IMG/VR virus record: IMGVR_UViG_3300028586_000770
Location: 1-44,098 of that record
Reading direction: 5' to 3' (one strand)
Length of the DNA: 44,098 bases
Origin: a virus
Lineage: Duplodnaviria > Caudoviricetes
Part shown: positions 1 through 44,098 of the stretch, one piece after another
Layout: every line of letters begins with the position of its first letter
How positions within the stretch are numbered: position 1 is the first letter of the stretch
The notes under the pieces: generated by a model
Told to the model about the DNA's origin: nothing
The model's database searches: none
Seen by the model: the letters and a program-made list of their open reading frames with translations, nothing else
Made by a program: the position numbers and the translations under genes

Positions 1-1329
1 ATGACTGAAACTTATTTTGGATGCTCCTTTACGGAAGTGTGGGCATCCCCAAAAAACTGGAAAGAAACGACGTCCAAAGCTACGCTTAAGAAGTATTGGT
101 ATGTAGAATGTACTTTCTTTGATCCCCAATATGCCGATCAATACCCTAATGGCTTCTCGTATCGCCGTAAGCTTAACAAAGGCAATGAAACGTTATTAAA
201 GCGCAAAGCGGCAGTAACATTTATGCTGGAGGAAATGCCGGCAATGCTAAAAGAGGGGTACAATCCAATCACTAAAACTTTTATGACACCGCCGCCTAAG
301 CCTGATGATAATGGTCCACAGGTTTATAACCGCACCACACCGTTATTTCAAGCATTAGACTTGGCGCTATCTACCATAGGTTATGAGGGCGATCATTTAA
401 AAACGGTAAAATCTGTACTTTCCAAATTTAAGACTGCAGCTGAACAGCTGCATTACGACGGCCTGCCTATAGGCGACTTTATAGGAATCCACTTAAAGCA
501 AATTTTTGACCACCGCCAAAAGACGGATGAAACCTTTACTGACAAGGCCTACAATAAACATGCTATATACCTTTCTCCGCTGTTTACGCTCTTAAAGTCT
601 AATGGCATGCTTACAGCAAACCCGTTCGACGGTTTTAAAAAGAAAAAAACACTGCAGGAAAAACGTATAATTATGACCCTTGAAGAGCGCCGGAAAGTTG
701 ACCGGTATCTAAAAACAAATTTTGTTAGCTTTTGGGTTTTTACAAACCTGTTCCACCATAGTGGTGCCAGGGTTATAGAGCTGCTTAAATGTAAATATGA
801 AGATGTAGATCTGTTTTCTCTAACCTTAACCGTAGTAGTTAAAAAAGGTGGTGTTATGAAGAGGGTAGAACTACCCATTAAGCAGATAGCTGTACGATTT
901 TGGGAGAAAGCACTTATTGGAGCAAAAAAAGGTGACTATCTTTTTAGCGAAGGGCTTGTTCCGGGCGACAGGGTTATACGCCGCGACCAAATAACCAGGC
1001 GCTGGCAGATGCACGTTAAGGATAAGTTTGGGGTAGAAGCCGATTTTTACAGCATAAAGCACGGTAACCTTACGGAGATTGTTGCACGCACCGACAGTAA
1101 GAGTGCCGCTAAGGCCGCTGGCCACACTACTGACGCTATGGTGAAGAAGCACTATGATATTGACCATACGCAACGCGAAATGAATAATGTGCGTAGCATG
1201 ACCAACGAATTTGCTCCAAGTGTTAAGGCCAACCAATATAAGACCATAGGCGTGCAAATTCCGGCAGAAAAAGAGGCAGAATTTGCAGCGGCCCTCGCTA
1301 AGCTTATGGAAAGCTACTCTAAAAAGTAA
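1..1329 (+). CDS. int: Phage tyrosine recombinase/integrase
   Basis: HSGAR (catalytic Arg), VKKGG, FYSIKH (HxxR variant), AGHT...KHY C-terminal motifs; at the element boundary. Confidence 0.92.
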   Translation: MTETYFGCSFTEVWASPKNWKETTSKATLKKYWYVECTFFDPQYADQYPNGFSYRRKLNKGNETLLKRKAAVTFMLEEMPAMLKEGYNPITKTFMTPPPKPDDNGPQVYNRTTPLFQALDLALSTIGYEGDHLKTVKSVLSKFKTAAEQLHYDGLPIGDFIGIHLKQIFDHRQKTDETFTDKAYNKHAIYLSPLFTLLKSNGMLTANPFDGFKKKKTLQEKRIIMTLEERRKVDRYLKTNFVSFWVFTNLFHHSGARVIELLKCKYEDVDLFSLTLTVVVKKGGVMKRVELPIKQIAVRFWEKALIGAKKGDYLFSEGLVPGDRVIRRDQITRRWQMHVKDKFGVEADFYSIKHGNLTEIVARTDSKSAAKAAGHTTDAMVKKHYDIDHTQREMNNVRSMTNEFAPSVKANQYKTIGVQIPAEKEAEFAAALAKLMESYSKK

Positions 1330-3247
1330 TTGTCTGCAGCTCGAGGGTAACGTAATAGTTACCCTGGGGGGTGGGCTTAAATTCTGCGCTCAGGATAACG
1401 AACGCCTGGTCATCTATTGCAATTTTTTGAAGTTTAGACATGCGCTGCAGCTGGTGCTCTGTAAAAGGGCCCTCAATTTGGAGTTTGGAGCCATATAGGC
1501 GAAACTGCAGCAATGTTTTAAACGAGTTTGTATAAATGCCACCCGGACCGTCAAAACTTAGTGTGCGCCCGTCGTAGTCATCATCTACATGCGGCGTAGA
1601 ACCTTGCGCCCCGGGATTGATGATCATAAGCCCAACACCGTCTTTGTCGCCGGCTGTAGCAATGTTTGCGGTGCCGCTTTTTTGGCTAACTAATTTAAAT
1701 TTGGTTCGTATAATTTCTATATTTTCGTTATCTTCATACCCTCCATAATAGATGCTTGTACCGGTACGGGATATGTATAACATACGATCCTGATCGTTGT
1801 CGTATCTAAGTATAAAACCGGTATATTGCGGCGGGTTATACTCGGTTATTGCCAATGACTTGCCGGCATCCATAACCTGGCCATTTAATAACAGATCCTG
1901 AGCGTAATTAAAATTGACCACTTTAGTGTTATCATTGAAAGTGATATCCAGGTTAAACAATTTCTTAGCCTCATTTATAGTATCACTTACGCTCCACTCC
2001 GGTGCATACCTGCCCAGGTTAATAGTAGGGTGCATCATTTGAAACGTTTTAGCATCGCGTTTTTTTACAAGGACAAAATCTAACGGTATTTGTCGCTCTA
2101 CATTCCATTTATGGGAGTAGGCCACAAAGAAAACTGTGTTAACCTGGTCGTCATTTACAGTAATGGTAAATGATCCCTGAAAATTTAAATTGTCCGGATC
2201 ATTGTAGTTTCTGTACACCCTTGTAAAGTCATTGACCGGCATATCTCCCTGTCCGTATAAAATAGATGTTACATAAGAACTCCTGATGCCTCCGGAGCGT
2301 AAAGGCTCCTGAACCCTGTAATCAAAAATATAATCGCCGGGCGCTGCAGGTGTAAAATTATATATGTAAAAATCGTCTATGTATGAAATATGATTTGTTT
2401 CCTGGTACCGCAGGTTAGAAAAAGCCATAGTCTCTGTATTAGGCGATACAGGTACCGCGCACAGGTTGTCTTTTAAAGAAAGCAACAACAGCCGGCATGC
2501 AAAATCGCTTGCTACAAATGTACCGGCAATGGTGTAGCCTATTGATGCAAATGCTAAGCGCAGCGCTCCTAATAAAAAAAGCTGTGGCGCTGCAACATTG
2601 CTATTGTAAACATTTATAACATCAGCCCCGGTACCGTAGGTATTACCAATAAAAGAGGAATACAAACCGCCGTAATTGTTTACATACTTGCCGTAACTAT
2701 ACCATTCGTCACCGTCCTGTAAGCCCTCGCCATATTTGTTCTCCCACAACATTTTAGGGAAAGCAAAATCTACATCAGGAAATATTTTGCCTTTAAAGGT
2801 AGAGACATAAGCCGGCCAGCGCTCATAGCCCGGTATTGTATGGCTAAACTCTTCGTCATAAGGAAATGGCTCTATCTCGCCCGGTATTATAGAAATTACA
2901 GGCAATGTCTCACTTAACTTTTTATCCAGGATACTTAAAACATCGCTGCCATATTTTAGATCGCATTTGCGGTGGCCACTTACATAAGCCAATATTGTGA
3001 GCTCGCCAACATAGCGCTCTCCCATATCTAAAACCACTACCGGCACCACCTTTATTTTAACAACTGAGGTAATGTCCCGCGTGCCCAGGGCCTGCTTAGT
3101 ATTTGCATTTTCTATTATAAGGAATGGAAATGATGAGTGAGTAACTTTAAAGTCCGGGATAAACGCGTTGTTCTCTTTTTTTAAAGTTAACGTCTCATTT
3201 ACATAATCGAGCTCCAAACCATTTGCATAAATTTTTAGTGCTTCCAT
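1319..3247 (-). CDS. Tail tip/baseplate hub-like structural protein
   Basis: 642 aa, second gene after the tape measure; beta-rich; N-term LDY...LTLKKENNAF typical of siphophage hub proteins. Confidence 0.6.
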   Translation of the reverse strand: MEALKIYANGLELDYVNETLTLKKENNAFIPDFKVTHSSFPFLIIENANTKQALGTRDITSVVKIKVVPVVVLDMGERYVGELTILAYVSGHRKCDLKYGSDVLSILDKKLSETLPVISIIPGEIEPFPYDEEFSHTIPGYERWPAYVSTFKGKIFPDVDFAFPKMLWENKYGEGLQDGDEWYSYGKYVNNYGGLYSSFIGNTYGTGADVINVYNSNVAAPQLFLLGALRLAFASIGYTIAGTFVASDFACRLLLLSLKDNLCAVPVSPNTETMAFSNLRYQETNHISYIDDFYIYNFTPAAPGDYIFDYRVQEPLRSGGIRSSYVTSILYGQGDMPVNDFTRVYRNYNDPDNLNFQGSFTITVNDDQVNTVFFVAYSHKWNVERQIPLDFVLVKKRDAKTFQMMHPTINLGRYAPEWSVSDTINEAKKLFNLDITFNDNTKVVNFNYAQDLLLNGQVMDAGKSLAITEYNPPQYTGFILRYDNDQDRMLYISRTGTSIYYGGYEDNENIEIIRTKFKLVSQKSGTANIATAGDKDGVGLMIINPGAQGSTPHVDDDYDGRTLSFDGPGGIYTNSFKTLLQFRLYGSKLQIEGPFTEHQLQRMSKLQKIAIDDQAFVILSAEFKPTPQGNYYVTLELQTITF

Positions 3248-4596
3248 TAGGTTAAAAATACGTTTATCTGGTTAGAAACATTACTGTCATTGTTGCGCTC
3301 CCTTAATCGCATTACATGGCTGCCACGCTGATTTGTACGGAAATTTATAGGCACGCCCGGTGTAGCGTTGTCAACCTCTGCAACATACCATGTAGTTGCT
3401 GATGTTGCTTTAAATTGTATTTGTACGGTTCCTGCAGGCGGGTTAAAGCCATTGTTGTAAATAAAATCTATGCGCACGCTGTGGCCATCTACCGTGTAAT
3501 TTGTAATTTGGATATCAGGAAGGCCCTCTGCATAAATAAGCCCGCTATTAGCAACACCGGTGCCCTTCCTGAGTGTAAATACCATACTCTCATCATACTG
3601 GTTTTGGCGGCTCTTAAACTCTAACTGCTTTTTAATGGCCGTAACCATGGAAAGCCACTTATTGCCATTGCGCAGGCGTACATCATGGCTGTTAGCTATC
3701 ATGTTTATGATGCCTTTTTCGTTGTGGCGCAATGAGCCGCTATTAATTGTGTAGTTAGCCTCTTCAGGTATTTCATAAACGCGCTCATTACCATCTGCCG
3801 TTTCATAAGTGGCCGGAGCAAAATTATTTTGCACCTGCATTTCGCCTGCAGGATATGCATAAATGTAAAACCCAAAATTGTTTTGAAAAGCGATCTCATT
3901 GCAAGAGTAGGCCGGCAAATGGTTAATGCGATAGGTCATTGTAATGGGAGCATATTGGGCAAGCTGTACTGTAGCCGTAAGGTAAAGAAGGTTATAACTA
4001 ACTCCTGCAGATGCAAGATCGAACTGGTACAGATATACCCTTTTTCCTTTAACCAGTACTTCCTGCTCATTTATTATTGCGCCGGTGTTTGTAGCCAGTG
4101 TTACTTTGCAATAGTCATTATCAGCCCATGCATAGAACGGAAAGGCAATTTTGCCGGTGGGTGGTATAACCATTACAGGCGCGCGCATGTCCAGGAACTG
4201 AACGCCCATATATTCGTTAAATTCTACCGGTTTAATATTATGCATAACCCTGAAGGTGGGCAGGGCTAATGTACTTATTAAAGCGCCGCTGCTTATCCTG
4301 TATTCATCTATTACAATAAATACCTCGCGCAGTAGATGCGTTTGTTCCTGCAGCATATTTTCAAATACAGGATTGAACACCGGCGCAAAATATGCTTTGT
4401 AAATATCTTTAATATCTTTGCGGGCCATATCTGCGGTCGTGCGGCTCCAGCCTTGTTCATCAAATAGCAAACCACCAATGTATATGCGGGCCCTGTAATA
4501 AAATCCTATGCCGTTAGTGCTTTGTACTGCAATAACAGTATTGTTTGCATCGAGCATTATGGCACCGCTGCCGGGTGTAGAAATTGCTTGTATCAT
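3247..4596 (-). CDS. Distal-tail-like structural protein with C-terminal Ig/FN3-like domain
   Basis: 449 aa directly after the tape measure, coupled by overlap; FQNNFGFYIY motif; beta-sandwich-like C-terminus. Confidence 0.55.
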   Translation of the reverse strand: MIQAISTPGSGAIMLDANNTVIAVQSTNGIGFYYRARIYIGGLLFDEQGWSRTTADMARKDIKDIYKAYFAPVFNPVFENMLQEQTHLLREVFIVIDEYRISSGALISTLALPTFRVMHNIKPVEFNEYMGVQFLDMRAPVMVIPPTGKIAFPFYAWADNDYCKVTLATNTGAIINEQEVLVKGKRVYLYQFDLASAGVSYNLLYLTATVQLAQYAPITMTYRINHLPAYSCNEIAFQNNFGFYIYAYPAGEMQVQNNFAPATYETADGNERVYEIPEEANYTINSGSLRHNEKGIINMIANSHDVRLRNGNKWLSMVTAIKKQLEFKSRQNQYDESMVFTLRKGTGVANSGLIYAEGLPDIQITNYTVDGHSVRIDFIYNNGFNPPAGTVQIQFKATSATTWYVAEVDNATPGVPINFRTNQRGSHVMRLRERNNDSNVSNQINVFLT

Positions 4597-7580
4597 GCTT
4601 TATTTATTGTACCGTTCGCTCCGGACGCGGTAATTTCTTCGTTCATTTTATTAATTTTCCTAATAGCTTCATACCCTACATGGGTAGTGGCTTGTATACC
4701 GCCCTGTAGTGTTGCATTAAGCTGCGACACGACATCTATAAGTTGAGCAGTTGCATCTATTGCCAACGATCCGGCATTGCCCCCCGCGGCGGAACCACGG
4801 CCAGTACCGGGCAACTCCCCGCCGGAGCCGGCTTGTTTCCTTTCAGCCTCAAGCCATCCGGCCACGTTTGCATATACCGGCTTTTTTAGCATTGCTGCCG
4901 GCATTACCCATTCATTAGCGTGGTACTCATTAACCTGTGTTACTTTGCCATACTGATCATTATAAAGCGCATCGTTGCCGGTATAACCACCTTCAAAAAA
5001 TTTAGCTCTTTTGGGCGCTTTTTGACCCTGAATTTTTTTTACTGATGCCGTTGTACTTATTACGGCAGCGGCCATGGCGGCGTACATTGCAAAACCACCA
5101 TCGAATTTTGGATATTGCGCCAAGATTGAGGTTATAGCTAATGCGCCGTTTATCCCTGCCTGCGCCAATGCTAACTCTTTAGACTGGCCAAACAACTCTC
5201 CAACCGAGCCGGCAAGTGTATTTAATGCCCCTAAATTTTGAGAAACCCTTTCTAATTCTCTCTGTTTTTCAGCTGCTTTTTGGTCCTTATCCAGCCTCTC
5301 GACAAACTGCGAATACTGTTTTGCACTTATTTTTTTATCATTAAAAAGCTTGGTGTAGCGCGCTTTTTCATCTTTGTAAGCCTTCTCCGCCCTTAACTTT
5401 TCTTCTTCTTCAACACTATCAGCGTTTGCAATTTTAAGCTCATAATCAATTTGTGCCTGCTCTAACGCTAATTGTTTTTGCTGCTCTGCATATTCCTTTT
5501 TAAGCGCATCAGTAGCTTTTAGATTTTCTAACTCAAGATTTTGCTTAGCGGTTAAATACTCTATATCCTGTGCATTTAAATCGATATCTTGCGATCGCTT
5601 AAGGCCAATAATGATATCATTAGTGCTCTTTTCAATTTCGATACTTTTAAGCTTTTCGGCCTTTAAAGCTTCTAACCTTGCAGCCTCGCCATCAATTAAT
5701 TTTTGCGTTAAGAGCGTACCCTCTTTTATTTGAGACTGATGGCCGGCGATATAGAGGTCGAGATTAGCCTTAGCGACCATAGCCTGGAGCGCTAAATATT
5801 TTTTAAGTCGATCCTCTCCGGCTTTTGCGTCCTTTTCTTCCTGAGCCTCTCGCTTAGAGCTTTCCGTTGCTAATTTAGAATTATGGTCTGTCCGTAATTT
5901 TAGAAGTTGATTTGCTAATTTTATATATTCATCACTTCCCTTTTTATATTGCTTTTGCTGCTCTAATAGCAATTGCCGCTCGACATTGTAAGAATCTTTA
6001 CCTAAGGCCTCCAGACGCTCCTTTTGTTGTGTTAAGACCTTAATGCGATTCTCTGTAGCTAATTTAATTTGGGCTGTGCGCTGAGCCTCGGCATCGGCAA
6101 TTTGTGTAGTAACGGCCTTATCCGCGTCCAGGTTAAAAATCGGTGTTATTTTAAATTCCTTGGCTTTTAGGCTTTCAATTTTCTTTTCTAATTTATCTAC
6201 GTCAACACCAACCGCGTTAAGAACTGGTGAGATGGAGGCGGCAAGCTTTGAAACCAAGTTAATAGACTGGTTGTATATTCCTATAAATACATTTGCAGTA
6301 TGTTTAGCAAGTGCAGCAGTGCTATTAATACTGTTCGCTATGGATTTAAGCAAAAGGTTGTAGGCCTTCACGCCAAACGTGGCAATATTTGTCCACATGT
6401 TACCGTAGCCTTCAATCTCAAATAATTCTGCATTAGTTTTATTTAGTGCCTCAGTTGCGGCACGTAAATTTTCGGAAGCTGCCGCTGCGCTATCGAGTTC
6501 CTTTTTGGTTGCCTGCCCCACCGCCTGCAGTACTTTTAATGCACCGCCGGCATCTTCGCCCGCTCCTTTAAATAAGTCGGCTGTAAGCTGCGCTGCCTGC
6601 TGTGCGTTCAGGCCGACCTTGCTGGCTTCCTTAGCTATCTCTGCTAAAGCATCTTTTGTACTAAGTGTACCGTCTTTAACTTTACTAAGTATATTATCTG
6701 TAAACGCAGCGCCAAAAGCATTAACCAGCGCATCGCGTGTGGTTATTGTTTGCTCCTCAATGGCTAGGTTAGCCTCTTTTATCGCGTCCGGAAGTTTATC
6801 CGTATAGATACCGAGCTTAGGCCCTTCGTTGAGGATATCTACAAAATTTTGCGCACTATAGCCTGCTTTAGCAAAAAACTCATCATACTCCCCGAGGCTA
6901 TCTAAAAATTCCTCGTTTTGAGTGCCGCCCATTGCAAGGCCGCGTGCAATAACATCATTGGCCTCACTCATTGATATCCCAAAACTTACTGAAAGGGACG
7001 CGGCTTTTTCGGCTATTTCGTCAAAACTCTTTTTATAAGTGTTTGCCGTGGCCATAACCTCTGATCGTACGACAGGTAAATCTTTTGCTACAATCCCTAA
7101 TGCGCCTAACTTTGTGTTAAACTCATTCATTTCAATGTTATACTCATGCAGTTTTTTAGCTGCAAGGCCAAAGCCTACAAGCACAGCTATAGCCGCGCCT
7201 ACAGGAGTACCTATAAATGCTTTAAACGATTCTATAGTTTCAGTAACCCCGCCTTTGATACCACTGAAACCTTCTTTAACCTGCGTAAAGTCGCCAGATT
7301 TAAGACCTTCAAAAATGTTAGCAAAAGCATTACGTCCGGCGCCAAGTTCTTTGGTGGTTCCGTGAATCTCTTCCCTGAATTCTGCCTGTTTTTCCTTTGC
7401 AACCACTAATTGCCCTTTCAGCTTCGCTAAATCTTCATAGTATGTTTCGCTATTCTTATTTAATCCTCGCATCGTAAACGATACACGCGCAATTTCTCTG
7501 CTTATGCCGGTAAGCGAGTTTGTAACATCTCTGTCATTGATAAATATTGAGAGCTTTTTTTCGATAACATCCTTTGCCAT
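4593..7580 (-). CDS. Tail tape measure protein
   Basis: 995 aa, Ala/Lys/Glu-rich helical; phage minor-tail-like core (EFLDSLGEYDEFF...DKLPDAIKE); hydrophobic patches; C-terminal FFEGGYTG...HANEWV motif. Confidence 0.9.
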   Translation of the reverse strand: MAKDVIEKKLSIFINDRDVTNSLTGISREIARVSFTMRGLNKNSETYYEDLAKLKGQLVVAKEKQAEFREEIHGTTKELGAGRNAFANIFEGLKSGDFTQVKEGFSGIKGGVTETIESFKAFIGTPVGAAIAVLVGFGLAAKKLHEYNIEMNEFNTKLGALGIVAKDLPVVRSEVMATANTYKKSFDEIAEKAASLSVSFGISMSEANDVIARGLAMGGTQNEEFLDSLGEYDEFFAKAGYSAQNFVDILNEGPKLGIYTDKLPDAIKEANLAIEEQTITTRDALVNAFGAAFTDNILSKVKDGTLSTKDALAEIAKEASKVGLNAQQAAQLTADLFKGAGEDAGGALKVLQAVGQATKKELDSAAAASENLRAATEALNKTNAELFEIEGYGNMWTNIATFGVKAYNLLLKSIANSINSTAALAKHTANVFIGIYNQSINLVSKLAASISPVLNAVGVDVDKLEKKIESLKAKEFKITPIFNLDADKAVTTQIADAEAQRTAQIKLATENRIKVLTQQKERLEALGKDSYNVERQLLLEQQKQYKKGSDEYIKLANQLLKLRTDHNSKLATESSKREAQEEKDAKAGEDRLKKYLALQAMVAKANLDLYIAGHQSQIKEGTLLTQKLIDGEAARLEALKAEKLKSIEIEKSTNDIIIGLKRSQDIDLNAQDIEYLTAKQNLELENLKATDALKKEYAEQQKQLALEQAQIDYELKIANADSVEEEEKLRAEKAYKDEKARYTKLFNDKKISAKQYSQFVERLDKDQKAAEKQRELERVSQNLGALNTLAGSVGELFGQSKELALAQAGINGALAITSILAQYPKFDGGFAMYAAMAAAVISTTASVKKIQGQKAPKRAKFFEGGYTGNDALYNDQYGKVTQVNEYHANEWVMPAAMLKKPVYANVAGWLEAERKQAGSGGELPGTGRGSAAGGNAGSLAIDATAQLIDVVSQLNATLQGGIQATTHVGYEAIRKINKMNEEITASGANGTINKA

Positions 7581-7951
7581 TATTTCTCAAAATTGATTTT
7601 GGTTAGAATTTCTGTACCTCTCAGATCAGCAAGTTTCTCAGCCAAATCATTAAGGGCATTTGAATCTTGCAAAGCTTTTTGGATAACCTGTGTGGCTTTT
7701 AAGCGCATGCGTACGCCATTGCTTTTGTCGCCTTCAAAACCAAAGTTTTGCTTATAGATATAATCAGGTGCAATGAATGTTAATCGGTCTAATCTTCCAT
7801 CTTTATATTTTGAAACTACTGAAGCTTTTTTACTGGCACCTTCAACATTTACAGCATTTCGTATGGCAGATTTAAACCCGGCACGTATTTTTAGAACTGC
7901 TTCCTGCCCAATCTGTCTTTCCAACATTATAAAATCTATATTCCCAGCCAT
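7580..7951 (-). CDS. Putative neck/tail-completion protein (HK97 gp10-like)
   Basis: 123 aa basic protein, first gene of the tail operon, YIYKQNFG motif. Confidence 0.45.
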   Translation of the reverse strand: MAGNIDFIMLERQIGQEAVLKIRAGFKSAIRNAVNVEGASKKASVVSKYKDGRLDRLTFIAPDYIYKQNFGFEGDKSNGVRMRLKATQVIQKALQDSNALNDLAEKLADLRGTEILTKINFEK

Positions 7952-7968
7952 AATTACTTATTTAACAG

Positions 7969-8004
7969 CGAAGGTATATGTGCTAAAAACCGATAAATAG
8001 GACA
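7969..8004 (-). promoter_or_regulatory. Phage-specific (putative late) promoter of the tail operon, TGTCCTA-N21-TACCTTCG
   Basis: Reverse-strand TGTCCTA at 7998-8004, exactly 21 nt from a -7-like box at 7969-7976. Confidence 0.75.
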
Positions 8005-8082
8005 GGAACACAGGAGAGCAAGCGTCGCTCTACATGTAAAATATGCAACGATTAGGGCGTTTTAGGACAGTCTTAAAAACGT

Positions 8083-8118
8083 TGTCCTATGCTATGTTTT
8101 TTAACTGTAATAAATTTG
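8083..8118 (+). promoter_or_regulatory. Phage-specific promoter TGTCCTA-N21-TAAATTTG
   Basis: Motif at 8083-8089, perfect TANNTTTG at 8111-8118; inverted TAGGACA copy at 8063-8069. Confidence 0.75.
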
Positions 8119-8179
8119 TATCAGTTAACAAAAATTGGTAATATTTTTGCATATATTTAACATGTAATAATCTGACTGC

Positions 8180-8644
8180 ATGAGTTTCACGCCCTTAGTT
8201 TCGGTTTCGTTTCCGGTAAAAGCACACGTTCGCAAATACCTTCAAAGGCAGTATGGCAGTGCCCATATAGCCTCTAAAACCTCATTTTTGGGGCAGCTTG
8301 TATTAGGCTCCCTTGAGAAGACTTATGAAAAGCCGGAAAAGAATTTACCGGCACATTTTACTTTTACAGTCCTTGTGCCTCAGGGCTATGTAAACCGTGT
8401 GGGCACTACATTGCCGCGCAATACGCAACAGCATCTGGGCGAGCTTTGCACCCATTTGTTTAACATGGCCATGTATGACCACCTTGATGCGGTATCATGG
8501 GGTGGGGGGCAGGTATACCCGGAGCTGCGAAACTTTTTAGAGCGGTATGGTATTACTGAAGATGATATGAAAGTTGAAAGCCTGTACAGAGCTTACTCCA
8601 GGCATTGCAAAAAGAAAGAAAATTTTTTCCCACTACAAAAATAA
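8180..8644 (+). CDS. Putative DNA-binding regulator (candidate late activator)
   Basis: 154 aa; RHH-like N-term (VSFPVKAHVRKYL) and HTH-like C-term (FLERYGITEDDMKVESLYRAYSR); next to a cluster of TGTCC boxes. Confidence 0.5.
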   Translation: MSFTPLVSVSFPVKAHVRKYLQRQYGSAHIASKTSFLGQLVLGSLEKTYEKPEKNLPAHFTFTVLVPQGYVNRVGTTLPRNTQQHLGELCTHLFNMAMYDHLDAVSWGGGQVYPELRNFLERYGITEDDMKVESLYRAYSRHCKKKENFFPLQK

Positions 8645-8969
8645 TGTTAAAATACCTGCTAATCCTTACCAATAAAGGGCGAGCGGTGGGACACATTCGT
8701 AAAAATATATATTATGACAATTAACGATTTTACGGACGACGATATAACGGAGGCAATAACTGTTCATGAGGAGATGGCCTTCGCCCTTGGTTTACCGCCC
8801 GATTTATTAGGCCCGAAGGATAAGGATCCTGGTACCAGTTATAGCGGGACAGTTGGTTGGATATGATGGGCCAAGAAATTCGGAAAACTATAGAAGAAAT
8901 AATGTTAAAATCTTCGTCAATCGCTTTTAACATTGGGCGCGCTTTAGGACATTTTCGTAAAAATAAATA
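8639..8969 (+). repeat. Degenerate ~72-bp direct repeat pair (from 8639 and 8897, 258-bp period)
   Basis: AAATAATGTTAAAAT...GGGCG.GC...GGACA..TTCGTAAAAATA.AT aligns without gaps in both copies. Confidence 0.75.
8714..8866 (+). CDS. 50-aa peptide resembling the portal C-terminal segment
   Basis: Own translation MTINDFTDDDITEAITVHEEMAFALGLPPDLLGPKDKDPGTSYSGTVGWI aligns to portal TIDDKFKD...EAEAANSEILFAIGVDPSLVG; A/T-rich start context. Confidence 0.55.
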   Translation: MTINDFTDDDITEAITVHEEMAFALGLPPDLLGPKDKDPGTSYSGTVGWI

Positions 8970-8977
8970 ATGCACTT

Positions 8978-9448
8978 ATGACATTTAATATAGAAGAGCA
9001 GGTGGCAGGGTTTGCATCGGTAGAACTTTTCCTGATCTCAGAAACCGGTAACTGGCCACTTGTGGTTAACGATGGTAACGCCGGCACAATAACACTTAAT
9101 CCGGAGGTAAATGATGTAGATGGAAGTATCGACCCGGACAGCATAAATATAAGTGATGACCCTAAGGATGATGTGAGCGGCCAGATATGGCCTATTGATA
9201 TACGTTACCTGTTCCTTGCGCGCAATGCGGCTATGGAGCAGCTGCTCGAGCAGTATGCAAATAAGCCCTGCATAGTACGTGGCTGTGGTAATGACGGTAA
9301 TCGTAAGCAATGGGGAACTGACCAGGAACCGCTCTACATGACCTATAAAAACATTTATGGTACCAACATGCAGGACCGCCATGGCATTGAAGTTTCTATA
9401 AAAGGCGACCTGAGTAGTAGGCCGGTATATTTTACAATAATTGAATAA
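8978..9448 (+). CDS. Tail-tube-like structural protein (paralog of 13362-13913)
   Basis: VAGFASVELF and CIVRGCGNDGNRKQWGT parallel VGGINIDIYY and YIVLAEEAGSGRLRQLGS. Confidence 0.5.
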   Translation: MTFNIEEQVAGFASVELFLISETGNWPLVVNDGNAGTITLNPEVNDVDGSIDPDSINISDDPKDDVSGQIWPIDIRYLFLARNAAMEQLLEQYANKPCIVRGCGNDGNRKQWGTDQEPLYMTYKNIYGTNMQDRHGIEVSIKGDLSSRPVYFTIIE

Positions 9449-9449
9449 T

Positions 9450-9746
9450 ATGAAAAAAGCATTTTTACTATTTATCGCGGCGCTGTCGCTGCTATCGTGT
9501 GAACAAATAAAGGAGGGAGATATCATTAAAAAGGAATATGAGCCGGCTTATGCTTACATGACTGCATATTCCCAAAATGTAAATGGCACAACAGTCGTTG
9601 TCCCTGTAATGAATACCGTTCCTGAGTACTTTAATATTACAATTGAAGGCTATATGGATGGAGAACGTGTAACCAGGAAGCTACACGTCAGTGAGGGCGA
9701 ATACCTAATTTATAAAATTGGGCAACACATAATAATAGAAAGGTAA
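9450..9746 (+). CDS. Small lipoprotein
   Basis: MKKAFLLFIAALSLLSC lipobox; ATG at 9450 preferred over TTG at 9441. Confidence 0.75.
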   Translation: MKKAFLLFIAALSLLSCEQIKEGDIIKKEYEPAYAYMTAYSQNVNGTTVVVPVMNTVPEYFNITIEGYMDGERVTRKLHVSEGEYLIYKIGQHIIIER

Positions 9747-10003
9747 TGAGTGATCAAGCAAACACCGCTAAAAGATGGGGCGGTTACTTAATTGAAATTG
9801 ACGAACTATATTTTGAACACCTGCACCCAGGATGGCCAAATTTTACAGCAGAGGAACGTCAGGAAAAAAGGCAGGCCCTTGTAGCGGAGGTAGAACTATA
9901 TATGCAGGGATGGAGCGATAAAGACACTTACATTGCTTATTTAGGCAATTTTACTGGTCCGGGAATAAAAATTTCTCCTATTGATACTAATGTCCCTGAC
10001 TAA
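9746..10003 (+). CDS. Hypothetical protein
   Basis: 85 aa, TAATG-coupled to the upstream gene. Confidence 0.65.
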   Translation: MSDQANTAKRWGGYLIEIDELYFEHLHPGWPNFTAEERQEKRQALVAEVELYMQGWSDKDTYIAYLGNFTGPGIKISPIDTNVPD

Positions 10004-10083
10004 GATCTAACCGTACTAAACAGAGTACATGGGTTATAGGTTAGGGCAACACTTAATAGTTGAGAGATAAAACATGGGCGTAA

Positions 10084-10254
10084 ATGGAATGGATTAAATT
10101 TATATTGCGGGTGTCGTTGTTAGCTTTGGGGTTTTACTTATTTCGTACAGCAATACAAGACCCAGACAACATTGTTAAGGCCTTGTTTGGTGCTTTTTCT
10201 TTGCTCGCGCTTTGCATGTGGTCAGTAGGTGTATTCGATAATTCACAAAAATAA
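10084..10254 (+). CDS. Small two-TM membrane protein (56 aa)
   Basis: Own translation MEWIKFILRVSLLALGFYLFRTAIQDPDNIVKALFGAFSLLALCMWSVGVFDNSQK; below the ORF-track cutoff. Confidence 0.55.
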   Translation: MEWIKFILRVSLLALGFYLFRTAIQDPDNIVKALFGAFSLLALCMWSVGVFDNSQK

Positions 10255-10296
10255 ACACCTCTATAAATTAAAAATACCCCGGTATAATAGAGATAT

Positions 10297-10321
10297 AACC
10301 CGCCATTGAGCGGGTTTTTTT
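10297..10321 (+). terminator. Intrinsic terminator
   Basis: AACCCGC-CATTGA-GCGGGTT followed by a T run. Confidence 0.85.
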
Positions 10322-10346
10322 ATGCCCAATAGTGAGCAAAAATAGC

Positions 10347-10382
10347 TGTCCTATTTAAAGGCAGGCCATAGAAATAGGTTTG
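10347..10382 (+). promoter_or_regulatory. Phage-specific promoter of the head operon, TGTCCTA-N21-TAGGTTTG
   Basis: Motif 10347-10353, perfect -7 box 10375-10382. Confidence 0.8.
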
Positions 10383-10409
10383 TACCGTGCTTAAAACGCA
10401 ACTGTACAA

Positions 10410-11756
10410 ATGAGTATAAACAATCTGCATTCACTTCTTAACGGCCGATACTTCATACATGAAGCATACGGTACCGCCTTACTACCTTCTCTTTTTGCAA
10501 TGATGGATGGCAAAACAGCCACCATTACAGCAGCTGATAAAAAGCATCCTGAACCGGTGGCCATGGGCCGCGGTGGGATGCCACTTGCTGCCGGACCAAA
10601 AAGCGGCGGTGGTGCCAGTGAGTATGTATTGGTTTTAGATATAAAGGAGCCGATTTTTAAATACAGTCAGGATTGCGGGCCTCAGGGTACCAAGACAAAA
10701 ATGCGCATCCTGGACATGTATAAAAATGATGCTGCCTGCGCCGGCGTTGTGCTGGACATTGATAGTGGCGGCGGCCAGGTTAGCGGGACTCCTGAATTTT
10801 ATGATTACCTGATTAACTACGGCAAGCCCGTAGTGGCCTATACCGATGGGTACATGTGCAGCGCAGCTTACTACATAGGCAGCGCATCGCAGTACATAGT
10901 GGCCAATAAGCGTGCTGACCACATAGGCAGCATTGGCGCAATGGTACATTTTATAGATGTAACCGGCATGTATGAAGCCCAGGGCGCAAAGGTAATTACA
11001 GAGTATGCAACAAAATCGACGGCTAAGAACCGGGATTTTGAGAACCTGCTTAAAGGCGATTCTAAGGGGTACATAAAAAACCAGTTAGACCCTATTGTGG
11101 AAGATTTCCACGCCGATATGAAAACGGCACGCACTTCAATTAGCGAAGAAACCCTTACCGGCGGAACCTACAATGCCACTGACTCGCTAAAGCTTGGGCT
11201 TATTGATAAAATAGGCACGCTACAAACGGCTGTAGACAAAGTCTTCGAACTATCAGCCTCACAAAAAAGTAATCAAAACTCAAATAATATGTCAACACCG
11301 CGTGCAAACCTGCAGGCTGTTTTGGGCTTAACACAACCACTGGCAGAGACTGACGGCGGTAGTTACCTGAACGCCACGCAGCTTGAAGCCATTGAAACCG
11401 ATTTAACTACAAAAGATGGAACAATCGCCACACTTACAACCGAGGCTGCAACCGCTGCAACCGCAAAAGCAACTGCTGAAACAAACCTTGCAGAAGCTAA
11501 CACAGCCCACACCACCGCCATTACAGCCCACGAGGGAGCGGTAGACACAATTCTTACTGCTGCAGGCTTAACACCTACCGGTACACTTACCGACAAGATT
11601 GCTGCCCTGGGCACGCACCAGGCAGAACTTAACGCAAAGGACGGCGCTAAGGCTACCAACGTACAAACTGACGGAAAACCGGCGGCAGATGCAACGCCGG
11701 ACTACCTGGATGCCAACGCGGCCCACAATCAACTCTATAAATCATTTCTTAATTAA
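10410..11756 (+). CDS. S49 (SppA/ClpP-like) prohead protease with C-terminal scaffold
   Basis: LDIDSGGG, YMCSAAYYIGS, IGSIG motifs; Ala/Thr-rich coiled-coil C-terminus. Confidence 0.92.
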   Translation: MSINNLHSLLNGRYFIHEAYGTALLPSLFAMMDGKTATITAADKKHPEPVAMGRGGMPLAAGPKSGGGASEYVLVLDIKEPIFKYSQDCGPQGTKTKMRILDMYKNDAACAGVVLDIDSGGGQVSGTPEFYDYLINYGKPVVAYTDGYMCSAAYYIGSASQYIVANKRADHIGSIGAMVHFIDVTGMYEAQGAKVITEYATKSTAKNRDFENLLKGDSKGYIKNQLDPIVEDFHADMKTARTSISEETLTGGTYNATDSLKLGLIDKIGTLQTAVDKVFELSASQKSNQNSNNMSTPRANLQAVLGLTQPLAETDGGSYLNATQLEAIETDLTTKDGTIATLTTEAATAATAKATAETNLAEANTAHTTAITAHEGAVDTILTAAGLTPTGTLTDKIAALGTHQAELNAKDGAKATNVQTDGKPAADATPDYLDANAAHNQLYKSFLN

Positions 11757-11761
11757 TAATT

Positions 11762-12772
11762 ATGGCTGATATTTCAATTCAGGACATAGCCAAAGAAGTT
11801 GGCAAATACGTCGTTAATAACAAAAGTGTTATTGGCGCCGGTGTTTATTCTGACGTAGTACAGATAAACCAATACTGTAAAACGCTTACTGCCATTAATG
11901 GCCAGTACCCGCAGTTCCACAACATTATGAGCAGGGTAGTACAGGGGTTTGCACCTGTATGGCAGGCTCTGGGAACGGAATCGTTTAAAAGCAAAAAGCT
12001 GGAGAACTTTAGGCAAAAGGTCAACTTCCCTGTTGTACCGGCTCAAATTCTGCCTTCATGGCTTGCAGACCTTTACACGGAAGGTAAAACGCCTGACCAA
12101 ATGCCTATCTCTAAATTTATCATGGATGACCTTAACCTTAAGGTTATTGACGATATAGATGATTTAAGCCAGGACGGTGTTTATAACGCCGCTACAGCTG
12201 CAGGTAGTTATGGTACATCGCTAAACGGTATTACACAGCAGGTAACTAACGCACTTGCAAACGCCGTACACCCGGCGTTTAAAATTCCGCTTACGGCCAT
12301 CACAGCCGTAAATATTCTTGACCAGGTTAAAAAGTTTGAAAAAGGCCTGCCTAAGAAAACCCGTAAAAAGGTAAAACGCATCTTTATGAGCGACACCATG
12401 TTGCTTACTTATATTGATGCTTACCAACAGGCTTACGGTACTCACGTAAGCTTTAAAGACGGCGATACTATTAAGACACCGCTCATGAAAATTGAGATTG
12501 TAGGCCTTAACAATATCCCGGACACGCTAATTTTTGCAACGGTTAACGATAACATGGTGCGCCTTATCGATGTAATCGATAAACCATCTGTTACCGATAT
12601 CCAGGTGCAGGACTATACCGTTAAAATCTTTATGGAGTTTAGCCTTGGGTATGACTTCCTGATCAATGAACTGCTGTATGTAGCCGTATTTGACGGCAGC
12701 AACAGAGGTCTTAACAAAAATGATCTTAACGCGCTTTACTACGATAGCGAAAACTTAATTGCCGCCGCTTAA
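11762..12772 (+). CDS. Major capsid protein
   Basis: 336 aa directly after protease/scaffold; strongly biased codon use; HK97-like layout. Confidence 0.8.
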   Translation: MADISIQDIAKEVGKYVVNNKSVIGAGVYSDVVQINQYCKTLTAINGQYPQFHNIMSRVVQGFAPVWQALGTESFKSKKLENFRQKVNFPVVPAQILPSWLADLYTEGKTPDQMPISKFIMDDLNLKVIDDIDDLSQDGVYNAATAAGSYGTSLNGITQQVTNALANAVHPAFKIPLTAITAVNILDQVKKFEKGLPKKTRKKVKRIFMSDTMLLTYIDAYQQAYGTHVSFKDGDTIKTPLMKIEIVGLNNIPDTLIFATVNDNMVRLIDVIDKPSVTDIQVQDYTVKIFMEFSLGYDFLINELLYVAVFDGSNRGLNKNDLNALYYDSENLIAAA

Positions 12773-13362
12773 TGGGAGCTAACACTAAAAAAACCGAAGC
12801 TGCAGCACCTGCAGCTTCGGTTACTACTACACCTGTAGTAGAGGTACCGGCAACTGCCGAAACTGCTACAGCAGTAGCGGAGGAAACAATAGCCATTAAC
12901 TTTTACAACGAGGCTCTTGCTATTGCTGATGGGCAGGGAAAAAGAATAGTGTTACTGGAATCTGAGAACCTTAACCTTACTGAAGCAATTATAGGCCTTC
13001 AGGCTCATCTAAGAACAGCCGATGATAAAGTTGCAGAGCTTGAAGCGGAAAAAGTCAATGGAATGCAGAGCATTGCTGATTTGTTTGAAAAACTCAATCA
13101 AGCAGAAAGCACAGTTTGCAAACTGGCACATGAGATTGAATATCAAAAGAGAGGCAAACTGGTCTTAAAAAACGCCGAGGAATCTGCAGAACATAAAACG
13201 AGCTTCGACTACAACGGCCGCACTTACGGCTTTAAAGAAAACACACCGGCCACATTGTTTCACGATGACAGGCTTTACACCCAAGACGAACTATTAAACG
13301 ATGCCGAAGCCATGACTACCCTGATAGTAGGCGAAAACGGCTTTATTAAACAAATACACTAA
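12772..13362 (+). CDS. Hypothetical coiled-coil protein (possibly virion-associated)
   Basis: 196 aa coupled to the capsid gene; low-complexity N-terminus and heptad repeats. Confidence 0.6.
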   Translation: MGANTKKTEAAAPAASVTTTPVVEVPATAETATAVAEETIAINFYNEALAIADGQGKRIVLLESENLNLTEAIIGLQAHLRTADDKVAELEAEKVNGMQSIADLFEKLNQAESTVCKLAHEIEYQKRGKLVLKNAEESAEHKTSFDYNGRTYGFKENTPATLFHDDRLYTQDELLNDAEAMTTLIVGENGFIKQIH

Positions 13363-13913
13363 TGTGCACGATAAACACTGAAGACGTAGGTGGCGAGAGC
13401 TGCGAACCTGTAGGCGGTATTAATATTGATATCTATTACGCATTGCGATCTGACTTTGAAACGGTGGTAGACCCACCGGCATTTGGCGCAGTTGGTGCTT
13501 ATGCCACAAAAGCGGCCATTGCCACTGCCCATACTTTTAAAGACGGTAAAGGCTTTAATAAAATTACGGTGGCCAGTAAGACCGGTACCATAAAAAGCAC
13601 CATGGGTGGCGAAAGAAAGCGCAGGGTTTATGTTAATGAACTTGCCGGACAGATACAAGGCAGCGAGGCTGTAGTACTGGGCTTTATGCGTATGGTAAAA
13701 AATGCTGACTATATTGTTCTTGCCGAGGAGGCAGGTTCCGGCAGGCTAAGGCAGCTGGGCTCTAACAGATCGTTTGCCGAGTTTACCGCTTTAGAGCAAT
13801 CTATAGAAGCAGAAATGACCGGTAACAACGCCTGCAGCTTTACAATACAAGATACTCAACTTTGGCCATCGCCAATATATAGCGGTACTTTGGAAATGGC
13901 TCCGGAGGCATAA
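13362..13913 (+). CDS. Major tail (tube) protein
   Basis: 183 aa, beta-rich, N-terminal C..VGGI motif, last gene of the highly expressed structural operon. Confidence 0.65.
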   Translation: MCTINTEDVGGESCEPVGGINIDIYYALRSDFETVVDPPAFGAVGAYATKAAIATAHTFKDGKGFNKITVASKTGTIKSTMGGERKRRVYVNELAGQIQGSEAVVLGFMRMVKNADYIVLAEEAGSGRLRQLGSNRSFAEFTALEQSIEAEMTGNNACSFTIQDTQLWPSPIYSGTLEMAPEA

Positions 13914-13933
13914 TAACCTTTCAATATTTATAT

Positions 13934-13965
13934 AAAAGCCCCACAATGATGTGGGGCTTTTTTTT
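13934..13965. terminator. Bidirectional intrinsic terminator
   Basis: AAAAGCCCCACA-ATGA-TGTGGGGCTTTTTTTT between convergent genes. Confidence 0.88.
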
Positions 13966-14024
13966 CTATACAACTTAAAATACTGCCCGCATATCGGTAA
14001 GACGAAATAAGTCATATAATCTCA

Positions 14025-14429
14025 TTAACTTAAAGTCAACATGAAACCCTTGAGCTCGGTAAGAGCCGTTTTTTGAACTGTTAATGATTCCAGCATACTT
14101 TGAATATTAGGTTTTGTTAGCGTCTCTTTTGAAATTTTTTCGTAAAGTTCATTTGACAAGCATTTATTAAATTCTGACTTCATTAAGGTTAGATATTTTT
14201 CAAATGTCACGCCTTCAAATATTAAGTTGTTAGCTGCATCATTGTTTTGTATATGTGTGCTAATCAAATTTTGCACCTCAATGGAAAGAATTTGATTTGT
14301 TTTAAAGTTAACTAACAAATTGTTCTTCTCTTCAATAGGCTCAGGGATTACTGATGGGAAAGATTTTTTGAGAGTGATGTAAGCAATGTATAAACCTGCG
14401 ACTGCAATTATTAATCCAATGATTTCCAT
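14025..14429 (-). CDS. AT-rich moron, N-terminal TM protein
   Basis: 134 aa, MEIIGLIIAVAGLYIAYITL anchor, opposite strand to the structural operon, low GC. Confidence 0.75.
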   Translation of the reverse strand: MEIIGLIIAVAGLYIAYITLKKSFPSVIPEPIEEKNNLLVNFKTNQILSIEVQNLISTHIQNNDAANNLIFEGVTFEKYLTLMKSEFNKCLSNELYEKISKETLTKPNIQSMLESLTVQKTALTELKGFMLTLS

Positions 14430-14503
14430 TTATTTATTTTTTGTAAGATAAATATACTTATTATTTACAATATTCCCGCATTAATACACATGCTAAAAAG
14501 CCC

Positions 14504-14539
14504 TGTCCTACCACACCCGGCGCTTACTTTCCATTTTTG
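14504..14539 (+). promoter_or_regulatory. Phage-specific promoter TGTCCTA-N21-CATTTTTG
   Basis: Same motif and spacing; upstream of the DNA-modification operon. Confidence 0.72.
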
Positions 14540-14550
14540 CAGTATTAAAA

Positions 14551-14640
14551 ATGGAAGGTATGAAAGAACAAATAATTTTATTAGGTATTGTAGCCCTACT
14601 CTCAGTTATAGATTGCCTGTTCCCGGATGATACAATTTAG
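14551..14640 (+). CDS. 29-aa hydrophobic peptide
   Basis: Own translation MEGMKEQIILLGIVALLSVIDCLFPDDTI; first ORF after the promoter, ends 3 nt before the next gene. Confidence 0.4.
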   Translation: MEGMKEQIILLGIVALLSVIDCLFPDDTI

Positions 14641-14643
14641 ATC

Positions 14644-14991
14644 ATGCTAAATTACCCTGAACAGATAACGGCATTTATCACAGCCAACTTTACGCCCAGT
14701 GACCCGGACAGGGCAAACTTTAAGCGCACGACTGATGGCGTACTAACGTTTTTGTTTGCTACCTTTCCTGATGGCTGCATTAGCGATTATGACCTTAACG
14801 ATATTCTTTTGGAGTTGGGTTATGAGAGGCATACCTGGGTAAATGAGCATATTGAGGTTACTTACGTAGATGAGGCCGAAATCACTACTATCAACAAATC
14901 GCTCGTTAGTGGCTGGTGCCTGCAATCTGTTTTCAATTTAAACCCGGACATCTTTGAAGCACCGGTAGAAAGAAAACCTAAGAGGGGGTAA
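14644..14991 (+). CDS. Hypothetical protein (possible winged helix)
   Basis: 115 aa, DYDLNDILLELGY motif. Confidence 0.65.
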   Translation: MLNYPEQITAFITANFTPSDPDRANFKRTTDGVLTFLFATFPDGCISDYDLNDILLELGYERHTWVNEHIEVTYVDEAEITTINKSLVSGWCLQSVFNLNPDIFEAPVERKPKRG

Positions 14992-14995
14992 AAAA

Positions 14996-15124
14996 GCCCT
15001 CCGACATTTAAAAAAAACTTCTCACATCCTTTTTAAACTGACGCACCTAAGGCCGTCGGAGGGCAAAGCCTTCTGACGCCTTAGGTGCGTTGTCTATTTT
15101 AAGGATGTGAGAAGCGCAAATATA
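14996..15124. ncRNA. Structured leader / antisense RNA upstream of the methyltransferase
   Basis: Nested stems 15018-15031/15101-15114 and 15041-15053/15078-15090; 14996-15005 complementary to loop 15055-15064; minus-strand TATATTTG at 15117-15124. Confidence 0.7.
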
Positions 15125-15152
15125 GTGAGGATAATTTTTCAAACAAATACAA

Positions 15153-16238
15153 ATGAATTTTAATTACAGGTGGTCGTTAAAGGATGCAGTCTTTACAAAA
15201 AACAAAGGTAAGGTGTTTAGCTGTTTTGCATGCGGTGGCGGCTCTACCATGGGTTATAAGCTTGCCGGCTTTGATGTCATAGGCATTAATGAAATAGACC
15301 CGCGTATGGCCAAGCTTTATGTGGCCAACCATAACCCAAAACATTTATTTATTGAGGGTATACAAAGCTTTAAGCTTAGGGATGACCTGCCTGCAGAATT
15401 ATACAATTTAGATATACTGGACGGATCGCCACCCTGCAGCTCGTTTTCTATGTCCGGAAACCGGGAGTCTGACTGGGGCAAGGAAAAGAAGTTTACCGAG
15501 GGGCAGGCATCACAGGTTCTTGACACGCTCTTTTTCGATTTTATAGACCTGGCAGAAAAACTGCAGCCAAAAGTAGTGGTGGCAGAGAATGTGTCCGGCA
15601 TACTTAAAGGCAATGCCCGGGACTATGTACGTAAAATAATTGTAGCATTTGATAAAGCCGGCTACTTGGTAAAAGAGTTTGAACTTGACAGTTCACAAAT
15701 GGAAGTGCCACAGCGCCGGGAGCGTGTTTTCTTTATTGCCATACGCAAGGATTTAGCAGAGCTGCTACCTAAGCAACAGGGCCTGCTATTTTGCGACTTT
15801 CCTAAACTAAATATGAAGTTCGCCCGCCCGCCAATACCTTTTAGTGAGATCAGAACAAAGGGGTTGAATAATGCGCCCTGGGGAGAGCATGACCAGTGGG
15901 TATGGGATAGGCGAATATATGGCGACAGAAGTTATGTAAATGTATTTGAGCGCCTGCAAAATAAAAGAACAAATTTTAATAGCAGCTTTATCTATGAGCA
16001 TAAACCTATCCCTACTTTATCAAGTTCGGAAGGCTCTAAAATGGCACTGTTTGATGAACCCAGGCGAATGAACTCTACCGAAATGATCTACGCGCAGTCA
16101 TTCCCTGCAGACTACGATTTTGATAGTGACAAATGCAGTAAAATACAATATGTATTAGGAATGAGCGTGCCACCTGTAATGATGGCGCACATAGCGGCCA
16201 GGCTATATGAAGAATGGCAGCCAATTTTTAACCAATAA
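15153..16238 (+). CDS. DNA (cytosine-5)-methyltransferase
   Basis: FACGGG (motif I), GSPPCSSFS (IV), ENV (VI), QRRERVF (VIII), GMSVPP (X). Confidence 0.95.
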   Translation: MNFNYRWSLKDAVFTKNKGKVFSCFACGGGSTMGYKLAGFDVIGINEIDPRMAKLYVANHNPKHLFIEGIQSFKLRDDLPAELYNLDILDGSPPCSSFSMSGNRESDWGKEKKFTEGQASQVLDTLFFDFIDLAEKLQPKVVVAENVSGILKGNARDYVRKIIVAFDKAGYLVKEFELDSSQMEVPQRRERVFFIAIRKDLAELLPKQQGLLFCDFPKLNMKFARPPIPFSEIRTKGLNNAPWGEHDQWVWDRRIYGDRSYVNVFERLQNKRTNFNSSFIYEHKPIPTLSSSEGSKMALFDEPRRMNSTEMIYAQSFPADYDFDSDKCSKIQYVLGMSVPPVMMAHIAARLYEEWQPIFNQ

Positions 16239-16253
16239 GTAACCGTCAAAAAA

Positions 16254-16994
16254 ATGGAATTTAAAACCCTGACATTAGTAACAAAGAATTTAGGAGATTT
16301 GGAAATTAGGCTTGTGCCGAAATCATTAGCAAGAGAGTTGATCGTTAAAAATCACTATAGCAATAAGTGGAATAACGCTGGATTTGGTTTATATAATTTC
16401 GGATTTTTCCGTCCTGAAAGTGATATATGCTTAGGTGTGGCGGTGTACGGCTATACAATGCATCCAAAGTCGAGACTGTTTAAACACCCAAACCCAGCAG
16501 CAATTATGTTAGAGCTTAATCGCATGTGGATATCCGATGAATTAGGTAAAAATGCGGAAAGCTTGCTCATTGCACATTCACTTAAGCAGCTTGCAAAATT
16601 AGATAAAAACATCGTTGCTGTTCAATCATTCGCAGATGGCAGATTAGGCTGTGGAACGATTTATAAGGCTTCTAATTTTAAATACTATGGTAGCCATGAA
16701 ACCGTATTTGCACGAAATAAGAGAACCGGCGAGATTAATCATCATATGAATACTACAAGGATGGATAGTAAAAGCATCTATATACGTAACAATATAGCAT
16801 TTATGCTTGGTGATTTAGAATTTTTTAAAGTAGATACTTACAGGTATATATTTCCGCTGTGTAAACGCTTTGAGTCCAAGTTTAAACAGAAGCCATACCC
16901 TCCTTATAAAAAGGGTTCCATGCTTATAACAATGGATAGAAACAAAGCATTAATTAAGGAGAGATTATTAAAGTTTATTTCTGAATTAGTTTAA
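16254..16994 (+). CDS. mom: Mom-family adenine-modification protein
   Basis: KNHYS, GVAVYG, LELNRMW, NAES, SFADG..GTIYKASNF motifs of Mu Mom-like GNAT proteins. Confidence 0.85.
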   Translation: MEFKTLTLVTKNLGDLEIRLVPKSLARELIVKNHYSNKWNNAGFGLYNFGFFRPESDICLGVAVYGYTMHPKSRLFKHPNPAAIMLELNRMWISDELGKNAESLLIAHSLKQLAKLDKNIVAVQSFADGRLGCGTIYKASNFKYYGSHETVFARNKRTGEINHHMNTTRMDSKSIYIRNNIAFMLGDLEFFKVDTYRYIFPLCKRFESKFKQKPYPPYKKGSMLITMDRNKALIKERLLKFISELV

Positions 16995-16996
16995 TC

Positions 16997-17021
16997 AAAG
17001 CCCTCCCAGTGAGGGCTTTTT
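16997..17021 (+). terminator. Intrinsic terminator
   Basis: AAAGCCCTC-CCAGT-GAGGGCTTTTT. Confidence 0.85.
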
Positions 17022-17023
17022 GC

Positions 17024-17059
17024 TGTCCTATTATTAGGCAATGGCACTTTCCACTTTTG
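17024..17059 (+). promoter_or_regulatory. Phage-specific promoter of the terminase operon, TGTCCTA-N21-CACTTTTG
   Basis: Conserved spacing; ATG 4 nt after the -7 box. Confidence 0.78.
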
Positions 17060-17063
17060 CAAT

Positions 17064-17810
17064 ATGGAAAGTATCCAAAAATGGTTAGACACCGGTTGCA
17101 AATACCCTGAAGGCGTGGAGCTGTATGCTGCTATGCCCGGATGCATGCCGTTATTACTTAGGCGCCTGCAGGAAGGGCATGACCCCGTAAAGCATGAGAA
17201 ACTTAAATACGAGCTCCGCAAGATTTTAAAACAAAATATTGTGCCGGCACAACCGCAGCCGGTTGCAATACCAGCTGCAGTAACACCTGTAGTGGTAGTA
17301 GCCCATGCACCGGCAGAACCACCGGCACCGGATGCTAAGCAAAAATTACTGTTCCACCACCTTCCGCCAGAGCTGCGGCCGGTGCTACAGGAGGCAAACG
17401 CCCTTTTTGCCGAAAAGTGCTTACTCAAGACAACGCTTAATGACCTGGCTCCGGAAATGGAAAGTGAAGCCCTGGAGCTTTGCACCCGCATTTATGCTTT
17501 AACCCAAAAGAATGCCCGGTGCTGGCAAAAAATAGACTATTGGCAGGAGCATAGAAAGGTCCCGCCGCTTGAGGTACCCAAACATTCTGCCCTGGGCGGC
17601 GCTCAGCTGGCCAAGAAACAACAAAACCTTTTTAGCAGCATAAGCCGGCTTAAAAAACGCCTGGAACAAAACCGCCTGCAGTATGAAGCTGCAGAGCATG
17701 TAGCGGCGCGTGCCAGGCTATTGGCTGCCATAGCTAAAAAAGCAGGTAACCTAATAAAGCAGGAAGACGAACTGCTACACATTACCCAACTAATAGAGGC
17801 TAAGGCATGA
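17064..17810 (+). CDS. Helical phage protein preceding terminase
   Basis: 248 aa, ATGA-coupled to terS, coiled-coil C-terminus. Confidence 0.7.
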   Translation: MESIQKWLDTGCKYPEGVELYAAMPGCMPLLLRRLQEGHDPVKHEKLKYELRKILKQNIVPAQPQPVAIPAAVTPVVVVAHAPAEPPAPDAKQKLLFHHLPPELRPVLQEANALFAEKCLLKTTLNDLAPEMESEALELCTRIYALTQKNARCWQKIDYWQEHRKVPPLEVPKHSALGGAQLAKKQQNLFSSISRLKKRLEQNRLQYEAAEHVAARARLLAAIAKKAGNLIKQEDELLHITQLIEAKA

Positions 17811-18397
17811 GTAAAACAAGGGCCATGACGGTCATAAACCGTGATGATAATACATTTCAGCATATACTGGCGCACCACAGCAATCCGGACGCATTTCCGC
17901 TGAATGATAAGCAGCAGGAAATACTGATCCGGTGGCGTGCAATTTTCGCCATGCAGCTGCGTGGCCACAACCGCATGTACATTATCAAAATACTGGAAAA
18001 GGATGGTCTCTCTACGTCACAGGCATACGCAGACTTTAAAAATGTGGAGTCACTTTTTGGCAATGTTCTTAAGGCAGATAAGGAATACCAACGCGTGCTT
18101 TGGCTTGCGCGTGCGGAGGAAGATTATTTAAGGGCTAAGCAAAAGGGCAAGGATGAGCTTGCCGCTAAAATACATGCAGACATAGCCAAATATAACGGCC
18201 TCGATAAAAATGAGGACCAGGCAAACTTCAACGCTGAAAAACTCGAGAACAATACTATTGAGCTTGCTTTTGGTAAAGAGACAATGGATTTAATGAAAAA
18301 CTTTACTACCAAGGGCAAAAGCAATGTTGTGAACTTCAACAGCTTTAACGTAGTGGATATTAGCCACGAAGATTTACCGGCCGATGAACAAGATTAA
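17807..18397 (+). CDS. terS: Terminase small subunit (putative)
   Basis: 196 aa, HTH-like GLSTSQAYADFK, overlaps the terL start. Confidence 0.65.
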   Translation: MSKTRAMTVINRDDNTFQHILAHHSNPDAFPLNDKQQEILIRWRAIFAMQLRGHNRMYIIKILEKDGLSTSQAYADFKNVESLFGNVLKADKEYQRVLWLARAEEDYLRAKQKGKDELAAKIHADIAKYNGLDKNEDQANFNAEKLENNTIELAFGKETMDLMKNFTTKGKSNVVNFNSFNVVDISHEDLPADEQD

Positions 18398-19898
18398 AAG
18401 AATTGTTCTTACCGGACCGCAGGGCCATGCCGTGCTAAGCCATCAAAAACTTAAGTTTTTAGAGTGGGGCCGCGGCGCGGGTAAATCTACCATACTGGGT
18501 TATTTTATGCTCCAGTTCGTGACGCAAATGCCTATGGCATCCTTTTTCCTTGTAGGTTCTACCTATTCGCAAATTTTGTCGCGCACGCTACCCTCCACAA
18601 AAGAAGGCTTGGCCATGTTCAATATTTTTGAGGATGTGGATTATGTTATTGGCCGCTGCGGCAAGGATAAGGGCTTTAAAATGCCTTTTCAAGCTCCTAA
18701 CCAATGGAACAATGTAATCCATTTTAGCAACGGCGCTATTTTTATCCTGGTATCGCTTGACAATAAAAATAGCGGACGTGGTATGAATACCTACGGCGGC
18801 ATGGGTGATGAGGCGGCGTTGTTTGACCCTGAAAAATTATTTAACAATGTACAGACCACTAACCGGGCACAAAAAGAATTTTTTAAAAAATGCTCTATGC
18901 TGCAGGCGGAGGTGTATGCATCGTCCACCCCGCTTACGAAAGCCGGCAAGTGGTTTACCGATATGGAGGCCAAAGCCCTGCTGCCGGAAAATGAAAATGA
19001 GATCTACTTTAGTTCGGCCAGTTCACTAAGCAACCCCCATAATGCTAAGCTTTGGTTTAAGCGTATGAAGGATAATGCCGTATCGCAGCTGTTATATAAT
19101 GCCGAGATACTTAACATAAGGCCTAAAACAATTACCGATGGCTATTACCCGAACCTTACTAAGCGGCACTATTATACCGACTATGACCAGAACTACCTGG
19201 AGGGGCAAATATGGATGCCAAAGGAAAAGAACGGCGGTATCAATCTTACATGTAAGCAGGATAATGACAGGCAGCACGATGAGCCGCTTATCGTATCGCT
19301 GGATTTTGGTGTGTTTAATAGCTGCGTGGTATCTCAGGCGCATAAGGGTTTGAATGAGTACAGGGTGCTTAAGAGCATGTGGGTTAAAAGCCCTAAGCTA
19401 TTAAGTGACCTATTCCTCGAGCAGTTTATACCTTACTACAAAGACCATGGGGATAAGACCATACATCTGTACGGTGGCCATGATGGTAATAATGACCAGG
19501 CTAACGCTGCCGAGACGTTATTTGAACAAGTGGCCACACTATTGCGCGCCCATGGATGGAGCGTATACACACTAACCAGAGGGCAGGCCGCAAGGCACCA
19601 TGCTAAGTACCTACTTATAAATGCCATGCTAAAGGAAACCCAACGCAGCCTGCCACGCATACGCATTAACCAGGATAACTGTGCCGATCTTATAATTGCC
19701 CTGGAGCATGCTGAGGCTAAGGAGGGCAACAGTGGTGTAGAGAAAGAAAAGAAGCATGAGCGTAACAAGTCTATGATGCAGCAGCACACCACCCACCTTA
19801 CCGATGCATTCGACGTACCAATATATGCCTTATACAATGACTTGTTTACAGGCACCAACCTTACTGCAGGTGAGTCCGGCATCATCTTGTTAGGCTAA
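18384..19898 (+). CDS. terL: Terminase large subunit
   Basis: Walker A GRGAGKS, Walker B GMGDEAA, motif III SST, nuclease VSLDFG...HLTDAFD. Confidence 0.93.
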   Translation: MNKIKRIVLTGPQGHAVLSHQKLKFLEWGRGAGKSTILGYFMLQFVTQMPMASFFLVGSTYSQILSRTLPSTKEGLAMFNIFEDVDYVIGRCGKDKGFKMPFQAPNQWNNVIHFSNGAIFILVSLDNKNSGRGMNTYGGMGDEAALFDPEKLFNNVQTTNRAQKEFFKKCSMLQAEVYASSTPLTKAGKWFTDMEAKALLPENENEIYFSSASSLSNPHNAKLWFKRMKDNAVSQLLYNAEILNIRPKTITDGYYPNLTKRHYYTDYDQNYLEGQIWMPKEKNGGINLTCKQDNDRQHDEPLIVSLDFGVFNSCVVSQAHKGLNEYRVLKSMWVKSPKLLSDLFLEQFIPYYKDHGDKTIHLYGGHDGNNDQANAAETLFEQVATLLRAHGWSVYTLTRGQAARHHAKYLLINAMLKETQRSLPRIRINQDNCADLIIALEHAEAKEGNSGVEKEKKHERNKSMMQQHTTHLTDAFDVPIYALYNDLFTGTNLTAGESGIILLG

Positions 19899-20129
19899 CA
19901 AGCTGCCCACTCACCGCCCCACCTACACCGCCCCTTCCACCCAGGGGCGGTGCCGTTTCATATATCCTGAAAATCGAAAAATGGAAAGTGCAGAAATTTA
20001 AAGGACGTGGCGAGATTGGCAGTTAGAAAATGGAAAAAATAATAGTTTCTCTCAGGCTATGAAATTGGTTTACAGGTGCATTCGCGTTTTTGGTTCGGAA
20101 AAGGATATTTAAACAGGCCTAAAAAGTGC

Positions 20130-20165
20130 TGTCCTATTTAAAAGATGTGGCAAATATGAATTTAG
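20130..20165 (+). promoter_or_regulatory. Phage-specific promoter of the portal operon, TGTCCTA-N21-GAATTTAG
   Basis: Conserved spacing; ATG 4 nt after the box. Confidence 0.72.
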
Positions 20166-20169
20166 CTGC

Positions 20170-20514
20170 ATGGAAAATGGCACTATAACACTTTCAGAGG
20201 CATTGGAAATTATGAGACGGCGTGATAGTTACGGCGGCCTCATACATTTTAATATCGCTTTCCGGACGTTTAGCGCAACCACTAAAAAAGGAGGTAAGCT
20301 AAAAAAAATTGATGGCGCGATTTATATGTACCCCGCTAATCCGGATGCAGATAAACCTATCAACATCTATAACCTACTCGAGCCGGTACTTACTGCCAAG
20401 AACCCTAACCACTTTGAGAACCGCACCCGCAACATACAGCTGCCTAATGGCGACATCCGCAAAGTGAACATTGATTTCATAATCTCAATTAACGACCATA
20501 AAGTTATTTATTAA
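20170..20514 (+). CDS. Small phage protein upstream of portal
   Basis: 114 aa, KNPNHFENRTRNI motif, coupled to the portal gene. Confidence 0.7.
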   Translation: MENGTITLSEALEIMRRRDSYGGLIHFNIAFRTFSATTKKGGKLKKIDGAIYMYPANPDADKPINIYNLLEPVLTAKNPNHFENRTRNIQLPNGDIRKVNIDFIISINDHKVIY

Positions 20515-21872
20515 TGAACGATACAATATTTGTAGGCGACTTTGCTTTGAGTTCGTTTAAGGGGGGCGGTTCTGTCTATGCCTTTACCAATACCACCGCT
20601 AAAGGTGAAGATACCGTTACCACACTGCAGGTAGATACCAAAGACAAAGTGGGTACCATAGCCTCATGGGGTACTGCTAACGACTACCCTCAGGATATCC
20701 TGAAGCGCGTAAAACTTAACGGTGCTGCCACCAGTGCGCTCCGCCTGCTGCGCAAGGCGCACTACGGCAATGGCCTTGTCCTTATGACGCACGGCGTTAC
20801 CGAAGACGGTAAACATGATCATAAGATCGTGCCTACAGAAAGCCAACCGGTCATAAAAGATTTTTTTAATAAATCTCAGATGAACCGTTTCTGGAAAGAA
20901 ACAATAACCGACCTGGAGTATTTTTCTATTGCGTTCCCGGAGTACATCCTGTCGAATGACTATACCAATATAAACAGGGTTAAGCGCCAAAAAGCTGCCT
21001 GGTGCCGCTTTGAGGTAATGAACGAAAAGAGCGGCCTGATTGAGAATGTTTACATCTCTGAGAAATTTGGTAAGACCAGCGTGTCTACAGACTCTATTTA
21101 TTGTGCCACCGTGCCCGTTATAGATAGCTACTGGAGTGCTGAAGAGGTTAAAGAATATTGCCGGGTTAACAAAATACACAATTTTGTCCGTCCCGTTTTT
21201 TACCCGCTTATAGATGAGGCTTACTACCCTGAAGCTGAATGGCACAGCATTACAAAATCGGGCTGGCTTGATGTGGCCAACTCAATCCCGGAGTATAAAA
21301 ACAACCTGTTTAAAAACCAGGTATCGATAAAATATCTGATTGAAATTGATGAGCGCTACTTCGAACAAATCTATAAAGAGAAGTGGGCAAATTTTTCAGT
21401 TGAAGAACGTAAGGGCATACGTAAGGCTGTAATCGATTCTATAAATGATCACTTATCGGGCAATGCAAATGCCGGCAAGTCTATCCAGTCAATGAAGTTG
21501 GTAGATAAAAATGGAGATACGATATCTGCCATTACCATTACGACGATCGATGACAAATTTAAAGACGGCTCTTACCTGCCTGAAGCCGAAGCGGCCAACT
21601 CCGAAATTTTGTTCGCCATTGGTGTAGACCCTTCACTTGTGGGTGCGGGCATACCCGGCGGCAAGCTCGGTGCCGGTTCCGGCTCCGATAAGAGCGCCGC
21701 CTTTAATATCCTGTCAGCGCTCTTTAAAACAAACCGCGAAACAACCCTGGAGGTTTTTGATTTTATACGCGATTACAACGGATGGGATGCGAATATTAGC
21801 GGCGCTTTTGAAAACACAATATTAACGACCCTTGACAAAAACCCAACAGGCTCAGAAAAAGTCACTAATTAA
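20514..21872 (+). CDS. Portal protein
   Basis: 452 aa after terL; WGTANDYP, YYPEAEW, LSGNANAGKS, EILFAIGVDPSLVG portal-like motifs. Confidence 0.85.
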   Translation: MNDTIFVGDFALSSFKGGGSVYAFTNTTAKGEDTVTTLQVDTKDKVGTIASWGTANDYPQDILKRVKLNGAATSALRLLRKAHYGNGLVLMTHGVTEDGKHDHKIVPTESQPVIKDFFNKSQMNRFWKETITDLEYFSIAFPEYILSNDYTNINRVKRQKAAWCRFEVMNEKSGLIENVYISEKFGKTSVSTDSIYCATVPVIDSYWSAEEVKEYCRVNKIHNFVRPVFYPLIDEAYYPEAEWHSITKSGWLDVANSIPEYKNNLFKNQVSIKYLIEIDERYFEQIYKEKWANFSVEERKGIRKAVIDSINDHLSGNANAGKSIQSMKLVDKNGDTISAITITTIDDKFKDGSYLPEAEAANSEILFAIGVDPSLVGAGIPGGKLGAGSGSDKSAAFNILSALFKTNRETTLEVFDFIRDYNGWDANISGAFENTILTTLDKNPTGSEKVTN

Positions 21873-22825
21873 TGATACTTAACAGCACCCCCGATTTAAA
21901 AAAGCACGTGTCCGTAGGAGAAAGCTTTGTATTTGACGACCTGCAGCCGTATGTGTCGCAGGCCGTGGATGAGTTTACAAGCAAATACGTTGGCGAACTG
22001 GATGAGATACTGGCAGACGAGGCAACGGAAGGCGACAACGTTGTGAAGCTAAATAAAGCGAGGCACTACCTGCAGGCGGCATTATCAAATTTCAGCCTGT
22101 ATTTGTATACGCCGGTAGGTACTATTAATATAGATGGTACCGGCATGACCAATACGGTTACAGATCACCGCACGCCATTAACCTATGGCGAAAAACGAGA
22201 CGTCCAGCGTACTTTCTTATCTGCAGGCCATAAATCAATGGATAGGCTACTGGCCTACATGGAAAAAAACAAAACGGCTTTTCCTGAATGGGAGGCATCG
22301 ACACAGTACACCGAAAGTAAAAAGCTGTTAGTAAACAATACGGCCATCTTTAACGCCATCTATAACATTTATGAAAGCCGCCAAACTTACCTGGCGCTGC
22401 AGCCTTCCATTAGGCAGGTAGAGGACCAGTACATCCGTACATTTTTGTGCCCTGAATTAATTAATTTTTTAAAGACAGGCGAACCTACAGATGCACAGCT
22501 CGAGGTAAAAGAGTTCCTGCAGAAAGCAGTCGTGGCTTACACAATTGCTAAAGTGGCCAATGAAGGCATTTTTACTATTGATGCATCAAGCCTGATGCTA
22601 AAATTTAATGTCCTGAGCGACGATAAGCCAGTGCCGGTGCCGGAATTATGGTTAAATAATACAATCGCTACACATAAGGCAAATGGCGACAGCTACCTTA
22701 AAATGGTGTCTGATATCATCACTAAAAACATCGAGCAGTTTAACCAGTGCGCCGCGCCTATTATCGTGGCCGATAGTCCAGGCGGATACCAGGCTATCGT
22801 TACGCAGAGTGTTATTGGCATATAG
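21872..22825 (+). CDS. Head-tail adaptor-like protein (DUF6712-like), two internal repeats
   Basis: 317 aa after portal; duplicated LQPYVSQAVDEF / LQPSIRQVEDQY segments. Confidence 0.6.
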   Translation: MILNSTPDLKKHVSVGESFVFDDLQPYVSQAVDEFTSKYVGELDEILADEATEGDNVVKLNKARHYLQAALSNFSLYLYTPVGTINIDGTGMTNTVTDHRTPLTYGEKRDVQRTFLSAGHKSMDRLLAYMEKNKTAFPEWEASTQYTESKKLLVNNTAIFNAIYNIYESRQTYLALQPSIRQVEDQYIRTFLCPELINFLKTGEPTDAQLEVKEFLQKAVVAYTIAKVANEGIFTIDASSLMLKFNVLSDDKPVPVPELWLNNTIATHKANGDSYLKMVSDIITKNIEQFNQCAAPIIVADSPGGYQAIVTQSVIGI

Positions 22826-22828
22826 GGC

Positions 22829-22864
22829 TGTCCTATTATAAATATTACTGTAAACCGAATTTTA
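22829..22864 (+). promoter_or_regulatory. Phage-specific promoter TGTCCTA-N21-GAATTTTA
   Basis: Conserved spacing; ATG 4 nt after the box. Confidence 0.7.
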
Positions 22865-22868
22865 CACC

Positions 22869-23756
22869 ATGTCAGTAAATGCAACAAATAGTCAAAACTC
22901 ATGCGGGACCTGCGGCGAAACTTCGCCGGGAACCGGTGCCGAACTTACACAAAACAATGTACCCAGGACAATACGTATTTCCTACCGTGGTAGTGAAATA
23001 GTGCCCGCGTTGGTACCAAGCAACACCTATGTAAAGGATAAATTAAATGTATTAGAGCGAACATTTACAGAGATTGAAACCCCTATACTCATTAGGCTAA
23101 CGGAGAGCCAGTTCGAGGGCACCCCCACATCTCATATTTTTCTATTTCTCGGCGGCAAGGGTACTTATGGGGGCTTAAGCCCTGTGGCATTTAGAGAGTC
23201 GCATTTAATGTACCTAACCACAATTAACGCACAAATTGAAGACATTGAGGAAAGCAGCAATACCGTCTTTATTGATTTAGGAGTTTTGCCAAATGCCAAT
23301 TACCTTATTGCGGCAAACGGCGAGGGAAGGGATTTAAGCGACCCAAATAAGATTTATTTTTTTACATACATTAAAGATGGCAATAACTACCTGATAAAAT
23401 TTGAGGGGCCTAACGGTTATTATGGTGGGGAGTATGAGAATCAACTTGTAGCCGCAAATCTTATTCCTTCAATAAGTAGTGCCGATCCGGTACAGATCGA
23501 CACATCACAAACTATAACATACAGCTTCCACAGCCCTGAGACAATCCGGACAGATTATTTTCCCACCGCACTATCTATCCGGTCTATACAGACCATCGGT
23601 GTTGCTTCACTGGCATACTCCAATAACAATGGCGCTTCTTACAGTGTAATCGCGCTGCCATTAGCAAACCCCTTTGTTGTCCCGGCAGGATGGGTAAATT
23701 TTAGAATAACCTACCAGGTGGGCACTGTGCGCGCCGGTGTAAACCTTACAACATGA
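22869..23756 (+). CDS. Putative tail fibre/adaptor protein
   Basis: 295 aa, beta-rich, duplicated FLGGKGTYGG / FEGPNGYYGG motif. Confidence 0.5.
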   Translation: MSVNATNSQNSCGTCGETSPGTGAELTQNNVPRTIRISYRGSEIVPALVPSNTYVKDKLNVLERTFTEIETPILIRLTESQFEGTPTSHIFLFLGGKGTYGGLSPVAFRESHLMYLTTINAQIEDIEESSNTVFIDLGVLPNANYLIAANGEGRDLSDPNKIYFFTYIKDGNNYLIKFEGPNGYYGGEYENQLVAANLIPSISSADPVQIDTSQTITYSFHSPETIRTDYFPTALSIRSIQTIGVASLAYSNNNGASYSVIALPLANPFVVPAGWVNFRITYQVGTVRAGVNLTT

Positions 23757-24019
23757 TAGAAATAGCTGCCGGAATATTTTGGGATAACACTTTGTCATTA
23801 TATGACCAAAGCGAGGAAGCGCAGGAGCTGCTTCAGGGAGTTAAAAAAATCGATGAGGAATTTGAAGCCTGCGACAACGATAACGAGCGCGTCATATTCA
23901 AAGAATACAGTATTAGCGACAAATACATTCTAAGGGTAGATTACATCTATGTAAACACACCCGACAGTCGCGAGTGGGGTGGCCTAAAACAAAAAACATA
24001 TACAGTCTATGGCACATAA
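23753..24019 (+). CDS. Small acidic hypothetical protein (possible fibre chaperone)
   Basis: 88 aa, coupled at both ends. Confidence 0.6.
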   Translation: MIEIAAGIFWDNTLSLYDQSEEAQELLQGVKKIDEEFEACDNDNERVIFKEYSISDKYILRVDYIYVNTPDSREWGGLKQKTYTVYGT

Positions 24020-25325
24020 TTTTAATCTTACCGGAGCCATTTATGTAAGCAAGGCAGGTAATGACAGTAACGCAGGTACAGACCCTAATTTACCAAAAGC
24101 AACAATTGGCGGCGCAATAGCCGCAAATCTTGCAGGCGTTATTGTTGTGGGTACCGGGATGTATAATGAGATAATAAGCATAAGTTTAGCAAGTAATATC
24201 ACCGGGGTTGTCGGTGATGGAAATGTAAAAATTTACGGTTCAGGTACTTCAGCTATAAGTATTGATAAGGCTGCATTAACAGTATCAAATATCTCTTTTG
24301 AGTCTTACAGCGCTGTCAGATTTTCATCTGTAAATATTACTGACTGTAAATTTAAAAACATTGCAAGTTTTCGGGAAAGTTCCCAGAATTATATAACAGG
24401 CACATTTTTACGCTGCATATTTATAGACTGTACATTCCAGTTTTCCGGAACATTGTATTCAAATTATATATTGACGTACAGTATTTTTATTAATTGCCTG
24501 ATTCGTAACGTCAGGCAGATGACTTACTGTTACACCAATAGTTTTTCTACGGTAAAAATCGCAGATACTGCAACCGCTGCCACATTCAATTATAATAACC
24601 TGATGGGCACTATATCTGTAGGTAACGGGGCTTATCAAACATTAGCGGCGCACAGGGTAAGCTTCCCTGCGCTGAATGCTAACAGCTTCAATCTTTCGCC
24701 CAGGTTCAACGGAGTAGAGAAAGAAGATTTTACCCTTCAGGCAGATAGCCCGCATATTATTCAGGACAGTGCATTTATCGGCGGTACCCTTGTAGGCAAG
24801 TCAACTATGATCAGTAGCCCTGAGTTCCAGCCTGAGAATGGGGCGATCTGGACGGGCGTAGTACGAAATGGCAATGACATTGTTTTAGCGCCTGGTGTTA
24901 CTGCGGGCACCATAAGGTCAAAACCGATACGGTATTCTGCCAATCCAGCGCGTTCAGGAGTCTTCAGGTACTTCGGTTTAATGTCGTTTAATAAATCAAC
25001 CGCGGGCGGGAGTACTACAAATATCAACGTGCCTGACACAACCGTATTTGCAGGCAATAGCCCTACCGGTATGGGTAACCCTGACCGCCTGACCTTTGAA
25101 CTGCGTTGGACTAACAGCGATGAAATTCCTATAAGCGATTCCGATTACATCAACGGTTATTTATTACCTGCAGGGAATTTTGGCGTGTTCTTATGGAATG
25201 CCGCCCCGGTGGTAGACAATACCGGTAAAACAAACGGTGTGCAGGGCTTTAACCCTAATGCAGTAAATGCTGTAGTGTTTACCTATTTCCAAATGCAGGT
25301 AACGTTACGAAATGACTCGCTATAA
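24009..25325 (+). CDS. Right-handed beta-helix protein (tailspike/depolymerase-like)
   Basis: YVSKAGNDSNAGT..P.ATI..AI...VVGTGMYNE cap, C/F-I-x-C repeats, DFTLQADSP end motif. Confidence 0.7.
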   Translation: MAHNFNLTGAIYVSKAGNDSNAGTDPNLPKATIGGAIAANLAGVIVVGTGMYNEIISISLASNITGVVGDGNVKIYGSGTSAISIDKAALTVSNISFESYSAVRFSSVNITDCKFKNIASFRESSQNYITGTFLRCIFIDCTFQFSGTLYSNYILTYSIFINCLIRNVRQMTYCYTNSFSTVKIADTATAATFNYNNLMGTISVGNGAYQTLAAHRVSFPALNANSFNLSPRFNGVEKEDFTLQADSPHIIQDSAFIGGTLVGKSTMISSPEFQPENGAIWTGVVRNGNDIVLAPGVTAGTIRSKPIRYSANPARSGVFRYFGLMSFNKSTAGGSTTNINVPDTTVFAGNSPTGMGNPDRLTFELRWTNSDEIPISDSDYINGYLLPAGNFGVFLWNAAPVVDNTGKTNGVQGFNPNAVNAVVFTYFQMQVTLRNDSL

Positions 25326-25528
25326 TGGCAGAGGGATTTCAGGGCTTTGGAGTTTCGGCAACAGAAGTTGAAGAAATTGAATTCGCAAAGGGCTTTAAAG
25401 GCTTTACAATAGAGGTAGACGCCCGCCAGTACATAGAGCCGGCATTTGGCTTTAAAGGCTTCGCTATAGAGATGGACTATAGGGGAGAAACAACAAAGAC
25501 CGTAAAGAAACGGACTATTACAAATTAA
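25325..25528 (+). CDS. 67-aa protein with three GFxGF repeats
   Basis: EGFQGF, KGFKGF, FGFKGF at ~20-aa spacing; coupled to the tailspike gene. Confidence 0.65.
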   Translation: MAEGFQGFGVSATEVEEIEFAKGFKGFTIEVDARQYIEPAFGFKGFAIEMDYRGETTKTVKKRTITN

Positions 25529-25546
25529 CAATTAAACAATTATATA

Positions 25547-25966
25547 ATGAGTACACAGTTTAGAACAGATCTTGTAAATTTTTTAGTAGGGGTAAGCGGT
25601 GCTACGGTCGCATCGTACTACTTATTCAGGAATGGCATTGATGGACTATGGTGGGAACAGACACTTGCTTACCTTATGTGCATCGCAGCAGGAATAGTAG
25701 CAGGATGGTTACCAGCCTTCGGAATTAACATGTTACAGGGACAATTCCATCAAAAAGCGGACAGTGTTATTGAAGAAGAAGTAAGAAGTATAAAAGGGGC
25801 TTTCTATACAACAATAGCCATTACACTACTTGCAGCGCTTATAGATATCAGCCCTTACAAATGGATACCTGTAGTTGGTGCCGGTGTATTTGTTTTTGCG
25901 GTACTGCTTTGGGGTGTGCCTGCACTGTACACCAAGCTTAAAGGCAAGTTTACCGCTAAGAAATAA
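25547..25966 (+). CDS. Four-TM membrane protein in the lysis region
   Basis: 139 aa with four hydrophobic helices, coupled to the holin. Confidence 0.7.
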   Translation: MSTQFRTDLVNFLVGVSGATVASYYLFRNGIDGLWWEQTLAYLMCIAAGIVAGWLPAFGINMLQGQFHQKADSVIEEEVRSIKGAFYTTIAITLLAALIDISPYKWIPVVGAGVFVFAVLLWGVPALYTKLKGKFTAKK

Positions 25967-26277
25967 TGAAACATTATCTCTTAAGCATTGCTGCTAACAC
26001 CCGGTACTTTGGGTTTGATATAATTCTATTTATCGCCGGCATTGCCGGCGGTATAGTTTTTTTAAGCAAAGACAATAAGCTTTCGCCCTGGAAGAAATTT
26101 TTATCTGTGCTCTCCGGAGGGTTAACCGCAAATTACTTAACTCCCATTGTTGGCCAGTGGCTGCATTTGTCAGATGATACGCTTTACGGCGTTGCCTTTA
26201 TGCTTGGGTATGGGGGCTTGCGATCTGTAGAGGGAATTTTCATAGCATTCATTAACAAAGCCAAAAAAGAAACATAA
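25966..26277 (+). CDS. Holin
   Basis: 103 aa, three TM segments, basic C-terminal tail, directly before the endolysin. Confidence 0.75.
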   Translation: MKHYLLSIAANTRYFGFDIILFIAGIAGGIVFLSKDNKLSPWKKFLSVLSGGLTANYLTPIVGQWLHLSDDTLYGVAFMLGYGGLRSVEGIFIAFINKAKKET

Positions 26278-26783
26278 TGATGACACCTGAATTATTTGTA
26301 ACAACTTATTTGCCTGAGGCGAAAAAGGTGGAGTCTAAAACCGGATTCCACTATTTAATTCCGCTCACACAGGGAGCTCTCGAGGGTTCCTGGGGAGACA
26401 AAGCACCGGGCTATAATTTTTTCGGTATTAAAGCCTCAAAGTCAACTCCGGAAAACAAGAGGCAGCTTATAACTACAACTGAATATTTAAAAACGGCAAC
26501 TGCTCCATTTCCGGTCGTGATAAAAGTGATTAGGCAAACTAATGGGCTTTATAAATACACTGTTAAGGACTGGTTTATGAAGTATGATAGCGCTGAGGAA
26601 GCATTTGACGAACACATTAAGTTCTTTCTTAAAAACCCCCGATACAAGGAAGCGCTAAAATACAAAATGAATCCGGACAGGTTCTTTGAAGAAATAGCGA
26701 AAGCCGGCTACGCCACAGCGCCCGACTATGCGAAGACTTTAAAACAAGTTAAACAATCAGTAATAAAACGTTTACCAAAATGA
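26277..26783 (+). CDS. Endolysin, glucosaminidase/FlgJ (GH73) family
   Basis: QGALEGSWG, NFFGIKA, TTEY, GYATAPDY motifs. Confidence 0.93.
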   Translation: MMTPELFVTTYLPEAKKVESKTGFHYLIPLTQGALEGSWGDKAPGYNFFGIKASKSTPENKRQLITTTEYLKTATAPFPVVIKVIRQTNGLYKYTVKDWFMKYDSAEEAFDEHIKFFLKNPRYKEALKYKMNPDRFFEEIAKAGYATAPDYAKTLKQVKQSVIKRLPK

Positions 26784-27286
26784 AAATTTTAACCATACTA
26801 CTCACGGCGCTGCTTATGCTTAGCTGCGGCGCGCGCAAAACAAATACACTTAAAAGTGAATCTGAAATAAAAACGGAGGCCACTGTAACGGAAAATACCA
26901 CTTCGGTAACTACAACAGGAAAGAGCGAGCTTACCACTACGGTGCAGGATAATTTTGTTATTGTGCCGGTAAATCCGGATAAGGCAATTGTGGTTGTTAA
27001 GCCTAATGGAGAAACCACGTCAATCTTTAATGCCCGATTAGAGCATACTAAGACTAACACTACCGCGAAGGCAGAAACCAAAACAAAAGATACAACCATT
27101 ACAGAAAAAGCTGCAGCAGTTAAAACGGAAAGTAAAGCGGCCACAGTCACAAAGGCCACAGAGCGCGAAGGATTTTTAACCGGGCGTTACCTTCTTGACA
27201 TTGCCGTCATTGTTGTAACCGTCTTGTTCCTATTGTGGCTATTTGTATGGCGAAAAAAGAAAACGAATGAAGGCAATAAAATTTAG
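26780..27286 (+). CDS. Unimolecular spanin (putative)
   Basis: N-terminal lipobox LMLSC, Thr-rich beta region, C-terminal TM then KKK; follows the endolysin. Confidence 0.75.
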   Translation: MKILTILLTALLMLSCGARKTNTLKSESEIKTEATVTENTTSVTTTGKSELTTTVQDNFVIVPVNPDKAIVVVKPNGETTSIFNARLEHTKTNTTAKAETKTKDTTITEKAAAVKTESKAATVTKATEREGFLTGRYLLDIAVIVVTVLFLLWLFVWRKKKTNEGNKI

Positions 27287-28028
27287 CATACCAAAATCAT
27301 GGGATGAGCTGAGCGATGGCCAGCTCGAAAAAATTGCAGCACTTCTGCATTCCGGCAGGAAAGGGCCGGCATTTGATATTACTATTTTCATGATCCTGGT
27401 TAACCTGCGTTGGTATACCTGGCTAAAAAATTACAGAGTGTTTAAAGTGCTGCAGGACGTGCCGCTCTCAGAGCTTAAACATCATTACTGGTTTATCTAT
27501 AAAAAAGATGACCGGACCATTTTTCCTAAATCGCTTTTAAGCCCTTGGCAGCGGTTATTATTTTGGAAATGGCTAAAGACACCGGGTGCCAGGTTGAGCA
27601 CACTTACAGCCGCAGAATTTGCCAGTTCAGAGAGCATGTCGAAGCTTTGGGAGAAGGAGAAGCACAGGAACCCATTACAATACATGGCCGCTACAATATA
27701 CAGGCGCAGCGGCCATGTTTTTCTGCAGCCTGTGTTTGAGGCCACGATGCTGCCCAAACTTGCAAAGCGCTTTGATAATGTGCCACTGCAAAAGTTGCTG
27801 GCGATGGAACTTGCTTATAATGGGAGTAAGAACGCCTTAATAAAACGCTTTCCGGTTGCCTTCCCTAAAAACGGAAGCAGGCCTGCAGGCGGCAAGTTGT
27901 ACGGCTTTGGTAAAGCAGTTCTCAATATGTCGGGCGGCAAGTTCGGCACACATACAGAAACCGGGCAGACAAACATTTACACCTTCCTTGAGGAATTTGA
28001 AGAAAATATTAATGCAGCTAATAAATAA
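27267..28028 (+). CDS. Phage protein (tail assembly chaperone-like)
   Basis: Likely start MKAIKFSIPKSWDELS; PKSWDEL and GGKFG motifs; coupled to the next gene. Confidence 0.55.
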   Translation: MKAIKFSIPKSWDELSDGQLEKIAALLHSGRKGPAFDITIFMILVNLRWYTWLKNYRVFKVLQDVPLSELKHHYWFIYKKDDRTIFPKSLLSPWQRLLFWKWLKTPGARLSTLTAAEFASSESMSKLWEKEKHRNPLQYMAATIYRRSGHVFLQPVFEATMLPKLAKRFDNVPLQKLLAMELAYNGSKNALIKRFPVAFPKNGSRPAGGKLYGFGKAVLNMSGGKFGTHTETGQTNIYTFLEEFEENINAANK

Positions 28029-28537
28029 TGGCCAGGATATCGCACACACAGATTACACAACTTCACGGGCTCTTAGCATTATGGCATAGGGATATTAAAG
28101 GATTCTACCGATTTGATATGGCAGAGCTTGCCGGTAACTTGCGCAAAGGCATAACGCCACCGGTGCTTATGCTCGAGACCTACAGCAGCCAGATAAAAAC
28201 CAGCCCAAACAAAACGGCGAACTTTAAAGACCGTGATATCTCTTTTTTGCTTTTAGATTTTGCCGGTAAAGCAGACAGCTACGATAAACATGACGAAGTA
28301 CTTTCAAGCCTTGAGGTAATTGGCGACGATATTGCCTCTATGCTTGACCGGCTTGGTAAAGACAAAACCCACTGGCTGTATATGCTGTTTGATGCAGGCT
28401 CATTTCGTATGGAAAAGGTAGGGCCTGTGTTAAATGGTATGTATGGTTGGAATATTCTTTATACCCTGGGCAGCAAGAACCCGCTTTGCTACGACCCTGA
28501 AAAATGGGATTTAACCACTCCTGCAGAGACGCTATAA
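28028..28537 (+). CDS. Tail terminator/completion-like protein
   Basis: 169 aa, PVLMLE...KVGPVLNGMYGW pattern. Confidence 0.5.
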   Translation: MARISHTQITQLHGLLALWHRDIKGFYRFDMAELAGNLRKGITPPVLMLETYSSQIKTSPNKTANFKDRDISFLLLDFAGKADSYDKHDEVLSSLEVIGDDIASMLDRLGKDKTHWLYMLFDAGSFRMEKVGPVLNGMYGWNILYTLGSKNPLCYDPEKWDLTTPAETL

Positions 28538-28540
28538 TGC

Positions 28541-28576
28541 TGTCCTATTAAAAAAATCAAATCAGATCTATTTTTG
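28541..28576 (+). promoter_or_regulatory. Phage-specific promoter TGTCCTA-N21-TATTTTTG
   Basis: Conserved spacing, perfect -7 box; no ORF before the next terminator. Confidence 0.75.
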
Positions 28577-28580
28577 AAGT

Positions 28581-28680
28581 CTCTTTTACATACACCAATA
28601 CTTTTGCCATGAAGTAATTATTTTTCTCTTTGTTGTTTTAAATTTTCCCGCCCTGGCCTGTAAGCCGGGGCGGGTTTTTT
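28581..28680 (+). ncRNA. Putative ~100-nt late small RNA
   Basis: Between the promoter and the strong terminator CCCGCCCTGGC-CTGTAA-GCCGGGGCGGG-T6 (28647-28680); only an ATG-AAG-TAA minigene inside. Confidence 0.55.
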
Positions 28681-28821
28681 ATTGTTGAAATATTTAGGCC
28701 ATTGCTCATTTCGTTTAACTGTAGGAACACGCTGTTTAACCTTTAAACGTATCTACGTCGTCGATTATATAAAAATTGAAGTAGGGGGTTATATAATTTA
28801 GTGAAATAATCACTATTACAT

Positions 28822-29148
28822 ATGAACGATCAACTCACCATTATTGAAAATAAATTTCAACAACACTTACGAGACGGCGATTACACCTTTATTGGGCCAT
28901 CAGACTCCACACAATTTCAACAATTTTTTCAAGCCGTTAATTTGCGTGCTCCTGTAATTGCAATTTCACGCACTATACATCATGCACTAACAAATAAGGA
29001 AGCAGTAAAATATGTAAACTCTACATACTTTAATGACCAGGAACTTCGTATATATGTGGTAATTGGTAGCATACCTTATGCATTAGCCCACGCAACAATT
29101 GAAGAATACTGTAAAAGAAATAACATTATCTTTAATCCTGCAACGTAG
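28822..29148 (+). CDS. AT-rich accessory hypothetical protein
   Basis: 108 aa with its own -7-like box (TAATTTAG) upstream. Confidence 0.65.
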   Translation: MNDQLTIIENKFQQHLRDGDYTFIGPSDSTQFQQFFQAVNLRAPVIAISRTIHHALTNKEAVKYVNSTYFNDQELRIYVVIGSIPYALAHATIEEYCKRNNIIFNPAT

Positions 29149-29298
29149 CCATTTATATTATTGTATATATCGCAAGAAAATATATTATACATTCACAAAA
29201 TATAAAAAGTGAACATTTAAATCTTAAAACATTCATAATAAGATAAATAGATTTTTTCTATTTGATTAAATTAGTGGTAAACCACAATTTAACCAATT

Positions 29299-29577
29299 AT
29301 GGAGGGTAAAAAACTTATAGAAATACAGACAGCTTGCCAATTAGTCACTCAGGAGATTATTGCGAAAAGCAAACGTAAAGAACCAGGTTATATGCTTTTC
29401 AAACTTTCTTGGGCACTTGAGTCAGTCGAAATTTATTTTAATGATTTAAAACGCGAATTGAGCAAAAATTTACTGATTGAAAGCAGTATGCGTGAACATC
29501 GGGAAATGCATAAAATTATTGTAGAACATGCCAGAATATGTGTTGATAAATTAATGCGGTTTTCAGCACGCGCATGA
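29299..29577 (+). CDS. Small helical protein, paralog A1
   Basis: 92 aa, shares GYMLFKLSWALESVEIYFNDLKR with 32707-32991. Confidence 0.8.
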   Translation: MEGKKLIEIQTACQLVTQEIIAKSKRKEPGYMLFKLSWALESVEIYFNDLKRELSKNLLIESSMREHREMHKIIVEHARICVDKLMRFSARA

Positions 29578-29614
29578 CGTCAAATTGGTTTAACATAGAT
29601 CACACTATTTAGGC

Positions 29615-29645
29615 AAAACCCCGCGCTGGCGGGGTTTAGTTTTTT
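29615..29645 (+). terminator. Intrinsic terminator (duplicated at 33029-33059)
   Basis: AAAACCCCGC-loop-GCGGGGTTTAGTTTTT. Confidence 0.8.
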
Positions 29646-29763
29646 ACTGCAGTTAATATAGCGACTACTTTCTGCAACCGGTCTTCGTAAATATATTTTG
29701 TGCTAATTATTCCCAAACATTAAATGCGACATTTATTACATTGCATAACTAAAATTATGAACT

Positions 29764-30093
29764 ATGATTAGCGCAATAGATGCCGGAACAATGACACTTA
29801 GTAATCTAAGCGAAATAGTTAATTGTAACATCGCTCAGGCTAATATTTATAAAATAAAATTATCATGGTGCTTTGAAGATGGAAAAATATGTGGCAGGGT
29901 TAAAAGAGGCTCGTTAACAGTGTGGAAAAAATATTATGAGGGTGAGCACATTCATATATTGCTTGCGCGTATGAATTGGGATTTTAGTTGCTACATTAAT
30001 AAGCTGGGCGAAGCGTTCAGAGCAGAGCGTGATCGTAAGGAAGTTGAAAGTTGGAAAACCTCTTTGGACTCTGGAAAGTTTGCCATGAAGTAA
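29764..30093 (+). CDS. Accessory hypothetical protein
   Basis: 109 aa ORF with A-rich start context. Confidence 0.6.
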   Translation: MISAIDAGTMTLSNLSEIVNCNIAQANIYKIKLSWCFEDGKICGRVKRGSLTVWKKYYEGEHIHILLARMNWDFSCYINKLGEAFRAERDRKEVESWKTSLDSGKFAMK

Positions 30094-30215
30094 TACAAAT
30101 AATAGAAATCGTTTATTTAGAGGCGCTAAAACTGAGATACTATAACTTAGGGAAACTATGTAGTAATTTGACATAATCTTATAAAAGATATTAGGCTTAG
30201 GGCTTTAGTTTTGCA

Positions 30216-30284
30216 ATATCTTAACAACATAAGGTGTGGTATCCCATTTTTATGATACTCTCTCTCTAACGAGAGAGTTTTTTT
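30216..30284 (+). ncRNA. Putative sRNA 1 of tandem array
   Basis: TAGTTTTG box 30206-30213; 5' hairpin ATATCTTA/TAAGGTGT; TGGT; terminator CTCTCTC/GAGAGAG + T7. Confidence 0.6.
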
Positions 30285-30342
30285 ATGTAAGTTTCTGAAC
30301 CTATTATGTAATTTTACTTACTTAATTACAAGTAGATTTATC

Positions 30343-30417
30343 ATATCTACGTTGAAGCAGAAAATGTAGATATTGGTCCATTTCCGCCCTCTCCAGTCAC
30401 AGAGGAGAGGGTTTTTT
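30343..30417 (+). ncRNA. Putative sRNA 2 of tandem array
   Basis: TAGATTTA box 30333-30340; hairpin ATATCTAC/GTAGATAT; TGGTCCATTT; terminator CCCTCTCC/GGAGAGGG + T6. Confidence 0.6.
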
Positions 30418-30476
30418 ATAACTCATATGAGCAATGATGTAAAATGTTTTAACCACAATAATTGTAATTTTACCAA

Positions 30477-30543
30477 ACTACATTTTAGAGAGGTGTAGTA
30501 CTGGTTAGTATTATTCTTCCCTCCCTTACACCGGGGAGGGTTT
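30477..30543 (+). ncRNA. Putative sRNA 3 of tandem array
   Basis: TAATTTTA box 30465-30472; hairpin ACTACA/TGTAGT; TGGTTAG; terminator CCCTCCC/GGGAGGG + TTT. Confidence 0.55.
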
Positions 30544-30760
30544 ATCTTTATCCAACACTCAATGTATACCAAATGGCGGCATTAGCAAAATTTCCTCTGC
30601 ATTACTATGTCATCTACTAATTATATTCATAAAAGTAGATCTGAAACAAAGAATAAATAGATAGTCTTTCAATTTCATAAATTAATAGAAAGCGAAGCAT
30701 TATTGAAAATTATTACTAAATTAGGCAAAGTTCTAATTAGCAAATTGTAATAAATAGACT

Positions 30761-31396
30761 ATGTGTTACTACGCGAAACCTCCGGAAGATTTAACTGAAG
30801 CTGAAAAGGAATTTGCGGCGCGCTTTGGCAGTCCCGAAACTTTTATATCAGGTAAATATACCAATGGCTTTGCGCACCCACAAATGCCGGTTATATTGGA
30901 CGAGAATCCGCACAATATCATTATGGCAGAATGGGGCCTTGTACCAAACTTTGCCCCGGATAAAACGATCAATGCAAAAACGCTTAACGCTAAGATCGAG
31001 ACTGTAGAAACTACAGCCATGTACAGGGATAGCGCAAACAGGCGCTGTCTGGTCCTGCTGGAAGAGTTTTATGAGTGGAAGTGGCATAATCCTACTGCAA
31101 AAACATCTACTAAAGACAAATATGCAATATCGCTTAAAGGGCGAAAGCTTTTTGCGGTGGCAGGGGTTTACAACGTATGGCGCGGGGAACCTACCTTTAC
31201 CATTGTCACAACTGAGGCTAATACTCTTATGTCCGACATCCACAATACAAAAAAAAGGATGCCGGTAGTATTACACCGGCAGGAAGAAAAACTGTGGCTT
31301 GGCCATGATGCGGTACCGCTTTTTAAAGACCGCACAGAGATTGATCTACAGGCTGTAAACCTGGATCAGCTGCCACAGCAGGCAAGTTTATTTTAA
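30761..31396 (+). CDS. SOS response-associated peptidase (SRAP, YedK/HMCES family)
   Basis: N-terminal MC, WGLVP, TLNAKIET, RCLV..EEFYEW, IHNTKKRMPVVL. Confidence 0.93.
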   Translation: MCYYAKPPEDLTEAEKEFAARFGSPETFISGKYTNGFAHPQMPVILDENPHNIIMAEWGLVPNFAPDKTINAKTLNAKIETVETTAMYRDSANRRCLVLLEEFYEWKWHNPTAKTSTKDKYAISLKGRKLFAVAGVYNVWRGEPTFTIVTTEANTLMSDIHNTKKRMPVVLHRQEEKLWLGHDAVPLFKDRTEIDLQAVNLDQLPQQASLF

Positions 31397-31747
31397 TTCA
31401 GACAGTCCCTCAATGAAATCGAAGGCCACAAACTGCATATTACTGTGGCCGGTTAAGTATGTGCCATGGTTGCAGTGCGCTAAATCCTTTACTACGTTAT
31501 TTAAAATTGCATTGTAATTATTCAGCTCATCCGCATTAAGCCACAAAACCGTCTGAAGGTATGTAGTAAATTCGCTAAATGTTTCATATTCCGTCGGAAG
31601 GTCAGGAACGTCTGCAACAGATATAACGGTAGCGTTTCCTGAAACAATTATACCGCTTGCATTATAAATAAAGCCAAATGGCGGCTGATAATTTTCAAAC
31701 TTAAGTTTTACGCCCTGTAACTTAGTAATTACATAGTATCTATCCAT
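31388..31747 (-). CDS. Accessory hypothetical protein
   Basis: 119 aa, third gene of a three-gene leftward unit. Confidence 0.65.
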   Translation of the reverse strand: MDRYYVITKLQGVKLKFENYQPPFGFIYNASGIIVSGNATVISVADVPDLPTEYETFSEFTTYLQTVLWLNADELNNYNAILNNVVKDLAHCNHGTYLTGHSNMQFVAFDFIEGLSELK

Positions 31748-31758
31748 TATATTGTGCT

Positions 31759-32142
31759 TTATTTTATAAGTGCATTGTCAGAGTCGTAATGCTCCATACT
31801 TATTACCTGGTAGGTGTGGGCTTTTTCAAGCAGCTCCGGCCAGTTCGATTTATTTACGTAGCTGCTAAGCCAGTCCCAAAATTCATCGGTATTGGCTTCA
31901 TTGATTATTTCATCACCCCAGTACTTACAAACGGCATAGGTTGTAAAACCTTTAGTTTTAAAAAACTTGTTATATTCCTCATCTAAATCGAGCGGCCCAT
32001 TATGCAAAACTTTAACCGATCGGTCTTTTACAACATTTCGCATAATATCAAACATCAGATTAAAATTTTTATCGGCGTTTTCCTTATACTCAATTTCTCT
32101 GCCTCCGGGAATGGCAAATATTACGGCATACCTATTTTTCAT
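31759..32142 (-). CDS. Accessory hypothetical protein
   Basis: 127 aa, tightly spaced. Confidence 0.65.
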   Translation of the reverse strand: MKNRYAVIFAIPGGREIEYKENADKNFNLMFDIMRNVVKDRSVKVLHNGPLDLDEEYNKFFKTKGFTTYAVCKYWGDEIINEANTDEFWDWLSSYVNKSNWPELLEKAHTYQVISMEHYDSDNALIK

Positions 32143-32149
32143 GCTTCAA

Positions 32150-32596
32150 TTACTTAACTATTATTTCAATTACAGTTTTCAAATAGTTATTGTATTCTCT
32201 CTCGTAATAATTTGATATAGATGCCGGTCTCAGGATAACACCGTTGATGTCAGACTCATTAAGGGCATCATAAACATATTTTAAGAATAGCTGCCCTTCA
32301 TCATCATTAAAATGTTCGCCGTAAGTATCAATTGTTAGCCTGATTTGAAACCAAGTAACATCTTCAACAAGAATTTTGCCAGTAACTGTATCTTCGAGAT
32401 CAGATTCATCTAAGTCGATAAAATCTTCCTGATTGTCAAATTCCCCGCCATGGTCGTTATGCCACCCATGATACTCTATTACATTTAAGCGCATCAGGTC
32501 CAGTAAATTTGCAATAACTCTTTTATCCCTGTCTTGTGTTTCCTCCGGTACGTTTATACGTCCGTTATATTTTAGCATTATTATTTTCCTGCTCAT
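32150..32596 (-). CDS. Accessory acidic hypothetical protein
   Basis: 148 aa, Asp/Glu-rich centre. Confidence 0.65.
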   Translation of the reverse strand: MSRKIIMLKYNGRINVPEETQDRDKRVIANLLDLMRLNVIEYHGWHNDHGGEFDNQEDFIDLDESDLEDTVTGKILVEDVTWFQIRLTIDTYGEHFNDDEGQLFLKYVYDALNESDINGVILRPASISNYYEREYNNYLKTVIEIIVK

Positions 32597-32706
32597 CGTT
32601 AAAGGTTTTATATAAAGTTAAGAATATATATCATAAAACTTTCATAATTAGCTAAATACAAACTGGGTTAATAATTAATTTAGCAACACACCACAATTAA
32701 CCAACT

Positions 32707-32991
32707 ATGGAAAATCAAAAACTTATTGCGATACATACGGCCTGTCAGCTTGTAAGTCAGGATATTATCATGAAGAGTGAAGTTAATGGAAAAGGGTATA
32801 TGCTTTTCAAGCTTTCGTGGGCACTTGAGTCGGTAGAAATTTACTTTAATGATCTAAAGCGTGATCTGAGCGATGATTTACTAAGTGAAAGCAGTAAGCG
32901 TGACCACCGAGAAATGCATAAAATTCTTGTAGAAAGTGCCCGACTGTGCGTTGATAAATTGATGCGATTTTCAGCGCGCGCAAAATATTAA
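32707..32991 (+). CDS. Small helical protein, paralog A2
   Basis: 94 aa close paralog of 29299-29577 with conserved flanking DNA. Confidence 0.8.
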   Translation: MENQKLIAIHTACQLVSQDIIMKSEVNGKGYMLFKLSWALESVEIYFNDLKRDLSDDLLSESSKRDHREMHKILVESARLCVDKLMRFSARAKY

Positions 32992-33169
32992 TTTTCAGTT
33001 TTTTATATATAGATCACATTTTTTAAGCAAAACCCCGCACTTGGCGGGGTTTAGTTTTTACGTTAGCTACTATTATTCGCTACCGAGTGCTGCAGGTTAA
33101 AAAGTCCGAATTTTATACAGGAATTAAAAAATTAATATTGGATCCTCCTGCGGGGTGGGTTCGGTTATT

Positions 33170-33394
33170 TCATTTTGTCTCTGTTTTAGTTACTTTGCTT
33201 AACTGGTTACGGTAGTTTTGTTGTCCGGGCTGTTTTTGGTATGTATCTATGATGCCGGATTCCGTATCGGTAATTTTAAACCAAGGCTCATTTTCGGCCT
33301 GTAGTTCTTTAGTTTTCTTGTGAGCTTTGTCCAGGCTATCGGTGCGCAGAAGCTTTTTAACCTTGTTTTCTATGATGTAGCGTTTTGTAGCCAT
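33170..33394 (-). CDS. Early-operon hypothetical protein
   Basis: 74 aa, end of the leftward operon. Confidence 0.6.
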   Translation of the reverse strand: MATKRYIIENKVKKLLRTDSLDKAHKKTKELQAENEPWFKITDTESGIIDTYQKQPGQQNYRNQLSKVTKTETK

Positions 33395-33396
33395 AA

Positions 33397-33696
33397 TTAG
33401 TTTTTCAGTTTTACTAAACCGTCCTTACGCATTGAGACGCCTAATTTTTTCCATGTCTCTCTATTGTTTGGGATTGTATTTTTTTCAACTCCATCATATA
33501 TATCCTGGACAAATAATTTTTCCGCTTCAACTATTGTTATTGGCATATTTGTTTCTGAATCATGATAACCCTTTTCTGGATTTTCATAAATTCCCGCCAT
33601 TTCTTTAGAGTAGCAGTAACCGGCATTTTTAGGCCTCCAGAGTGTTATATGTTTTTCGTGCCGCAACGTGTGGCATAATGAGATTATGTAGTACAT
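33397..33696 (-). CDS. Early-operon hypothetical protein
   Basis: 99 aa, YYIISLCHT...ITLWRPKNAGYCYS..AGIY motif. Confidence 0.7.
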   Translation of the reverse strand: MYYIISLCHTLRHEKHITLWRPKNAGYCYSKEMAGIYENPEKGYHDSETNMPITIVEAEKLFVQDIYDGVEKNTIPNNRETWKKLGVSMRKDGLVKLKN

Positions 33697-33914
33697 GTCT
33701 TTTCAATTGTCGTTTGTAATTCCTCTATTTTTTCCTGCTTACGAGCGTTAAATTTTGTAAGCAATTCGTTTTTAAATTTTAGATCATGGTATTTATCCAG
33801 GGCGAAAAGCAGTACGTCGGTCGCATTTTTTAAGTCTTCTTCTTTTGCTATCCTTTCGAGCTGGGCTTTTTGTTCCTGGGTAAACTGCCTGATGTGGGCG
33901 CTCTTTTTTATCAT
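33684..33914 (-). CDS. RHH/CopG-like small DNA-binding protein with coiled coil
   Basis: 76 aa, beta-helix-helix N-terminal pattern. Confidence 0.5.
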   Translation of the reverse strand: MIKKSAHIRQFTQEQKAQLERIAKEEDLKNATDVLLFALDKYHDLKFKNELLTKFNARKQEKIEELQTTIEKTCTT

Positions 33915-33922
33915 TTGTTGTC

Positions 33923-34157
33923 AAATTGCTGCTTATTTAAAAAATTAGCTTGTCGTTTATCCCTTCGCGTACCGTAAAAAATCCGTCATCATACAGCGTG
34001 CGCAGGGCGGGGAGTAATAGAGCCATTGTAACATCCAGTTCCTGTTTTAGTGCAATAATGCTCAGGCCGCAGCATGCTCCGCGCTGATGCCGGTGGCCAA
34101 TTATTGCAAGCTTTATGTTTTCTATCAGTTCCATTCTTTAAATTGCTGCTTATTTAA
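33923..34157. repeat. Perfect 18-bp direct repeat AAATTGCTGCTTATTTAA at 33923-33940 and 34140-34157
   Basis: Read directly; flanks the 65-aa gene. Confidence 0.8.
33937..34134 (-). CDS. Small winged-helix-like protein
   Basis: 65 aa, LRTLYDDGFFTVREGINDKLIF wing pattern. Confidence 0.55.
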   Translation of the reverse strand: MELIENIKLAIIGHRHQRGACCGLSIIALKQELDVTMALLLPALRTLYDDGFFTVREGINDKLIF

Positions 34158-34557
34158 CTACATGAGGTTGAGAAAGTAGTCTTACGGGGCCGGTGGGTGG
34201 CTTCGTTTTAATGATGATCCGGCTCTTTAAATCCTTATCGATGGCATTCCAAAATTTTGTGATCACTCCTGAAGCATAGAGGTTATCGGTATTCTTGCAA
34301 TGGTTCATGGCGTAAATGAGAACCACCGCCTGAGCCGCCTTGAGTGTAACGGTAAATGCCTGGTGCGGACCTTCAATTTTGTTACGGAACAAAAAGAACA
34401 TTTCGCTCAGGATATCAGCCTCGAGCATCTGATCATAAAACTTAACGGTCATCTCAGGGGTAATTTGCGCTTCTACATAGCTGCTATATACCTTAACCAT
34501 TTCCTGAAGGGAGGCAGCTTCCTCCCGTTCCACCTTCTTTAAGCTAACCGGTGTCAT
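34150..34557 (-). CDS. Early-operon hypothetical protein
   Basis: 135 aa, ATGA-coupled. Confidence 0.65.
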   Translation of the reverse strand: MTPVSLKKVEREEAASLQEMVKVYSSYVEAQITPEMTVKFYDQMLEADILSEMFFLFRNKIEGPHQAFTVTLKAAQAVVLIYAMNHCKNTDNLYASGVITKFWNAIDKDLKSRIIIKTKPPTGPVRLLSQPHVVK

Positions 34558-34796
34558 CGGATATCTTCAATTAAATGGCCTGTCTTGTTATCATAAAACT
34601 GCAGCACCCGGATTTTATTTACACGATCAGGATCTTTAAAAAACCGTGCTTTCATGCCTTCGATTATCCAGTTCTTATCCCGTCCGTTATGCTTATCAAA
34701 ATTGAACCAACACAAGTTGTCTTTTTTTTCGTCTGCGAGGCCTACCATTTTAATGTCGTTGGTAGAGGTTACACCGTTCATTGCCTTAGTTGCCAT
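34554..34796 (-). CDS. Early-operon hypothetical protein
   Basis: 80 aa, FYDNKTG motif. Confidence 0.65.
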   Translation of the reverse strand: MATKAMNGVTSTNDIKMVGLADEKKDNLCWFNFDKHNGRDKNWIIEGMKARFFKDPDRVNKIRVLQFYDNKTGHLIEDIR

Positions 34797-34977
34797 GGTT
34801 GAATGCTTTTTTAAGTTCAGTCATAGCTTTTTCTCCTGCAGCTTCATCCTGCATTTTGTTTTGAAAGTGCGCTCCCTGGATAAGCATATCTACCTCCATG
34901 AGTTCTGAGGGAGAGCAGGCCTCCAAAAATTTTTCCGGAGTTACTTCCAGTGTCATTAAGTTTGTAATTGTTGGCAT
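34786..34977 (-). CDS. Early-operon hypothetical protein
   Basis: 63 aa, LEVTPEKFLEACSPSEL. Confidence 0.6.
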   Translation of the reverse strand: MPTITNLMTLEVTPEKFLEACSPSELMEVDMLIQGAHFQNKMQDEAAGEKAMTELKKAFNHGN

Positions 34978-34996
34978 ATATAAATTTGTTAAAGGG

Positions 34997-36763
34997 TTAT
35001 GCTGTGTATGTTATTCCTATCTTTTTAGCACGCTCAATGAAAATATTGACCAGCTGCTGCATATACTCTGCAGGAAGGTTTTTGCTAACGTAATCCTCAA
35101 GCTGTGCCAGTGGCATGTCGCCTGCAAAATGTTTTTTAACGGCGGCATCAAGCTTGCGCCTGTCGCTGTTGCGTGCTTTCCGCTTTTGGGTGTTTACTTC
35201 GGCACGGCGCTTTAATTGCGAGTCAGCATCAATTTTCTGTTGTAGCTTTTGGTAATGTTCATCCCAAAATTTGTATGTGGTTTCAAAGCGCACACCCTCC
35301 CGGTCATGGGTGTTTAGGTAAAATGACGGGTATTGCGGGGTACCTTTTGCAGGATCTTTGCGGCGGCGGGCTTCAAACCAGTTGCGGGCCTTGTTTATGC
35401 GCCAGATATATTCATCGAAGTAGCTGAAAATTGTAGCCTTGGTGTAGGTTAGGCCACCAGGGGTTTTGAATTTATTTTTCATCCAGTTTTCATAGGCTTT
35501 CTCCCATTCTACCCGGTAGATATCGCGGCGGCCATGGTACAACTGGCCGGCAATAATTTTTAGGATCATCTGTACAAACAGCGCTTTAAATTGCTCGTTA
35601 CTCAGGCTTGCACCCCTGATGCTTTCGCGGCGAAGTACCTCAATATCAAATGGCCGGTAATCATCATACATGCCATTGGCCAGATTACTAGCGAACTCGT
35701 AGGGCAGCTCAATTTCATTGCGAAGTGCCTCACTTTCTGAAAATTTAACATTTTCGGCCGCGGCCCCCGGTGAATCTGACCCTGCTTTTGCGACCTTGCT
35801 GAGCGGGGTGACCCCGTTGCTCTTGCCTATATCGACAGGCATCTGCGCACTGCCCTTTGCCGATGGCCCGCCGTGTTCTTGTGACTGAGCGGCAGGCTCG
35901 GCCTGCACCTTATCAACAGAAACCGTTTCCTGCGGTTTCCTCTTTTTATCTCTTTTAAGTGATCTTGAAGAGACAAAATTATCCTGCAACTCTTTGCTAT
36001 TTCCCAAGCTAAGGGCGTGATTTTCAAGCGCTGTTTTTTTCGGGGCGTTGGCATCAAAAACCACGAGGATTTCAGGGCTTATGCGCACATGTACGCCGCA
36101 ATTACTGCCACGGTATACATAATCAGTAAGTACGCCTTTACGTTCGAAAATTTGCCTCTGTGCGCGTACTGTGGCCGTGCAAACATCTACGCTGTAAACA
36201 TCTTCCTCACGTTTCATTTTTGTAATGTTCCGGGCGTTCAGGTCTATAGGTGGCAGGGGTTCCAATACCCGCGTGGGGTAATTTTCGCGCAGGGTATTTC
36301 TCTCTTCTAATTGCTTAGAGTACATGTACAGCATGGCACTAAATGTCTGCTCGTAGGCATATATCAAATACTGCTCTCGCTGCATTTTTATGATAGGGCC
36401 ATACAAGTCGCATGCTTTCTGCGCTGCTTCATTATATTCTATTACGCTCAGGTCTTTATTAAGGCCGGCAAATTGAATGCTGTAGGCAATCTTTGCAGGA
36501 TCTGTTTCTATGGCCAGATGCGCCTTAACGGTTTTGTTGTGGGTGATAACTTCTTTGTTGTACTGCTTTACCATAGCCCTGTCCTGGGCTGCAACACGCC
36601 GGTAATTTGTCATAGAGGCGGCAAAATCAATACGCGGTTTAAAACCTTTAAATTCGGGTTTCTTTGGCTGTTCCGTACCCACAACCGGCACTCTGCCTAT
36701 GTGGCCAAGAACGCCGTAAACTGATGGGTGTACAGGCAGTTTTGAGGGGTTAAGCTGATTCAT
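34997..36763 (-). CDS. Putative replication initiator
   Basis: Largest early gene (588 aa); wHTH-like VCTATVRAQRQIFERKGVL followed by a low-complexity linker, as in O-type initiators. Confidence 0.55.
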   Translation of the reverse strand: MNQLNPSKLPVHPSVYGVLGHIGRVPVVGTEQPKKPEFKGFKPRIDFAASMTNYRRVAAQDRAMVKQYNKEVITHNKTVKAHLAIETDPAKIAYSIQFAGLNKDLSVIEYNEAAQKACDLYGPIIKMQREQYLIYAYEQTFSAMLYMYSKQLEERNTLRENYPTRVLEPLPPIDLNARNITKMKREEDVYSVDVCTATVRAQRQIFERKGVLTDYVYRGSNCGVHVRISPEILVVFDANAPKKTALENHALSLGNSKELQDNFVSSRSLKRDKKRKPQETVSVDKVQAEPAAQSQEHGGPSAKGSAQMPVDIGKSNGVTPLSKVAKAGSDSPGAAAENVKFSESEALRNEIELPYEFASNLANGMYDDYRPFDIEVLRRESIRGASLSNEQFKALFVQMILKIIAGQLYHGRRDIYRVEWEKAYENWMKNKFKTPGGLTYTKATIFSYFDEYIWRINKARNWFEARRRKDPAKGTPQYPSFYLNTHDREGVRFETTYKFWDEHYQKLQQKIDADSQLKRRAEVNTQKRKARNSDRRKLDAAVKKHFAGDMPLAQLEDYVSKNLPAEYMQQLVNIFIERAKKIGITYTA

Positions 36764-37032
36764 ACCGTAATGCGTTTAGCAATTGCAGTTATTAGATCAT
36801 CCGTGTAATGGCCGGTACTTTGCTCACGCCTTATTACTGCAGTAATTTCATAAAATATCTCTTTGGTGTGGCCGTCTGGCTGTTTTGCCATTCCCATTTT
36901 TATGCGGTCACCCGGCAGTACCTTCTGTTCAAAGTATACCTCAAATTTAATTTCGGGAGTTCCGGCCCAGGGCAAATTTGATGCCGTAGGGGGCTTTAAC
37001 CAAGTGTCTATAATGTTGCTATTAACGTCCAT
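36760..37032 (-). CDS. Small beta-barrel-like hypothetical protein
   Basis: 90 aa, LPGDRI...FYEITAV, coupled to the initiator gene. Confidence 0.6.
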   Translation of the reverse strand: MDVNSNIIDTWLKPPTASNLPWAGTPEIKFEVYFEQKVLPGDRIKMGMAKQPDGHTKEIFYEITAVIRREQSTGHYTDDLITAIAKRITV

Positions 37033-37140
37033 AATGTTATCTTTTTATTCCCCTTGTCACCTTTCCGAAACGGGCAAAGAAAGTCTTGCCCGGTTCATCC
37101 AGGAATTTAAGCAACTTGCGTCGCGGGGTATGTTTGTTAG

Positions 37141-37213
37141 TAGCAGGAGCGGGATTCGAACCCACATATTACAGAAAGCCCTCTGCACGCTTTACCTATC
37201 AGCGCACCCTGCT
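37141..37213 (-). ncRNA. tRNA-like element with an aberrant 6-nt anticodon loop
   Basis: AGCAGGG/TCCTGCT acceptor, CGCT/AGCG D stem, GCAGA-GGGCTT-TCTGT arm, GTGGG-TTCGAAT-CCCGC T arm. Confidence 0.7.
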
Positions 37214-37284
37214 CCAACCGATTTATCGGTGTCATTTCAAAAAACTAATAAAACAGAATGGCCCCCCCTCTGTGTGGGTTTACG

Positions 37285-37539
37285 TTAGGTATTAATTATG
37301 TTGCGGCGCCCACCGGTAAGCTGGCCGCGCAATCGAGCCTTTTCGGCTTCGCTTAATTCATGTTTTGGAGCCTTGCGGCCCCCGCCCCCGGAGTCTCCCA
37401 ATTCCTTGAGGGCGGTGGTTGCTTCACTTTTGAGATGAGTAGCGGTATTTAAAAGTTGAGTGGCAAGCTCTATGCAGCTGTCTGCAGTGGCGGCCAATCG
37501 TGTATATTTTGCTTTTTCTTTTGCTATATTCATAATCAC
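37285..37539 (-). CDS. Small coiled-coil basic protein between the two tRNA-like elements
   Basis: 84 aa. Confidence 0.6.
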   Translation of the reverse strand: MIMNIAKEKAKYTRLAATADSCIELATQLLNTATHLKSEATTALKELGDSGGGGRKAPKHELSEAEKARLRGQLTGGRRNIINT

Positions 37540-37552
37540 AGCATTTCATTTG

Positions 37553-37618
37553 TAGCGGGGGAGGGGCTCGAACCCCCCAGGAACTCGTTACCTGTAGCTT
37601 TCTAATAACTACCCTGCT
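37553..37618 (-). ncRNA. Shrunken tRNA-like element (~66 nt)
   Basis: AGCAGGG/CCCCGCT acceptor (one mismatch), short D arm, CAGG-9nt-CCTG arm, GGGGG-TTCGAGC-CCCTC T arm, no variable loop. Confidence 0.6.
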
Positions 37619-37689
37619 GTCCAACTATTAACCTAAAAAATCTGTCCGCTACTTTTCCGGACTGGCCAAACTAGTATAAAAGCGAATTG

Positions 37690-38229
37690 TTATGCGTTAA
37701 CTGCCCCGCCACCGTGGCCCCACTGCCCAAAACGCCTGCGGGGTTGTGGTACCCATTGCACACGTAAAGGGGCGGGGGGTGGTATGCCAAGGCTTTTGCC
37801 AAGGGTTGTAATTTGTTCAATGGCCGTGTCTGTAATGGCCGTAACTTTTGCCAGGCAGTGGGTGTAGTACCTGTTAAGGATATCTTTGTCTTTATCTGTA
37901 AAATTTCCTGATGTTTTAAGCCGTGCCTGCTGCTGCTCTATCCTGAGGGCGCGCACTTCTGCGGCTGTGTGCAGCTGCTCTATATCGTGCATTTTTTGTA
38001 TAAGGCCTGCAGCTGCAAAATAGGTCAGGCCAGTGGCTGCACAGTCGGCTATCGTAAGGCATATTGTTACAGCCTCCTGTAAGCCCTGAGTAGTACACTC
38101 CAGCTTGTGTGCGTTCATGACGGCTTTAATGTTTTGTGTGGCTTTATTTACCAGTAAATGCCATTGAGTAGGGAAGTCTGACTGCAATTGTAGCAGCGCA
38201 CGTTCCAGTGTAGGTAGTTGCTTTTTCAT
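37690..38229 (-). CDS. Early-operon helical hypothetical protein
   Basis: 179 aa, ATGA-coupled. Confidence 0.65.
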   Translation of the reverse strand: MKKQLPTLERALLQLQSDFPTQWHLLVNKATQNIKAVMNAHKLECTTQGLQEAVTICLTIADCAATGLTYFAAAGLIQKMHDIEQLHTAAEVRALRIEQQQARLKTSGNFTDKDKDILNRYYTHCLAKVTAITDTAIEQITTLGKSLGIPPPAPLRVQWVPQPRRRFGQWGHGGGAVNA

Positions 38230-38432
38230 TGCGCTATAATTACAGTTAATAGAAAAAGAACAGTAGATGTTAGTAGTACTAAAAACCAGATGGCCGCCGA
38301 TACTGACGTGTTGTGTGCCTCCTGCAAATCATCCGCCTTAATGCGCAGCCTTACGTAGTACAGGAACATGATAAATGATAAAGGTATGATTGCCGCTGAT
38401 GCATAATACAGCGCTATTATTAAGTTTTCCAT
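38226..38432 (-). CDS. Two-TM membrane protein
   Basis: 68 aa, two hydrophobic helices. Confidence 0.65.
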   Translation of the reverse strand: MENLIIALYYASAAIIPLSFIMFLYYVRLRIKADDLQEAHNTSVSAAIWFLVLLTSTVLFLLTVIIAQ

Positions 38433-38435
38433 AGC

Positions 38436-39029
38436 TTACTGTATTACTTTATGTTTCATGGCCTTGCGCACAAAGCCGGCTTTGTTTTTAACTCCTGCAG
38501 CTATAAATAGGTTTTGCTTATGGGTATTAAGCGTGCTGTGTGCCATATTAAGATCGTTAGCAATAGCTTTATCCGGCTTATCGCTTGCTAATGCCTGGCT
38601 AATTTTTACCTGGTGCGGTGTAAGCTTGTGGCCATTTAGCATAATGCATTTACTTTTCCATGCAAGGCAGCGGCAGTTGGCGCTACACCTAAAGTTTTCT
38701 GAAGGGGCGGCAGCACCGTTGGCTAAAAAATCGGGAGTGCTATCAGCATCACCATACATGCAAAAAGCAAATTCCTCCAGGGCAGCATCATGATCCATAT
38801 CGCGCAGGTCGTGCATAGCTGCAGGATCATTAAGCATGAGCTCAAAAATTTCAGCTTTTTGCGCCGGGTTAATTTGTGCAAATGGTATAGTGCGCCCGTT
38901 GCTCAGTGCAAATACCTTACGGGTTTCGCGAATGCCAAACAGTTCTGTACGATGATCGCCGGGAATTAAACCGGCAGGCAGTGAATGCACTTGCAAATCT
39001 TGTTTTTTTGTTTTACATTTGTCTTTCAT
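38436..39029 (-). CDS. LuxR-type HTH transcriptional regulator
   Basis: C-terminal LTPHQVKISQALASDKPDKAIANDLNMAHSTLNTHKQNL...GVKNK; Cys cluster before the HTH. Confidence 0.85.
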   Translation of the reverse strand: MKDKCKTKKQDLQVHSLPAGLIPGDHRTELFGIRETRKVFALSNGRTIPFAQINPAQKAEIFELMLNDPAAMHDLRDMDHDAALEEFAFCMYGDADSTPDFLANGAAAPSENFRCSANCRCLAWKSKCIMLNGHKLTPHQVKISQALASDKPDKAIANDLNMAHSTLNTHKQNLFIAAGVKNKAGFVRKAMKHKVIQ

Positions 39030-39087
39030 AAATTCTTAGTTAAAGGGATTTACTTTTAAGAACCTGATGTTCGCGCATCAGGTTTTT

Positions 39088-39729
39088 TTAATTTAAAGGA
39101 GTTACTGTGCAGGCTTTGCAATCACATTTACCGATGCTGCCAGGTAAATGAAATGATATTTGCAGGCGTTTACTATGATCCGCCTTGTGTTTGCTTTTGT
39201 GATCTTTTATGTTTTCTGCAGTTGTTTCTCGAACTAAATCAAGGATTTCTTTAGATGGAAGTCCATTGAATTTATCAATAAACTTATCTTGGAAATCATG
39301 GCCTACAGCTTTTATAACTTCTGAAATTGAACCGGCAAAAAATTCAGATGTGCGCTGTTTATCATAATGTAGGGTAATTGTATTTTGAGGATTAAAATGT
39401 CTTCGTCTCAAAAGATCAGTAAAGCTTTGCCCTGCGTTAGGAAAAGGCAATGGGGGAACTTCGATGCCTTCTTTACGCAAATCGTCTGCTAACTCCTGCA
39501 AAATGTCAAAGAAACCACCGCTTCTGGGTTTAAAATCAAAAGGCTTGCCTCTTTCGGCAGTCTCTTCAGCCTTTGTTTCATCTGCTTTTGCCGTTTGTGC
39601 TTTGTCTACCTGTTCCTGGTTAAAAGTCTCAAAAGGTTTAAGTTTACCTAATATATTGGCCCTTACATCACCAAATTTTAAATTCTCGTCATTTAAGACT
39701 GCTTCTAAATCTTCAATTTTTACGTACAT
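39088..39729 (-). CDS. Early hypothetical protein with C-terminal Cys cluster (CDCKAC)
   Basis: 213 aa; followed by hairpin AACCTGATG/CATCAGGTT (39061-39088). Confidence 0.65.
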   Translation of the reverse strand: MYVKIEDLEAVLNDENLKFGDVRANILGKLKPFETFNQEQVDKAQTAKADETKAEETAERGKPFDFKPRSGGFFDILQELADDLRKEGIEVPPLPFPNAGQSFTDLLRRRHFNPQNTITLHYDKQRTSEFFAGSISEVIKAVGHDFQDKFIDKFNGLPSKEILDLVRETTAENIKDHKSKHKADHSKRLQISFHLPGSIGKCDCKACTVTPLN

Positions 39730-39760
39730 AATATGGTTGTTTTAATTTTTCTATATTTGC

Positions 39761-39833
39761 AGTTCTCATTGTAAATTGATATTGGTTTAACAATTTTGAG
39801 AACTAACCCGGCAGAGCATGTGCCGGGTTTTTT
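39761..39833 (+). ncRNA. Putative sRNA of cassette B1
   Basis: TATATTTG 39752-39759; hairpin AGTTCTCA/TGAGAACT with ATTGGTTTAA near the loop; terminator AACCCGGCA/TGCCGGGTT + Ts. Confidence 0.7.
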
Positions 39834-39916
39834 ACTTTGTAAATGTTTTCTGTCATATGTCATAATTGATTAGGCCAAGTACATCTTTAGATTTGTCAGG
39901 TAAAACCCCAACTTTA

Positions 39917-40213
39917 ATGGATCAATCTGCAATCAATGATTTTAGAGATAACTGCAAAACTGTTTACAATTACTATCGCGTTAAAATGATCCGGAATACT
40001 CCATTCCTTCAGCCTAAATCAACCGTTAGCAGCCAACATTTCATTATTTTTTTCGCCTATCTTGAGGCAAGCATTTCCGACATGGATAAACTTGCAAATC
40101 CTCATTTATCTGATAATCCTCATTTACAGGACCAGCTTGATGCTGTAATTTATTCCTACATTATTAAGTACAATTCGATTTCTGCATTGCTGAGAAGGCG
40201 CTTTAAAAAATAG
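39917..40213 (+). CDS. Small helical protein, paralog B1 (98 aa)
   Basis: Own TAGATTTG box at 39888-39895 favours ATG 39917; similar to 40404-40676. Confidence 0.72.
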   Translation: MDQSAINDFRDNCKTVYNYYRVKMIRNTPFLQPKSTVSSQHFIIFFAYLEASISDMDKLANPHLSDNPHLQDQLDAVIYSYIIKYNSISALLRRRFKK

Positions 40214-40268
40214 TTTCAATTAAACTCTACTTTATTTATTCAATTTTTAATTATTGCTATATTTGCCG

Positions 40269-40344
40269 CACTCATACGTTATAGTAAAAGAGTTAGTCAC
40301 CTTTTCATTGAGTATACGCCCAGCAATTAACCGCTGGGTTTTTT
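40269..40344 (+). ncRNA. Putative sRNA of cassette B2
   Basis: TATATTTG 40258-40265; hairpin ACTCA/TGAGT; terminator CCCAGC/GCTGGG + T6. Confidence 0.65.
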
Positions 40345-40403
40345 ATAACTATTTGTGCATTATATGTAAGCTTAACTTAATAATTTAAGCTTACTTTTAT
40401 AAC

Positions 40404-40676
40404 ATGTTTACAGACAAGAAAACCATCGAATTCTTTACGGATAGGTGCCTCATCATTTACAGCGCCTGGAAACTGGAAATTGTCAAAATACAACAGCGGG
40501 ATTTATCATATTACAATGAAAATAAAAGTGTCATTGTGTTTAAATGTAAAGAGGCAGCTCGTGATAAAATGGATGTTGTTGCAGAAGAAATTTTGACTAC
40601 TAAACCCCATCTTGAAGACTCTCTTATTACTATTATGCACTGCTATTTGAAAAGATTTGATTTGGCATCTAAATAA
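40404..40676 (+). CDS. Small helical protein, paralog B2 (90 aa)
   Basis: Shares F.D.C...Y and EA....MD..A...L...PHL.D.L with B1. Confidence 0.72.
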   Translation: MFTDKKTIEFFTDRCLIIYSAWKLEIVKIQQRDLSYYNENKSVIVFKCKEAARDKMDVVAEEILTTKPHLEDSLITIMHCYLKRFDLASK

Positions 40677-40694
40677 ACTACCGATATCTAAAAC

Positions 40695-40955
40695 TTAGTC
40701 GGGTGGTATAGGCACGCCCAGTTCTGGAGCGTCAATAAATATTCTCTTAACATTTTCTGTATACACCTCAAAAATAACTTCCTCAACTTCCGGCGCATGG
40801 CGTTCCCCACCCAGGATAAGGCTCAAATGCTGCTTGTTGTGTGGTGTGCCGTTCCTGTTAACAATACCCCGTTCATTGAGTTTCGCCTTAATTACATCAT
40901 AATAGTTTGAGCCTAATCCTCTCTTTAACTTTTCAGGTACTCCATATGGTATCAT
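40695..40955 (-). CDS. Cro-like HTH protein
   Basis: 86 aa, KQHLSLILGGERH recognition-helix pattern; divergent from the repressor. Confidence 0.6.
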   Translation of the reverse strand: MIPYGVPEKLKRGLGSNYYDVIKAKLNERGIVNRNGTPHNKQHLSLILGGERHAPEVEEVIFEVYTENVKRIFIDAPELGVPIPPD

Positions 40956-41096
40956 GTGATTTAATTTAAATTTTTATTCATACAATAAAGCATTGACGTT
41001 CAGTTAATGGCATACTTTTCCCGCATCGTTAAAAACGATACATAACTGCTATTTACTGTTACACTTATTTGACTATCTTTGTTTTTAAGTACACAA

Positions 41097-41150
41097 CAAA
41101 TCTAACACAAATTTGTGTAAGTTTCACAAAACTGTGCAAATATTTTACAC
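41097..41150. promoter_or_regulatory. Lysis/lysogeny switch: leftward -7 box and tandem CACA-N4-TGTG operators
   Basis: Minus-strand TAGATTTG at 41097-41104; perfect palindrome ACACAAATTTGTGT 41105-41118; CACAAAACTGTG 41125-41136. Confidence 0.7.
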
Positions 41151-41154
41151 AGAA

Positions 41155-41520
41155 ATGGGAGAAATTGGGGATAGGCTGAATTTATTTATTGATAATCAGC
41201 AGATTAGTTTTAACGATTTAGGAGAAAAAATTGGTGTAGCCGGCAAATCTTTGAAAGAAATGTCCCAAAATAAGAGGCCACTTGGAGGTAATGTGCTCAA
41301 AAAATTGGGTGAGGTTTACCCAGATTTGAGCCTTAATTGGCTTTTTTTAGGTGTAGGTGATATGTATCTACACAAAAATGAGCCACAGAAAAATGTGCAA
41401 ATGGTAGCTGAGCCGACGGTTCATCTGTATGATACTTTGGATCCAGTGGAAGAAATGTTCTTAAAGTATCTGGATAGACCCATGGTACAGGAAAAAATTA
41501 AATCGTTTTTAAAGAAGTAA
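41155..41520 (+). CDS. CI-like XRE-family repressor (no S24 peptidase domain)
   Basis: IGDRL...ISFNDLGEKIGV HTH and YPDLSLNWLFLGVGDM motif; ATG 41155 preferred. Confidence 0.82.
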   Translation: MGEIGDRLNLFIDNQQISFNDLGEKIGVAGKSLKEMSQNKRPLGGNVLKKLGEVYPDLSLNWLFLGVGDMYLHKNEPQKNVQMVAEPTVHLYDTLDPVEEMFLKYLDRPMVQEKIKSFLKK

Positions 41521-41542
41521 CCAATAAACACCAAATTATAAA

Positions 41543-41728
41543 ATGAGGAAAATTTTACTTATTGCTCTCTTTGCAATTGCTGGCCTCTCATGTGGTAGTG
41601 ATGATAGTGGCGGGGGCTGTGGTTCTCATAATGGTAAATCATTACAAAAAGGGCCAGACGGAGGTTGCTATTATATCAACTCATCAGGGAATAAGTCTTA
41701 TGTGGACCGATCTGAATGTAAATGTTAA
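41543..41728 (+). CDS. Small lipoprotein with PBCV basic-adaptor-like motif
   Basis: Lipobox AGLSC; GPDGGCYYINSSGNKSYV. Confidence 0.75.
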   Translation: MRKILLIALFAIAGLSCGSDDSGGGCGSHNGKSLQKGPDGGCYYINSSGNKSYVDRSECKC

Positions 41729-41743
41729 TCTAAAAAGCTTCAA

Positions 41744-42253
41744 ATGTCATTATTAAAAGGTTTCATAAGGTCAGCGGTCAATCAGGTTGGCCGCGACGGA
41801 GGGAGGGTTATAAGCAATTCGGTTTACGGCAATGCGCACTCGGCACCAGTAAGTATAAATCATGAATCGGGCGAAACTGGGCATTCAAATCAAAATAGTG
41901 CTACAGCGCATTTGATTAAGGATAAAGAATATGTGGCTGTAAAGCTTTTTTGGTGTGCTATAATCTCGTGGATAATACCTATGGGTGGAGGATTATTTTT
42001 TATATACTGGGGTATTGCAACAATTACAGCTAAAACAATGAAAATGTATAGTGTTACTTCAAGACCTGCGTACGTTGCCGATAGACGATATGCATCAGGG
42101 CAGCGACCGGTTGGTAATAAACAAGTACGTACCGAGGTAAAGGTTGAAGTTGATGAGGAACAGAAGCACCGAAACAAACTTAAAGGTATAGGTTATATTC
42201 TCATTGGCGCTTTAGGCTTTTATACCTGGGCTAATATGTGGTTTATAAAATAA
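41744..42253 (+). CDS. Membrane protein, probably lysogen-expressed
   Basis: 169 aa, three TM segments, downstream of the repressor. Confidence 0.7.
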   Translation: MSLLKGFIRSAVNQVGRDGGRVISNSVYGNAHSAPVSINHESGETGHSNQNSATAHLIKDKEYVAVKLFWCAIISWIIPMGGGLFFIYWGIATITAKTMKMYSVTSRPAYVADRRYASGQRPVGNKQVRTEVKVEVDEEQKHRNKLKGIGYILIGALGFYTWANMWFIK

Positions 42254-42430
42254 ACACCAAAATCTCTTAAGAGCTCAATAAAACAAGGCATTCGCGTAAA
42301 ATTACTGCCGTCATGGTAGCAAAGCAAAAAAGGATGTTGTGTACTATTACACAAACAACTTTTTTAGTATCTTTGTGTATAATTAAAATATACAAGATTT
42401 CAGTTTATCCTGTAAATATATTTAATGCAC

Positions 42431-42577
42431 ATGGAAACTAAAGTAACAAATAAGACCGCAATTGATAAAGTAAACAAGATTTTGGAAGACAAAAGAATTG
42501 TTCAGGCTTTCTTACGCGGTGAAATTTCTATTGATGTATTACATGAAAGAGGACTTAAACTTGCAATGCCCATATAA
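42431..42577 (+). CDS. 48-aa protein overlapping the downstream gene (antitoxin-like position)
   Basis: Own translation METKVTNKTAIDKVNKILEDKRIVQAFLRGEISIDVLHERGLKLAMPI. Confidence 0.65.
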   Translation: METKVTNKTAIDKVNKILEDKRIVQAFLRGEISIDVLHERGLKLAMPI

Positions 42578-43055
42578 GGTTACTAAACAGCCTAAGGATT
42601 CTACTTATTATTTCACTACGATATCAGGCATTATATATCGAGCGATATTTATAAAATACGGAGAGCTATTTAAAGGGACAGTGGGAGAAATATTCGCTGA
42701 TAATGTTTACATGTTCAATATTGAAAATGTAACTCCTGTAATTAAGCTGCCCTCTCGTGATCCGGGTATATTTTTAACCGTTGAATGTATTATAGAGCAC
42801 TTTTTCACCAATCCGGACAACATTTTAATTTACGTATGTGACGTTGCAGACAAAAGGGAACTCGCAAGGAGTAGAATGTTTAACTGGTGGTACCTTCGTG
42901 CTAAAAACAAATCTAATTATATAAAGGTTGCCGATACGATAATCACTGATGATGCCGATATGTATAGTGCGGTCATTTTTAAAAAAGATAATGCTTTTAA
43001 CGCAGAGATTATCAAAGCCTGTAATGACCTTAATGCACAATTGAAAAAGGATTAA
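42561..43055 (+). CDS. DUF6169-like protein
   Basis: YYFTTISGIIY...LIYVCDVADKRELARSRMFNWWY recalled as this Bacteroidota family; TTG 42561 is the likely start. Confidence 0.65.
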   Translation: MQCPYKVTKQPKDSTYYFTTISGIIYRAIFIKYGELFKGTVGEIFADNVYMFNIENVTPVIKLPSRDPGIFLTVECIIEHFFTNPDNILIYVCDVADKRELARSRMFNWWYLRAKNKSNYIKVADTIITDDADMYSAVIFKKDNAFNAEIIKACNDLNAQLKKD

Positions 43056-43236
43056 TACTAAAAATATATAGTGAAAATTTACTCTTAGCCCAATAAAATA
43101 AGGCATTCGCGTAAAATTACTGCCGTCATGGTCAATAAATATAAATAATACGAATATTAATAATTTTTGCAGATTTACAAAAGGTGTATTTACCTGATTA
43201 TCAATACTAAAATATTACAGTGGGGTAGGGGCGAAA

Positions 43237-43283
43237 GATTCATAACCCTGAGGTCACGGGTTCAACTCCCGTCTTCGCTACAA
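43237..43283 (+). other. att core: duplicated 3' half of tRNA-Met(CAT)
   Basis: GATTCATAACCCTGAGGTCACGGGTTCAACTCCCGTCTTCGCTACAA has anticodon loop, T arm and 3' acceptor strand, but no 5' half. Confidence 0.9.
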
Positions 43284-43291
43284 ATGATAAG

Positions 43292-43324
43292 AAAAACCCT
43301 TCAATTAATTTTGAAGGGTTTTTT
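43292..43324 (+). terminator. Terminator of the original host tRNA gene
   Basis: AAAAACCCTTCAA-TTAATT-TTGAAGGGTTTTTT directly after the att core. Confidence 0.85.
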
Positions 43325-43377
43325 GTTTTTAGTTGTGTACTGAATAGTTGTCTACACCACCGCCGGGTAATATTAAT

Positions 43378-44098
43378 TACTTTCACCCGGATCATTTGGG
43401 CAGCAGTAATTATTTAACCTATATAAGGGCGAGCCCTACCGACTTTATTAAATTTGTCTTTTGGCGAAGACATGGCAGAGCAGCATAGCCTCACCGAAGA
43501 CTATGAAACGCCTTATAAGTTTAATGGTAAAGAACTGGATAGCGAAACCGGCTTGTATTATTATGGAGCGCGTTACTACGACCCAAGGACAAGCATTTGG
43601 CTAAGCACTGACCCATTGATGGAGAAATATGCAAGTGTTAGTCCATATGTATATTGTTTGAATAACCCTGTATTATATACTGATCCTGATGGTAGAGACC
43701 CAATTATAACTATAACTAATAAAATAATTTATTACGCTGAACAAAAAATTTATAGAACAGAAGGAATGGCTAATAATGGAGGTTATTACACAGTTAAAGT
43801 TCCGGTTTATCAAGTTAATGTTACAGATGACGAGGATTCAAATTTTAATTTTAGTTTTGGCGTAACGAGAGATGCTTGGGTCTTAAGCAAAGTTGATGGG
43901 AATAATCTGGTTCTTGATAATATTGCATTTGAGCCTGCAAAAGGAGGTTCGAATGAATATAAAGGCACATATATAGATGTATACCCTCACAATAATGACA
44001 CTTCAGCTTTTGAATTGAGACAGGGCGGTAGTAAGGTTTTAAATTCAGAACAAAGAAAGAATGACAATGGAGAACAAGTATCTTCTGAACTAGTGTAA
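43378..44098 (+). pseudogene. Degraded/orphan Rhs core with C-terminal toxin region (host DNA)
   Basis: YKFNGKELDSETGLYYYGARYYDP...NNPVLYTDPDG in the 43454-44098 frame; upstream YFHPDHLGSS at 43378 is in another frame. Confidence 0.8.

Follow-up and report, generated by a model that had tools for sequence, protein, structure and literature searches.

Three short units in tandem, which fill part of a 667-nt gap between a 109-aa gene and an SRAP gene, are likely, judged from the sequence, to be genes for three short RNAs that belong to no catalogued family, and the array formed by them is real and probably functional. The window, i.e. the whole stretch of DNA that was analysed, is an entire virus record of 44,098 nt, and the same DNA is embedded in a 355,586-nt contig. 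The coordinates and letters given for the array by a first-pass annotation agree with the sequence, and its view of the units as stand-alone small-RNA genes is still the best reading, considering a layout beyond chance, an A at the predicted +1 in all the three units and a divergence of unit 2 that spares its stems. The features concerned are as follows.

29764..30093, + strand: 109-aa gene, function not assigned, upstream of the array; relatives are found without the array
30206..30213, + strand: -7 box TAGTTTTG of the unit 1 promoter, exact sigma-A consensus, predicted start 30218
30216..30284, + strand: unit 1 RNA, predicted at ~66 nt (from 30218 to ~30283), terminator 30257-30278 plus U7
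30333..30340, + strand: promoter-like box TAGATTTA of unit 2, predicted start 30345
30343..30417, + strand: unit 2 RNA, predicted at ~73 nt (from 30345 to ~30417), pair probabilities near 1
30373-30498, + strand: TTG frame of 41 aa, overlapping units 2-3
30423-30572, - strand: TTG frame of 49 aa, overlapping units 2-3
30465..30472, + strand: promoter-like box TAATTTTA of unit 3, predicted start 30477, covered by a diverged contig
30477..30545, + strand: unit 3 RNA, predicted at ~68 nt, 5' hairpin of 7-10 bp with probability ~0.6 at 37 C
30761..31396, + strand: SRAP (SOS response associated peptidase) gene downstream of the array (PF02586, E 3e-37)

Layout and predicted folds of the units

The three units, described before as having a period of about 130 bp, are spaced by 127 and 132 bp as measured. 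As also noticed before, the 5' hairpin begins 2, 2 and 4 nt after the box in units 1, 2 and 3, respectively, and pyrimidine/purine terminators followed by T are located at 30257-30278, 30386-30412 and 30519-30540. An intrinsic terminator is present in all the three units, the T tail of unit 3 being broken (TTTATCTTT). Units 1 and 2 have the ATATCT start, TGGT and CCATTT in common, with a gap of 3 and 0 nt between the last two. The sigma-A consensus TAnnTTTG, with the box placed at -12 to -5 (PMC9723704), is exact only in the box of unit 1, and the last base is A in boxes 2 and 3. An additional TAATTTTA box is present upstream of the unit 2 box, at 30310-30317. Moreover, an A lies five bases past the box in each unit (30218, 30345 and 30477). 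The folding z-scores are -3.6, -4.8 and -2.2 on the + strand and -3.1, -3.6 and -1.5 on the - strand, and the lower values favour the + strand. The statement that the region is free of ORFs holds for ATG frames of at least 25 aa, none of which occurs in the array, and fails for TTG frames, since the two listed above overlap units 2-3. An inverted repeat, TATGT-N9-ACATA, is found at 30157-30175, 30-50 nt upstream of the unit 1 box, and TATGTAA-like words occur before or after every unit; together they are a possible operator.

When folded from their predicted starts, units 2 and 3 retain the hairpin, the open linker and the terminator. Unit 2 is composed of a hairpin of 9-11 bp, a 12-nt linker (TGGTCCATTTCC) and a 9-bp terminator with a U tail, and unit 3 has a 19-nt linker with TGGTTAG and a terminator of 7-8 bp with a broken U tail. 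In unit 1, the fold with a 5' hairpin at 30216-30237 and an open linker has a probability of ~0.55 even from 30215, and the fold from 30218 leaves 10 nt open, followed by a hairpin which absorbs the TGGT..CCATTT linker. Thus one fold common to all the three units, as suggested earlier, was not obtained, because unit 1 refolds at its predicted start.

To put numbers on the layout, a scan rule was used that combines a TAnnTTT(G/A) box, a hairpin no more than 6 nt away, a linker and a terminator. The window gave three matches, all of them within the array, and when the 667-nt gap was shuffled 1000 times with its dinucleotides kept, 999 shuffles gave no match and one a single match, a significance that is overstated because the rule was written after the units were seen. 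In other loci, there were two distinct single matches in 367,684 nt and two in 478,597 nt, the latter set being partly picked by a unit-1 model, and tandem matches were found in neither set. The layout thus occurs singly in Flavobacterium DNA, and it was not seen in tandem elsewhere. One lone chromosomal unit of the same layout (genome G122, L283 1501-1576, - strand), with the box TATCTTTG and a CCCTTTC/GAGAGGG terminator, is located directly after an acyl-CoA-dehydrogenase-like gene, and its linker is unlike the array's.

Kinship, divergence and homologues

The proposal that the three units are paralogues is likely to hold for units 2 and 3, whose likeness is beyond shuffles under all nulls (matched by 1, 37 and 72 of 5000 structure-preserving shuffles under three nulls, 72 with the terminator held fixed), and is weak for unit 1. 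The likeness of units 1 and 2 was matched by 22, 179 and 794 of 5000 shuffles, the last value, with the terminator held fixed, being not significant, and that of units 1 and 3 by 21, 654 and 373. The likeness of unit 1 to its sisters is mostly terminator polarity. On these sequence comparisons, units 2 and 3 are likely to be paralogous and unit 1 is possibly paralogous to them. Apart from the terminators, repeat finders revealed no sequence-level tandem repeat in the array, and the single-unit covariance models give the sister units 11-23 bits, level with unrelated terminator units. In addition, all the three units contain TGGT, as opposed to 1/11 intergenic box-plus-terminator units from elsewhere (p=0.011), and all the three have a C(C/T)CTC arm in the terminator, as opposed to 0/11 (p=0.003); the 11 comparison units were drawn from 766,530 nt and both motifs were picked post hoc.

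The sole homologue found is a single 170-nt contig (depth 2.3) from sequencing run X1, which is a possible source run of the window. No RNA run is among those listed as containing this DNA, and in another run, X3, a small share is present, covering SRAP alone. It aligns over 30333-30485 with 20 substitutions (four of which, near the contig ends, are without listed positions) and 5 gap letters, and in it unit 2 is followed, as in the window, by the spacer and the first part of unit 3. So far, the array family has been seen in two genotypes. Over 30364-30417 there are 7 substitutions and no gap, and changes fall on 0/28 paired and 7/21 unpaired positions, the 5-nt T tail being excluded from the count (Fisher p=0.0014). 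A change at 30363, outside the 28 positions counted, breaks the top pair of the unit 2 5' stem, and if it is counted, 1/29 paired positions changed and p is about 0.007 (by hand). The 3' arm of the 5' hairpin is identical at 10/10 bases. The linker keeps TGGT and CAT and differs at 4/12 bases, the spacer has eight listed substitutions and three indels, and indels in the copy put the 41-aa TTG frame out of register. Because the stems were spared while unpaired positions changed, unit 2 looks as if it were under selection. The first-pass annotation had taken the sequence to covary under a conserved structure, but no compensatory change is seen in the one diverged copy and the three units do not permit a column-wise alignment; what is found is therefore conservation, not covariation.

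The comparison with Rfam suggested earlier gave 0 matches in the window at gathering score. At E<=10, nine weak matches near the array were all well under threshold, and neither the CRISPR-repeat models over the units nor the FopS model matched. BLAST of the region against 50,697 phage records was blank, and plasmids gave a single chance match of 40 nt. Among 401 Flavobacterium genomes, six had short AT-rich chance matches and none a homologue; the terminator-plus-TGGT pattern was found in 0/401 of these genomes. Four pattern scans of viral contigs were made. Two of them gave 2 and 1 matches, within coding DNA, and another gave 66, plain terminators apart from 2-3 that carry a box and share no hairpin with the array. 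The fourth, covering 26/64 parts, gave at least 120 loci, with box and terminator together in none. The single-unit covariance models, each run on 150 genomes at E<=0.05, had matches in 3, 0 and 19 genomes, and inspection revealed these to be gene-end terminators, a leader or coding DNA. Model R1 gave one chance match in five genomes with distant prophages, and the three models gave a single match in five virus records, a tRNA remnant plus terminator. Since each of these models was built from one sequence, they may miss distant kin. Furthermore, the array was not seen near the SRAP relatives (42-48% identity, 14 loci). For a separate locus (L248 1501-1620, - strand, genome G114), a hairpin plus terminator was noticed in the leader of an outer-membrane-receptor-like gene, which is a candidate attenuator.

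Near-identical repeats, spacers and cas genes are the hallmarks of a CRISPR array. That the units are not such an array, as was stated from the start, is borne out by the absence of near-identical repeats and of any Cas family among the 58 proteins.

Proposed function and rival explanations

Our first choice, held tentatively and at less than even confidence, is that the array encodes three sigma-A-driven sibling sRNAs of 66-73 nt, which have a shared scaffold and pair with host mRNAs through different linkers. The host primary sigma factor would transcribe each unit from the A five bases past the box, and the units would be transcribed separately, also in the lysogen. They may have arisen by duplication, with a fair case for units 2 and 3 and a weak one for unit 1. 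The 5' hairpin and the terminator would serve as a protective scaffold, and the diverged linkers could be seeds with different targets, as in GibS/FopS and AgvB/AsxR, so that the siblings would act in trans and repress or tune host mRNAs by linker pairing. Base-pairing is preferred because it is the mode of action of the intergenic sRNAs characterised in the phylum and because the AgvB/AsxR prophage family has a shared scaffold with a variable pairing segment. GibS and FopS pair near start codons (PMC7366714, PMC11697453), base-pairing of Rfp18 is supported by prediction and deletion (PMC9723704), and sRNA families occupy prophage moron sites (PMC4104026). It counts against pairing that the conserved portion of unit 2 is not the presumed seed and that unit 1 buries its linker when folded from its predicted start.

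Common start-codon contexts are matched by the complements of three linkers, those of units 1 and 2 and of the diverged copy, AAATGG and ATATGA being the sixth and fifth commonest among 289 crude starts. However, the linkers as start-codon antisense were rejected, since all the four target tests on phage and other Flavobacterium starts, a search that the first-pass annotation had suggested, were at chance level. Pairing of the linkers to 58 phage start regions showed no gain over shuffles (35, 180 and 21 of 200), and none was found when accessibility was included for 57 starts and 7 RNA units. The 289 crude host-type starts, from 400 kb of genome G111, which is not the true host, showed no bias (12, 70 and 88 of 100). 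In 101 genomes, linker complements lay at a start codon in 1/29 and 3/30 inspected loci (for the second pattern 30/37 matches were inspected), and these loci have no gene in common. A conserved exposed seed was not found either, as 4/12 linker bases vary and no target appeared in phage or other Flavobacterium genes. None of the functions offered earlier (seed-pairing regulator, protein sponge or anti-defence decoy) gained positive evidence.

Protein decoys and mere terminators are close rivals of the base-pairing reading. The units could be expressed sRNA decoys, whose hairpin, UGGU and terminator titrate a host RNA-binding or RNA-sensing defence protein, an explanation which we consider unlikely but worth keeping in sight. 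It is favoured by the conserved element being a scaffold and four bases: all the copies retain the scaffold and, next to the 5' hairpin, a motif of 4 nt, which is not long enough for a seed, 4/12 linker bases vary and the target tests are all blank. An example of a partner is an RRM protein of the RbpB kind, for which three copies would raise the dose, and RbpB binds the members of a paralogous sRNA family in their single-stranded parts (PMC11697453). The slot also carries variable accessory genes. On the other hand, no partner protein gene co-travels with the array and the 109-aa neighbour occurs without it, no neighbouring gene matches the defence models at E<=0.001, and PADLOC is blank for 7/8 neighbours and gives E 0.0012 for one. 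Moreover, the hairpin loops vary in length and sequence between units, and unit 1 may fail to form the hairpin-UGGU shape. The more specific proposal of a dose-amplified RNA decoy battery, in which the hairpin-plus-UGGU shape soaks up either a global regulator of the RRM type or an anti-phage protein that senses RNA, is quite improbable in our estimation; if true, it would be an RNA-only counter-defence or host-reprogramming cassette, for which no description in Bacteroidota phages was found in the literature searched. It is likewise conceivable, with a low probability, that only the terminators matter, as a stack or as promoter/terminator shells of lost cargo that insulate SRAP from read-through, in which case the short RNAs would be absent or functionless. 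Upstream of unit 1, no further terminator was found back to the 109-aa gene, terminators of the CCCTC/GAGGG type are widespread in phages (nearly all the 66 viral matches are plain terminators), and TAnnTTTR boxes are abundant in AT-rich DNA. The lack of a homologue in 401 genomes, or by model in 150 each, means that nothing is widely conserved, which leaves room for this reading. Yet it leaves unexplained the box and the second hairpin at fixed distances in 3/3 units, the A at box+5 in 3/3, and the unchanged 3' arm of the unit 2 5' hairpin (10/10).

The RNAs could also be anti-sRNAs (RNA sponges) of the AgvB type, whose linkers would pair with sRNA seeds of the host or of rival phages. Their plan is that of AgvB/AsxR, i.e. 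short and prophage-borne, the scaffold being common to the members and the pairing part variable (PMC4104026), and sponging would account for the blank mRNA target tests, but linker pairing, be it among the array units or to the other four sRNA-like units in the window, is not above shuffles and the variable part is central, not 5', so that we rate this as very unlikely. Least probable of all, and doubtful in each of its forms, is that the units mimic CRISPR repeats (as RNA anti-CRISPRs), encode small peptides or serve as antisense antitoxins of opposite-strand small ORFs. In their favour, the units look like short RNAs with promoters of their own in an accessory slot of a prophage, and the stem core of units 2-3 resembles what we take to be the stems of type V-A repeats. 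In favour of an antitoxin, a 19-codon ATG frame is antisense to unit 2 and a minus-strand TACTTTTA box at 30630-30637 faces the array, whereas the minus-strand ATG frames, of 8 and 19 codons, are not hydrophobic and none is in unit 3. The blank Rfam CRISPR-repeat models at E<=10 and a unit 2 loop of 9-15 nt speak against the mimics, and Racrs are solitary and defined by >=90% identity to known repeats (PMC10651486). A peptide has against it the lack of any ATG frame of at least 25 aa and the 41-aa frame being shifted in the copy.

The array would work like prophage-borne sibling sRNAs, a known kind, and it is not FopS, AgvB or any Rfam family. OmrA/OmrB and PrrF1/PrrF2 are arranged head-to-tail on chromosomes, each gene with its own promoter and terminator, and have a near-identical seed, while the array units are prophage-borne and have only TGGT and the terminator polarity in common. 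Both are given as duplicated sRNA pairs in a preprint (bioRxiv 10.64898/2026.05.13.724894). AgvB/AsxR (EcOnc01-03) of E. coli O157:H7 are RNAs of 51-60 nt that end in a terminator and lie in an accessory slot of temperate phages as the array does, and their related members combine a common scaffold with a pairing segment that varies, as proposed for the array RNAs (PMC4104026). They are bound to Hfq, one per prophage 3' of PR' and with proven sRNA targets, unlike the three in tandem here; their 5' end is variable and ~42 nt at the 3' end are conserved, whereas the array has a central variable linker and no sequence likeness (PMC4104026). The 5' end of the array RNAs is paired and their 3' halves are far from identical, which does not fit the AgvB type. 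FopS/GibS of Bacteroides thetaiotaomicron are from the same phylum and form a paralogous family with a sigma-A-type promoter and an intrinsic terminator (PMC11697453, PMC7366714), and FopS is also present in a phage (PMC11697453). FopS has a single-stranded 5' seed (R1) that is conserved, one hairpin and 12-15 chromosomal copies (PMC11697453), whereas the array has a 5' hairpin, a poorly conserved linker of 12-19 nt and no Rfam match. The 5' hairpin in units 2 and 3 and the lack of a match to the FopS model ruled out the array as FopS. Rfp18 and the independent sRNAs of Flavobacterium psychrophilum, a species of the likely host genus, are structured and intergenic and have TAnnTTTG promoters, and Rfp18 is conserved between species, its third stem-loop being the predicted pairing part (PMC9723704). 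The array, in contrast, was not found in 401 genomes of the genus, and it is set apart from the Rfp sRNAs by description only. To our knowledge, regulation by small RNAs in Bacteroidota does not involve Hfq or Shine-Dalgarno pairing, and a handful of cases are known; a literature search found no case in phages of Flavobacterium. Papers describing an array of this kind in phages of Bacteroidota were likewise not found in chiefly open-access literature, covered by listings and abstract starts. A compact cassette of three RNA genes, gained and lost at a cargo slot, would give direct access to how these phages tune their hosts by RNA; the concept itself is unchanged, for prophage sRNAs and tandem sibling sRNAs are already known.

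The phage, its cargo slot and other candidate RNAs

The window encodes a tyrosine integrase, tape measure, terminase, holin and endolysin. These integrase, structural and lysis genes, and the same DNA within the 355,586-nt contig, indicate that the phage is most likely a prophage. Among annotated phages, Polaribacter phage Leef_1 has the nearest terminase (50%), and the nearest relatives of the SRAP protein are Flavobacterium proteins (48%); a member of the Flavobacteriaceae is inferred as the host. The closest phages are G406 and G408, with terminases 98% and 77% identical, respectively. They have the lysis/tail block and the leftward early block in common with the window and other genes in between, and both the array and SRAP are absent from this slot in the two. 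The array is thus swappable and rare accessory cargo, since it is missing from the two closest phages, which hold other genes there. A 71% relative of the 109-aa gene precedes different cargo, and an atlas search with this neighbour gave no usable match. The flanks of the slot are formed by a duplicated 92/94-aa gene (77% identical), each copy with its own terminator. The duplicates, at 29299-29640 and 32707-33055 (+ strand) with matching leader and terminator, enclose the array and SRAP and are a possible recombination scar.

Besides the array, several other units in the window resemble sRNA genes, one of which could be a fourth, distant relative.

28599..28681, + strand: possible distant relative of the array units, with a TACTTTTG box, a U-rich open body and a unit-3-like terminator

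In the stretch 28540-28681 (+ strand), which corresponds to L121 4886-5062 (- strand) in G406 and to L120 435-605 in G408, the TACTTTTG box is followed by CATGAAGTAA, an ATG-AAG-TAA minigene that is the same in the window, G406 and G408. For the 28599 unit, a 32-nt terminator stretch is identical in all of them, and the last base of its box is G in the window and A in G408, the box being unmatched in G406. By sequence, this unit is a better conserved sRNA candidate than the array. A CTGTCCTATT motif upstream of it recurs before other genes (10347 and the 20130 region). At 39015-39090 (+ strand), there is a TACATTTG box plus terminator, and the short transcript predicted from it would be antisense to the start codon and leader of a LuxR-type gene (38436-39029, - strand), a candidate cis-antisense RNA. 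In the immunity/early region, two more units, each consisting of a TATATTTG box, ~50-60 nt and a terminator, are located at 39752-39834 and 40259-40345 (both + strand), and the former contains GATATTGGT, as does unit 2.

Some further observations concern the cargo of these phages. A C5 DNA methylase gene followed by a Mom-family DNA modification gene (15153-16994, + strand) makes an anti-restriction pair in the window. In G406 (L121 2810-3619), an adenine-methylase-like gene is inserted next to a ParB-like gene, both named from the look of their translations, and the window is without it there. Moreover, two non-coding segments of the window, 8639-8732 and 8896-8990, are similar to each other, and one stretch in G406 and one in G408 match both.

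Follow-up and report, generated by a model that had tools for sequence, protein, structure and literature searches.

Two accessory cassettes, each combining a predicted short RNA unit with a gene for a small helical protein, face head-on into the early operon that runs from cro to LuxR in a temperate Bacteroidota phage. The reading that we favor, with a probability of roughly 0.4, is that the RNAs hold back the cro-to-LuxR transcript, as cis-antisense or convergent-transcription brakes, and that the proteins serve as accessory factors whose expression is separate. According to this model, which is built from sequence comparison and folding, short plus-strand RNAs would be transcribed from two predicted promoters, P1 and P2, against a leftward transcript that probably reads through both cassettes. 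RNA pairing and head-on promoter firing would together reduce expression of a 213-aa ORFan and a LuxR-type regulator. P1, P2 and the predicted promoter of the first protein gene, P(ORF1), may fire in the lysogen while the cro promoter is shut.

The window, meaning the whole 44,098-nucleotide stretch of DNA analyzed here, is an IMG/VR provirus, that of a temperate soil Bacteroidota phage. The phage is present in two sequencing runs, both of DNA and both labelled leaf litter metagenome. The cassettes separate a cro-like gene from the leftward early genes distal to it. The cro-like gene (86 aa; 40695-40955, minus strand) opens the leftward early operon and is divergent from an HTH repressor-like gene on the cassette strand (41155-41520, plus strand; phrog_8 at 1.4e-6 and phrog_2328 at 3.5e-4). 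A predicted leftward early promoter is marked by a -7 box match, TAGATTTG, at 41097-41104 on the minus strand, and the only other minus-strand TAnnTTTG within 39030-41104 lies inside cro (40769-76). Beyond the cassettes are the 213-aa ORFan (39088-39729, minus strand), whose start is 23 nt from P1, and the distal LuxR/GerE-type regulator (197 aa; 38436-39029, minus strand; Pfam GerE at 1.7e-6 and phrog_10300 at 2.4e-16). From cro to the 213-aa gene, the minus strand has no predicted intrinsic terminator.

Both units are encoded on the plus strand, opposite the cro-like and leftward genes, as an earlier sequence-only reading had stated in placing them antisense just after cro. The orientation holds; the name cro rests on position and relatives, the gene having no family match in PHROGs or Pfam. 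Those relatives (29-48% identity) directly adjoin the LuxR-type gene in phages that lack the cassette. Searches of viral contigs with the 213-aa protein returned nothing useful, those with cro gave one spurious 17-residue match only, and blastn against phage GenBank records was likewise uninformative.

Unit 1 is the better defined of the two. Its promoter P1 is a perfect -7 box, TATATTTG (39752-39759, plus strand), that is identical in two related contigs, L010 (also G001) and L011. The predicted non-coding RNA1 (~70 nt; 39764-39833, plus strand) was given its +1 from the box position of -12 to -5 known in F. psychrophilum (PMC9723704) and consists of a 5' hairpin, a TAA linker and a terminator. 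The hairpin is closed by GTTCTCA (39762-68) and TGAGAAC (39797-803) and carries ATTGGTTTA in its loop; the terminator (39805-39833) pairs CCCGGCA with TGCCGGG ahead of T6. Folding of the 75-nt stretch gives -26.5 kcal/mol and a z score of -4.6, which none of 200 shuffles equalled. RNA1 contains no conserved ORF on either strand, and a 47-aa minus-strand ORF crossing it (39720-39863) was rejected as coding sequence, as it is not kept in L010. The protein gene that follows, ORF1 (98 aa; 39917-40213, plus strand), has its own predicted -7 box, P(ORF1), with the sequence TAGATTTG (39888-39895, plus strand), 22 nt before the ATG and with a predicted 17-nt leader. In L010 and L011 a TAnnTTTG box (TATTTTTG and TATATTTG, respectively) likewise stands 22 nt before the ATG, within a diverged spacer.

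Unit 2 repeats this order with less structure. P2 is again a perfect TATATTTG box (40258-40265, plus strand), followed by the predicted RNA2 (~75 nt; 40270-40344, plus strand), which has a weak 5' domain and a terminator (40318-40344; CCCAGC/GCTGGG plus T6) that is also the first terminator 3' of ORF1. The CTCA/TGAG pairing amounts to just 5 bp around a 33-nt loop and is missing from the best fold. The z score of -2.6 is owed mostly to the terminator, and the opposite strand of RNA2 folds comparably (-17.6 versus -19.0 kcal/mol). No RNA2 orthologue was found. ORF2 (90 aa; 40404-40676, plus strand) is a paralogue of ORF1 with 25% identity at E 3e-11. No perfect -7 box is found between the RNA2 terminator and the ORF2 ATG, where the best candidate, TACTTTTA at 40392-99, has one mismatch. 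The stop codon of ORF2 is 18 nt from that of the convergent cro-like gene, and the gap between them holds no predicted intrinsic terminator. Because there is no terminator between the convergent genes, ORF1 or ORF2 transcripts may continue into cro as antisense RNA. Unit 1 is solid and unit 2 weaker. The layout that the sequence-only reading had described for both units thus stands for the perfect boxes, the terminators and the unit 1 hairpin, and is not confirmed for the unit 2 hairpin; its view that each protein is separately promoted agrees with the box predicted for ORF1 and is not confirmed for ORF2. The proteins are indeed diverged paralogues, and the peptides quoted for them are present.

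All promoters were predicted from the consensus alone, and TAnnTTTG itself shows no enrichment across the window (54 occurrences versus 58 expected). TATATTTG occurs four times on the two strands of the window, with P1 and P2 accounting for two of these. Around P1 and P2 the match extends to a 31-nt block, TTTTAATT.TT.CTATATTTGC.G..CTCAT, to which only these two sites correspond at <=3 mismatches, with 0 expected from 100 shuffles. Rfam 15, including its phage C4 and CRISPR-DR families, gave no match in the window at the gathering score; the best sub-threshold plus-strand match in 39600-41150 is ncr1575, at 24 bits versus 60. A CRISPR-repeat mimic (RNA anti-CRISPR) was considered and set aside, there being no CRISPR-DR family among the Rfam matches.

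The order of promoter, terminator and gene on one strand in both units could also be that of a conditional leader, in which ORF1 and ORF2 would be expressed chiefly from P1 and P2, with the terminators as attenuators and the short RNA as a by-product. Read-through would then depend on an unspecified factor or on pairing with the leftward transcript. ORF2, whose best candidate promoter is imperfect, fits such an arrangement, and the layout resembles the lambdoid PR'-tR' segment (StxS), described in PMC7547250 as a constitutive promoter with an immediate terminator, so that a short RNA is made ahead of genes on the same strand. The -7 box of ORF1 is nevertheless conserved, with three variants that all fit TAnnTTTG, and RNA1 would be dispensable as a leader because ORF1 has this box. 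The folds show no alternative antiterminator pairing, and no Q-like or other antiterminator was recognized among the 54 window ORFs compared with PHROGs, of which 24 were compared with Pfam as well. Two further RNA units of this phage, RNA0 and RNA3, are not followed by a gene on their own strand, and the cassettes differ from PR'-tR' in facing the early operon rather than heading a late one. We regard the leader arrangement as improbable.

Orthologous RNA1-ORF1 cassettes are present in L010 and L011, which have one cassette each where the window has two. In all four ORF1-family genes with readable DNA (ORF1 and ORF2 of the window, G001/L010 and L011, with P0003 and P0004 left out), a unit of TATATTTG and terminator ends 60-90 nt before the start codon, a count that represents only three independent cassettes. 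Among nine relatives without an ORF1-family gene (L014-L022), none has a second such unit in the interval from the LuxR-type gene to the cro-like gene. RNA0 and the LuxR-type gene directly adjoin the cro-like gene in L014-L020, and in L021 and L022 only leftward ORFs intervene. Judged from this gene order, the cassette is an insertion. The 213-aa ORFan is missing from L010, and in L011 a ~100-aa membrane-like ORF takes its place. RNA1, ORF1 and cro form a single diverged block (~62%, 58% and 47% identity), with flanking sequence at 89% identity. These comparisons support the view that the RNA-like unit and the protein gene travel as one cassette.

Between the window and L010/L011, three of the seven outer-stem pairs of RNA1 and one inner pair are changed on both sides and still pair; this covariation is a single comparison, as there are only two distinct RNA1 sequences. 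The linker is conserved, as is the 9-nt loop ATTGGTTTA, although the rest of the hairpin has diverged. U-G pairs in the L010 terminator would become A-C on the other strand (-32.9 versus -20.0 kcal/mol). Because synonymous sites of ORF1 are saturated (dS >2), the conservation of RNA1 is not neutral. The ORF1 orthologues are 58% and 57% identical to it in L010 and L011, with dN/dS of 0.09-0.14, and by codon comparison ORF1 is under purifying selection. The proposal that RNA and protein have been retained together is supported by the compensatory changes in RNA1, by the selection on ORF1, and by the occurrence of the upstream promoter-terminator unit with every readable gene of the family.

The family itself is small. 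HMMER searches with ORF1 against 1.84 billion representatives gave four matches in all, and a word-indexed protein search found self matches only. A profile (A2) searched against viral contigs gave nothing useful, genome contigs searched with A4 and with P0003 gave no matches, nor did viral contigs searched with P0003, and among viral contigs G001 alone was matched by the A9 profile or by a DNA pattern of RNA1.

The loop of RNA1 is one reason to consider that the RNAs act in trans, pairing with or decoying host or other phage targets and unrelated to the neighboring proteins or the leftward transcript. Its nine nucleotides are kept where the hairpin has diverged, and promoter-hairpin-terminator units also occur elsewhere in the phage. 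Exact complements of the loop are at chance level, however, and scanning start regions of the window and G001 for duplexes yielded no shared target. Action in trans appears a doubtful explanation.

A conserved sister unit is RNA0 (39014-39089, plus strand), a predicted 64-nt two-hairpin RNA with a terminator, whose TACATTTG box lies in codons 2-5 of the LuxR-type gene. It begins at the start codon of that gene, is exactly antisense to this codon and the leader, and is found in 11 of 13 related loci. Its CAAA..TA box is kept although the encoded residues vary, its strand folds at -20 to -25 kcal/mol versus -9 to -15 for the opposite strand, and four terminator pairs are changed on both sides. 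With its two hairpins, length of ~65 nt and orientation, RNA0 resembles the cassette RNAs. RNA3 is a 100-nt hairpin with the same promoter-hairpin-terminator design. The phage holds several further units of this kind at unrelated places. Since RNA0 and RNA3 occur without a small partner protein, the RNA design is not tied to the protein. Some features weigh against the brake. RNA1 covers no start codon, its distance upstream of the 213-aa ATG being 35-105 nt, and the 5' domain of RNA2 is weak. With a plus-strand gene on either side, RNA2 would have only untranslated read-through RNA as its antisense target. The brake accounts for the strict adjacency of RNA and protein in the four cassettes by common descent only.

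That adjacency could instead reflect a functional RNA-protein pair, in which the small helical protein binds, stabilizes or is neutralized by its cognate RNA, as a FinP/FinO-like or RNA I/Rom-like helper or as a non-canonical RNA antitoxin, with specificities that have diverged. RNA and protein were both kept while the proteins diverged to 25% identity, RNA1-like units are absent from the nine relatives without the protein, and RNA1, ORF1 and cro diverge as one block. ORF1 is basic (pI 9.3) and ends in an RRRFKK tail; ORF2, at pI 7.7, is near neutral. Against such a pair, no family or fold match ties the protein to RNA binding in Pfam, PADLOC, PDB sequences, Foldseek or VIA, RNA0 and RNA3 share the design and lack a partner, and the adjacency may be mere common descent from three cassettes. 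We consider the pair unlikely. It is similarly unlikely, in our estimate, that the cassettes are a mobile, duplicating module whose ~70-nt antisense RNA and cognate three-helix protein gate the cro-to-LuxR operon of temperate Bacteroidota phages, the two pairs having diverged in specificity. Such a module would follow FinP/FinO-like or RNA I/Rom-like logic, being related to neither in sequence.

Both proteins are predicted to be soluble three-helix bundles. The AlphaFold2 model of ORF1 (pLDDT 80) is an all-helical bundle. In the fold comparison that had been proposed alongside it, Foldseek returned nothing at E <=0.001 against PDB or BFVD, and Foldseek and VIA listed generic three-helix bundles only, the best at Z 10.4, under the helical-bundle noise bar. 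The highest 19-residue Kyte-Doolittle means are 1.05 and 0.73, and the GRAVY values -0.4 and -0.2, for ORF1 and ORF2, respectively. Neither protein matches Pfam at E <=5 or PADLOC at E <=1, and no ToxN-like match was found. A PDB sequence search gave 0 matches, with no ProQ/FinO or Rop domain in Pfam or among PDB sequences, and the protein Atlas no usable match. A PADLOC hit of P0003 to Cas11a (13.8 bits) was judged to be noise. The Bacteroidota are not known to have Hfq or ProQ.

These properties do not bear out the suggestion that the module is a toxin-antitoxin, immunity or anti-defence system. Type I toxins are small hydrophobic membrane peptides, and neither a hydrophobic toxin nor complementarity between RNA and mRNA was found here. 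Unlike a type I antitoxin, each RNA is on the same strand as its ORF and does not overlap it. Duplexes of the RNAs with cognate mRNA start regions (z of -0.5, -1.25 and +1.9) and with whole cognate mRNAs (z of +1.06, -0.86 and +1.1) are no better than those of mononucleotide shuffles, by crude energies from a method that permits very large internal loops. One non-cognate duplex, of RNA1 with ORF2 mRNA (z of -2.2; 1/100 shuffles; 16/19 complementarity), was attributed to chance after five comparisons. A same-strand terminator between RNA and protein gene, a type III feature, is present in both units. In type III systems such as ToxIN, as treated in PMC8860590, an antitoxin of multiple RNA repeats is paired with an endoribonuclease toxin. 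The cassettes share with these the same-strand order of promoter, non-coding RNA, intrinsic terminator and protein gene, but have neither repeats (TRF at a minimum score of 30 reports 0 arrays in 39700-40720, and a separate repeat search shows no tandem unit inside RNA1 or RNA2) nor a ToxN/AbiQ-type endoribonuclease, their proteins being 90-98 aa and all-helical.

For the antisense brake, the closest known counterparts are the temperate-phage cis-antisense RNAs lambda OOP, aQ and P22 sar, of which sar and OOP are 68-77 nt long in the account given by a 2025 review (PMC12197685). The resemblance would lie in a short RNA with its own promoter and terminator (predicted here) directed against early or regulatory mRNA in the immunity or early region, and RNA0 would target a transcription regulator just after cro much as OOP targets cII. 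The phage RNAs described here differ in having no sequence or Rfam relation to these, in their Bacteroidota-type promoters, and in the presence of several units per phage. RNA1 and RNA2 are further distinguished by a same-strand small protein gene and by overlapping no leftward start codon or coding end.

FinP is a two-stem-loop RNA and FinO a helical protein. According to PMC3105414, FinP is the antisense RNA and FinO its protein co-factor, and PMC9674577 has ProQ/FinO domains recognizing terminator hairpins. FinP is antisense to the leader of a transcription activator mRNA (TraJ), and RNA0 would be a close match in logic. ORF1 and ORF2, in contrast to FinO, are predicted to be plain three-helix bundles, and they adjoin RNA1 and RNA2 rather than RNA0. 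The cassettes also resemble phage morons, which PMC7067206 presents as accessory prophage genes with their own promoter: they are small genes between core genes, have a predicted promoter, vary among relatives and lie on the repressor-gene strand. They depart from morons in that each gene is preceded by a separate RNA unit with a terminator and is oriented against the early operon.

Almost all knowledge of phage regulatory RNAs comes from phages of enterobacteria and a few other model phages, and in a term search of the 2025 review of phage-derived small RNAs (PMC12197685) the stems 'Bacteroid' and 'Flavobacter' are absent. The cassette described here couples a predicted structured RNA with a small orphan protein, head-on in an early operon, and the phage and its relatives share a conserved candidate antisense unit where the gene for a LuxR-type early regulator begins. 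Should the RNAs be made, the locus would provide a compact, testable model of early-gene timing or locking in temperate Bacteroidota phages, and would show whether a phage carries its own RNA helper protein.

The window is a complete IMG/VR provirus record (44,098 bases). An integrase gene lies at its left end, and it also contains a tape-measure-like gene and genes for a head protease, large terminase, holin, endolysin and methyltransferase/Mom-like proteins; the right end is a regulatory region. Here the minus strand carries a LuxR/GerE-type gene (197 aa; 38436–39029), an ORFan (213 aa; 39088–39729) and a cro-like gene (86 aa; 40695–40955), and a divergent HTH repressor-like gene follows on the plus strand (41155–41520). 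Two RNA-plus-protein units lie on the plus strand between the 213-aa ORFan and the cro-like gene. Promoter-like boxes in the window follow the Bacteroidota pattern, TAnnTTTG. The predicted repressor box (TATCTTTG; 41074–41081, plus strand) and cro box (TAGATTTG; 41097–41104, minus strand), both within 41074–41118, are oriented toward each other, with predicted start sites (41086 and 41092) ~6 nt apart, so that the 5' ends of the transcripts would overlap. A perfect 14-bp palindrome (ACACAAATTTGTGT; 41105–41118) adjoins these boxes and is likely an operator. No GenBank phage record is similar to the regulatory region, and only two public runs match the phage, both DNA and labelled leaf litter metagenome; the record probably derives from one of these two.

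The boxes, terminators and ORFs assigned to the two units by the sequence-only reading were all located as described. Unit 1 contains RNA1 (39764–39833) and ORF1 (39917–40213, 98 aa), and unit 2 contains RNA2 (40270–40344) and ORF2 (40404–40676, 90 aa). TAnnTTTG itself shows no enrichment across the window (54 observed, 58.3 expected). The perfect box TATATTTG, present in both units, occurs just four times on the two strands and is followed by a hairpin and T-run in three of the four cases; the 31-nt block around the two cassette boxes matches those two places alone (0 in 100 shuffles). In our own loose terminator scan, TAnnTTTG lies 40–125 nt upstream of 7 of 52 candidates where ~2.7 are expected, a crude test giving a binomial P of ~0.016. 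By analogy with Flavobacterium psychrophilum, for which PMC9723704 places a TAnnTTTG-type box at −12 to −5, RNA1 and RNA2 are predicted to start at ~39764 and ~40270, and the ORF1 mRNA at ~39900 with a 17-nt leader. RNA1 is predicted to form a 5' hairpin and a terminator (−26.5 kcal/mol, z −4.6; equalled by 0 of 200 shuffles), and the RNA2 fold is weaker (z −2.6). The CTCA/TGAG-closed hairpin claimed for both units stands for RNA1, but the pairing is absent from the best fold of RNA2. Neither RNA matches an Rfam family. ORF2 has no perfect box of its own, as would suit an RNA serving as leader or attenuator; that reading is a poor fit to ORF1, and we regard it as improbable.

The two proteins are diverged paralogs, as had been proposed (25% identity, E 3e-11), and a two-sequence profile recovers both. 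They are nearly orphans: word-indexed protein searches returned self matches only, and four matches resulted when 1.84 billion representatives were searched in full with HMMER, namely the window proteins themselves, P0003 (100 aa, 39% identity to ORF1) and P0004 (a 43-aa fragment). Contig searches did not find DNA encoding either database homologue. The AF2 model is a three-helix bundle with a pLDDT of 80, confident in the best of five models only, and structure searches returned only generic helical bundles.

The sequence-only reading had suggested an RNA antitoxin/toxin, immunity or anti-defence module. Immunity or anti-defence finds no counterpart in our searches, in which the proteins match no defence family. 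The proteins also match no ToxN-like family and have no hydrophobic segment, the cassette region has no tandem repeats, and RNA complementarity to the cognate mRNAs does not exceed that of shuffles. The units therefore lack the features that define type I and type III toxin–antitoxin systems, with which they share only a promoter–RNA–terminator–gene order. The sole RNA–mRNA signal found pairs the RNA1 5' arm and loop (39763–39781) with an ORF2 coding stretch (40504–40522) at 16 of 19 positions (duplex z −2.2; 1 of 100 shuffles), and is judged to be chance after several comparisons.

Related viral loci were obtained by searching with the neighbouring LuxR-type protein, and loci L010 and L011 from metagenome contigs with a three-protein alignment. 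A single orthologous cassette is present in both L010 (the phage also labelled L004/G001) and L011, between the cro-like gene and RNA0/LuxR, RNA0 being a similar unit that lacks a protein. Each cassette consists of TATATTTG, a hairpin and a terminator, then a TAnnTTTG box located 22 nt upstream of the ATG, and finally an ORF1 orthologue (58% identity in L010, 57% in L011). Both loci lack the 213-aa gene and the second cassette; no RNA2/ORF2 orthologue was found, and unit 2 is known from the window alone. The cro-like gene directly adjoins RNA0 and the LuxR-type gene in seven relatives (L014–L020), and only leftward ORFs separate the LuxR-type and cro-like genes in two others (L021 and L022); ORF1-family genes and second plus-strand units are absent from all nine. 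A diverged contig of 4,753 bases from X2, a second leaf litter metagenome run, joins window position 39104 to 41032 and represents a relative in which the 213-aa gene, both cassettes and cro are missing or replaced. These cassette-free loci and the X2 join indicate that the cassette is an insertion into the early operon, present twice in tandem in the window.

The X2 contig is ~85% alike at its matching ends. Comparison with L010 and L011 shows a mosaic across 38436–41520: identity is 89% for the LuxR-type gene against L010 and 89% for the repressor gene against L011, with a much more diverged block between them (RNA1 ~62%, ORF1 58%, cro 47%), and the L010 repressor region is wholly different. 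The slot between RNA0 and the RNA1 promoter box (P1) holds the 213-aa gene in the window, a ~100-aa membrane-like leftward ORF in L011 and nothing in L010; where present, the slot gene starts 23–26 nt from the P1 box.

The ORF1 dN/dS values of 0.09 against L010 and 0.14 against L011, with dS above 2, show that ORF1 is a real gene. Neutral DNA should be randomised at this distance, yet the RNA1 promoter box, loop ATTGGTTTA, linker and terminator foot are kept; conservation does not extend to the spacer that separates the terminator from the ORF1 box. Three of seven outer-stem pairs of RNA1 are altered on both sides with pairing retained (GTTCTCA/TGAGAAC versus GCTCTTC/GAAGAGC), as is one inner-stem pair, a covariation drawn from one comparison of two sequences, L010 and L011 being identical in RNA1. 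The L010 RNA1 folds at −32.9 kcal/mol on the plus strand versus −20.0 kcal/mol on the opposite strand, the difference arising from U–G pairs.

Scanning for a TAnnTTTG box with a terminator after it reveals the same design elsewhere. RNA0 (39014–39089, plus strand; 2741–2819 in L010) comprises a box, hairpins and a terminator. Its −7 box lies within codons 2–5 of the LuxR-type gene, and the predicted 64-nt, two-hairpin RNA runs from the LuxR-type start codon, antisense across the leader, to the terminator. Of 13 related loci, 11 carry the unit (the window, L010 and L014–L022); it is absent from L023, where only 414 bases upstream are readable, and, at that place, from L024. Its CAAA..TA box is conserved while the encoded residues vary, the fold is a 5' hairpin plus terminator in all 11, the RNA0 strand is 7–15 kcal/mol more stable than its opposite, and four terminator pairs are altered on both sides. 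This terminator and the 3' end of the cro-like gene overlap in several relatives.

RNA3 (15125 to 15010, minus strand), between a 115-aa gene and a DNA methyltransferase gene, has the same box in extended form, CTATATTTGCG, and downstream of it a near-perfect hairpin of ~100 nt plus T8 (−60.4 kcal/mol, z −12.3). Its orthologue in G001 (about 1900–2015 of locus L025, minus strand) is near-identical over ~55 nt of the promoter region, with two differences, and retains the long hairpin (−50.3 kcal/mol, z −7.4) with five inner pairs altered on both sides. No small protein gene follows either RNA0 or RNA3 on the same strand. TAnnTTTG-like boxes followed by strong terminators also occur on the plus strand in long intergenic stretches at 28569–28680, 30206–30283, about 30334–30417 and about 30470–30550. 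Two or three more small RNA genes may cluster in the 30.1–30.76 kb gap, and some of the candidates may simply be terminators of upstream genes. Two terminator hairpins of near-identical sequence (CAAAACCCCGC...GCGGGGTTTAG, then a T-run) occur at 29614–29639 and 33028–33054 (plus strand), 3.4 kb from each other.

Between 39030 and 41104, two minus-strand TAnnTTTG boxes are among the matches listed, one at 41097–41104 and one inside cro, and predictions place no intrinsic terminator on that strand from cro to the 213-aa gene. Expression of the 213-aa gene and the LuxR-type gene is thus most likely tied to a transcript that crosses ~1 kb of cassette DNA in antisense. This leftward transcript would collide head-on with the predicted promoters of ORF1, RNA1, RNA2 and RNA0. 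As RNA0 shows, a short RNA predicted to be antisense to the distal regulator is conserved in this phage group; RNA1 matches it in size, shape and strand, and in L010 lies ~20 nt past the RNA0 end. We therefore tentatively interpret RNA1 and RNA2 as additional brakes on the early-left transcript, of the cis-antisense, convergent-promoter kind (probability about 0.4). ORF1 and ORF2 would then be separately expressed accessory proteins, their transcripts continuing into cro as antisense because no terminator intervenes. Left unexplained by the brake reading is the presence of an RNA unit beside the protein gene in each of the cassettes, and on that account we retain the RNA–protein partnership first proposed as a candidate, though a rather unlikely one. 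RNA I/Rom would be one best analogue of such a partnership, not a toxin–antitoxin pair. The same holds for FinP/FinO (PMC3105414). That the RNAs act in trans seems quite unlikely.

Accessory genes under promoters of their own are common. Antisense RNAs are also classical in the immunity regions of phages, with OOP, sar and aQ covered in a 2025 review of phage-derived small RNAs (PMC12197685), in which a term search gave no occurrence of 'Bacteroid' or 'Flavobacter'. Among the results listed by full-text literature searches, no paper deals with such phages. Relatives are very few in number, and the RNAs are known from sequence prediction. What is new is the phylum, the number of such predicted units within one phage, and a cassette, present twice in tandem, in which a gene for a predicted structured RNA is coupled with that of an orphan three-helix protein.
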